Positions 1-39,849 of a DNA stretch of 39,849 nucleotides are shown here, piece after piece. The stretch covers positions 1 to 39,849 of the forward strand of contig JAGCLT010000083.1 of the NCBI GenBank assembly GCA_017646825.1, read 5' to 3'. A program made the translations under genes and the position numbers. Positions within the stretch are counted from its first letter, which is position 1. The number at the start of each line of letters is the position of its first letter. Source of the stretch: Clostridia bacterium (lineage in GTDB: Bacteria > Bacillota > Clostridia > Monoglobales > Firm-18). The notes under the pieces were generated by a model. It had not been told where the DNA came from and searched no databases. It saw only the letters and a list, made by a program, of their open reading frames with translations.

Positions 1-393
1 CATAATGGTAAAGTGTTGGCATATAGACTATTAAAAATTGATACAGACTTAGAAATAAAATATGTTGAGGATTATTATGGGTATGACAAAAATTATGCTT
101 TTGAAATGAGGTATAATTATGAATCATTGGAACGGCTTGATAAAAAAGAATTATACAATTATGAAAGAAAACAATATATTACTGAATTCAAAAAAGCGTT
201 TGATGATGTAGCAAAGGAAAATGGCATCAGCCCTGAAGAAATGGAAAAAATAACTGATGGTCATATTCCATGTGTTATACCGCGTTCCAAAGATGAAGAA
301 CCCGAATATCATAATTTTTATTATGGATGTAGTTATCGCGAACGGTATATAGTTTATGACCATGAAAGAACATTAAGGGAATTTTTAACATAA
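1..393 (+). CDS. hypothetical protein, 5' end off-window (part of the integrative element)
   Basis: The frame is open from base 1 (ORF track 13..393). The protein is Tyr/Glu/Lys-rich and no family is recognised. It lies directly upstream of the integrase. Confidence 0.45.
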   Translation, partial: HNGKVLAYRLLKIDTDLEIKYVEDYYGYDKNYAFEMRYNYESLERLDKKELYNYERKQYITEFKKAFDDVAKENGISPEEMEKITDGHIPCVIPRSKDEEPEYHNFYYGCSYRERYIVYDHERTLREFLT

Positions 394-428
394 GTAAAAC
401 AGAAGAAGTAAAATATTAGGGTGAAAAT

Positions 429-1457
429 ATGAAACAAAGAAAAGACGGTCGCTGGGTAAAAAAAATAACGCTTCCTGATGGAACTGTTAAGTTTTTCTAT
501 TCCAAAGCAGACACTGAGAAAAAAGCAATAAAAGATATAGAACAGCAATTGTTAACCTTTTCTCAAAAAAAAGAAAAAGGAATGTTACTTGAAAAAGTAG
601 TTGACGATTGGGAAAGAGAGCACTTTGCCGAGATAGGATATAACACTGCATGTAAATATAGTAATTGTATAAAAAAAATTAAAGAATACTTTAAAGGAGA
701 GTATATCAGTAATATCGAATGTGCAGATGTCAATTTATTTCTAAAAGACCTGGCAAAAAGAAATTATGCACGAGATACAGTATCTATAAATAAATCTGTT
801 CTGTCACAGATTTTTGATTATGCAATAAAAAATAGATTTGTGACGTTCAACCCGTGCTCTGTAATAGATATTCCAAAAGGATTAAAACAAGAAACACGAG
901 AGCCGGCAACACCCGAAGAAATACAAATAATACTGAAATCAGTTAATAAGTTTTTTGGATTATACGCTTGCATGGCGGTATTAACAGGAATGCGAAGAGA
1001 AGAACTATTGGCATTAACTGATAAAGATATTGATTTCGAAAAAAAACAAATTAGTGTGAATAAAGCGGTTATTTTTGTAAATAACCAACCACAAATTACT
1101 GTGCCAAAAACAAAAAGCAGCATAAGAAACATTTTTCTTCCAACTGTATTAGAGCCATACCTGAAACATAAAAAAGGTTATATTTTTGGCAACGGTGAAA
1201 AACCTATGAGCCAAACAGCATTTAGAAGGGCATACGATAGATATAGAAAGGAAACAGCACTGAAAGTCACATCACATCAACTAAGGCACGCATACGCTAC
1301 AATACTGTATGATGCCGAGGTAGATGTAAAAACCGCACAGAAACAATTAGGGCATTCAAAGACATCTACAACACAAGATATATATACGCATATATGGCAA
1401 GATAGACAACAAAAACAAATGAACAAAATGAATGAATATATAGAACAAATGTTGTAA
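429..1457 (+). CDS. tyrosine recombinase / phage-type integrase
   Basis: 342 aa. The C-terminal catalytic region contains TGMRREELLAL, HQLRHAYAT and LGHSKTSTTQDIYTH (R...HxxR...Y signature). SD AGGGTGA sits 4-5 nt upstream of the ATG. Confidence 0.9.
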   Translation: MKQRKDGRWVKKITLPDGTVKFFYSKADTEKKAIKDIEQQLLTFSQKKEKGMLLEKVVDDWEREHFAEIGYNTACKYSNCIKKIKEYFKGEYISNIECADVNLFLKDLAKRNYARDTVSINKSVLSQIFDYAIKNRFVTFNPCSVIDIPKGLKQETREPATPEEIQIILKSVNKFFGLYACMAVLTGMRREELLALTDKDIDFEKKQISVNKAVIFVNNQPQITVPKTKSSIRNIFLPTVLEPYLKHKKGYIFGNGEKPMSQTAFRRAYDRYRKETALKVTSHQLRHAYATILYDAEVDVKTAQKQLGHSKTSTTQDIYTHIWQDRQQKQMNKMNEYIEQML

Positions 1458-1504
1458 AAAAGTTGTCAAAAACCTCGCAACTACTGGTACTATTGGCTTT
1501 TAAG

Positions 1505-1553
1505 TTCCTTGGTAAGGAAGAGGTCGGCAGTTCGAATCTGCTAGACAGCTCCA
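1505..1553 (+). tRNA. 3' half of a tRNA-Thr(GGU)-like gene (fragment, probable attR core)
   Basis: Anticodon stem TTCC/GGAA around loop TTGGTAA (anticodon GGT). Variable loop AGGTC. T-arm GGCAG-TTCGAAT-CTGCT. Acceptor 3' strand AGACAGC, discriminator T and encoded CCA (1551-1553). No D-arm or 5' acceptor strand (expected GCTGTCT) lies upstream. Confidence 0.65.
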
Positions 1554-1559
1554 TAAATA

Positions 1560-1596
1560 AACGACAATTTTCGACAGAAAGTTGTCGTTTCTTTTT
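1560..1596 (+). terminator. Rho-independent terminator after the tRNA fragment
   Basis: AACGACAA (1560-1567) pairs with TTGTCGTT (1582-1589). Inner TTTC/GAAA pairing is also possible. The stem is followed by TCTTTTT. Confidence 0.75.
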
Positions 1597-1758
1597 GTAC
1601 TCTTATCTTTTCATTTTTCACTCTTCACTCTTCGCTAAAAAAATTGTCGTTTCCAGATAAGAGATAAAAGAGAATAGAGAAGAGACAAGGTAGTTTTGCT
1701 ACGCAAAACATTGAATTGCTGGAAGAGTTATGATATACTGTATACGAGGTGAAAATAT

Positions 1759-2109
1759 ATGGGGAGTCCACTGTTAAATAAATCATTAGAATTTGCAACA
1801 CAAATTGTTTTGTTTTACGAGGAATATGCTAAATCTAAAAGAGATACTACTATTGCAAAATAACTACTTCGAAGTGCAACAAGCGTCGGTGCAAATATCA
1901 ATGAAGCTATTTATGGTAATAGTAAACCTGACTTTATCGCAAAATTACATATTTCTCTAAAAGAGGTAAGTGAAAGCATATATTGGCTTACGCTTTTGAG
2001 AAATACTAAACTGTTTGAATATGATTATGATGTTTATATTAAACTTGCAGAAGAAATTAAGAAAATGCTTATTTCTTCAATAAATACTGCAAAGAAAAAT
2101 CAAAACTAA
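1759..2109 (+). pseudogene. four-helix-bundle protein (23S rRNA IVS protein / Avd-like family) with an in-frame TAA
   Basis: Translation reads MGSPLLNKSLEFATQIVLFYEEYAKSKRDTTIAK*LLRSATSVGANINEAIYGNSKPDFIAKLHISLKEVSESIYWLTLL... The stop at 1861-1863 replaces the Gln of the family motif QLLRSxxSxGANIxE. Confidence 0.8.
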
Positions 2110-2143
2110 AATATCTCTATGGTTCTGCTTTCCCATAAAAAAT

Positions 2144-2168
2144 GAACACCGTCAGGTGTTCTTTTTTT
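2144..2168 (+). terminator. Rho-independent terminator
   Basis: GAACACC-GTCA-GGTGTTC followed by T7. Confidence 0.8.
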
Positions 2169-2260
2169 ATACCATATATTACATTTGATTATATAAAATT
2201 GTATATGTTATAATATATTTGTCTGCTGATTAAAATATATTATTTAAAGGTGGTATAACA

Positions 2261-2863
2261 ATGAAAAAGATAATTATATTTTTAATATTGATTGTTCAGT
2301 TATTTACAGTAGTAAATGCTAATGAAGTTACAAAGCATACAGTTGTGTCAGGTGACAGTATGTGGAAGATTGCAGTAAAATACGAGGTTGGATTATCAGA
2401 AATTAAAAGTGCTAATACTCATATTGCCAATCCGGATCTTATTTATCCCGGACAGGTATTAAATATTCCTGGAACTGACAGTGTTGTTTTAAACTTTGAA
2501 AATGAAGTTATAAGACTTACCAATGAGGTAAGAGTAAATAACGGGCTAAAACCCCTTACAGCAAACTGGGAATTAAGCCGAGTTGCCAGATACAAGTCAA
2601 CTGATATGCAACAAAACAACTACTTTTCACACACTAGTCCTGTTTACGGCACTCCCTTTAATATGATTAAGAATTTCGGTATATCATATAAAGGTGCAGC
2701 TGAAAACATTGCCAAAGGACAAAAAACTCCTAAAGATGTAGTAAATGCGTGGATGACTTCATCAGGACACAGAGCAAACATTTTAAATCCATCTTATACA
2801 CAAATTGGTGTAGGCTATGCTAAAACAGGCAACTACTGGACACAGATGTTTATAAGACAATAA
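2261..2863 (+). CDS. secreted LysM plus CAP/SCP (YkwD-like) domain protein
   Basis: Signal peptide MKKIIIFLILIVQLFTVVNA. LysM segment HTVVSGDSMWKIAVKYEV...IYPGQVLNIP. C-terminal CAP-type region with NYFSHTSP and SSGHRANILNPSYTQIGVGY. SD AAAGGTGG upstream. Confidence 0.85.
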   Translation: MKKIIIFLILIVQLFTVVNANEVTKHTVVSGDSMWKIAVKYEVGLSEIKSANTHIANPDLIYPGQVLNIPGTDSVVLNFENEVIRLTNEVRVNNGLKPLTANWELSRVARYKSTDMQQNNYFSHTSPVYGTPFNMIKNFGISYKGAAENIAKGQKTPKDVVNAWMTSSGHRANILNPSYTQIGVGYAKTGNYWTQMFIRQ

Positions 2864-2884
2864 CATTTACGATGCAACAAATAA

Positions 2885-3210
2885 TCATATGTTTGGCGTA
2901 TAAATTGTAAACACTATAAAAGCAATTGCAAATGAAATTACCATTAAATTAAGCAGTTTATCATACGGCTGCATTTTACAGTTCGTTGCGTATTTATTTG
3001 CTACAATAAATGCTGTAATTACGCAAAGATAGAATATGGTAATATCAACTATAGCAATATTATAGCCGAGTATTCCTGTATATGTGTAGAAAATAACAGG
3101 CACTAGTAATGTGCCCATAATAGTCCCAAACGCCATTGCTGAATTTAAGCAAGGGCGTTTTTTACGCCAAAAAAAGAGTACAAAAGCATGGGAAAGAAAA
3201 ATATTTTCAT
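2885..3210 (-). pseudogene. remnant of a small polytopic membrane protein (frameshifted and N-terminally truncated)
   Basis: The 83-aa hydrophobic ORF at 2885..3136 has no SD. Just upstream, in another frame, is a 21-codon hydrophobic ORF (MKIFFFPMLLYSFFGVKNALA*). Together they look like pieces of one membrane protein. The family assignment (DUF6512-like) is from memory only. Confidence 0.4.
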
Positions 3211-3266
3211 AACATCACCTATATCAGTTTATTCGTCAATATGTAAAATAATTCGACTTTTTAATT

Positions 3267-4523
3267 ATGGACAATCAAACTTCCTTATGTTATACTGTAA
3301 ATATAGGGGTGATTACCATTAAAACACTAATTGAATTGTTTGATGAAAGCCAGATCGAAAACATAGTTGGACTTTTAAGTTTTGCGCCTGAAAAAGTAAT
3401 TTATGTAGGTTTTGAAGATGTTATGACTAATGACAGAATCTCTGACCTTGAAAAGTTTTTAAAAGTAAAAGGCATTAATATTTCTTTGGAGTACAATATT
3501 GTTGAACGTGATAATTATAATAACATTTTAAATACTTTAAACAATATTGTTGACAAAAATCATGGCTGTGCTCTTGACCTAACAGGGGGAAAAGAACTTG
3601 TTTTAACGGCAATGGGAGAAGTGGCAGCAAAAAGAGATATCCCTGTTTTCCAGTTTAACATAAGTGATGGAACATTATTAAGAGTTAAAAACTGCGAAAA
3701 TATAGGTGAACCGAAAAAGGTATCTATGAGCATAAATGAAAATATTATACTAAATGGCGGAGCAATTTCATACGGTGACGAAGGTGACTGCGAATGGGTA
3801 TTAACAGATGACTTTAAATCTGATATAGAAACCATGTGGGAAATAAGTAGAAAGAACTGTGCAAAGTGGAACAAACAATGCTCCACATTTGAAGATTTGG
3901 AAAAGTTTGGGGAAATTTCTGATGGTACTTACGTAAAAGCGAATTTGAATTGCATCAAGAAGCCATATTTTAATTATGTAATTATTGACAAACTAATTAA
4001 AAACGGACTTATATACAATTATAAAAACAACGGTCACGAGGTAAGTTTTTGTTGCAAAAACAAGCAGGTAAAAAGATGCTTGTTTAAAGCGGGAAACATA
4101 CTGGAATTATATGCATATATGTATTTAAAAGAAATAGAGGCAAAAGACCCAACCTTTTATGATGATATAGACGTGGGGGTATTTGTGGACTGGGACGGAG
4201 TTTTCCAAAGCCCTGACAGCGAGAAAAAAGACACCAAAAATGAAATCGACATATTTTTAATGCGGGATATAGTGCCTGTTTTTGTGTCTTGCAAAAACGG
4301 CGGCGTAAAAAAAGAAGCATTGTATGAGCTTAATACAGTGGCGGATAAATTTGGCGGTGAGTACGCAAAAAAATACCTGCTTTGCACATACATAAATAAC
4401 AATGCGGAAAGCAGAGAATTTATCCTGCAACGTGCGGCAGATATGAATATAGAAATTATCTGTGACGTTCACAAACTTTACAAAGAGACATTTTCGGATA
4501 TGTTAAAAACAAGAGTTATATAA
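3267..4523 (+). CDS. CARF-domain plus PD-(D/E)xK-fold protein (Card1/Can2-like, DUF1887-type architecture)
   Basis: N-terminus: IKTLIELFDESQIEN and ALDLTGGKELVLTAMG (a CARF-type DxTGGxK loop, nt ~3576-3600). Middle: a wHTH-like segment and the GNILELYAY helix. C-terminus: NEIDIFLMRDIVPVFVSCKNG (D at 4248-4250, S-C-K at 4287-4295). The start is uncertain. ATG 3267 has no SD and sits inside the predicted -35, and an SD-like GGGGTGA at 3306-3312 suggests a downstream non-ATG start (GTG 3309 or ATT 3318). Confidence 0.7.
   Translation: MDNQTSLCYTVNIGVITIKTLIELFDESQIENIVGLLSFAPEKVIYVGFEDVMTNDRISDLEKFLKVKGINISLEYNIVERDNYNNILNTLNNIVDKNHGCALDLTGGKELVLTAMGEVAAKRDIPVFQFNISDGTLLRVKNCENIGEPKKVSMSINENIILNGGAISYGDEGDCEWVLTDDFKSDIETMWEISRKNCAKWNKQCSTFEDLEKFGEISDGTYVKANLNCIKKPYFNYVIIDKLIKNGLIYNYKNNGHEVSFCCKNKQVKRCLFKAGNILELYAYMYLKEIEAKDPTFYDDIDVGVFVDWDGVFQSPDSEKKDTKNEIDIFLMRDIVPVFVSCKNGGVKKEALYELNTVADKFGGEYAKKYLLCTYINNNAESREFILQRAADMNIEIICDVHKLYKETFSDMLKTRVI
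3268..3296 (+). promoter_or_regulatory. sigma-A-type promoter for the CARF/RyR operon
   Basis: -35 TGGACA (3268-3273), 17-nt spacer, extended -10 TGtTATACT (3288-3296). Confidence 0.4.
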
Positions 4524-4535
4524 AGGGTGGTTAAT

Positions 4536-6575
4536 ATGGATTTTTTCACAAAAACAAATATATGCTTAATACTGTCTTTGCTTTTTTCGGTGGCATTTTT
4601 AGTTGTTGTTGTCTTTCCCGGACTTACAAAAAGATTTTCAAAATTAGGCAAATTTGGTCTTTTGATATTTGATTTAGCCGCTGCAATATGGCTTGTTCTT
4701 CTTATAATTTATCCTTCCGTTATTGACTTTACTGCAGTTATTGGCTGTTTAGTGGAAACAATAAAGATGTTTAAAATTGACACCGATTACTACAGTTTTA
4801 TAGCCGCAGGTGAAATTATAGGCAGGACGTTATTTGTAAAGTCATATCTTTCATTTTTATATCTTGCAGCACCGGTAACGAGCAGTATTGTTATATTTGA
4901 AATTTTAGCAGACATATTGCCCTCTTTCCAGTTGTTTATAAAATCAAAACTTATATGGAAAGAGGTCATTTATATAAGCCGCCTTGATAATGAAATGTTA
5001 TCTCTTGCCAAAAGTGCAATAAATTGCAAAAACATATTTACCAGACCGATTGTTGTTTTTGCGGATAAAGCACAGGCAAGCCAAGAACTTGTAGCATCTG
5101 CAAAAATGTGTGGTGCAATATGTATTAAAAACGACATTTTACACATATCCTTCAGAAGACTGTTCAAGAAAAAAATTATTATTGCCGACGGTGCAGACAA
5201 CTTACATATTTTCACATCAATTATAAACAAGAGAAAAGGATTATACAACACAGAACTTTATATATTCTGTGACGATTCTGTTGCCCTTGACTGTGAAACC
5301 ATAATGAATAAAGTCACAGGTAAAAAGTTGTTAAGAACACGTATAATTACTGTTAATCCAAAAAGAAACTTAATAAGAAACCTGCTTTCCGACGTGCCTT
5401 TATACGATCCTCTGGTATCGGTAAAGGACAAGAAAGAACTAAACATTACAGTTTTCGGTGCAGGAAACATAGGTACAGAAATGTTTCTTTCTTCTTACTG
5501 GTACGGACAGATTTTTGGTTATGATTTATGTCTTAACGTAGTGTCAAGAGAGGAAGAAAGGGAGTTTATAGAAAGAATTGCACATATTAACAGCGAACTC
5601 TGGGACACATGCGTAAGAATAAAACCATTAACAGATGCACCGCAAGGTACATTTGAACAAGACGGAAAAACTTCTCGCTTTAAAGATATAATGAAAATAT
5701 ATAAAGACAAAGAGGAAACGGCAAAGCCTTATTTCAAATTCAGGTATTTAAATACGGATTTCCAGTTGGGCGATTATCAGGGCAAGATTATAAATCCACA
5801 ATGGGAAGACGGATTTAAACTTACAGACACCGATTATTTTGTGGTATCTGCAGGGGGAGATGCTTTTAACTTTAAAATTGCCTCAGACATTAAAAAGGCA
5901 CTTGTGGTAAGCGGAAAACAACAAAACACAGTTATATCATATTTAATTACCGACCCTGATTTGTGCCGTACTTTTAACAAAGATGCCCTTGATAAAAACA
6001 TATATATGAATGCTTTTGGCTCTACAGAGGACACCTTTAATGTGAAAAATATATTTATGAGTGCAACTGTAAAAGACAGTAAAATAATAAAAGACGAGTA
6101 TGAAAAAATAGCGAAGAACATTACGGAAAGCAATTTCGGAAACAAGTTATATGATTACTGGGCAGATATTGCCCGTGCCCTTCACATAAAGTACAAGGTC
6201 TTTTCTGCAGGGTTTATAGATTATTCTGTATTTAACAAAAAAGAGAGCAATAATAAAAATGACATTGAAAGTTATAAAGCGGGATGCGACAAAAACGCTA
6301 TGGCGTGGCTTGAGCACAGACGCTGGTGTGCATTTATGAGAGTATGCGGTTTTAAGGCGCCTTATGACGTAGATAAGTTTTACGAAACACACGGCAGTCA
6401 CAAAAATCTTGATCTTAAATTACACTGCTGTCTAACAGAAACAAACGGCGTGTTTACAGAATTTAATACAGACGGATATGCAAGTGACCGCCTTGACTAT
6501 GTGGGAACTCTTGCAAGCAGAAACTTTAAAGGGTATGATTTGCCTGAAAAGGATTTTCCGGGGGAGGGAAAGTAA
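4536..6575 (+). CDS. multi-pass membrane protein with cytoplasmic Rossmann-like (GxGxxG) domains and a C-terminal RyR-like region; function unknown
   Basis: SD AAGGGTGG lies 5 nt before ATG 4536 (the track start GTG 4527 lies inside the SD). About 4 hydrophobic helices in the first ~135 aa. NITVFGAGNIGTEMF at nt 5457-5474 is followed by an acidic REEE. An earlier degenerate Rossmann-like unit reads VIYISRLDNEMLSLAKS...PIVVFADK. The C-terminus reads AMAWLEHRRWCAFMRVCGFK...HKNLDLKLHCCL (nt ~6147-6446). Confidence 0.75.
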   Translation: MDFFTKTNICLILSLLFSVAFLVVVVFPGLTKRFSKLGKFGLLIFDLAAAIWLVLLIIYPSVIDFTAVIGCLVETIKMFKIDTDYYSFIAAGEIIGRTLFVKSYLSFLYLAAPVTSSIVIFEILADILPSFQLFIKSKLIWKEVIYISRLDNEMLSLAKSAINCKNIFTRPIVVFADKAQASQELVASAKMCGAICIKNDILHISFRRLFKKKIIIADGADNLHIFTSIINKRKGLYNTELYIFCDDSVALDCETIMNKVTGKKLLRTRIITVNPKRNLIRNLLSDVPLYDPLVSVKDKKELNITVFGAGNIGTEMFLSSYWYGQIFGYDLCLNVVSREEEREFIERIAHINSELWDTCVRIKPLTDAPQGTFEQDGKTSRFKDIMKIYKDKEETAKPYFKFRYLNTDFQLGDYQGKIINPQWEDGFKLTDTDYFVVSAGGDAFNFKIASDIKKALVVSGKQQNTVISYLITDPDLCRTFNKDALDKNIYMNAFGSTEDTFNVKNIFMSATVKDSKIIKDEYEKIAKNITESNFGNKLYDYWADIARALHIKYKVFSAGFIDYSVFNKKESNNKNDIESYKAGCDKNAMAWLEHRRWCAFMRVCGFKAPYDVDKFYETHGSHKNLDLKLHCCLTETNGVFTEFNTDGYASDRLDYVGTLASRNFKGYDLPEKDFPGEGK

Positions 6576-6853
6576 TGTATAAGCCACAACCTATTGATAC
6601 AAAAGATGTTGTTTTAAGTGACGATATAATGGAACTTGCAGAAGTTCTTTCCAAAAACACTCACGAAGTATGGGCAACAGGAAGAATTGCAGATGGCTGG
6701 AAGTACGGGGAAAAGCGTAACGACCAGTTAAAGGAAACACCTTGCCTTATACCTTATGAACAGTTGCCCGAGTCAGAAAAGAAGTACGACAGAGAAACTG
6801 CACTGAATACCTTAAAATTAATTGTAAAATTGGGTTATACTATAAAAAAATAA
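6575..6853 (+). CDS. stand-alone RyR-domain (ryanodine-receptor repeat type) protein
   Basis: 92 aa. LAEVLSKNTHEVWATGRIADGWKYGEKRNDQLKETPCLIPYEQLPESEKKYDRETALNTLK matches the RyR repeat pattern (HE.W...GW.YG......K..P.L.PY..LPE.EK..DR). The start overlaps the upstream stop (TAATG). Strong SD GGGGAGGG. Confidence 0.8.
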   Translation: MYKPQPIDTKDVVLSDDIMELAEVLSKNTHEVWATGRIADGWKYGEKRNDQLKETPCLIPYEQLPESEKKYDRETALNTLKLIVKLGYTIKK

Positions 6854-6879
6854 ACGGAAGAAATTCCGTTTATTTTTTT
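6852..6879. terminator. bidirectional hairpin terminator shared by the CARF/RyR operon and convergent recG
   Basis: AAACGGAA-GAAA-TTCCGTTT followed by ATTTTTTT, with an A-run on the other side. Confidence 0.8.
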
Positions 6880-8911
6880 ATAGAGTTAAATTGCCTTTGT
6901 ACATTTTAATAACGTCTTGTCTGATAATCTTGTTTTCGGGTTTTGACAGGTTACTGTCAGCATTTAAAATATCCGTTACTGCATCTCCTGCAATTTTGAC
7001 AAGGTCCAAATCTTCGTACAGATTAGCAATATTAAGAGGAGGAAGACCGTGTTGGCTTGTGCCGAAAAATTCCCCTGGTCCACGAAGTTTCAAATCCTGT
7101 TCTGCAATTACAAAGCCGTCATTTGTATCTGTCATTACTTTCATTCTGTTTTGTGCCACTTCACCGCCGTCACAAAACATAATGCAGTATGACTGCCACT
7201 CGCCTCGTCCGACTCTGCCCCTTAACTGATGCAGTTGGGATAGTCCGAAACGCTCTGCGTTTTCAATTACCATTACCGATGCGTTAGGCACGTTTACACC
7301 CACTTCTACAACGGTGGTGCTTACCAGTACATTTGTTTCTCCTGACACAAAGCGGGACATTATTTCGTCTTTTTCTGCGGCTTTTAGTTTGCCGTGAATA
7401 ATATCAACTTTGTAGTCTGAAAAAACTGTGTTTTGCAAAGTTTTTGCAAACTCTGTTACCGCTTTTAATTCCGTAGTTTCATTTTCGTTAACCATAGGGC
7501 ACACGATGTAAACCTGACGCCCCTCGTTAATATTTTTTATCATAAAGTTGTTTATACGCTGACGCATATTTTCGTCAACGCTGTATGTTTTGACTTCTTT
7601 TCTGCCGGGAGGCATTTCGTTTATTACCGAAACATCAAGGTCTCCGTAAAGTACAAGTGCAAGTGTCCTTGGTATGGGTGTTGCAGTCATAACAAGAGTA
7701 TGGGGCGTACCGCCTTTTCCTGCAAGGGCACTTCTTTGTTCAACACCGAAGCGATGTTGCTCGTCAGTAACCACCAAAGACAGGTTATTAAATTCCACGT
7801 CCTTTTGTATAAGGGCGTGAGTACCTACAATTACGTTGTAACCGCCGTCTTTTATGCTTTCTAAAGCCTCGCGTTTTTCTTTAGACTTAAGACTTCCTGT
7901 TAAAAGAACAACATTTACGTCAAAGGGTGTAAGGACATCTTTTAAATAAGTGTAATGTTGTTTGGCAAGAATTTCGGTTGGTGCCATCATTGCGCCCTGA
8001 CCGCCATTTTTTGCCGCTATTAAAAGGGCAATGGCAGCAACTACCGTTTTACCGCAACCAACGTCACCCTGAACAAGTCTGTTCATAAGTTTTCCGCTTT
8101 TTGTATCGTTTATAATATCTGTTACAGTATTAAACTGGGCATTTGTTAATTTATATGGCAAAGTTTTTATAAACTCCGAGGCAATTTCTGTGCCGTTTAT
8201 AAAAGCTGTACCCTTTAATTTGTTCTTCGCTTTATTAAGAAGTCTTAACCCCAGTTGAAGATAAAACAGTTCGTCAAAGGCAAGTCTGTTTCTTGCAAAA
8301 AATGCCGACTGTGCATTTTTGGGGAAATGGATATTTGTAATTGCATACCCGATGCCGCAAAGACCGTATTTTTCCCTGATTTCGGGTGGTAGATTTTCAG
8401 GAATTTCAGATACATAAGGAATACACTGTTTTATTGTTTTTACCACCATATTATGGGAAAGATTTTTTGTAAGGGAATATACGGGGACGTTTGCATCTGT
8501 GGTAGTTGCTTTGTCTGACCGTTCCAGCACACGAAGAGCCATTTCTTTTCCGTACAAAGAAACAGATACGTCGCCGTAGGCATTATACCAGGAGTTATAA
8601 TCAAAGTTCTGTGCAAGCCAATCCTGATTAAACCAGGTAATTGTTATTGTATCATTTCCGTCTGTGGCGTACAGTTTATGTACGGTAAGCCTACTTTTTG
8701 TGCGCATAGTTTTAATGGGGGCAAGTGCCGTTATTCTTATACAGCCGATTTGACCGCCGTTAATATCTTTTATAGGTTTCACGGTTCTGTCGGAGTAAAA
8801 ACGGGGATAAAATTTAAGCATATCTCCTATTGTAGATATGCCTAAATGCTGAAACAATTTTAAGTTTTTTTCTCCAATGCCTTTTAATGTTTCAATACTT
8901 TTTTCAATCAT
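6878..8911 (-). CDS. recG: ATP-dependent DNA helicase RecG
   Basis: 677 aa. Wedge/OB N-terminus. Helicase motifs GDVGCGKT (Walker A), VTDEQHRFG (DEQH) and QLRGRVGRG. Confidence 0.95.
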   Translation of the reverse strand: MIEKSIETLKGIGEKNLKLFQHLGISTIGDMLKFYPRFYSDRTVKPIKDINGGQIGCIRITALAPIKTMRTKSRLTVHKLYATDGNDTITITWFNQDWLAQNFDYNSWYNAYGDVSVSLYGKEMALRVLERSDKATTTDANVPVYSLTKNLSHNMVVKTIKQCIPYVSEIPENLPPEIREKYGLCGIGYAITNIHFPKNAQSAFFARNRLAFDELFYLQLGLRLLNKAKNKLKGTAFINGTEIASEFIKTLPYKLTNAQFNTVTDIINDTKSGKLMNRLVQGDVGCGKTVVAAIALLIAAKNGGQGAMMAPTEILAKQHYTYLKDVLTPFDVNVVLLTGSLKSKEKREALESIKDGGYNVIVGTHALIQKDVEFNNLSLVVTDEQHRFGVEQRSALAGKGGTPHTLVMTATPIPRTLALVLYGDLDVSVINEMPPGRKEVKTYSVDENMRQRINNFMIKNINEGRQVYIVCPMVNENETTELKAVTEFAKTLQNTVFSDYKVDIIHGKLKAAEKDEIMSRFVSGETNVLVSTTVVEVGVNVPNASVMVIENAERFGLSQLHQLRGRVGRGEWQSYCIMFCDGGEVAQNRMKVMTDTNDGFVIAEQDLKLRGPGEFFGTSQHGLPPLNIANLYEDLDLVKIAGDAVTDILNADSNLSKPENKIIRQDVIKMYKGNLTL

Positions 8912-8923
8912 TGTTTTATCACT

Positions 8924-10540
8924 CTACTCTACGCTTATAATGTAGTAGTATATGGGCTGCCCGCCATAGTAAACCATAATATCGCAGTTTTTATATTGGG
9001 CGGACAATTTACTTTCCAGTTCTTGTGCCTGTTCTTCAGTAACGCCGTTACCGTAGTAAACAGAAATCATAGTGCTTTCTTCGTCAAGCATTTTGCTTAT
9101 AATTTCCTCTGCAACGTTATCCACGTTATCAGATACTGTAACGATTTTGCCCTCGATAAGTCCCATAATGTCGTCTTTTTTAATTTCAATTCCGTCCATT
9201 TCGGAATCACGGGAAGCAAATGTTACTGAGCCGGATTTAACTGTTGTAATTGCTTCGTTCATAGCCTGTTCATTGTCCTCGGCAGAAACGGATGGGTCAA
9301 ATGAAAGCATAGCAGTCATACCCTGTGGTATAGATTTAGTGGGGATTACCACAACATTTTTGTCAGTTAATTCGCACACCTGCTGAGCCGCTAAAATTAT
9401 GTTTTTATTGTTTGGCAATACAAATACTGTTTTTGCATTGACTTTTTCAACGGCGTCTGCAATGTCTTCGGCACTTGGGTTCATACTCTGACCGCCTTTT
9501 ACAATCTGGTCAACGCCCACGTCGTTAAATAGCGCCTCAATACCGTCACCGTTTGCAACTGACACAACGCCCATTTCCTTTTCGGGCTCTTTTGGAGCTG
9601 AAATAGTTTCGTTATGCTGAATTTTCATATTGTCTATTTTTATGTTGGACAAGTCGCCGATTTTAACCGCCTGTTCAAGAACAAAACCGGGGTTGTTTGT
9701 GTGAATGTGTACTTTAACAATATCCACATCTTCAATTACAAGCATACAGTCACCGATTTTTTCAATTGACGCACGGAAAGATGCAACACTGTAATTTGCA
9801 GATTTCTTGTTAATAATAAACTCTGTGCAATACATAAATTTTATGTTTGCAGTATCTATGTCTTCTTTGTTAACTTTCGCAGTTTTAACTTCGATTTTTT
9901 CATCTGCTTCTATGGGATTTCCTTTTAATGCTTCAAGCATACCTTGTAAAATCACCAAAAAGCCCATACCACCCGCATCTACAACTCCTGCCTGTTTTAA
10001 AACAGGCAACATTTCGGGTGTTCTGTCAAGGGCTTCTTTTGCACCTTTGACAACCTCTTCTAAAAATGATGTCATATCCTCGGCAGTTTCGCAGTTTTCA
10101 ATTGCTTTTTCTGCCGCTTCTCTTGCAACAGTTAAAATTGTACCCTCGGTGGGTTTCATTACCGCTTTATATGCAGTATCTGCCGCTGATTTAAGTCCCT
10201 TTGCAAATGCAATAATGTCTATTGTGTCAAGACCTTTAACTCCTGTTGCAAGACCTCTATATAACTGTGACATAATAACGCCGCTGTTACCTCTTGCTCC
10301 TCTTAATGAAGCGCTTGCGATAATCTGGGCAATTTCTGATACAGAGGTACTGTCTGTTGCCAGTAACTCTCTTGATGCAGCACTTACTGTCATTGACATA
10401 TTAGTACCTGTATCTCCGTCGGGGACGGGGAATACGTTTAAATCGTCAACCATTTGTTTCTGGTTTGCCAGATTATTTGCACCGCTAATAACCATACTTT
10501 TAAAAAGTATGCCGTCTATAATACTTTGCAATGTGTTCAC
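8924..10540 (-). CDS. DAK2-domain fusion protein (YloV family)
   Basis: 538 aa. The N-terminus contains VFPVPDGDTGTNM (DAK2 phosphatase-domain motif). Conserved position between Asp23 and recG. Confidence 0.9.
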   Translation of the reverse strand: MNTLQSIIDGILFKSMVISGANNLANQKQMVDDLNVFPVPDGDTGTNMSMTVSAASRELLATDSTSVSEIAQIIASASLRGARGNSGVIMSQLYRGLATGVKGLDTIDIIAFAKGLKSAADTAYKAVMKPTEGTILTVAREAAEKAIENCETAEDMTSFLEEVVKGAKEALDRTPEMLPVLKQAGVVDAGGMGFLVILQGMLEALKGNPIEADEKIEVKTAKVNKEDIDTANIKFMYCTEFIINKKSANYSVASFRASIEKIGDCMLVIEDVDIVKVHIHTNNPGFVLEQAVKIGDLSNIKIDNMKIQHNETISAPKEPEKEMGVVSVANGDGIEALFNDVGVDQIVKGGQSMNPSAEDIADAVEKVNAKTVFVLPNNKNIILAAQQVCELTDKNVVVIPTKSIPQGMTAMLSFDPSVSAEDNEQAMNEAITTVKSGSVTFASRDSEMDGIEIKKDDIMGLIEGKIVTVSDNVDNVAEEIISKMLDEESTMISVYYGNGVTEEQAQELESKLSAQYKNCDIMVYYGGQPIYYYIISVE

Positions 10541-10543
10541 TCC

Positions 10544-10897
10544 TTAACTCACACGAACGCTTTCTACATTAACGCTTACTGATTTTACAATAAAGCCGGT
10601 AAGGTTCTCAATGTCGTATTTAACTCTTTCAATTATGCCGTCGCAAATTGTTTTTATATTTGCGCCGTATTGTATTATTACATGTATCTCTATTACAAGG
10701 CCATCTTCGTTAGAAGTAACTTTAATGCCTTTTTTGGCGGATGACTTCTTAAGTAGTGATGCCAGACCGTCTGCTGTGCTTCTTGTAGCCATACCAACTA
10801 CGCCGTAACAGGTCATAGCGGCTTCTCCGGCGATACTTGCCAAAACGTCGTTGTCAACCATAATTTCTCCACAACTGTTTGTTATTGAAGCATACAT
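10544..10897 (-). CDS. Asp23/Gls24 family envelope-stress protein (YloU-like)
   Basis: 117 aa. VLASIAGEAAMTCYGVVGM and typical synteny with the DAK2 protein. Confidence 0.9.
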   Translation of the reverse strand: MYASITNSCGEIMVDNDVLASIAGEAAMTCYGVVGMATRSTADGLASLLKKSSAKKGIKVTSNEDGLVIEIHVIIQYGANIKTICDGIIERVKYDIENLTGFIVKSVSVNVESVRVS

Positions 10898-11026
10898 AAA
10901 ATCACTGCCTTTCCATTTTATATATAATTATTTTAATACAAAACTTGAAAAATATCAATACTATTTTAAATTTTAAGTATATTTTTAACAGAAAATTTAA
11001 AAATATTAACAAAAGGGTGTGTAAAT

Positions 11027-11365
11027 ATGCTTAGAATAATCGGCTTTTTTGCGGGACTGGCAAACGGTCTTTTAGGTACAGGCGGAGGAATTATACTGGT
11101 AACCGCAACTAAAATTATGGGTGTAAAACCAAAGATTGCCCACGCAACAGCACTTACGGTTATACTGCCTTTGTGTCTGGTTTCGATTGTTATGTATTTT
11201 AAAAATGGACATCTGGAAGTGTTACCTGCAGTACTGGTAGGTATAGGTGGGACTTTAGGTGGTTTTATCGGTGCAAAGTTACTTAAAAAAACACCTGACA
11301 CCTGGCTTAAAATTCTTTTTGGTATTACAACTATAGTTCTTGGAGTAATGATGTTTCGGAGGTAA
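11027..11365 (+). CDS. TSUP (TauE/SafE) family membrane protein, half-size (4 TM), first half
   Basis: 112 aa. GLANGLLGTGGGIILV motif and four hydrophobic spans. Confidence 0.8.
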   Translation: MLRIIGFFAGLANGLLGTGGGIILVTATKIMGVKPKIAHATALTVILPLCLVSIVMYFKNGHLEVLPAVLVGIGGTLGGFIGAKLLKKTPDTWLKILFGITTIVLGVMMFRR

Positions 11366-11368
11366 TAT

Positions 11369-11722
11369 ATGTACGTTGTACTGTTGGTTACGGGGTTATT
11401 GTCAGGAATAATAACGGGAATGGGACTTGGTGGAATAGTGCTTATTCCCGCCCTTACTATGCTTCTTGATTTTCCGCAAAAAGTGGCTCAGGGAATTAAT
11501 CTTGTGTATTTTATACCTACTTCTCTTGTGGCACTTTTTGTTCACAATAAAAATAAAAATCTTGATTTTAAACTTACAAAACATCTTGTAGTCTGGGGCG
11601 TTTTGGGAGCGTTTGCAGGGAGTATGCTGGTTGGAGTTATCCCTGCACAGATTTTAAGAAAAATATTTGCAGTACTGCTTTTGGCAATTGGAATATATCA
11701 GGTTGTTACAGTAAAAAAATAA
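11369..11722 (+). CDS. TSUP (TauE/SafE) family membrane protein, half-size (4 TM), second half
   Basis: 117 aa. GIITGMGLGGIVLIP motif. The start is 3 nt after the upstream stop, with SD GGAGG inside the end of the first ORF. Confidence 0.8.
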   Translation: MYVVLLVTGLLSGIITGMGLGGIVLIPALTMLLDFPQKVAQGINLVYFIPTSLVALFVHNKNKNLDFKLTKHLVVWGVLGAFAGSMLVGVIPAQILRKIFAVLLLAIGIYQVVTVKK

Positions 11723-11747
11723 AGGAATTGGTTAACCCAATTCCTTT
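11721..11747. terminator. hairpin terminator between the convergent TSUP and nfnB genes
   Basis: AAAGGAATTGG-TTAAC-CCAATTCCTTT (11-bp stem). A T-run follows on the minus-strand side. Confidence 0.7.
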
Positions 11748-13126
11748 ATATATTTGTCTATTGCTTTAGCACATTTCTTTCCTGCTCCCATTGCAAGTAT
11801 TACTGTTGCGGCACCTGTAACTGCGTCGCCTCCTGCAAACACGCCTTTGATACTTGTTTCTCCTGTGTCTTCGTCTGTTTCAATTCCTCCCCAGGGTTTT
11901 GTGTCAAGTCCCTTTGTTGTTGATTTAATAAGAGGGTTAGGTGTCTGACCTATTGCGATAATCACAGTATCAATATCTGTTACATATTCGCTGGCGGGTT
12001 TTGGAACGGGTCTTCTTCTGCCTGATGCGTCAGGCTCGCCAAGTTCCATTTCCACACATTTAATACCTGTTACAAACCCGTCTTCACCCACAATTTCTAC
12101 GGGGTTTGTAAGTGTTTTAAATATTATGTCTTCTTCTTTTGCATGGTGCACTTCTTCAAGGCGGGCAGGCATTTCTTTTTCTGAACGTCTGTATATAATA
12201 TACACTTCTTCCGCACCAAGGCGTTTTGCACATCTTGCGGCGTCCATAGCAACATTTCCGCCACCTACTACTGCCACTTTTTTCCCTATTCTTACGGGAG
12301 TATCATATTCGGGGAATTTGTATGCTTTCATTAAATTAATTCTTGTTAAAAATTCGTTAGCGGAGTAAACACCGTTTAAGTTTTCTCCCGGTATTTTCAT
12401 AAAACTGGGTAACCCTGCACCGCTTCCTATAAATACCGCTTTATAGTCCTGCTCCTGTAAAAGTTCGTCAATGGAAAAAACTCTTCCTGCAACCATGTTG
12501 GTTTTTATCTCGACGCCCATTTCCTTTAAAGAGTCTATTTCTTTTTGTACTATTTCTTTTGGGAGACGAAACTGTGGTATTCCGTACATTAATACACCGC
12601 CTGCGGTGTGGAATGCTTCAAACACAGTTACTTTGTAACCCATTTTCGCTAAATCCCCTGCACAGGACAATCCTGCAGGACCTGAGCCGATAACGGCAAC
12701 TTTTATACCGTTGCTCTTTGGTAATTCTATTTGTTCTTTGTCGTTTTTTAAATGGTAGTCTGCTACAAAGCGTTCAAGCCGACCTATGGCTACGCTTTCT
12801 CCCTTTATACCTCTTACACATTTGCTTTCGCACTGATTTTCCTGAGGGCACACACGTCCGCAAACGGCAGGAAGTGAGTTTGTGGTTTTTATAATTTCGT
12901 ATGCCTTTTCATATTCGCCTTTTGCTATTTCCTGTATAAATTCGGGGATACGGACATTTACGGGACAACCGCCAACACAGGGCATATTTTTACAGTTAAG
13001 GCATCTTGTGGCTTCTTCGACTGCCATTTCTTCTGTGTAGCCTAAAGCAACTTCGTCAAAGTTTTTGTTTCTTACGTTACCTGCCTGTACGGGCATCTCT
13101 ACTTTCTGTGGGGACATATTAGGCAT
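11732..13126 (-). CDS. nfnB: NADPH-dependent glutamate-synthase-small-subunit-like FAD/Fe-S oxidoreductase (NfnB-type)
   Basis: 464 aa. N-terminal Cys clusters (CLNCKNMPCVGGCP, CGRVCPQENQCESKC). Two dinucleotide folds (VAVIGSGPAGLS, VAVVGGGNVAMD). Paired with a PyrK-like subunit. Confidence 0.8.
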   Translation of the reverse strand: MPNMSPQKVEMPVQAGNVRNKNFDEVALGYTEEMAVEEATRCLNCKNMPCVGGCPVNVRIPEFIQEIAKGEYEKAYEIIKTTNSLPAVCGRVCPQENQCESKCVRGIKGESVAIGRLERFVADYHLKNDKEQIELPKSNGIKVAVIGSGPAGLSCAGDLAKMGYKVTVFEAFHTAGGVLMYGIPQFRLPKEIVQKEIDSLKEMGVEIKTNMVAGRVFSIDELLQEQDYKAVFIGSGAGLPSFMKIPGENLNGVYSANEFLTRINLMKAYKFPEYDTPVRIGKKVAVVGGGNVAMDAARCAKRLGAEEVYIIYRRSEKEMPARLEEVHHAKEEDIIFKTLTNPVEIVGEDGFVTGIKCVEMELGEPDASGRRRPVPKPASEYVTDIDTVIIAIGQTPNPLIKSTTKGLDTKPWGGIETDEDTGETSIKGVFAGGDAVTGAATVILAMGAGKKCAKAIDKYIKELG

Positions 13127-13950
13127 TATCTCATTCCCTCCATTCTGCAGTTGTGCTCTTTTGTGGAACGGGTTTCATGGTCTTTATACATAGATGAACG
13201 TCTTATTGCCTCGTCGAAGTCAACAAGATGACCGTCAAAGTCGGGACCGTCAACACAGGCAAATTTTGTTTCTCCGCCTACTGTTAAACGACATCCTCCG
13301 CACATACCTGTTCCGTCTATCATAATTGAGTTCATACTTACTATTGTTTTTATTCCGTAGGGTTTTGTAACGTTTGAAACTGCTTTCATCATTACCAAAG
13401 GACCGATTGCTATTACCATATCGTATTTGTTGCCCTTTTCGAGCAGTTCTTTCAGTACATCTGTTACGAAGCCTTTGTCATCTGTAGTTATATAAAGATT
13501 GTCAGAAATGGCAGTAATTTCATCTTTTAAAATTACAAGGTCGTCGTTTCTGAAACCTGTTATTACGTCAACTTTTGCACCCATATTGTGAAGTGCTTTC
13601 GCCTGGGGATATGCTATGGCTGTACCAAGACCACCGCCGATAACACAGGCATTTTTTACTCCGTCTAAGTGGGAGGGGGTACCTAAAGGTCCTACAAAGT
13701 CAAGGATGCTTTCGCCCTCATTTTTGGTATTAAGTTTCATAGTTGTGGCACCCACAATCTGAAAAATAATGGTTACAGTTCCTTTTTCTTTGTCATAGTC
13801 CGCAATAGTTAAAGGTATTCTTTCACCTTTTTCGTCAATTCTTAAAATTATAAACTGTCCCGCTTTTGCTTTTTTTGCAATGTGGGGAGCATCTATTTCC
13901 ATTAAGGTAACAGTGGGGTTTAACTGTTTTTTTGTAATAATTTTATACAT
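13126..13950 (-). CDS. nfnA: PyrK-like ferredoxin-NADP reductase-type FAD/[2Fe-2S] subunit (NfnA-type)
   Basis: The start is reassigned to ATG 13950 (MYKIITKK), 9 nt after SD AAAGGA. C-terminal CGGCR...C cluster. The stop overlaps the nfnB start (TAATG). Confidence 0.8.
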   Translation of the reverse strand: MYKIITKKQLNPTVTLMEIDAPHIAKKAKAGQFIILRIDEKGERIPLTIADYDKEKGTVTIIFQIVGATTMKLNTKNEGESILDFVGPLGTPSHLDGVKNACVIGGGLGTAIAYPQAKALHNMGAKVDVITGFRNDDLVILKDEITAISDNLYITTDDKGFVTDVLKELLEKGNKYDMVIAIGPLVMMKAVSNVTKPYGIKTIVSMNSIMIDGTGMCGGCRLTVGGETKFACVDGPDFDGHLVDFDEAIRRSSMYKDHETRSTKEHNCRMEGMR

Positions 13951-14028
13951 TTTATTCATTCCTTTATCTTGGGTTTCCACTTAATTATATACTTTTTGAT
14001 ATACAATTTCAATAGAAATATTTGCATA

Positions 14029-15405
14029 TTATCGGAGATACTCTCTTATAATGTTTCTTACAATTGGTCCGCAGACAGATGCACCGCTTCCGCCGCTATA
14101 TTCAAGCATAACGGCTACTGCAATTTCGGGGTCTTCTGCAGGTGCAAAGGCAACAAACCAGGTGTGCTCTTTGTTTTTCTGCATTACTGTTTGTTCGTTC
14201 TCCGCAGTTCCTGTCTTTCCTGCAACGGTAATGCCGTTAATCATAGCAGAAGTACCTGTGCCCTGTGTAACTGTTTTTACCATCATATCAGTAATATAGT
14301 CTGCATTTTCTTTTGACATAGCCACAGACTGTTGTTTCGGCTTTGTTGCAAGAATTGTTACGCCTGAATTGTTTGTGGCGTGGGACACAAGTCTTGGCTC
14401 CATAATAACTCCGTCGTTTGCAACGGCACAGGCAACAAGTGCCATTTGCAAAGGAGTAGCAAGGGTGTTGCCCTGTCCCATTGCAAGTGCCGCAATTTCC
14501 GCATCTTCTTTTGCGGATAACGGGAATATGCTTTTTGCCACAGGAAAATCATAATCAGGTTCTTTGTTAAAACCAAAATTTTCTGCAGTGGATTTTAATT
14601 TATCAAAACCTGCCGTAACGCCAAGACTGCAAAAGGCAACGTTACTTGATAGTTGGAATGCTCTGTCAAAGGTAATGTTTCCGTAGGCTTTGCTGCCGCT
14701 GTTACTTACGGTTTTTCCGCCTATTTCAATACTGCCTTTGTCTTCAAACACCATGTCCTGAAGGTTTAAATCCAGAGCGGCAGAGGAAGTAAGTATTTTA
14801 AAAGTGGAGCCGGGGGCGTAAAGACCGCTTGTTGCTCTTGGTAAAAGTGGACTGTTTTCGTTATCCACAAGACTTTCCCATTGTTCCGACAGAGTGTTTG
14901 GGTTAAAGTCGGGTTTGCTTACCATTGCAAGAATTTCACCTGTTTTCGGGTTTATGGCAACGGCTGAGCCGTTTCTGTTACCAATGGAATTGTATGCAAC
15001 TTTTTGCAGATTGTGGTCTATGGTAAGGTAAAGATTATAGCCCTTTTTCTTATTACCTGTAATGTTTAGTCCTCCCAAGCCATACTGACCGAGCAACAGT
15101 TGATTATATTTTGATTCTAAAAGGCTTTTGCCGTAAATTCGGGAATTGTAGCCGATAATATGGCTATACATATTATCGTAAGGATACGTTCTTTCCCCGT
15201 CTTTTGACTGGGCTAAAATTACGCCCTCTTTGTCTAAAATCATACCTCTTTCAATATCTTCTTCATAAGCCCACTGGCGTTGGTTGTAAGGGCTTTTTGC
15301 CAGTTCTTCAGCTTCGAACAGTTCAAGATAGGTAAGGTATCCAATTAAAGACATAAACAAAATACATATTACTATTAAAATGTTTATTATACGTTTGTCT
15401 GTCAT
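14029..15405 (-). CDS. penicillin-binding protein (class B transpeptidase, PbpA/PBP2-like)
   Basis: 458 aa. N-terminal TM helix. Transpeptidase motifs STFK (PGSTFK), a candidate SxN triad (SSN in QLSSNVAF or SNS in TVSNSGS) and KTGT. Confidence 0.9.
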   Translation of the reverse strand: MTDKRIINILIVICILFMSLIGYLTYLELFEAEELAKSPYNQRQWAYEEDIERGMILDKEGVILAQSKDGERTYPYDNMYSHIIGYNSRIYGKSLLESKYNQLLLGQYGLGGLNITGNKKKGYNLYLTIDHNLQKVAYNSIGNRNGSAVAINPKTGEILAMVSKPDFNPNTLSEQWESLVDNENSPLLPRATSGLYAPGSTFKILTSSAALDLNLQDMVFEDKGSIEIGGKTVSNSGSKAYGNITFDRAFQLSSNVAFCSLGVTAGFDKLKSTAENFGFNKEPDYDFPVAKSIFPLSAKEDAEIAALAMGQGNTLATPLQMALVACAVANDGVIMEPRLVSHATNNSGVTILATKPKQQSVAMSKENADYITDMMVKTVTQGTGTSAMINGITVAGKTGTAENEQTVMQKNKEHTWFVAFAPAEDPEIAVAVMLEYSGGSGASVCGPIVRNIIREYLR

Positions 15406-16616
15406 TTCTCTACCTCCCTGCCCGAAAGAGCCTGAAGTACGCCTAATGCTATGAAACTTGACAAAAGAGAACTTCCGCCGTAACTTATGAAGGGTAATGT
15501 GATACCTGTCAGGGGTATCAGTTTAATTACACCGCCTAAGATTATAAATGTCTGAATACCAAACATAACGGTAATACCGGCAGCAATACATTTGTCAAAA
15601 CCTTCAGGCAGTTTAAGTGAAATCTTTGCACCTCTGTATGTGAAAATAAAAAACAGTAAAATAATTGCCACACCGCCGAAAAGCCCCAACTCTTCACATA
15701 TTGCGGAAAATATAAAGTCTGTATGAACTGCAGGAATGTATTCAGGCTTTCCGAGACCAAGACCGCTTCCAAAAAAACCGCCTGATGAAATTGCGAACAG
15801 CGACTGAGCTATCTGGTAGCCGGTTTTTGAAACGTCTGCCCATGGGTTAAGCCATGTGGCAACTCGTACTTGTATATGGTACATTGTAAGGTATCCGACC
15901 CCTCCCCCTAAACCTGCTAACAGGAAATTACAAAGAATCAGCATAAGGTCGTGCTCAAAAATATATTCCATAGCAATATAAATTACAAAAAACAATACCG
16001 CAATACCCCATTCTCTTTGCAAAACCAAAAAGCCTAGGTACATATACACACAGAAAAGTATCGCATATTTTTCCTTTATTTTTCCAAATACCAGTTTGTC
16101 TCTTTTCCCTGAAAAATAACTTGCAAGGAAAAAGATGTATAAAAGTTTAATGAATTCGGAGGGCTGAACAGACAAAATACCTGCTCTTATCCAGTTTTTT
16201 GCCCCTCCGCTTCGGGTGCCGAACAAAAGGGTGGCTATAAAAAGTATTACCCCCAAAATAAAATAAAAGGTCCCCATTTTGTTAAGCATCTTTACATATT
16301 TGTATATAAAAAACGAAAGATAAAAAGCGCTCACGGAAATAAGATACCAAAGTATCTGCTTTATTCCGTATGTGTAATTAATTCTGCAAAGCATAAGTGT
16401 GCCTAACACCACAAGCATACTTACTATTAAAAAAAGATACTCGTCACCTAATTTAAAATACACTATTGCAAAGTATGTAATGGCGGAAATAAGCATAACT
16501 GAACCGCCGATGTATAAAATATTTACATCCATCGGCGTTCTGTAGAAAAACAATAATGCAAATGCCATTACCGTTGTTATTAACAATAAAATTATGGGTT
16601 TTTTCAAGGCTTTCAT
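15402..16616 (-). CDS. SEDS-family peptidoglycan glycosyltransferase (FtsW/RodA/SpoVE)
   Basis: 404 aa, polytopic. HTDFIFSAICEELG and LPFISYGGSS motifs. 4-nt overlap with the PBP gene. Confidence 0.9.
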   Translation of the reverse strand: MKALKKPIILLLITTVMAFALLFFYRTPMDVNILYIGGSVMLISAITYFAIVYFKLGDEYLFLIVSMLVVLGTLMLCRINYTYGIKQILWYLISVSAFYLSFFIYKYVKMLNKMGTFYFILGVILFIATLLFGTRSGGAKNWIRAGILSVQPSEFIKLLYIFFLASYFSGKRDKLVFGKIKEKYAILFCVYMYLGFLVLQREWGIAVLFFVIYIAMEYIFEHDLMLILCNFLLAGLGGGVGYLTMYHIQVRVATWLNPWADVSKTGYQIAQSLFAISSGGFFGSGLGLGKPEYIPAVHTDFIFSAICEELGLFGGVAIILLFFIFTYRGAKISLKLPEGFDKCIAAGITVMFGIQTFIILGGVIKLIPLTGITLPFISYGGSSLLSSFIALGVLQALSGREVEK

Positions 16617-16619
16617 AAT

Positions 16620-17078
16620 TTATTCTCCCACAATTACGATTACAAATTCCACTTGCCCTATTCTTATTCTGTCACCGCTGTCTAAAATAAGAGGCTCGTC
16701 CGTCATTTTTTCGCCGTTTATATATGTGCCGTTGGTACTTCCCATATCTGCAATATACCACTCTTTGTCCTCAAACCACAGTTGCGTGTTCTGGTTTGAC
16801 ATATACAGGTCGTTTATGGATATGGTACAGTCCTCGCCTCTGCCTATAATTACAACGTCAGAGGTAAGGGGATAGGAACTTTCTACGTCAAAATACAGAT
16901 TATTTTTGTTGGTGATTACTTCTAAATATGTGGTGTCGTGCTGGGGCTTTCTTTTGTCACTGTTTGCCTTTTTGATATCAAGAAAAATCATACGGATAAT
17001 GGCAAAAATAAACAGGTAAATAACCGTAACAAATATGTACTTTAAAAGTGATGCAAGTACTGAATAAAAGCCGGACAT
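16620..17078 (-). CDS. membrane-anchored FHA-domain protein
   Basis: 152 aa. N-terminal TM helix. FHA core IIGRGEDCTISI...STNGTYINGEK. Confidence 0.85.
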   Translation of the reverse strand: MSGFYSVLASLLKYIFVTVIYLFIFAIIRMIFLDIKKANSDKRKPQHDTTYLEVITNKNNLYFDVESSYPLTSDVVIIGRGEDCTISINDLYMSNQNTQLWFEDKEWYIADMGSTNGTYINGEKMTDEPLILDSGDRIRIGQVEFVIVIVGE

Positions 17079-17092
17079 GTAATACCACCTCT

Positions 17093-17845
17093 TTACTCTA
17101 AATTTAATCTTTCGATGCTTACTGCTTTTCCGTCTTTGTCTGTTTCTACAATTACGCAGTTCATTAAAACAGGGCTGTCCATAACGGCAAACCTTGTGGG
17201 AAGTCCTGTCAAAAACATATTTATAACTTCGTCTTTTCTTACGCCTAAAATTGAGTCCTTTGCACCTGTCATACCTGCGTCGGTTATAAACGCCGTGCCG
17301 TTTTTTAATATGGTTTCGTCGGCGGTCTGTACGTGAGTATGAGTGCCTATAACCGCAGACACTTTGCCGTCAAAATATTCTGCAAAGGCACGTTTTTCAC
17401 TGGTGGCTTCCCCGTGAAAATCAACAATTATTGTTTTTGCAGAAATCTTCTGGAGTGCTTCTTCTGTCCGTGCAAAAGGACAGTCTAAATTATCCAGATA
17501 TACCCGTCCCGAAACGTTAATGACTGCCAAATTGTCAATTTCCATAAAGCCTTGTCCGTCAACGACTTTGGGAAAGTTTAGCGGACGTATTACCTTTTCT
17601 TCTTCCATAAGAGCAAAAACATCGTTATGGTTAAAAGCGTGATTGCCTAAAGTTATCAGGTCAACTCCGCACATGAAAAGACGTGCTGCGGCATCTTTTG
17701 TAATACCTTTTCCTGCAGGAGAACTGTTTTCTCCGTTTGCTATGCAAAAATCTATTTTATTAAGTTTTCTTATGCTGTTTAAGTGGGATACAACAAAGTC
17801 AACGCCTCTTGTACCCACTATGTCGCCAATAAATAAAATTCTCAC
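17093..17845 (-). CDS. ymdB: YmdB-like metallophosphoesterase (TIGR00282-type)
   Basis: The start is reassigned to GTG 17845 (VRILFIGDIVG), preceded by SD AAGGTGA. Motifs GDIVG, GNH and GTHTH. Confidence 0.85.
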   Translation of the reverse strand: MRILFIGDIVGTRGVDFVVSHLNSIRKLNKIDFCIANGENSSPAGKGITKDAAARLFMCGVDLITLGNHAFNHNDVFALMEEEKVIRPLNFPKVVDGQGFMEIDNLAVINVSGRVYLDNLDCPFARTEEALQKISAKTIIVDFHGEATSEKRAFAEYFDGKVSAVIGTHTHVQTADETILKNGTAFITDAGMTGAKDSILGVRKDEVINMFLTGLPTRFAVMDSPVLMNCVIVETDKDGKAVSIERLNLE

Positions 17846-17870
17846 TATTATCACCTTGATTATAAGTCTT

Positions 17871-17955
17871 GTTGCCGCAGGCAACATATCGAGCGCGTAA
17901 GCGCATATCGAGTGCTTTTGCACATATCGAGAATTCTTTTAGAATTCATATCGAC
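17871..17955. repeat. array of 4 x CATATCGA(G/C) 9-mers alternating with short self-complementary spacers (left arm)
   Basis: 9-mers at 17885-17893, 17904-17912, 17923-17931 and 17947-17955. Spacers fold as GTTGCC-GCA-GGCAAC, GCGC-GTAA-GCGC, GTGC-TTTT-GCAC and GAATTC-TTTTA-GAATTC. Confidence 0.8.
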
Positions 17956-18379
17956 GATTTCTTTGCTGTCGTTATTGATGCAATTAACTTTCTGCGAATA
18001 ATACCACAATCATTTTTTAGCCTTTTGTAAACTTCTTCGCTGAATTTTTGTTTTCTGTACATTATTTCAAGCCAATAATCTGTTTCGGAACTTTCCTTTA
18101 ATGCAATCTCAAGTTTGTGAACAAAATCAACAGTGCTTTGAGCATATTTTGCCTCGTGAATATTTGCACCAATTGAAGATGAAGCCGTAACAATTGATTT
18201 ACATATACACTGCACCCTTTAATATTATCGCACACATCAGAAACGGCTATTGCAAATTCTATAGATTCTTCTCTTAACTGATTTTTGTTCTGTTCCAGCG
18301 TTTCTCCTTTGTCGATATGCAATCTTCGATTGCTCGATATTTTTACTGCCGTAAAATCGATATGTTTTTTGTTCCACAA
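17946..18379 (-). pseudogene. four-helix-bundle protein (IVS protein / Avd-like family), frameshifted
   Basis: Two overlapping ORFs (18098..18379 and 17946..18215) join into one family-like sequence: ...REESIEFAIAVSDVCDNIKGCSVYVNQLLR / ASSSIGANIHEAKYAQSTVDFVHKLEIALKESSETDYWLEIM. This implies a 1-nt deletion near 18185-18190. No convincing start codon. Confidence 0.75.
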
Positions 18380-18410
18380 AAAACTCGATATGATATGAAT
18401 TCATATCGCT
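18311..18410. repeat. array of 4 x (G/C/A)TCGATAT(G/T) 9-mers (reverse complement of the left-arm 9-mer) alternating with hairpin spacers (right arm)
   Basis: 9-mers at 18311-18319, 18333-18341, 18356-18364 and 18384-18392. Spacers are CAATC-TTC-GATTG, TTTTAC-TGCC-GTAAAA and TTTTTTG-TTCCA-CAAAAAA, then the palindrome GATATGAATTCATATC. Confidence 0.8.
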
Positions 18411-18471
18411 GATTTTATCTTTTATAAAACCATTTTACCACACGGTCTTTAAAATAACAACTTTTTTAACA

Positions 18472-18500
18472 AAAAAACAGCCACTTTTTAAAAAGTGGCA
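18472..18500 (-). terminator. orphan Rho-independent terminator (minus-strand orientation)
   Basis: Perfect palindrome GCCACTTTTT/AAAAAGTGGC (18481-18500). On the minus strand it is followed by TGTTTTTTT. No annotated minus-strand gene ends here. Confidence 0.6.
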
Positions 18501-18583
18501 CAAAGAAAGAAGAATTCGGGGGATGTTGGTACGATTTCTTCAATAAAAAATTAAAGAAATCAATAATATTATTGCAAAAAGTG

Positions 18584-18611
18584 TTGACAAATATTCAGAA
18601 TCGGTTAAAAT
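18584..18611 (+). promoter_or_regulatory. promoter for rsmD-coaD
   Basis: TTGACA (18584-18589), 16-nt spacer, TAAAAT (18606-18611). Confidence 0.5.
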
Positions 18612-18633
18612 ATAATAGAGGGGTTGTATTAGA

Positions 18634-19173
18634 TTGAGAATTGTATCAGGAAGTGCAAGAGGTTTAAAACTTTTGTCGTTGGAGGGAGATAACACAAGAC
18701 CTACAACTGACAGAGTGAAAGAAGCCCTTTTTTCAATAATACAATTTAACATTTATGACAGCGTTGTTCTTGATTTGTTTTCAGGAAGCGGAGCCCTTGG
18801 AATAGAGGCGTTAAGCAGAGGTGCAAAGTGTTGTGATTTTGTGGACAACCATAAACCTGCCTGTGACATTATAGAACAGAACTTAAAAAGAGCAAACCTT
18901 GAAGACAAGGCGGAGTTGCACTTTAAAGAAGCAAAAGATTTTCTTTGCAACTGCAGTAAAAAATATGATATAATATTTTTGGACCCGCCCTATAATAAAG
19001 GTTTATGTATGTGGGCGGTAAATGAAATTTGCAACCTTTCGTTAATTAAGGATAACGGTATTTTTGTGTGCGAAACATCGGCTGAAGAAGTTATCGATGT
19101 AAAAAATGCAAAGCGAAAGGAATACGGCAAAATAGCGGTTACCGTTATTAAAAGGGAGGAATTGCCGGTATGA
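18634..19173 (+). CDS. rsmD: 16S rRNA (guanine966-N2)-methyltransferase RsmD
   Basis: TTG start. MRIVSGSARGLKL...RPTTDRVKEALFSII, a SAM motif and LDPPY. Confidence 0.9.
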   Translation: MRIVSGSARGLKLLSLEGDNTRPTTDRVKEALFSIIQFNIYDSVVLDLFSGSGALGIEALSRGAKCCDFVDNHKPACDIIEQNLKRANLEDKAELHFKEAKDFLCNCSKKYDIIFLDPPYNKGLCMWAVNEICNLSLIKDNGIFVCETSAEEVIDVKNAKRKEYGKIAVTVIKREELPV

Positions 19174-19643
19174 CAGCAGTTTATCCGGGTAGTTTTGACC
19201 CAATGACAAACGGACATCTTGACATAATAAAACGCGCCTCTGCCATATTTGATTGTTTATATGTGGTGGTGGCAAATAACAGCGGCAAAAAAAATGCGTT
19301 TTCTGCAGACGAACGTGTTGAGTTTCTAAAACGCTGTACTGAGGGGATAAAAAACGTAATTGTGGTAAGTTATGACGGACTTGTGGCACAATTTGTAAAA
19401 GAAGTAGATGCCAAAGTAATAATTAAGGGCTTACGCAATAACGCAGACTTCGAGTACGAGTTTCAGATGGCAAATGTTAACAACCATTTAAACAACGAGG
19501 CAGAAACTTTGTTTATGGTAACCAATCTTAAAAATATTTATGTAAGTTCAAGCGTGGTAAGGGAGTTGGCAGCCCACGGCGGAAGTATTACGGGAATGGT
19601 TCCTGCTTGTATTGAACAAGACATTATCAAGAAATTTAATTAG
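19170..19643 (+). CDS. coaD: phosphopantetheine adenylyltransferase
   Basis: 157 aa. AVYPGSFDPMTNGHLDII (T/HxGH motif). 4-nt overlap with rsmD. Confidence 0.95.
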   Translation: MTAVYPGSFDPMTNGHLDIIKRASAIFDCLYVVVANNSGKKNAFSADERVEFLKRCTEGIKNVIVVSYDGLVAQFVKEVDAKVIIKGLRNNADFEYEFQMANVNNHLNNEAETLFMVTNLKNIYVSSSVVRELAAHGGSITGMVPACIEQDIIKKFN

Positions 19644-19655
19644 GAGGATACATAT

Positions 19656-20162
19656 ATGGAAACTTTGGAATTAATAAACCAGTTGGAGGACATAATTGAC
19701 AACAGCGTAAATATTCCGCTAATGGGAAAAAGTCTTATTGAAAAGGACGAGCTTTTAGACGTGATTCAGGAACTTCGTCTTAAATTGCCTGATGATTTAA
19801 AACAGGCAAAATGGATAAAAGACGAAAGACAAAGAATATTGCTTGAAGCACAAAAAGAAGCAAGTGCAATTATTAAAGAAGCAGAAGACAAAATAGTTGC
19901 AATGATTAACGAAGACGAAATTACAAAAAGAGCAACAGAACAGGCAACAGAAATTATCAACAACGCCAACAGACGTGCAAAAGAAATCAAAATGGGCACA
20001 CGTCAGTATGTTGACGAAAAACTTGCAGATGTTGAAAAGGTACTTGACAGAACAATCAGTTCTCTTCGTGACAACAGAAACATTATGCAGCAAAAAGATT
20101 TGAAAAAACAAATGAAATTTGACGGTATCAGTCCTATCGACGATATGGACGACGAAATTTAA
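19656..20162 (+). CDS. coiled-coil protein of unknown function (charged, Glu/Lys-rich)
   Basis: 168 aa. Strong SD AGGAGG. Heptad-like charged sequence. Followed by a terminator. Confidence 0.7.
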   Translation: METLELINQLEDIIDNSVNIPLMGKSLIEKDELLDVIQELRLKLPDDLKQAKWIKDERQRILLEAQKEASAIIKEAEDKIVAMINEDEITKRATEQATEIINNANRRAKEIKMGTRQYVDEKLADVEKVLDRTISSLRDNRNIMQQKDLKKQMKFDGISPIDDMDDEI

Positions 20163-20173
20163 TTACGGTATAT

Positions 20174-20207
20174 AAAACTCGGTGATACTATTTACCGAGT
20201 TTTGTTT
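20174..20207 (+). terminator. Rho-independent terminator
   Basis: AAAACTCGGT-(10-nt loop)-ACCGAGTTTT, then GTTT. Confidence 0.75.
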
Positions 20208-20230
20208 CTGTAAATAATAATGGTGACAAA

Positions 20231-20875
20231 ATGAGAATGAGAAACAAAAAGAATGCAGACAAAAGGTTGGAAGAATGTTGTGCATTCATGATAGATACAG
20301 AAAACTTAGAAAACAAAGATGCAAAAGATTTGTTTGATAACCAAAACCCTGTTCATTTAGAAATCGGGTGCGGAAAAGGTAATTTTGTTTTTCAAATGGC
20401 ACAAAAATACCCCGAAATAAATTTTATTGCAGTAGAAACCAACAAAAACGTACTTGTGCTTGCAGTGGAAAAGGCAAAGGCAGTGAATGTCCCCAATGTT
20501 AAGTTTATTTTGGGAGATGCAAACGGCCTGGGACAGTACTTTTGTGACGGCTCCTTTGAAAAGATTTATCTTAACTTCAGTGACCCCTGGCACAAGTCAC
20601 GTCACGAAAAACGCCGCCTTACATACAAGACGTTCCTTGCTATGTATAAAAATCTTCTTACATACGACGGTGTGGTGCAGTTTAAAACGGACAACCTTAA
20701 ATTGTTTGATTACTCTGTAATTTCTTTTGGAGAAAACGGATATACACTTTTGAATGTGACTTACGATTTACATGCGGACAACGATGAAAACAATGTTATT
20801 ACGGAGTATGAACAGTTGTTTTCAAGTCAGGGACATAAGATTTGCAGACTTGTTGCAGTGCCCGAGAGGGTTTGA
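20231..20875 (+). CDS. trmB: tRNA (guanine46-N7)-methyltransferase TrmB
   Basis: 214 aa. LEIGCGKGNF (SAM motif) and NFSDPWHKSRHEKRR. Confidence 0.9.
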   Translation: MRMRNKKNADKRLEECCAFMIDTENLENKDAKDLFDNQNPVHLEIGCGKGNFVFQMAQKYPEINFIAVETNKNVLVLAVEKAKAVNVPNVKFILGDANGLGQYFCDGSFEKIYLNFSDPWHKSRHEKRRLTYKTFLAMYKNLLTYDGVVQFKTDNLKLFDYSVISFGENGYTLLNVTYDLHADNDENNVITEYEQLFSSQGHKICRLVAVPERV

Positions 20876-20922
20876 CAACTTTCCGATTTGGATATATAAT
20901 TATTTGAAGGGGTTGAAAAAAT

Positions 20923-21801
20923 ATGCCAAACAGTATGACGGGATACGGCAGAAGCCGACAGGTCATAGATAATTATGACGTTACCGTTGAAATAAAATCA
21001 GTAAATCACAGATATTTTGATTTTAGCATAAAAGCACCGAAATTTTGTGTTTTTATGGAGGAGGATATTAAAAAGACAATAAACCAAAAGGTTTCAAGAG
21101 GCAAGGTTGACGTTTTTGTTACGGTAAGAAAAGAGGTTGACGACAGTAAGCAGTATGTCATCAACAAAAGCCTTGCGGAAAATTTGCTTTCCGAACTTAA
21201 GGAAACTGCAAAACAATTTAAACTTAAAAACGATATAACCGTGTCAAACCTTATTGAGTTCAGAGACCTTTTTGAAGTATCATATAAAGAAGATGACGAA
21301 GAAAAACTAAAAGAAATCGTGTTTACAGTTTTAGACGGTGCTCTTGATGCTTTCTGCGAAGCAAGGGCAAGAGAGGGCAAGAAGCTTATTGACGATATGA
21401 CAGCGCATAACAAGATTGTCAAAGGATATCTTGAAGAAATAAAGGTTTTGGCACCTCAGTCTGTTTCGGAATACAGAGAACGCCTTGAAGCAAAGATTAA
21501 AGACCTGCTTGGTGATACAGCAATAGACGAATCAAGAATTGTAACTGAAACTGCTATTATGGCGGATAAACTTGCAGTTGATGAAGAAACTGTAAGACTG
21601 GACAGCCACTTGCAGGAGTTCCAGCATATAGTTCAGTCTGATGAGCCTGTGGGCAGACGCCTTGACTTTTTAATGCAGGAAATGAACAGAGAAACAAACA
21701 CTATTGGCTCAAAGTCCAATAATTTAGATATTACAAAAGCGGTAGTTTCTATAAAATCTGAACTGGAAAAAATGAGAGAACAACTGCAAAATCTTGAATA
21801 G
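20923..21801 (+). CDS. yicC: YicC/YloC family stress-induced endoribonuclease-like protein
   Basis: 292 aa. MTGYGR N-terminus, VEIKSVNHRY, and C-terminal GRRLDFLMQEMNRETNTIGSKS. Confidence 0.9.
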   Translation: MPNSMTGYGRSRQVIDNYDVTVEIKSVNHRYFDFSIKAPKFCVFMEEDIKKTINQKVSRGKVDVFVTVRKEVDDSKQYVINKSLAENLLSELKETAKQFKLKNDITVSNLIEFRDLFEVSYKEDDEEKLKEIVFTVLDGALDAFCEARAREGKKLIDDMTAHNKIVKGYLEEIKVLAPQSVSEYRERLEAKIKDLLGDTAIDESRIVTETAIMADKLAVDEETVRLDSHLQEFQHIVQSDEPVGRRLDFLMQEMNRETNTIGSKSNNLDITKAVVSIKSELEKMREQLQNLE

Positions 21802-21813
21802 CGGAGGGGTAGT

Positions 21814-22074
21814 ATGAATTTAATAAGCATAGGCTACGGCAATATGATTTCAGCTTCAAGGGTCATTGCCATTGTAAGCCCTGATTCCGCGCCTGTAAGA
21901 CGTATTATTCAGGAATCAAAAGAAAGCGGACGCTTAATTGACGCGACCTGCGGAAGAAGAACGAGGGCGGTAATTGTTGCAGACAGCGATCACATTATTT
22001 TAAGTGCTATTCAGCCTGAAACAATCAAAAACAGAATGACTACGAAAGAGGTAATTGAAGATGAGCGGGAATAA
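21814..22074 (+). CDS. remA: RemA/YlzA (DUF370) regulator
   Basis: 86 aa. [27 protein letters not shown]...[14 protein letters not shown]. Confidence 0.9.
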
Positions 22075-22672
22075 AGGTTTGCTTCTTGTGGTTTCAGGCC
22101 CGTCGGGGGTAGGAAAGGGTACCGTTTGCAAGTACCTGGCAGAGAACGAAACAGATATATTTTTGTCCGTTTCTGCTACCTCGAGAAAACCAAGAGAGGG
22201 AGAGGTTGACGGACAGCACTACTATTTTGTTACACAACAAAAGTTTGACAGTATGATAGAAAATGACGAACTTTTAGAATACGCAAAATATATTTCCAGC
22301 AGTTACGGTACACCTAAAAAACCATGCTTTGAACGGCTTGACAAAGGTGACAATGTAATACTTGAAATAGAGGTTCAGGGCGGTACGGAGGTTAAAGAAA
22401 AGTTCCCCGAAACAGTAATGATTTTTATGGTTCCTCCTACTATGGAAATTTTGAGAGAACGTCTTATAGGAAGAGGAACAGAGACGGAAAAAGTAGTGGA
22501 ACAAAGAATTAAAAGAGCATACGAGGAATTCGGTTATCTCGATAAGTATGACTATATTGTAGTAAATGATGATGTGGAAAAAGCATCTGAAAGAATAAAA
22601 GCCATTATTTGCGCTGAAAAACAAAAGATGCAAAGAACGGCGGAAAATATTAAAAAGGAGTTGAAAATATGA
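22061..22672 (+). CDS. gmk: guanylate kinase
   Basis: The start is reassigned to ATG 22061 (SD AAAGAGG 9-10 nt upstream). P-loop [10 protein letters not shown]. Confidence 0.95.
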
Positions 22673-22860
22673 TTTGCCCACCTTTAAGTAAATTAACTGA
22701 TAAAATTGAAAGCAGATACTCAATGGTTATTGCATCTGCGAAAAGAGCAAGAGAAATTTCAGAGGGCGCAGAAGTGCTTGTTGAATGTGACAGCAAAAAA
22801 CCCGTTACTATTGCAATTGAAGAGATTGCAGAGGGTAAGGTTCAGGTATTAGAGAAATAA
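22669..22860 (+). CDS. rpoZ: DNA-directed RNA polymerase subunit omega
   Basis: 63 aa. SRYSMVIASAKRAREI. ATGA overlap with gmk. Confidence 0.85.
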   Translation: MICPPLSKLTDKIESRYSMVIASAKRAREISEGAEVLVECDSKKPVTIAIEEIAEGKVQVLEK

Positions 22861-22865
22861 TAAAA

Positions 22866-22893
22866 AGGCACCCGATTGGGTGCCTTTGATTTT
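22866..22893. terminator. bidirectional terminator (rpoZ / zinc-ribbon gene)
   Basis: AGGCACCC-GATT-GGGTGCCT with T-rich tails on both strands. Confidence 0.8.
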
Positions 22894-22914
22894 ACCCTTG
22901 GAAAATGGGGTAAA

Positions 22915-23184
22915 TTAGTTTTGTTTCGCAAAACATTCGCTGCAATATATAGGTCTGTCATTCTTTGGCTTGAAAGGAACTTTCGCTTCCTGTCCGCAAG
23001 CAGCACAAACTGCTACGTGCATTTCGCGAGATGCTTTAATAGCCTCTTTTCTCTTTGTGCGGCATTCTTTACATCTGATTGGTTCGTTTTCAAAACCTTT
23101 TTCAGCATAAAATTCCTGCTCGCCTGCTGTAAAGATAAATTCTTGTCCGCAATCTTTACATACTAATGTTTTGTCTTCGTACAT
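22915..23184 (-). CDS. zinc-ribbon protein with two CxxC...CxxC pairs; function unknown
   Basis: 89 aa. CKDCG...CKEC and CAACG...CSEC. SD GAGGGG upstream. Confidence 0.8.
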   Translation of the reverse strand: MYEDKTLVCKDCGQEFIFTAGEQEFYAEKGFENEPIRCKECRTKRKEAIKASREMHVAVCAACGQEAKVPFKPKNDRPIYCSECFAKQN

Positions 23185-23295
23185 TGTTTACCCCTCACTT
23201 TGATTTTTTACTTCACCCGTGACCGGAGTTGCACCGGTTTTCACATTTCGTGCGCTTTACTGTATAAGCTACACGGACATATATAACGGAATAAA

Positions 23296-23910
23296 TTATT
23301 CCGTTAATAACTGGGAAATCTTTTTCTTTATTCTCTGCAAGGCGTTATCAATGGACTTAAGACTTTTGCCGGTTTCCTCTGCAATTTCTGCATAAGAATT
23401 ACCTTGGAGAAATCTTTCGAATACAAGATATTCAAATTTGCTTAAAACCTTATGTATTTTTATGTTAATTTCTTTAGTTGTTTCGTTATCTATAAAAACT
23501 TCTTCCGGGTCAGATGCTGTGGCTTTTGTTATCAAGTCATAAAAGGTCATGCTGTTGTCGTCATCATAAATGGGTCTGTTTAATGAAACGTAGGAATTAA
23601 GAGGCGCGTGCTTGTTACGAAGGGAGGCTTTAACTGCAGTTATAACCTGCCTTGTTATACAAAGGTCTGCAAAAGCCTTGAAATTATCATTTTTGCTTAC
23701 TTTGTAGTCGCGTATCGCTTTGTATAATCCTATCATGCCTTCTTGCACTATATCATCTGTGTCAGCACCGACCAGAAAGTACGGACGCACCTTTTTACGC
23801 ACATAGTTTTTGTATCTGCAAAGAAGTTCTTCTTCGGCGTGTTTGTTACCCTGGGAGGACATTACCAACAATTCTTCATCTTTTAATTCCTGATAATTGA
23901 TTTTTGACAA
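23296..23910 (-). CDS. sigH: sigma-70 family sigma factor, SigH-type
   Basis: 204 aa. YFLVGADTDDIVQEGMIGLYKAIRDY, FADLCITRQVITAVK and KHAPLNSYVSLN are typical of sporulation sigma-H. Confidence 0.85.
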   Translation of the reverse strand: MSKINYQELKDEELLVMSSQGNKHAEEELLCRYKNYVRKKVRPYFLVGADTDDIVQEGMIGLYKAIRDYKVSKNDNFKAFADLCITRQVITAVKASLRNKHAPLNSYVSLNRPIYDDDNSMTFYDLITKATASDPEEVFIDNETTKEINIKIHKVLSKFEYLVFERFLQGNSYAEIAEETGKSLKSIDNALQRIKKKISQLLTE

Positions 23911-24013
23911 AATTCTCCCTCATTTCCCCTTGATTATAAGCATTTTGTAGCAATTTGTCAAGAAAAAAGTTCTTGACTTGAATTTTTTTGTATTAAATCA
24001 CAAAAAGCCCTCG

Positions 24014-24727
24014 TCAATTTTGGATATTTTTAAGTAATAACCCGTCTGTTATAGCCTTTGTTATGTGTTGTTTTGCATCTGGAGTTTCCTTGTCAAGGCT
24101 TGTAATAAGGTCTTTTACATACTGCCTTTTTGTAAAACCGTCTGCGGGACAGGGGTTTTTAACAACGGGCAAATTTACGCTGTTTGCAAAGCTTTCTATG
24201 TCCTTTTCTTCTGTGTATATAAAAGGACGAATAACTGTAATGTCTGTTCTGTCAAGATAGCATTTTGCATCAAAGCAGTTAAGCCGTCCCTCGTACAAAA
24301 GAGACATAAAAAATGTTTCTATGGCGTCGTCGGAATGGTGTCCCAAAGCCACCTTGTTGCACCCCTGCTCCTTCGCTAGTTCGTTTAACGCCCCTCGTCT
24401 CATTTTGGCACAAAGTGAACAAGGGTTGGATTCTTTCCTTATATTAAATACCACCTGTGCAATGTCCGTCTTTTTAACAATACATTCCACATTTAAATGT
24501 TCGCAGTATTTTACAAATGGTGACGGGTCAAATCCTTCAAAACCCAAATCAAGCATAAGTGCTTTTAAAGTGAATTTTTGCGGCAGATATATTCTCATAG
24601 CACAAAGGACCGAAAGAAGTGCAAGGCTGTCTTTCCCTCCTGAAACTCCTACTGCTATTGCGTCGCCGTCTTCTATTAAATTGAAATCTGTTATGGCACG
24701 TCTAACCGTGCTTTGCAGTTTTTTCAC
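24014..24727 (-). CDS. PP-loop ATPase, TtcA-like tRNA thiolation family
   Basis: The start is reassigned to GTG 24727 (SD AAAGAGGTGA). SGGKDS PP-loop. CSLC and PCPADG cysteine motifs. Confidence 0.8.
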   Translation of the reverse strand: MKKLQSTVRRAITDFNLIEDGDAIAVGVSGGKDSLALLSVLCAMRIYLPQKFTLKALMLDLGFEGFDPSPFVKYCEHLNVECIVKKTDIAQVVFNIRKESNPCSLCAKMRRGALNELAKEQGCNKVALGHHSDDAIETFFMSLLYEGRLNCFDAKCYLDRTDITVIRPFIYTEEKDIESFANSVNLPVVKNPCPADGFTKRQYVKDLITSLDKETPDAKQHITKAITDGLLLKNIQN

Positions 24728-24860
24728 TGTATTCACCTCTTTGGGGGATATTTTAACATAGCAAAGTGAAAAATCAAAAGTGAGCAAAATAGAGAAAACA
24801 AGAGAAAAAACGAGAAAAAACGAGTTTGCAAAATACAAATTATTTTTTTAAGAAAAATGC

Positions 24861-24889
24861 TTGACAAGGAAGTTTTTGTATGTTAAAGT
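24861..24889 (+). promoter_or_regulatory. promoter for rplM-rpsI
   Basis: TTGACA (24861-24866), 17-nt spacer, extended -10 TGtTAAAGT (24881-24889). Confidence 0.55.
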
Positions 24890-24933
24890 ATATGAAGATG
24901 TCTTTGGCATCACAGCATTAAGGAGGTAAGAAT

Positions 24934-25371
24934 ATGAGCACATACATGGCTAAGGCAAAAGAACTTGATAAACAATGGTATGTAATAGACGCAACAGGCA
25001 AACCACTAGGTAGAGTTGCAACAGTTGCTGCAAGTATTTTGAGAGGAAAACATAAACCCACATTTACTCCTCACGCAGATTGCGGAGAATTTGTTATCAT
25101 TATAAATTCTGATAAAGCAATTTTGACAGGTAACAAAGCAGACCAGAAAATGTGGTACCATTACACAGGTTTTGTTGGCGGAATGAAAGCAGTTAAATAC
25201 AGCGAATTAATGAAAACCCGTTCAGACAAAGCAATGGAACTTGCTGTATGGGGTATGCTTCCACACAACACACTTGGCAGAAAAGCAATGACAAGATTGC
25301 ACATTTACAAAGACGGCGAACACAAACACGCTGCACAGAATCCCGTTGCTTGGGACAGAGAAATTAAGTAG
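24934..25371 (+). CDS. rplM: 50S ribosomal protein L13
   Basis: 145 aa. WYVIDATGKPLGRVA, GKHKPTFTPH. Confidence 0.97.
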   Translation: MSTYMAKAKELDKQWYVIDATGKPLGRVATVAASILRGKHKPTFTPHADCGEFVIIINSDKAILTGNKADQKMWYHYTGFVGGMKAVKYSELMKTRSDKAMELAVWGMLPHNTLGRKAMTRLHIYKDGEHKHAAQNPVAWDREIK

Positions 25372-25385
25372 GAAAGGTGATATAA

Positions 25386-25778
25386 ATGGCTGGTACATCA
25401 TTTTACGGTACAGGAAGAAGAAAAAAATCAATAGCAAGGGTACGCCTTGTTCCGGGAACCGGCGTAATCACAATTAATAAGCGTGATATAGACGATTATT
25501 TTGGTCTTGAAACATTGAAATTAATCGTACGTCAACCCCTAGAAGCAATCGGTGGTAACGGCAAATTTGACGTAATCGCATCTGTTACAGGCGGCGGTGT
25601 TACAGGTCAGGCCGGTGCTATCAGACACGGTATTGCAAGAGCACTTTTAGAAGCGGACGCAGAAAACAGACCTGTTCTTAAAAAGGCTGGTTACTTAACT
25701 CGTGACCCACGTATGAAAGAACGTAAGAAATACGGTCTTAAAGCTGCTCGTCGTGCACCACAGTTCTCAAAGAGATAA
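25386..25778 (+). CDS. rpsI: 30S ribosomal protein S9
   Basis: 130 aa. [13 protein letters not shown] and C-terminal RRAPQFSKR. Confidence 0.97.
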
Positions 25779-25804
25779 TTGCGACCTTTGGTCGAATACA
25801 AAAA

Positions 25805-25832
25805 ATGCTTCGCGTTTGCGAAGCATTTTTTT
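25805..25832. terminator. bidirectional terminator (rpsI / dehydrogenase)
   Basis: ATGCTTCGC-GTTT-GCGAAGCAT followed by T6, with an A-run upstream. Confidence 0.85.
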
Positions 25833-25840
25833 GTATTTTT

Positions 25841-27079
25841 TTAGAAGTTTTCCAGCAAATATTTTTCTGCTTTTGTATTCCACAGTCCGTTGTTTTCTTT
25901 AACAAGAGTGTCAAGAACTTTAAATCTCTCATCTGTTTCCCCTAATTTTTCAAAATCAGTAAGGGCAGTAAGAGGAAGATTAATGTGAGTGTAAATAAGT
26001 TTCTTTCCGCCTGGAATGTTGGGCAGATTTACTGTTGTGTCAATAGCCGCATCAATACCGCCTATATGAGTTATCATAACTGACGGGTCAAGGCGGTTTT
26101 CGCCGATTAAGTCAACAATGTCTCTCATATCTTCAGGTGTACTTCCGCTTGTACCTGTTACGTGGTGTTGTGCATAATGGACATTATAGAAATTAAAGTT
26201 TGCACTGAATTTTTTGTCAAGGGGACCTGCAAAGAAGTTAAGACAACCGTCAAAGCCAAGTATTGCATCACCCAGTTCCACTACTGCGGGAACAGGAGCG
26301 TAAACAAACACATCGTCAAAACCTGTGCCGCCTGAAATTTCCATAAGTTGGTCTTTGTCAGAGGTTTGTACAAATACAAGTTCTATGCCGTCCTCTTTTG
26401 CTTTCTCTTTTGAAAAGATAGATGCTGCACGGTCAAGTCTTGCTTTGTCAAGGTCTGTTACAACTACCATAGAGGGCTTGACAGGACCGTGAAGTGCAAT
26501 GTCAATGGCTACTAGTCCCATAGGTCCGCAACCTGCTAAAATTGCCACTTTTCCGCCTTTTTTAATTCCCATTACATGATTGTAGTTTTCGTCAAGGTGG
26601 AAACTTGCTTTGTAGCCTCTTATAACGCAGGAGGCAGGTTCGATAAGGGAACCGTTAAAGTAGGAATCGCTGTTTAGTTTAATAAGAAAGTCGTTGTCAA
26701 GGATATGCTCATAAACTATAGAATATGTAGAAACTCCGCCGATGTGCTCGAAAGTATATCCAACTGTTTCTGCACCGCCCAAATATGCAAGAACGGGTGG
26801 CATTACCACTTTGTCACCTACCTCGAATTTGTCTTTCCACTTGTCGCCTACTTCTACAACTTCTGCGCAGAATTCGTGACCAAGAATAATGGGGTTTTGG
26901 GCAATACCCTCAGGAACTCTGAGGTGTTTTTCACCCTGAAGAATGGTTTTATGTGTTGACATACACACGCTGTCAGAAATAATTTTTATAAGAAGTTCGC
27001 CTGAAGTTATGGGGCGAAGTTCAAACTCTTCAAGTCTTGCATCATTTGCACCGTAAAGACGTGCTGCTTTTGTTCTCAT
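25841..27079 (-). CDS. zinc-dependent medium-chain dehydrogenase, L-sorbose-1-phosphate reductase (SorE)-like
   Basis: 412 aa. The N-terminus (MRTKAARLYGANDARLEEFELRPI...SDSVCMSTHK...GHEFCAEVVEVG) resembles SorE-type enzymes, from memory. GCGPMG dinucleotide fold. Confidence 0.7.
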   Translation of the reverse strand: MRTKAARLYGANDARLEEFELRPITSGELLIKIISDSVCMSTHKTILQGEKHLRVPEGIAQNPIILGHEFCAEVVEVGDKWKDKFEVGDKVVMPPVLAYLGGAETVGYTFEHIGGVSTYSIVYEHILDNDFLIKLNSDSYFNGSLIEPASCVIRGYKASFHLDENYNHVMGIKKGGKVAILAGCGPMGLVAIDIALHGPVKPSMVVVTDLDKARLDRAASIFSKEKAKEDGIELVFVQTSDKDQLMEISGGTGFDDVFVYAPVPAVVELGDAILGFDGCLNFFAGPLDKKFSANFNFYNVHYAQHHVTGTSGSTPEDMRDIVDLIGENRLDPSVMITHIGGIDAAIDTTVNLPNIPGGKKLIYTHINLPLTALTDFEKLGETDERFKVLDTLVKENNGLWNTKAEKYLLENF

Positions 27080-27081
27080 GC

Positions 27082-27951
27082 TTATATCCTCCCTGCACTG
27101 CCAAATGTGTGTAATTTTTCTCGTACTACTTCTTTCATCATTTTCATTGCGTCTTCATACACTAAAAACGGCCATGTTGACGGGTTTGTAATAGTATTAA
27201 GAGTGTTTTTAAGTCCCTGATTTAAAGCGTAAAGCACATCAGAGTAAATGTTTATTTTGGTAATACCGTGACGGATGGCATTTTGCATCTGGTCATTGGG
27301 AGTACCGCTTCCGCCGTGAAGAACAAGAGGTCTGTCACACATAGCGGTAATTTCATCCAGTCTGTCTATTCGAAGTTCAGGGGTTTTCTGATATACTCCG
27401 TGTGATGTGCCGATTGCTACTGCAAGGGCATCAACATCTGTAATTTCAACGAATTTTTTAACTTCTTCGGGTACCGTAAGACTTTCGCCCGGGTCGGTGT
27501 CTGTACCTGTTTCGCTGATGCTACCAACACTTGCATTACCAACGTGTCCCAACTCAGCTTCAACTGTAATGCCTTTTTTGTGGGCATATTCTGTAACTAT
27601 TGCGGTGTTTTTAGCGTTTTCTTCAAATGGAAGTACCGAGCCGTCATACATAACTGAACTGTAACCGTTGTCGCAACCGTATTTTATAAAGTCAATGTCG
27701 GTGGCGTGGTCCATGTGAAGACAAACAGGAACTTTAAAGTAATTTGAAGCACCGTTAATCATAGAGGACAAAAGTTGCAGATTTCTTCCTTCGGTATCTA
27801 CACCAAGTGTCATAAGAAGAGCGGGTGATTTTTCTTCTTCACAGGTTTCTAAGATTGCTTTCATCATTTCATAATTACTTACGTCGAATGCAGGAATGGC
27901 GTAATGATTTTTCCTTGCATCTTCAAGTATTTCTTTCATAGTAACTAACAT
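27082..27951 (-). CDS. class II ketose-bisphosphate aldolase (FbaA/GatY/KbaY family)
   Basis: The start is reassigned to ATG 27951 (MLVTMKEILEDARKNHYAIPAFDV). Motifs HMDH and LVLHGGSG. Confidence 0.85.
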   Translation of the reverse strand: MLVTMKEILEDARKNHYAIPAFDVSNYEMMKAILETCEEEKSPALLMTLGVDTEGRNLQLLSSMINGASNYFKVPVCLHMDHATDIDFIKYGCDNGYSSVMYDGSVLPFEENAKNTAIVTEYAHKKGITVEAELGHVGNASVGSISETGTDTDPGESLTVPEEVKKFVEITDVDALAVAIGTSHGVYQKTPELRIDRLDEITAMCDRPLVLHGGSGTPNDQMQNAIRHGITKINIYSDVLYALNQGLKNTLNTITNPSTWPFLVYEDAMKMMKEVVREKLHTFGSAGRI

Positions 27952-28106
27952 AAAATTTCCATAGCCTTTCTGCCCACAAATAGTAATTTTGAAAATGTAT
28001 ACACCTTTTCGTGGGCAGATAAGGCGTATAATGGAAATTATGCACATCGCCGTTTCGTGCCGTCAAGGCGCGAATGTTCGGCGGTGCAATAAATTCCGCC
28101 GGAGGC

Positions 28107-28128
28107 ATAATGTGATTTATCACATTAT
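28107..28128. promoter_or_regulatory. perfect 22-bp palindrome, candidate operator in the divergent aldolase/sorC control region
   Basis: ATAATGTGAT-TT-ATCACATTAT (10-bp arms). Confidence 0.5.
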
Positions 28129-28187
28129 CACTCCTTGTCTTTATTCTATTTGCCAGGTTAACAAATGTCAAATACAAATGTTAATCG

Positions 28188-28216
28188 TTGACACAATTTA
28201 TGGAAAATGTTATAAT
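28188..28216 (+). promoter_or_regulatory. promoter for the SorC-family regulator
   Basis: TTGACA (28188-28193), 17-nt spacer, TGtTATAAT (28208-28216). Confidence 0.6.
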
Positions 28217-28251
28217 TTAAAATATACAAAAGTTAAAAGGATGTTAAATAT

Positions 28252-29169
28252 ATGGAGTTTCACAAAAAACAAATGGAAGAAGCGGCGATTTTATACTATG
28301 AGAAAAAATACACTCAAAGCCAAATTTCCCAGATTATGAAACTGTCACGGCAGACAGTGTCCAAATTATTAAACGACGCTCTTAATGAAAACATGGTTGA
28401 GATTATAATACACAATCCTGAAACTGTTTTAAAAGAACTGGAGCAGGGAATTTGCAATAAATTTAATATTAAAAATGCAGTTGTGTGCGGAGTAAGTACA
28501 GCAGAAGAAAAGCTCTGCCTTTACATAACCGTAAAGAAAGCCGCCGACTACATTGTTTCCCTTATAGAAAAAGGAAACAAAAAAGTCGGTATTTCCTGGG
28601 GTAACACAGTAAGTATGATAATTTCGGAATTCAAAATAATTAATGTCACTGACAATATTGTATTTCCGCTTTTTGGTGCAACAGATATGGAACAAGCATG
28701 TTACTTGTCAAACGAACTTACGAGAAGTTTTGCTGATAAAACAGGTGCAAAGGTGAAATATGCCTGGTTTCCATATCGCCCAGACAATACATTTGACTGC
28801 GACCTTTTTAAAAATACTTCATATTATAAAAACCTTAATGCTTTGTGGGAAGACATAGACATTGCTATAGTAGGAATAGGAAACAACGAAATTATTCAGA
28901 ACTTTGGCAAAATATTCGGGTACAATGAAAAACACCTATCGGCAGTGGGCGACATTGCCACTCATTTTTTCAATCAGGACGGAAGTTTTGTTGATTTGTA
29001 CGAAAACACTTTAAGTGCGTCAAAAGACAACCTTAAAAATGCTAAAGCTACAATTGCCGTTGCTTGCGGTCAAAACAAAACGGCGGCAATAGCAGGGGCA
29101 CTGCGAACAGGTCTTGTAGACACTCTTATTACTGATGAATATACTGCCCGAAGAATATTAACTTATTAA
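28252..29169 (+). CDS. SorC/DeoR-type sugar-binding transcriptional regulator
   Basis: 305 aa. N-terminal HTH (YTQSQISQIMKLSRQTVSKLL). C-terminal sugar-phosphate-binding fold (GISWGNTV, VGIGN). Confidence 0.85.
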   Translation: MEFHKKQMEEAAILYYEKKYTQSQISQIMKLSRQTVSKLLNDALNENMVEIIIHNPETVLKELEQGICNKFNIKNAVVCGVSTAEEKLCLYITVKKAADYIVSLIEKGNKKVGISWGNTVSMIISEFKIINVTDNIVFPLFGATDMEQACYLSNELTRSFADKTGAKVKYAWFPYRPDNTFDCDLFKNTSYYKNLNALWEDIDIAIVGIGNNEIIQNFGKIFGYNEKHLSAVGDIATHFFNQDGSFVDLYENTLSASKDNLKNAKATIAVACGQNKTAAIAGALRTGLVDTLITDEYTARRILTY

Positions 29170-29183
29170 ATTTAAAGTTTTTA

Positions 29184-29212
29184 TTGACAAGTAATTTTTG
29201 TGGTGGTATAAT
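29184..29212 (+). promoter_or_regulatory. promoter for the pheA leader
   Basis: TTGACA (29184-29189), 17-nt spacer, TATAAT (29207-29212). Confidence 0.65.
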
Positions 29213-29241
29213 GATAGAAATAATTTTTGAGGATAATTGAT

Positions 29242-29349
29242 ATGAACTTAGCACTTTTAAATGCAAGTAAATATTTCTTTAGCTTTAGCGTAGCCTTTTA
29301 TTTTGGTTATGCTTATTTTGCTATGAAAAAGTTACTTGTGAGAGTGTAA
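29242..29349 (+). CDS. Phe/Tyr-rich leader peptide (35 aa), candidate attenuation leader
   Basis: MNLALLNASKYFFSFSVAFYFGYAYFAMKKLLVRV. Residues 11-26 hold 6 Phe and 4 Tyr. SD GAGGA lies 8 nt upstream. Too short for the ORF track. Confidence 0.6.
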   Translation: MNLALLNASKYFFSFSVAFYFGYAYFAMKKLLVRV

Positions 29350-29382
29350 TTTGGTTTACAAAAATTATTAATTAATGTTTCT

Positions 29383-29416
29383 AACCTCGCTTGTAACTAT
29401 GCAAGTGAGGTTTTTT
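29383..29416 (+). terminator. attenuator (intrinsic terminator) between the leader peptide and pheA
   Basis: AACCTCGCTTG (29383-29393) pairs with CAAGTGAGGTT (29402-29412), with one G-U. The stem runs straight into a T-run (29411-29416, TTTTTT), 21 nt before the pheA ATG. Confidence 0.7.
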
Positions 29417-29437
29417 AATTTGAAAGGGATGTAAAAA

Positions 29438-30526
29438 ATGTCAGACCAGTTAAAAGAGGCAAGAGAAATTATAAACAATTGTGACCGCGAGATGGCACAG
29501 TTGTTTGAAAAAAGAATGAAAGCGGTTGAATCTGTCTTCTTGTATAAGCAAAAATTTGGTTTGCCTATTCTAGATAGCAAAAGAGAAGACGAAGTGGTCT
29601 TAAACAATTCCGCACTTGTTGAGGAAGGTATTATAAAGGAATATTATACAGACTATATTAAAAATGTAATGTTGTTGTCAAGAGCGTATCAGAACCGTAT
29701 GCAAAAGGGGATAAATGTTGCATACAGCGGAGTTGAGGGTGCATTTGCTCATATCGCAACCTCGAGAATTTTCCCAAACAGCAACAAGGTATCCTGCACA
29801 GATTTTAAATCCGCATATAATGCGGTTGTTTCGGGTGAATGCGACATGGCGGTACTTCCCATAGAAAACAGTTACGCAGGGGAAGTAGGGCAGACTATTG
29901 ACCTGATTTTTTCAGGAGGTCTTTATATAAACGGCATTTACGAACTTGAAATACGTCAGAATTTACTTGGTATTCCGGGAGCTACAACAGAAGATATAAA
30001 AAAAGTAACAAGCCATCCTCAGGCTTTAAGTCAGTGTCACGATTACATAAAACTTAAAGGTTTTGAGACGGAAGAAGCTACGAACACGGCGTATGCGGCA
30101 CAAATTGTTGCACAGAAAAACGACGTATCCCTTGGTGCTATTGCAAGTTACGAAACGGCACAGATTTACGGACTTAAAGTTTTGGAAGCAAATATAAACA
30201 AAAGCGGAGAAAACACAACTCGTTTTGCGGTTCTTTCAAAGGCAAGGGCAAATTCTCCTGCACTTACCAACTCGGTTTTGATGTTTACCGTTAAGAATGA
30301 AGCTGGTTCTCTGGCCAACGCCATAAGTATAATAGGAAAGTACGGGTACAATATGACGGCTTTAAGAAGCAGGCCGCTTAAAAAACATTCGTGGCAGTAT
30401 TATTTTTATATAGAAATTGACGGAACAACAGATGGTAAAACAGGCAAAAAAATGATGGAAGAATTAAAGAGCGTTTGTGACCAGCTTAAAATTGCAGGAA
30501 CTTTTGCTCCTCATTGCGAAATCTAA
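29438..30526 (+). CDS. pheA: bifunctional chorismate mutase / prephenate dehydratase
   Basis: 362 aa. AroQ-type CM N-terminus (REIINNCDREMAQLFEKRMK...PILDSKRE). PDT core (VAYSGVEGAFAH, TRF) and a C-terminal ACT domain. Confidence 0.9.
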   Translation: MSDQLKEAREIINNCDREMAQLFEKRMKAVESVFLYKQKFGLPILDSKREDEVVLNNSALVEEGIIKEYYTDYIKNVMLLSRAYQNRMQKGINVAYSGVEGAFAHIATSRIFPNSNKVSCTDFKSAYNAVVSGECDMAVLPIENSYAGEVGQTIDLIFSGGLYINGIYELEIRQNLLGIPGATTEDIKKVTSHPQALSQCHDYIKLKGFETEEATNTAYAAQIVAQKNDVSLGAIASYETAQIYGLKVLEANINKSGENTTRFAVLSKARANSPALTNSVLMFTVKNEAGSLANAISIIGKYGYNMTALRSRPLKKHSWQYYFYIEIDGTTDGKTGKKMMEELKSVCDQLKIAGTFAPHCEI

Positions 30527-30593
30527 AAGAGGGTTTTATTGACGAGGGTTCAATTAATCTTGACAAAAAATAATTATATTGGAGGAAATTAAA

Positions 30594-31628
30594 ATGAATA
30601 TGGAGTTCAAACGTAAATTACCAATACCTATGGATATAAAGGCACAGTATCCTGTTACACCTGAACTTGAAAAAATCAAGGCACAGCGAGACGAAGAAAT
30701 TAAAGCAATTTTTGAGGGAAAAGATAAGAGGTTTGTTCTTATTATAGGGCCCTGTTCAGCTGACAAAGATGACAGTGTAATCGATTACATTTCACGCTTA
30801 AGAACGGTGCAGGAGGAGGTTGCAGACAAAATTCTTATAATACCAAGAATTTACACAAACAAACCACGTACAACAGGCGACGGCTACAAAGGGATGCTGC
30901 ACCAGCCTGACCCTAACAAGGAATCAGATATGCTAAAAGGTGTTGTAGCAATAAGAAATCTGCACATAAGAGCAATCAAGGAAACGGGCTTTACCTGTGC
31001 AGACGAGATGCTTTATCCTGAAAATTACAGATACCTTTCCGATATACTGTCTTATGTAGCAATTGGTGCAAGGTCTGTGGAAAATCAGAAGCACCGCTTA
31101 ACCGCAAGCGGTCTTGATATTCCTGTGGGCATGAAAAATCCTACTGCAGGGGATATTTCCGTTATGATGAATTCTATTACTGCTGCTCAACATTCTCATA
31201 CCTTTATATACAGAGGATGGGAAGTAGAAAGTCACGGCAATCCGTTGGCACATGCAATTTTACGAGGATATGTTAACAAACACGGTCAGTCAATGCCAAA
31301 CTATCATTACGAAGACCTTATACATCTTGCGGAAATATACGAAAAATCAGGTCTTGCAAACCCTGCTGTTATAGTTGATACAAACCATGCAAACTCTGGA
31401 AAACAATGGATGGAACAGCCGAGAATTGCAAAAGAAGTTCTTCACAGTTGCCGTCATTCCGATGATGTTAAAAAGATTGTAAAAGGCTTGATGATAGAGA
31501 GTTATATTGAAGACGGAGCACAAAAACAAGAGGATGGCATTTACGGAAAATCTATTACAGACCCGTGCCTTGGCTGGGAAAAAACCAGAAAACTTATATA
31601 TGATCTGGCGGACAGTTTAACACTATAA
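30594..31628 (+). CDS. 3-deoxy-7-phosphoheptulonate (DAHP) synthase, class I
   Basis: The start is reassigned to ATG 30594 (SD GGAGG 8 nt upstream; the track TTG lies in the SD). Motifs GPCSA, KPRTT and DTNHANS. Confidence 0.9.
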   Translation: MNMEFKRKLPIPMDIKAQYPVTPELEKIKAQRDEEIKAIFEGKDKRFVLIIGPCSADKDDSVIDYISRLRTVQEEVADKILIIPRIYTNKPRTTGDGYKGMLHQPDPNKESDMLKGVVAIRNLHIRAIKETGFTCADEMLYPENYRYLSDILSYVAIGARSVENQKHRLTASGLDIPVGMKNPTAGDISVMMNSITAAQHSHTFIYRGWEVESHGNPLAHAILRGYVNKHGQSMPNYHYEDLIHLAEIYEKSGLANPAVIVDTNHANSGKQWMEQPRIAKEVLHSCRHSDDVKKIVKGLMIESYIEDGAQKQEDGIYGKSITDPCLGWEKTRKLIYDLADSLTL

Positions 31629-31673
31629 AAATTGTTAAGATTAAAAAAATATTGTAGTTTGAAAAAATAAAAC

Positions 31674-31702
31674 TTGACAAAATAAAAAAACTGTGCTATA
31701 AT
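31674..31702 (+). promoter_or_regulatory. promoter for the G5/3D wall-protein gene
   Basis: TTGACA (31674-31679), 17-nt spacer, TGcTATAAT (31694-31702). This implies a 5' UTR of about 175 nt. Confidence 0.65.
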
Positions 31703-31883
31703 CCCAATCGATAATTATCACCTTGCGTTGGAATGCCTTATTTTGACGGATTTTGTGGTAATTAATCGAAGAAAAGTTGCATTAAAAGTATTCTATTTTC
31801 TGTCAGAATAGAGTATAATGCAATATGAAAAAAGGGGCATTAATCAGAGGTTTTGGTTGTGCTTCGAATAATTGGAGGTTAAA

Positions 31884-32966
31884 ATGCGACTGATAGACAA
31901 AGTCGTAAACAAATACTCCAAATGGCGTATTGCAATAACCTTGGTTGTTGTAATGGTTGTTATGGCACAGTTTGTGTCAGGAGTAGTTTACGCAATGTCA
32001 AAACAGGTTAGCATCGTTGACAGTCTTGGAAGTAAAAGAATAATTAAGACTTATCTTAACAACGCGGCCGACGTTTTGGAACAGCAGGGAATTTGCCTGA
32101 ACGAAGGAGACGAGGTTTCACCGTCACAGAATGAACTTTTGGTTGACGGCGATGTAATCACTATCTCCCGTGCCAAAAAAATCACGCTTGTAGATGGCAT
32201 TAATTCCTTTGAAAAACTAACCGGTAAGAAAACTGTTGGAGAAGTATTTGCACAGTTCGCCGGGGACACAAAAAAAGGCACGGTATTAAATCACGAAATG
32301 GACGATGAAGTATATGAAGGTATGGTTATTGAAATAGCATACCTTGAAGAAGAAATCGTGTCCGTTGAAACAGAAGTTGCTTTTGCAACAGAGAAAAAGG
32401 CAACATCTGCAATTCCTGCAGGAACAACTGCTGTTAAGCAGGAAGGTAAAAACGGTCTTACAAATGACCGTTACAAGGTTTATTATGAAAACGGCAAAGA
32501 GGTTGCACGTGAACTTGTGGAACGTACTGTCGTAAGAGAAGCAGTTAATGAAGTAGTTGAATACGGCGTAAGAACTGCACAGGGGTCACTTGCATATCAC
32601 AAGGGCGGCTCTGTAGTGTCACGTTCAGGCGGTGAATTCAGATATAAAACATACATCGACTGTGTTGCAACTGCTTATGATTTAAGTTATGAGAGTTGCG
32701 GTAAAAATCCCGGTGACAGAGGTTACGGTATTACTGCTTCAGGTATGAAAGCAGGGTACGGTGTTATTGCAGTTGACAGAAACGTAATTCCTCTTGGCAC
32801 TAAACTGTACATTGAGGCAGTTGACGGCTCCTGGGTTTACGGTAATGCAGTAGCAGGAGATACCGGCGGTGCAATTAAGGGTAACAGAATTGACCTGTTC
32901 TTTAATACAAGACAGGAATGTATGAATTTTGGCAGAAGAACTGCAAGGGTGTATATCTTAGAATAG
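31884..32966 (+). CDS. YabE/RpfB-like cell-wall protein (TM anchor, DUF348 repeats, G5 domain, 3D domain)
   Basis: The start is reassigned to ATG 31884. G5 segment (KQEGKNGL...VVEYG). 3D domain (TAYDLSYESCGK...GIAVDRNVIPLGTKLYI...GDTGGAIKGNRIDLFF). Confidence 0.88.
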   Translation: MRLIDKVVNKYSKWRIAITLVVVMVVMAQFVSGVVYAMSKQVSIVDSLGSKRIIKTYLNNAADVLEQQGICLNEGDEVSPSQNELLVDGDVITISRAKKITLVDGINSFEKLTGKKTVGEVFAQFAGDTKKGTVLNHEMDDEVYEGMVIEIAYLEEEIVSVETEVAFATEKKATSAIPAGTTAVKQEGKNGLTNDRYKVYYENGKEVARELVERTVVREAVNEVVEYGVRTAQGSLAYHKGGSVVSRSGGEFRYKTYIDCVATAYDLSYESCGKNPGDRGYGITASGMKAGYGVIAVDRNVIPLGTKLYIEAVDGSWVYGNAVAGDTGGAIKGNRIDLFFNTRQECMNFGRRTARVYILE

Positions 32967-33068
32967 TAAGGGGCGTAAAAAAAGCCCAGACCGCAAAAAG
33001 GCAGGGATAAAAATAACCCCTGTAAGATAACGGTAATAACTTTATAATTTGTTATTGTATATGTTGAA

Positions 33069-33097
33069 AAAGGTCTTTCCATAGACCTTTTTCTTTT
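33069..33097 (+). terminator. Rho-independent terminator
   Basis: AAAGGTCT-TTCCAT-AGACCTTT followed by TTCTTTT. Confidence 0.75.
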
Positions 33098-33271
33098 ATT
33101 TGTTGCCTTTTTGCTATAAACAAACCTCGCCACTCGATGTACCTTTGTACACCTTCGGGTATCCCAAATCAAGACAAATGTCTTGATTTGGCTCAGTTTG
33201 TTCATTCTGCGTCTTTTTTATATATTGACTTTTTTATAAATTTATGTCAAACTGTATGTAGGAGTGGTAGT

Positions 33272-34981
33272 ATGAAAAAAGTTATTTCAATATTTCTGTC
33301 TTTAATAATGCTTTTAGGGTGTCTTAACATTGCTACTTTTGCAGATGAGGAAACACCTATTGTTATTGTGCCCGGCTTTATGGGAAGCAAATTGTATCTG
33401 GACAGTGATTTTGATGACAGAGTTTTCGGCGAGAACGGAGATATAAATGAGTTTTCAAAAATAGAGGCAAAAAAACTTTTTGTTAAAGAGCCCATAAATT
33501 TGCAAAAAGCCGCAGAATACGGTGCAGGGAACAAATATAAAGCCCTTGCAAGTGTGCTTTGCGACACATACCCGAAAAGAAAAGTATATTTTTTCTCTTA
33601 CGATTTTACGAAAAATGCCCAAAGCGCTGCGTTTTTGTTAAACGAGTTTTTAAAGACGCAAACAAAAGTTATACTTATCTGCCACAGTTACGGCGGACTT
33701 GTTGCCGCAAGTTATCTTAACGCTTGCGGAACTTCAAAGGTTGAAAAAACAATCTGTATTGGAGTGCCTTTTGAGGGTACTGTTTACGCACAGATGGCAA
33801 CTGATATGGGCTTTATTGACGGTGAATCCATAAGTCAGCTTATGCCCACAGACAATTACTTAAAAGAAGTTTACGGAAAAGACTATGTAAAAAACTGGAC
33901 TTCAGACCAAGGCTTTTTATACAACGACAGTGTGCCCGTTATGTCAGAAATGGACAACGTGTATTACATTATGGGCGGCGGAATGCTTACCGCATCCCAA
34001 CTATTATACGAAGATGGCCAAATTGCCGATATTTCGTTTGACAATGACGGTGACAGCACAGTAACAAAGGCTTCGTCTTCAATGATGGGAAAAGTGTCGC
34101 GTACACAGGGTAACAACGTAGCGGTATTTAATGTCCGTCACGGAGAAATGCTTAAGTCAGAAGATGTAGCAAAATATATACTGTCTGTTCTGGAGGGAAA
34201 AAACAAATACACCAATACTGCAGAAGCAAAAGGCTATGACCTTGTAAAAGTTATTGGCGATGTTAAAGTCAAACTGTCTGGGGAGTCAGGAAACATTGAA
34301 AGTACATCAATGTATGTTGAAAACAATTACGGAGTATGCATAAAGCCCGACAGTAAAAACACCATTGTTGCGGTTACAGGTGAGGAGAACTGCATAACGA
34401 TGACAGGTAATTCAGAGGGGTTTGTTGATTTGTATGTAAAAAGTTATGACAAAAACAATAAACTTTCTTACAACAACACATTTATACAGATTCCTGTTAC
34501 AAAGAACGCTGTGGTTAAAAGTGTAATAACTGACGGGGATATATGGTTGTATACCGACTTTGATAACGACGGTGTGTTTGATGACAGTATAAAATCCGAA
34601 AAAGACGGTCAGAAACTTTTAGTTACTGATACACCCGTTGCATCTGCAGTGGGCGGAAAGTATAGAAGATATGTAAACGTAAAACTTGATACTGCCACAA
34701 AGGGCGGAAAGATATATTATACATTAGACGGCTCTGACCCCATTACAAAGGGCAAACTTTATATGGGTGAACTTAAAATTGACCAGTCATGCAAACTGAC
34801 TGCAGTTACTGTAAAGGACAAATACACATCAGGACCTGTTCTTGTGGAAGAATATATTATCAAACAGCCAAACAAAGTATTTATATTTGTTACGGCAGGA
34901 ATAATAATACTTCTTGCAGTCATAATACTGGTTGTTATTCTATATAATAACAGAAAAAGAAGAAAATATGTTTTCAGGTAA
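33272..34981 (+). CDS. exported LCAT/PGAP1-like alpha/beta-hydrolase (lipase/esterase) with a C-terminal chitobiase-type (CHB_HEX_C-like) domain and TM anchor
   Basis: The start is reassigned to ATG 33272 (SD AGGAG, signal peptide MKKVISIFLSLIMLLGCLNIATFA). IVIVPGFMGSKLY. Nucleophile elbow CHSYGG. GGKIYYTLDGSDP. C-terminal helix followed by NNRKRRK. Confidence 0.8.
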   Translation: MKKVISIFLSLIMLLGCLNIATFADEETPIVIVPGFMGSKLYLDSDFDDRVFGENGDINEFSKIEAKKLFVKEPINLQKAAEYGAGNKYKALASVLCDTYPKRKVYFFSYDFTKNAQSAAFLLNEFLKTQTKVILICHSYGGLVAASYLNACGTSKVEKTICIGVPFEGTVYAQMATDMGFIDGESISQLMPTDNYLKEVYGKDYVKNWTSDQGFLYNDSVPVMSEMDNVYYIMGGGMLTASQLLYEDGQIADISFDNDGDSTVTKASSSMMGKVSRTQGNNVAVFNVRHGEMLKSEDVAKYILSVLEGKNKYTNTAEAKGYDLVKVIGDVKVKLSGESGNIESTSMYVENNYGVCIKPDSKNTIVAVTGEENCITMTGNSEGFVDLYVKSYDKNNKLSYNNTFIQIPVTKNAVVKSVITDGDIWLYTDFDNDGVFDDSIKSEKDGQKLLVTDTPVASAVGGKYRRYVNVKLDTATKGGKIYYTLDGSDPITKGKLYMGELKIDQSCKLTAVTVKDKYTSGPVLVEEYIIKQPNKVFIFVTAGIIILLAVIILVVILYNNRKRRKYVFR

Positions 34982-34989
34982 AAAAAGTG

Positions 34990-35018
34990 TTGACAAATGG
35001 GAAAAAGTATGATAATAT
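34990..35018 (+). promoter_or_regulatory. promoter for infC-rpmI-rplT
   Basis: TTGACA (34990-34995), 17-nt spacer, TGaTAATAT (35010-35018). Confidence 0.6.
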
Positions 35019-35141
35019 CATTTGGTAAAGCAGAAGTTATCCGCAGATTCTTCTCACCGTACGGACTTTATGATTTGTTACGGTTGCGATTATTATAGTA
35101 CATTTTGGCGGATAGTTATGCTATCCGCTTTATTTATTTTT
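35019..35141 (+). promoter_or_regulatory. infC operon leader with an internal intrinsic terminator (L20-leader-type attenuator)
   Basis: GCGGATAG-TTATG-CTATCCGC (35108-35128) is followed by TTTATTTATTTTT, immediately before the infC SD. L20-mediated attenuation at this position is established in Bacillus. Confidence 0.6.
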
Positions 35142-35157
35142 ATTGGAGGTGCGCATT

Positions 35158-35673
35158 ATTAGCAAGGAAGTTTTAATCAACGAAAAAATCAAAGCCCCTG
35201 AGGTTCGTTTAATTGATGAAAACGGCGAACAGATGGGAATTGTAACATCAAAGAAGGCTCTTGAACTTGCAATTGATAAAAATCTTGATTTGGTAGAGAT
35301 TGCCCCTCAGGCAAAACCGCCTGTGTGCAAAATTATGGACTACGGAAAATACAGATTTGAAATTGCGAAAAAAGAGAAAGAGCAGAGAAAGAACCAGAAG
35401 GTTATTGCGATTAAGGAAATAAGACTTACACCGAATATCGATGACCATGATTTTTTCACTAAAGTTAATAATGCTATCAAATTTTTAAAAAGTGGTGACA
35501 AGGTTAAAGTTTCTGTAAGATTCAGAGGAAGAGAAGTAACTCACGCATCTTTGGGCGAAACAATTTTGGTAAGATTCGGCGAGGCGTGTGCAGAGTACGG
35601 TAATGTTGAAAAGAAACCAAAACTTGAAGGTAAAAATATGGCTATGTTTATATCACCGACAGGTGAAAAATAA
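35158..35673 (+). CDS. infC: translation initiation factor IF-3 (ATT start)
   Basis: SD GGAGG (35145-35149), with ATT at 35158 giving (M)ISKEVLINEKIKAPEVRLIDENGEQMGI, a canonical IF-3 N-terminus. The track TTG 35143 overlaps the SD. Confidence 0.9.
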   Translation: MSKEVLINEKIKAPEVRLIDENGEQMGIVTSKKALELAIDKNLDLVEIAPQAKPPVCKIMDYGKYRFEIAKKEKEQRKNQKVIAIKEIRLTPNIDDHDFFTKVNNAIKFLKSGDKVKVSVRFRGREVTHASLGETILVRFGEACAEYGNVEKKPKLEGKNMAMFISPTGEK

Positions 35674-35704
35674 ATAGTATAATCAACGAAAGGGGTTGTA
35701 ATAA

Positions 35705-35905
35705 ATGGCAAATAAAATTAAAACTCACAGAGGTGCGGCAAAAAGATTCAGCTTAACTTCAAAGGGTAAGGTAAAAAGAGGACAGGCTTTCAGAAGTCAC
35801 ATCCTGAACAAGAAAACAACAAAGAGAAAAAGAGGTTTGCGTAAAGCAGCTTATGCTTCAACTGCAAATGCATCTGTAATCAAAAAGTTAATACCATACA
35901 AATAA
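35705..35905 (+). CDS. rpmI: 50S ribosomal protein L35
   Basis: 66 aa. [12 protein letters not shown]. Confidence 0.95.
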
Positions 35906-35944
35906 TATTTGTATAATGTTTAAGAATTAAGGAGGATCATATAA

Positions 35945-36301
35945 ATGGCTAGAGTAAAAGGTGCAATGAACACCAGAAAAAGACATAAAAAAGTATTAAA
36001 ACTTGCAAAAGGTTACAGAGGTTCAAGACATACTTTATTTAAAACTGCAAATGAAGCAGTTATGAAAGCATTAAAACATGCATACATTGGCAGAAAACTT
36101 AAGAAAAGAGATTTCAGACAATTATGGATTGCAAGAATTAATGCAGCTGCACGTGCAAACGGTTGCAACTACAGCACAATGATGAACGGCTTAAAGAAAG
36201 CAGGTATCAACATTAACAGAAAGATGCTTGCAGAGATTGCAGTATCTGATGCGGCAGCATTTACAAAACTTGCAGAAAAAGCAATGGAAGCAAGAAAATA
36301 A
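35945..36301 (+). CDS. rplT: 50S ribosomal protein L20
   Basis: 118 aa. [26 protein letters not shown]. Confidence 0.97.
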
Positions 36302-36312
36302 TGTGTTTTTAA

Positions 36313-36354
36313 GGGAGTCGCTTGTGGCGTAAATTGTCGAAGCGTTCCCTTTTT
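36313..36354 (+). terminator. Rho-independent terminator after rplT
   Basis: GGGAGTCGCTT pairs with AAGCGTTCCC (bulged stem), followed by T5. Confidence 0.65.
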
Positions 36355-36379
36355 GCATTAAATTTGGATGGTTTAAATT

Positions 36380-37108
36380 ATGATTAAAGTAATTACATCT
36401 GCTGATAACAGTATTGTAAAACAAGTTAAAAAACTGAAAATGAAAAGTGAACGTACTGCCCTTGGTCTGTACGTTGCCGAGGGCAAACGAATTGTTGCTG
36501 ACGCAATTGAGGCAGGAGTTGTTAAGTACGTTGTCACTACTTTTGATACTGATATTTTTCCCGTTACTTACAGAGTAAAGGAAAGTATTTTTGAAAAGAT
36601 TTCGGACACTAAATCTCCCCAGGGGGTTTTAGCTGTATGCGAAATGAGAGAAGCAACTGTTCCGTCAGTGGGAGATATAGTTGTTTGCGATGGTGTTTCG
36701 GATCCCGGGAACTTAGGGACTATTATAAGAACTGCAGAATGTTCAGGCTTTTCTGCCGTAGTGCTTATAAATAATTGTGTTGACCAGTATAACGGAAAAA
36801 CTGTCCGTTCCACTATGGGGTCTTTGTTCAGAATACCCGTTGCGGAAATGACTGTGGAAGAGTTTCTTGATTTAAAGGGATATACCAAAGCCGTTACTAT
36901 GCTTGACGGTGCAGTAGATATTTTTACAGTAAAAAAGCCAAAAGGTAATGTGGCTTTAGTTGTAGGAAGCGAGGCCTTTGGTGTTTGCGAACAGGTAAAG
37001 AACAATGCCGACTTGCCTGTGAAAATCCCTATGTCAGGGAAAGCGGAGTCAATAAACGCAGCAGTGGCTGCGGGAATTGCGATGTATGCAGTAAAGAATT
37101 GGGAGTAA
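36380..37108 (+). CDS. TrmH/SpoU-family RNA 2'-O-methyltransferase
   Basis: 242 aa. DGVSDPGNLGTIIRTA, LVVGSEAFG and ESINAAVAAGIAMY (SPOUT knot motifs). Confidence 0.85.
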   Translation: MIKVITSADNSIVKQVKKLKMKSERTALGLYVAEGKRIVADAIEAGVVKYVVTTFDTDIFPVTYRVKESIFEKISDTKSPQGVLAVCEMREATVPSVGDIVVCDGVSDPGNLGTIIRTAECSGFSAVVLINNCVDQYNGKTVRSTMGSLFRIPVAEMTVEEFLDLKGYTKAVTMLDGAVDIFTVKKPKGNVALVVGSEAFGVCEQVKNNADLPVKIPMSGKAESINAAVAAGIAMYAVKNWE

Positions 37109-37111
37109 GTT

Positions 37112-38227
37112 ATGGAGAAACTGTATTGTATATGGCTTAGTACAATTAGATATCTTAAATATGAAACCTTTCGGAAACTGTACGAGTTTTTCGGGAGTTT
37201 TAAAGCCGTGTACGAAGCAGACAAAGAACAACTTTTAAACTGCACAAAACTAACACCTATGGAACTTCAGGGACTGCTTGACAAAGACACAAGACATGCA
37301 GACGAAATTCTTTATCAGTGTGATAAAACAGATATAGGAATAATAAGTTGTTTTGACGAGAATTATCCGAAACTTCTTCTTAATATTTATAACCCACCCA
37401 AAGTATTATATATAAAGGGAAATGTAAGAGAACTAAACAAACTGGTTACTATAAATGTAGTGGGCTCAAGACTGCCTACTACTTACGGAAACAAAATGGG
37501 ATTTAAATTCGGTTACGAACTTGCAAGTGAAGGGCTGACAGTTGTAAGCGGTATGGCAAGAGGGATTGACAGTCAGTCACACAGAGGGGCACTTAAGGCA
37601 GGAGGAAAAACTGTTGCAGTATTGGGTAACGGTTGCAACGTGGTGTATCCACCTGAAAATGCACCGCTTATGGAAATAATACTGAACAACGGTTGTGTTA
37701 TTTCTGAATATCCGCCTTATGACGGAGTAACTAAATATAACTTCCCTCACCGTAACAGAATAATGTCAGGTATGTCCCTTGGAACTTTAGTTGTTGAGGG
37801 CGCAAGACGAAGCGGTACACTTATTACTTCACGTCTTGCTTTGGAACAGGGGAAGAGCGTGTACTGCATTCCGGGGAACATTGACAATCCCAACAGTTTT
37901 GTAACTAATGAATTGATAAAAGACGGCGGAATTATTGTTACAAGTCCCGCTGATATAATAGTTGATTTAACCGCATCTTATCCTGAACTTATGCTTGAAA
38001 AGATATTAAAGGACGAGCAAAAGGTTGCAGAGAGCAACAAACTTGCAAATGTAACGGAGGAGCAAAGACAAATACTGTACTTTTTAAACAAGAACACTCC
38101 CGTTCATATTGACGAAATATGTAAATTGACAGGCAAGTCCATAGGTGCGGTCACCCAGAATTTAATGATGTTGGAAATAAGCAAACTGGTAGTATCTATG
38201 CCAGGGAGATATTATATACTAAAATAA
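37112..38227 (+). CDS. dprA: DNA-processing protein DprA (Smf)
   Basis: 371 aa. VVGSRLPTTYG, SGMARGIDSQSHRGAL, and a C-terminal wHTH. Confidence 0.9.
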   Translation: MEKLYCIWLSTIRYLKYETFRKLYEFFGSFKAVYEADKEQLLNCTKLTPMELQGLLDKDTRHADEILYQCDKTDIGIISCFDENYPKLLLNIYNPPKVLYIKGNVRELNKLVTINVVGSRLPTTYGNKMGFKFGYELASEGLTVVSGMARGIDSQSHRGALKAGGKTVAVLGNGCNVVYPPENAPLMEIILNNGCVISEYPPYDGVTKYNFPHRNRIMSGMSLGTLVVEGARRSGTLITSRLALEQGKSVYCIPGNIDNPNSFVTNELIKDGGIIVTSPADIIVDLTASYPELMLEKILKDEQKVAESNKLANVTEEQRQILYFLNKNTPVHIDEICKLTGKSIGAVTQNLMMLEISKLVVSMPGRYYILK

Positions 38228-38245
38228 CGAAAGGTTGATAAATTT

Positions 38246-39849
38246 ATGGCAAATTATCTGGTAATCGTTGAGTCACCGGCTAAAGCAAAGACCATAAAGA
38301 AATATCTAGGCTCTAATTATACCGTAGAAGCATCTATGGGACATATAAGAGACCTGCCCAAAAGCCAGTTGGGTATTGACACAGAAAATAATTTCGAGCC
38401 AAAATACATTACTATAAGAGGCAAAGGCGATTTAATGTCTAAACTTAAAAAACAGGCGAAGTCTGCAAAAAAAGTGTTTCTTGCAACTGACCCTGACCGT
38501 GAGGGAGAAGCAATTTCCTGGCATTTAGCGTCTGTTCTTGATATAGACAAGCAAAACACCTACAGAATTGCTTTTAATGAAATTACAAAAACGGCGGTTC
38601 AGAATGCAGTCAAAAACCCCCGTGAAATAGATGTTAATCTGGTAGATGCACAACAGGCTCGAAGAGTGTTAGACAGAATTGTGGGTTACAAAATAAGCCC
38701 TCTTTTGTGGAAAAAGGTTAAAAAGGGTTTAAGCGCAGGACGTGTTCAGTCTGTAGCAACAAGACTTATTGTTGACAGAGAACGCGAAATAGAAAAGTTT
38801 GTCCCAAAAGAATACTGGACTATTGACAGCGATTTTACAAAAGAAAACGGCAAGAACAAATTCCACGCCAAATTCTTCGGAGATAAAAAAGGGAAAATAG
38901 AACTTACAAACGGTAGTCAGGTTGAGGAAATTGTAAAAAAACTTGATGGTGCAGATTATGTTGTAACAGATATAAAGAAAAGCACCAAAACAAGAAATCC
39001 TGCTCCTCCGTTTATAACAAGTACAATGCAACAGGAAGCCAACAGAAAACTTGGTTTCACTTCAAAAAGAACAATGCAGGCTGCACAGCAACTGTACGAG
39101 GGTGTAAATGTAGGAGGAATAGGCCTTGTAGGTCTTATTACCTATATGAGAACAGACTCTCTTCGTATTTCAGTTGAGGCAGGAGTTGCTGCATCAAACT
39201 TTATTAAACAAAATTATGGCGAACAGTATGCTCCAAAATCAATAAGAGTGTATAAGACTAAAAAGAATGCACAGGACGCACACGAGGCAATAAGACCATC
39301 TGACGTTACAATTACTCCTGAAAAAATCAAGGACAGCGTAACTCCTGATTTGTACAGACTTTATAAACTTATCTGGGAACGCTTTGTTGCAAGTCAGATG
39401 GAAAACGCAGTTTATGATACCGAAAACGTGGATATTACTGCAAACGGTTATGTGTTTAAAGCAAACGGAAGCAAAATTAAATTTGCAGGATTTACAAAGG
39501 TGTATATAGAAAGCGTTGACGAAAAAGAAGAAAAGGTGACAAAACTGCCCGAACTTGAAGTGGGAGAAAAGGTGTTGCCTGTATCACTGAATGAAAGTCA
39601 GAAATTCACAGAGCCGCCTTCAAGATTTACAGAGGCTACTCTTATTAAAACTATGGAGGAAGAGGGAATAGGAAGACCAAGTACCTACACTCCTACAATA
39701 AGCACAATTCTTGCAAGAGGTTACGTTGCAAGAAAAGGCAAGATACTTCACCCCACAGAACTGGGTACAGTTGTAACTGACCTTATGGTTCAGCATTTTA
39801 ACGATATAGTTGACATTGACTTTACCGCAAATATGGAAAAACGTCTTGA
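38246..39849 (+). CDS. topA: DNA topoisomerase I (3' end off-window)
   Basis: Not in the ORF track because there is no stop before the window end. MANYLVIVESPAKAKTIKKYLG (TOPRIM), DPDREGEAISWH. The frame is open through 39849. Confidence 0.95.
   Translation, partial: MANYLVIVESPAKAKTIKKYLGSNYTVEASMGHIRDLPKSQLGIDTENNFEPKYITIRGKGDLMSKLKKQAKSAKKVFLATDPDREGEAISWHLASVLDIDKQNTYRIAFNEITKTAVQNAVKNPREIDVNLVDAQQARRVLDRIVGYKISPLLWKKVKKGLSAGRVQSVATRLIVDREREIEKFVPKEYWTIDSDFTKENGKNKFHAKFFGDKKGKIELTNGSQVEEIVKKLDGADYVVTDIKKSTKTRNPAPPFITSTMQQEANRKLGFTSKRTMQAAQQLYEGVNVGGIGLVGLITYMRTDSLRISVEAGVAASNFIKQNYGEQYAPKSIRVYKTKKNAQDAHEAIRPSDVTITPEKIKDSVTPDLYRLYKLIWERFVASQMENAVYDTENVDITANGYVFKANGSKIKFAGFTKVYIESVDEKEEKVTKLPELEVGEKVLPVSLNESQKFTEPPSRFTEATLIKTMEEEGIGRPSTYTPTISTILARGYVARKGKILHPTELGTVVTDLMVQHFNDIVDIDFTANMEKRL

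Follow-up and report, generated by a model that had tools for sequence, protein, structure and literature searches.

What is a CARF nuclease of a family known as ancillary to type III CRISPR doing in an operon with a membrane protein and a RyR-domain protein? The question is raised by three genes of a gut Clostridia chromosome, here called A, B and C, found in a window of 39,849 nucleotides (the whole stretch of DNA analysed). As had been claimed, this window contains no cas gene, CRISPR array or cyclase, and it also contains no TIR gene, tRNA or Rfam RNA. The combination had been put forward as one that does not correspond to a described system, and no paper was found in the literature that combines RyR domains with CARF. 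Here we report that A-B-C recurs in many species without a signal-making enzyme, and that it appears to be a signal-sensing defence module that has not been described before.

Results

Three tightly coupled ORFs on the + strand, followed by a strong terminator, make up the operon, in agreement with the initial observation: A (3267..4523, 418 aa as the longest ORF), a CARF and PD-(D/E)xK nuclease of the Can2/Card1/VC1899 family; B (4536..6575, 679 aa), a membrane protein of an unannotated family; and C (6575..6853, 92 aa), a stand-alone RyR repeat (PF02026). The stop codon of A (TAA, 4521-4523) is followed by 12 nt containing AAGGGTGG and by the ATG of B (4536), while B and C overlap in TAATG (6573-6577), with GGGGGAGGG just before; the close packing described for these genes, each junction with its SD, was thus confirmed, and from the 12-nt gap and the overlap the three genes are predicted to be translationally coupled. 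The ATG of B agrees with a 679-aa protein on record (P0001), and an alternative start at GTG 4527 is less likely. A candidate sigma-70-like promoter (3268..3296, +; TGGACA-17-TATACT with an extended TG -10, 10/12 matches) is present where it had been proposed, but lies inside ORF A if A begins at 3267. Because of this, because the model of A shows disorder over residues 1-14, and because a homologue of 82% identity is 404 aa long, the true start of A is probably GTG 3309, with a product of 404 aa. Downstream, a hairpin flanked by runs of A and U, assigned as a bidirectional intrinsic terminator (6845..6879; -15.1 kcal/mol, z = -5.3, its fold equalled by none of 200 shuffles), abuts the stop of the convergent recG (ORF 6878-8911, minus strand) and is shared with it as originally suggested.

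The identity of A was upheld by three approaches: PADLOC CARF4--CARF_PDDEXK matches its full length (E = 1e-34), Pfam Card1_endonuc matches residues 271-400 above the cut-off (7e-8), and the AF2 model (pLDDT 88.5) retrieves VC1899 (1e-22), SthCan2, Cdn1, Card1 and TbrCan2 with Foldseek (TM 0.64-0.79). By profile and model, A is assigned as a full-length CARF nuclease of the Can2/Card1/VC1899 fold. Its CARF Rossmann domain (3309..3716, +; approximately residues 15-150) carries the ligand loop DLTGGKE, in which D104, T106, G107 and G108 are invariant among aligned relatives, and in the profile residues 6-128 align with residues 13-131 of Can2 7BDV. The nuclease domain (4077..4466, +; approximately residues 271-400) contains N325-E326-I-D328 ... 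S341-C342-K343. The PD-(D/E)xK core had been placed in VFVSCKNG as well as in NEID; the former has Ser, and not Asp or Glu, ahead of C-K, whereas the catalytic acids E326 and D328 are found in the latter and align with E276 and D278 of SthCan2, which are needed for activity (PMC7969007). This motif is invariant among 66 relatives, and its conservation indicates that the active site is under selection. By alignment, A keeps at most one of the four cA4 contacts common to Can1 and SthCan2, and at one site its residue is Asp, as in the orphan VC1899, which is insensitive to cA4 (PMC7969007).

Window A nests in the general Can2 clade, while most of the B-linked nucleases form a separate clade of their own, in which the CARF pocket is systematically different; since the B-linked nucleases thus come from two deep clades, the linkage between CARF nuclease and B arose independently at least twice. 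Within the clade of A, a 54%-identical member is found directly beside a type III-B locus (Cas6-Cmr2-Cmr3-RAMP-Cmr5), and the pocket residues D26, N32, D104, T106, G107 and G108 are common to all 32 aligned members, the III-B-adjacent one included. K109 is kept in 41/44 and Q129 in 43/44 of the members compared; the pocket of window A is that of its type III-linked relatives. The clade also holds lone orphans amid housekeeping genes. The alternative reading offered at the outset, that the operon serves a type III locus elsewhere in the genome, gains ground for A from this relative, whose shared pocket residues make trans-activation of A by a type III system elsewhere the most economical reading.

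The family of B is large (2,494 representative clusters at 50% identity), with no match to B in Pfam, PADLOC or NCBIfam and none in PDB by sequence. Hydropathy of B and three homologues predicts an N-terminal membrane region (4536..4946, +) with three TM helices (approximately residues 8-28, 41-60 and 105-130), and the loop between the second and third carries a conserved F79-x-x-D82-x-x-Y85 (alignment A1). In the AF2 model (pLDDT 83, pTM 0.78), DSSP delimits two Rossmann-like domains (4953..6035, +), the second having G308-x-G310-x-x-G313 and the other the invariant acidic residues E184 and D200. Foldseek aligns the model with DpaA and with the TM+RCK1+RCK2 of Slo1 and Slo2.2 (E 3.5e-4 to 2e-2, TM 0.3-0.36). 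The C-terminus is a helical domain (6147..6572, +; W591-LEH594RRW597 ... L-H630-C-C-L) that is possibly RyR-like, as had been proposed: hhalign against the RyR family gave E = 1.6e-3, and with a deeper profile E = 1.3e-4 (probability 54%, 22 columns), against 0.0045-0.01 for reversed-sequence controls, so that the similarity is detected but weakly supported. The RyR-like and channel-like features of B are accordingly weak suggestions from profile and model; Foldseek against viral structures gave no match.

C, on the other hand, matches Pfam RyR from end to end (4e-35, positions 1-91 of 91), as well as the Bacteroides thetaiotaomicron structure 3NRT (6e-31) and the repeats of RyR1-3, so that by sequence the proposed RyR assignment holds and C is identified as a canonical single RyR repeat. 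H30, W33, D72 and R73 are invariant; where K-x-H-P has its His, C has T55. According to two 2026 preprints, phage RyR proteins act on the cADPR signals made by TIR, either binding or cleaving them; RyR-domain proteins bind or cleave 2'/3'cADPR through H, W, H and D, at nanomolar affinity (PMC13232231; 10.64898/2026.06.04.730250). C keeps H30, W33 and D72 with a spacing identical to that of cADPR-binding RyR proteins, while T55 occupies the site of the phosphate-binding His of RyDEP and RyR Tad; nearly all members of the B-linked RyR clade have this Thr.

In 79 species-level Clostridia loci containing B, the invariant core of the system is B (with C), and not the CARF sensor. An RyR gene lies immediately downstream of B in 38/79 loci, the B-C pair persists down to approximately 28-30% identity, and RyR is fused to B in four proteins (L015, P0157, P0204 and P0260, the last with two tandem repeats). 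A CARF nuclease accompanies B on the same strand in 24 loci and is absent from 55. Co-conservation, which was to be looked for, is therefore found, though centred on B. The remaining company belongs to conflict systems (TIR, NACHT, AAA+ protease): a soluble double-AAA+/M41 protease occurs in 32/79 loci and TIR proteins in about 10, TIR_2 being the commonest domain among the remaining operon mates, with TIR genes abutting B or RyR in L002, L006, L021, L035, L048, L077 and L086. B stands alone in 23 loci, and so may serve a role unrelated to immunity. All 79 loci are devoid of cas genes and CRISPR arrays, and neither the window nor the stretches within 10 kb of B in the related loci yielded a signal generator; even in long operons of nine genes no synthase appears.

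The locus had been placed beside a tRNA/integrase hotspot, of which, since neither ARAGORN nor Rfam finds a tRNA, only the integrase at 429-1457 remains. In a relative with B at 79% identity the synteny LysM/CAP-DUF6512-A-B-C-recG is retained, and the upstream gene is an HTH gene and not an integrase; the operon does not lie in an integrase-bounded island. The locus is chromosomal, with housekeeping genes as neighbours and a synteny stable between relatives. Relatives of A or B were found on none of 2.9 M viral contigs and none of 72,556 plasmids, with only one weak partial match in phage records; C-like proteins, by comparison, are present in 160 phage records. Several B loci adjoin a T4SS coupling protein; in others the neighbour is ClpP or a zinc-ribbon protein, PcfJ-like by eye only and with no Pfam support.

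Discussion

The operon is best explained as the compact version of a conflict module that recurs in gut and rumen Clostridia and has so far gone undescribed. That it is a dual effector without a generator, activated in trans and acting by the mechanism below, we hold tentatively, a little short of even. The domain identities, the gene linkage, the fusions, the conserved catalytic and ligand-type residues and the lack of a generator are results of the analysis; as to ligands, membrane activity and defence role, we infer the following. None of the three proteins would make the signal; a type III CRISPR complex, TIR proteins or both would sense infection elsewhere in the cell and release adenine-nucleotide messengers. 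The CARF dimer of A would bind a cyclic oligoadenylate such as those produced by the type III-B systems found beside its closest relatives, switching on a Mn/Mg-dependent nuclease that nicks or degrades DNA and RNA. B, the obligatory part with its predicted three TM helices, pair of cytoplasmic Rossmann domains (of which one has a dinucleotide-binding GxGxxG) and RyR-resembling helical C-terminus, would act physically together with C at that C-terminus. Their RyR-type pocket would take an adenine nucleotide, either derived from ADP-ribose or related to such a compound, and the Rossmann domains may have NAD or ATP as a further ligand; B would then perturb the membrane, perhaps by serving as a gated cation pore. 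C could complete an R12-like two-repeat nucleotide site by supplying its other half, or be a signal buffer that sets the threshold. The outcome would be growth arrest or abortive infection.

This proposal is favoured by the identity and selected active site of A and the pocket it shares with a III-B-adjacent clade member; by the conservation of B-C, the RyR-B fusions, the translational coupling and the independent recruitment of the nuclease; by the TIR neighbours together with the H30/W33/D72 of C; and by the alignment of B with Slo channels and the stable chromosomal synteny. Against it stand the few cA4 contacts of A, its VC1899-like Asp and its Ser for the E of E-x-K, the Thr of C, the weak RyR and channel scores of B and the 23 loci with B alone; and, with no generator in the window or within 10 kb of B, trans-activation is an assumption. 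From the original prediction, the domain calls for A and C, the missing generator and the co-conservation survive, while the CARF-centred core does not; the self-contained reading is left without support, as no synthase was found in any locus, and nothing was found showing that RyR domains link A to B.

Could A simply be an ordinary Can2 displaced from a type III locus elsewhere, with B and C as an unconnected housekeeping ion transporter and its nucleotide-sensing subunit? The III-B-adjacent and orphan relatives of A, the loci with B alone, the resemblance of B to RCK-regulated channels and the housekeeping flanks would fit, but a same-strand nuclease from two deep clades beside B in 24/79 loci, the coupled genes of the window and the TIR, NACHT and AAA+ protease partners of B make this unlikely. 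A messenger produced by B itself, one of whose Rossmann domains would convert NAD+ or ATP upon a membrane-level trigger for reading by the RyR module and, where present, the CARF nuclease, would account for B being the sole invariant gene with no synthase nearby, for its GxGxxG domain and invariant E184 and D200, and for the distinct CARF pocket of the B-dedicated clade, which suggests a private ligand. Pfam, PADLOC and Foldseek, however, detect in B no resemblance to TIR, CD-NTase, Cas10 Palm or mCpol, separate TIR genes exist in about ten loci and the window A pocket is that of type III-linked relatives, so we regard this reading as rather improbable. Also rather improbable is a role in signal quenching or counter-defence, in which C would sequester or hydrolyse cADPR-type signals as RyDEP and RyR Tad do, protecting a mobile element or damping host immunity, while the CARF of A might soak up cOA and B would serve as membrane anchor or regulator. 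Phage RyR-domain proteins do act as sponges or glycosidases (PMC13232231; 10.64898/2026.06.04.730250), phages encode C-like proteins, C keeps the H/D dyad, and some B loci have T4SS coupling protein, ClpP or PcfJ-like neighbours; yet no relatives of A or B were found on the viral contigs and plasmids searched, phage records gave only the one weak partial match, the locus is chromosomal and syntenic, the nuclease site of A is invariant and a sponge needs no conserved membrane protein of 680-1000 aa.

Returning to the dual effector module, its parts resemble known systems without coinciding with any. (i) With Can2/Card1 (DUF1887, CARF4-PD-(D/E)xK; SthCan2 7BDV, TresuCard1 6WXW, TbrCan2 8Q3Y), A shares domain order, full-length fold (TM 0.6-0.79) and catalytic E/D. 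These, however, are type III CRISPR ancillary nucleases, whereas A, despite its III-B-adjacent clade member, has no cas nearby, carries S-C-K for E-C-K, leaves three of four conserved cA4 contacts unmatched in the alignment, and is operonic with a membrane and a RyR protein. (ii) VC1899 (Vibrio cholerae, 1XMX, an orphan DUF1887) is its best structural match (E = 1e-22, TM 0.70/0.76), and both are orphans from cas with Asp at the Ser19 position of Can2 (PMC7969007); yet VC1899 retains E-C-K, and its pocket, for the most part acidic and hydrophobic, shows no response to cA4, while the pocket of A is that of III-B-linked relatives. (iii) C resembles the phage anti-Thoeris proteins RyDEP (a glycosidase) and RyR Tad (a sponge) in being small, stand-alone and PF02026, with identical His/Trp/Asp spacing, but it is bacterial, chromosomal and always immediately downstream of or fused to B; an immune-evasion role is unlikely. 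The B. thetaiotaomicron 'putative ryanodine receptor' (3NRT, 4N05, 6UAG), which aligns over all of C (E = 6e-31), keeps the His that C has lost. (iv) As in the cation channels MthK, Slo1 and Slo2.2 (RCK/KTN), membrane helices precede two Rossmann domains in B, aligned by Foldseek over about 700 columns; B differs in lacking a TVGYG-type filter and any Pfam match to TrkA_N or Ion_trans, in TM-scores of 0.3-0.36 and in its extra RyR-like C-terminus. (v) The cOA membrane effectors (Cam1, Csx23, CorA, and the CARF-TM protein of Panoptes) follow a like concept, a nucleotide-sensing cytoplasmic domain controlling a membrane-perturbing one, be it alongside a nuclease or in place of one. These sense by CARF or SAVED and are encoded with Cas10 or mCpol, whereas B has neither domain and no generator nearby. 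(vi) Thoeris also has membrane or channel effectors, in type V (ThsF) and in type X, a TIR with a predicted ion channel (10.64898/2025.12.03.692087, where the single mention of 'ryanodine' concerns animal calcium channels and 'RyR' does not occur). While the window has no TIR gene and B no Pfam ion-channel domain, about ten related loci, with TIR beside B/RyR, have the same layout of TIR and membrane effector.

Results

A three-gene operon anchored in the chromosome

ORF calling placed the three genes, A (CARF nuclease), B (membrane protein) and C (92-aa stand-alone RyR protein), on the forward strand as one operon at 3267-6853 of the window, and the three-gene observation made in the original prediction proved to be real and non-random. 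The stop codon of A (TAA, 4521-4523) is followed by a 12-nt gap with AAGGGTGG and the ATG of B (4536), while the TAA of B and the ATG of C overlap as TAATG at 6573-6577, with GGGGGAGGG upstream of the overlap. A sigma-70-like promoter candidate (TGGACA-17-TG-TATACT) lies at 3268-3296, and a 15-bp hairpin with A and U runs on both sides (6845-6879; -15.1 kcal/mol, z = -5.3) adjoins the convergent recG. Three observations suggest that A probably starts at the GTG at 3309: the promoter-like site falls within the ORF as drawn from 3267, the structural model leaves residues 1-14 disordered, and a homologue with 82% identity is 404 aa long.

The remaining genes of the window are housekeeping genes (recG, fakA, Asp23, TauE, PBP2, FtsW, SigH, DprA, aldolase, DAHP synthase, gmk, infC and TtcA). 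Searches of the 39.8 kb for a cas gene, a cyclase, a TIR gene, a CRISPR array, a tRNA or an Rfam RNA found none, which upholds the earlier claim that cas genes, arrays and cyclases are missing here. The operon had also been placed in an accessory stretch between a tRNA/integrase hotspot and recG. A tyrosine integrase is indeed present (429-1457, 1.8 kb upstream of the operon), but ARAGORN and Rfam, the latter both at gathering threshold and in a relaxed scan, gave no credible tRNA or att site near it, and synteny argues against the operon being its cargo: in a relative with a 79%-identical B, the order LysM/CAP, DUF6512, A, B, C, recG, fakA, Asp23, TauE is identical, and an HTH gene stands upstream where the window has the integrase. 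This makes the operon a stable part of the chromosome in this lineage and not integrase-element cargo. Nucleotide similarity to the related locus L091 starts at about 2130, downstream of the integrase, and L091 has an HTH gene there instead, so the integrase element is separate from the operon. The stretch at 1457-2260, looked at together with the integrase, held no tRNA or att-like RNA by ARAGORN or Rfam.

Two features of this neighbourhood are recorded in passing. The DUF6512 gene directly upstream of A (2885-3215, reverse strand) is a pseudogene: its first 45 residues are not recognisable, it is frameshifted, and a stop codon interrupts it close to the C-terminal end; in L091 the gene at the equivalent place is intact (159 aa). 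TauE/SafE consists of two adjoining half-size ORFs (11027-11365 and 11369-11722; 112 and 117 aa), probably a genuine two-gene arrangement and not an error, as the split is identical in L091.

ORF A is a Can2/Card1-type nuclease from one of two clades

The Card1/Can2 (DUF1887) domain order originally proposed for A was confirmed by independent searches. A matched the PADLOC CARF4--CARF_PDDEXK models over its full length (1e-34) and scored above the cut-off of Pfam Card1_endonuc, and its AlphaFold (AF2) model had pLDDT 88.5 and pTM 0.86. In a single chain, the protein runs from a CARF Rossmann domain at the N-terminus through a helical/wHTH segment to a PD-(D/E)xK nuclease at the C-terminus. Foldseek TM scores were 0.6-0.79 against VC1899, Can2, Card1 and Cdn1, including VC1899 (1XMX; E = 1e-22, TM 0.70/0.76) and SthCan2 with cA4 (7BDV; TM 0.64-0.79); Cdn1, Card1, TbrCan2 and Can1 were the other matches. 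A single-sequence search of the PDB gave no match, and a family profile was required to reach 7BDV (1e-6).

The proposal that NEIDIF...VFVSCKNG forms the PD-(D/E)xK core held in part. Residues E326/D328 of A align, in an N-E-x-D motif, with E276/D278 of SthCan2, whose mutation abolishes activity (PMC7969007), and are invariant in 66 relatives; the lysine is kept as well. However, the canonical (D/E)-x-K, which is E-C-K in SthCan2 and VC1899, is absent: S341-C342-K343 is invariant in the same 66 relatives, across both nuclease clades and including a type III-B-linked member, so that a conserved Ser occupies the position of the canonical Glu. The cA4 contacts common to Can1 and Can2 (S19, T42, K99, Y118) align to D26, T54, E110 (with K109 adjacent) and Q129 of A, in a register that is uncertain at about 15% identity. 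In the profile alignment VC1899, an orphan insensitive to cA4 (PMC7969007), also has Asp at the S19 position.

In a neighbour-joining tree, 22 of the 25 B-linked nucleases form their own deep clade, 30-37% identical to the window's A, which nests with those of loci L007 and L011 in a general Clostridia Can2 clade (45-57% identity). The B-linked nucleases being split over two clades, B has gained a Can2-type partner at least twice. The general clade also contains P0036 and P0037, of which P0036 directly adjoins Cas6-Cmr2-Cmr3-RAMP-Cmr5-RAMP, P0044, beside an AAA/ClpP/Tubulin_2 cluster, and P0107, a lone gene amid housekeeping genes. Both clades share the same nuclease motifs, whereas the CARF pocket differs systematically: Q29, T54, K109, P126 and Q129 in the window's clade are replaced in the B-dedicated clade by A/S, M/L, D/E, Q and R/K, respectively. 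These pocket differences suggest that the ligand of the window's A is most likely that of its type III-B-linked relatives, and the B-dedicated clade may read another ligand.

Another non-CRISPR setting of the window's clade was seen in L088 (10001-21227), where a Can2 protein with 52% identity to A precedes an AAA protein (694 aa), ClpP, a protein of 713 aa and a Tubulin_2 protein of 1221 aa; cas genes are absent. P0091 and P0100 (699 aa), Can2 homologues about 50% identical to A, are fused to a metallo-beta-lactamase domain (PF00753).

ORF C is a stand-alone RyR repeat

C fits the RyR repeat, as first read from the sequence: Pfam RyR (PF02026) covers it end to end (positions 1-91 of 91; 4e-35, 120.3 bits against a cut-off of 27.4), and solved RyR repeats in the PDB are matched too, including 3NRT of B. 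thetaiotaomicron at 6e-31. H30, W33, D72 and R73 are invariant across 26 B-linked C proteins. Two stand-alone RyR proteins of phages, described in 2026 preprints, offer a functional comparison: RyDEP cleaves 2'/3'cADPR through an H75/D117 dyad, W78 and H100, and RyR Tad sponges gcADPR/cADPR with nanomolar affinity through H129/W132, H154 and D171 (PMC13232231; 10.64898/2026.06.04.730250). The His, Trp and Asp of C have identical spacing (+3, +42), as mapped by spacing and motif without the RyDEP sequence; in contrast, at +25, where both phage proteins have His, C has Thr55, as does at least 90% of the B-linked C clade. The RyR protein of L011 (12182-12466), a locus whose nuclease belongs, as the window's A does, to the general Can2 clade, retains the His (KKLHPCL), while nearly all other B-linked RyR proteins have Thr.

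ORF B represents a large unnamed family of membrane proteins

B and 29 homologues had no match in Pfam, PADLOC, NCBIfam or PDB sequences; relaxing Pfam to E values up to 1 over the 30 members returned noise, and Foldseek against viral structures returned two-Rossmann glycosyltransferases only. An exhaustive profile search recovered 2,494 representative clusters (50% identity) at E ≤ 1e-3 and 927 at E ≤ 1e-30, so the family of B is a large one without a name. Three hydrophobic helices were seen in B (about 8-28, 41-60 and 105-130), with a K/R-rich loop after the first and a conserved F79-x-x-D82-x-x-Y85 (consensus FSMDEDY) between the second and third. The model (pLDDT 83, pTM 0.78) shows two Rossmann domains, the second bearing G308-x-G-x-x-G313, and a helical C-terminal domain. 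Its best Foldseek matches, the Rossmann protein DpaA and Slo1/Slo2.2, were weak (E 3.5e-4 to 2e-2, TM 0.3-0.36); the Slo alignment spans about 700 columns, corresponding to TM, RCK1 and RCK2, at E 2e-3 or weaker. Neither a selectivity-filter motif nor Pfam TrkA_N or Ion_trans was seen.

The divergent RyR-like C-terminus originally proposed for B drew a mixed answer. The family motif W-L-E-H-R-R-W ... L-H-P-C-L-V-E (L-H-C-C-L-T-E in the window's B) aligns with H-E-x-W ... T-T-P-C-L-V-P-Y of the RyR family, and hhalign gave weak matches at E = 1.6e-3 and, with 163 sequences, at E = 1.3e-4 (probability 54%, 22 columns; reversed controls 0.0045-0.01), but neither Pfam over 30 members nor Foldseek found a RyR match there. 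We regard the descriptions 'RyR-like' and 'channel-like' as no more than plausible for B.

The module recurs across gut and rumen Clostridia

Scanning one genome per species for B found 146 relatives, from which 80 loci were kept (79 non-redundant), all from gut or rumen Clostridia; ORFs were called at these loci and searched with A, B and C, and neighbours were clustered. The three genes proved to be co-conserved: as lower bounds, since many contigs end close by, an RyR gene lies directly downstream of B in at least 38 of the 79 loci, a CARF nuclease is present in at least 24 and an approximately 1160-aa soluble double-AAA+ (AAA_2 plus FtsH-type)/peptidase M41 protein in at least 32, with B alone in 23. 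The short A-B-C form of the window also occurs in L007, L011, L020, L037 and L091-93. A recurrent long operon comprises c5 (298 aa), c9 (90 aa, H-x3-C-x2-C), two YbjN-like genes, the CARF nuclease, in some cases a 596-aa B paralogue, the AAA+/M41 gene, B and RyR; it was seen in L015, L017, L022, L033, L035, L049, L052, L066 (2028-11200), L067, L074/75 and L085. By eye, c5 is sigma-70-like (no Pfam match) and c9 anti-sigma-like, and the arrangement recalls the protease/anti-sigma/sigma logic of CalpL-CalpT-CalpS in type III systems. Fusions of B with canonical RyR repeats occur in L015, P0157, P0204 and P0260 (two tandem repeats in P0260) and argue for B and C being a physical unit.

No cas gene or array was found within 10 kb of the 79 B loci. 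A phmmer search with the type III-B proteins of L087 against all ORFs of 86 loci, of limited sensitivity for divergent Cas10, matched GGDEF proteins only. In a PADLOC census of B operon mates, TIR-type models appeared, and none of the 25 families listed was a cas family. A k-mer array screen flagged three small candidates (L018, L024, L055) and two large ones (L020, L057); TRF on the two large ones resolved them as coding repeats with periods of 69 and 24 nt, respectively, and whole-unit similarity, and hence not as CRISPR arrays. TIR_2 was the commonest Pfam domain among 129 representative operon mates (9 proteins), and TIR genes occur in about 10 of the 79 loci, often abutting B or RyR (L002, L006, L021, L035, L048, L077, L086). 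In L002 (1-22274), B-RyR sits inside a large same-strand island with a B paralogue, the AAA+/M41 protein, TIR-NACHT-TPR (1002 aa), NUDIX, HD, Sel1-like/Zn-peptidase-like (by eye), Tubulin_2-TIR, TerB-like and TIR-kinase-FHA proteins.

Scans for carriage of B and A by mobile elements detected no relative of either among 2.9 M viral contigs and 72,556 PLSDB plasmids, and one weak partial match only (23% identity) in INPHARED phage records. C-like proteins occur in 160 phage records, and a T4SS coupling protein adjoins some B loci. Two unverified human-faecal 'Bacteriophage sp.' records were inspected: L094 (MT837259.1, 5992-6285) carries a complete gene for a C-like RyR protein (55% identity) that is not preceded by B, and L095 (MT835673.1, 4482-6572) a 696-aa ORF weakly similar (23%) to residues 67-336 of B.

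Discussion

We tentatively favour, at somewhat short of even confidence, a function inferred for the operon as a nucleotide-signal-responsive module with two effectors and without a generator. A would be a Can2-type nuclease, probably activated by a cyclic oligoadenylate synthesised in trans, and B and C would act together at the membrane, sensing a messenger of the adenine or ADPR type through an RyR-type pocket; the Rossmann domains of B may take part as well.

Other explanations have been considered. A might serve a type III locus elsewhere and have no functional tie to its neighbours; the type III-B genes beside P0036 are consistent with such service, whereas nucleases of the A type accompany B in at least 24 of the 79 loci and belong to two clades. 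We hold this explanation to be rather improbable. That the operon quenches signals or has a counter-defence role is distinctly unlikely: binding or cleavage of TIR-made cADPR signals by RyR-domain proteins was first shown in 2026, as phage counter-defence only (PMC13232231; 10.64898/2026.06.04.730250), yet RyDEP and RyR Tad are phage-encoded anti-Thoeris proteins, whereas C lies in a chromosomal locus with conserved synteny between relatives, and collections of viral and plasmid sequences lack B, its obligate partner. B, with its Rossmann domains, might itself be the hidden generator, which we judge unlikely.

A bolder proposal, which we also rate as improbable, is that B and C form a nucleotide-gated channel sensing through a two-repeat RyR (R12-like) module, or that B makes a private signal. 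In host immunity, such a channel would correspond to the RyR sponges of phages, and it would be a prokaryotic precursor of nucleotide/cADPR gating in ryanodine receptors. Two immune languages would then be integrated, cyclic oligoadenylate acting on the Can2 nuclease and TIR-type ADPR signals on B/C, and a single generator-less module could back up several sensors encoded elsewhere.

The locus draws attention to a bacterial family that is large (about 2,500 clusters) and lacks annotation, in which an RyR module is wired to a membrane protein and whose recurrent partners are CARF nucleases, TIR proteins and an AAA+ protease. Should its function be confirmed, nucleotide-based immunity would gain a new sensor-effector class and would be seen to include effectors that need no generator of their own and may connect the type III CRISPR pathway with that of Thoeris. 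The family would also provide a tractable bacterial system in which to study sensing by the RyR Repeat12 domain.

Among the papers searched, none joined RyR domains with CARF or described the AAA+/M41 combination. A and C are members of known families and B is a new family; the combination is a new form within nucleotide-signalling defence, with a putative mechanism. The closest published analogues are Can2/Card1, VC1899, RyDEP, RyR Tad and those Thoeris types whose effectors are membrane proteins or ion channels (10.64898/2025.12.03.692087), and known systems differ from this one as follows: (i) Can2 and Card1 have type III CRISPR-Cas neighbours, whereas A has no cas gene or array in the 39.8 kb. 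(ii) Thoeris has a TIR-domain gene in its operon, and the window has none. (iii) In Cam1, Csx23 and CARF-TM proteins a CARF/SAVED sensor is fused to the TM part, whereas B has no CARF/SAVED match in PADLOC or Pfam and its fold matches are Rossmann/RCK. RCK-gated channels, which combine a pore helix, a filter signature and TrkA_N/RCK, stand less clearly apart: B has three TM helices and a conserved acidic loop and matches Slo1/Slo2.2 weakly in fold, but shows no filter motif and no Pfam TrkA_N or Ion_trans match.
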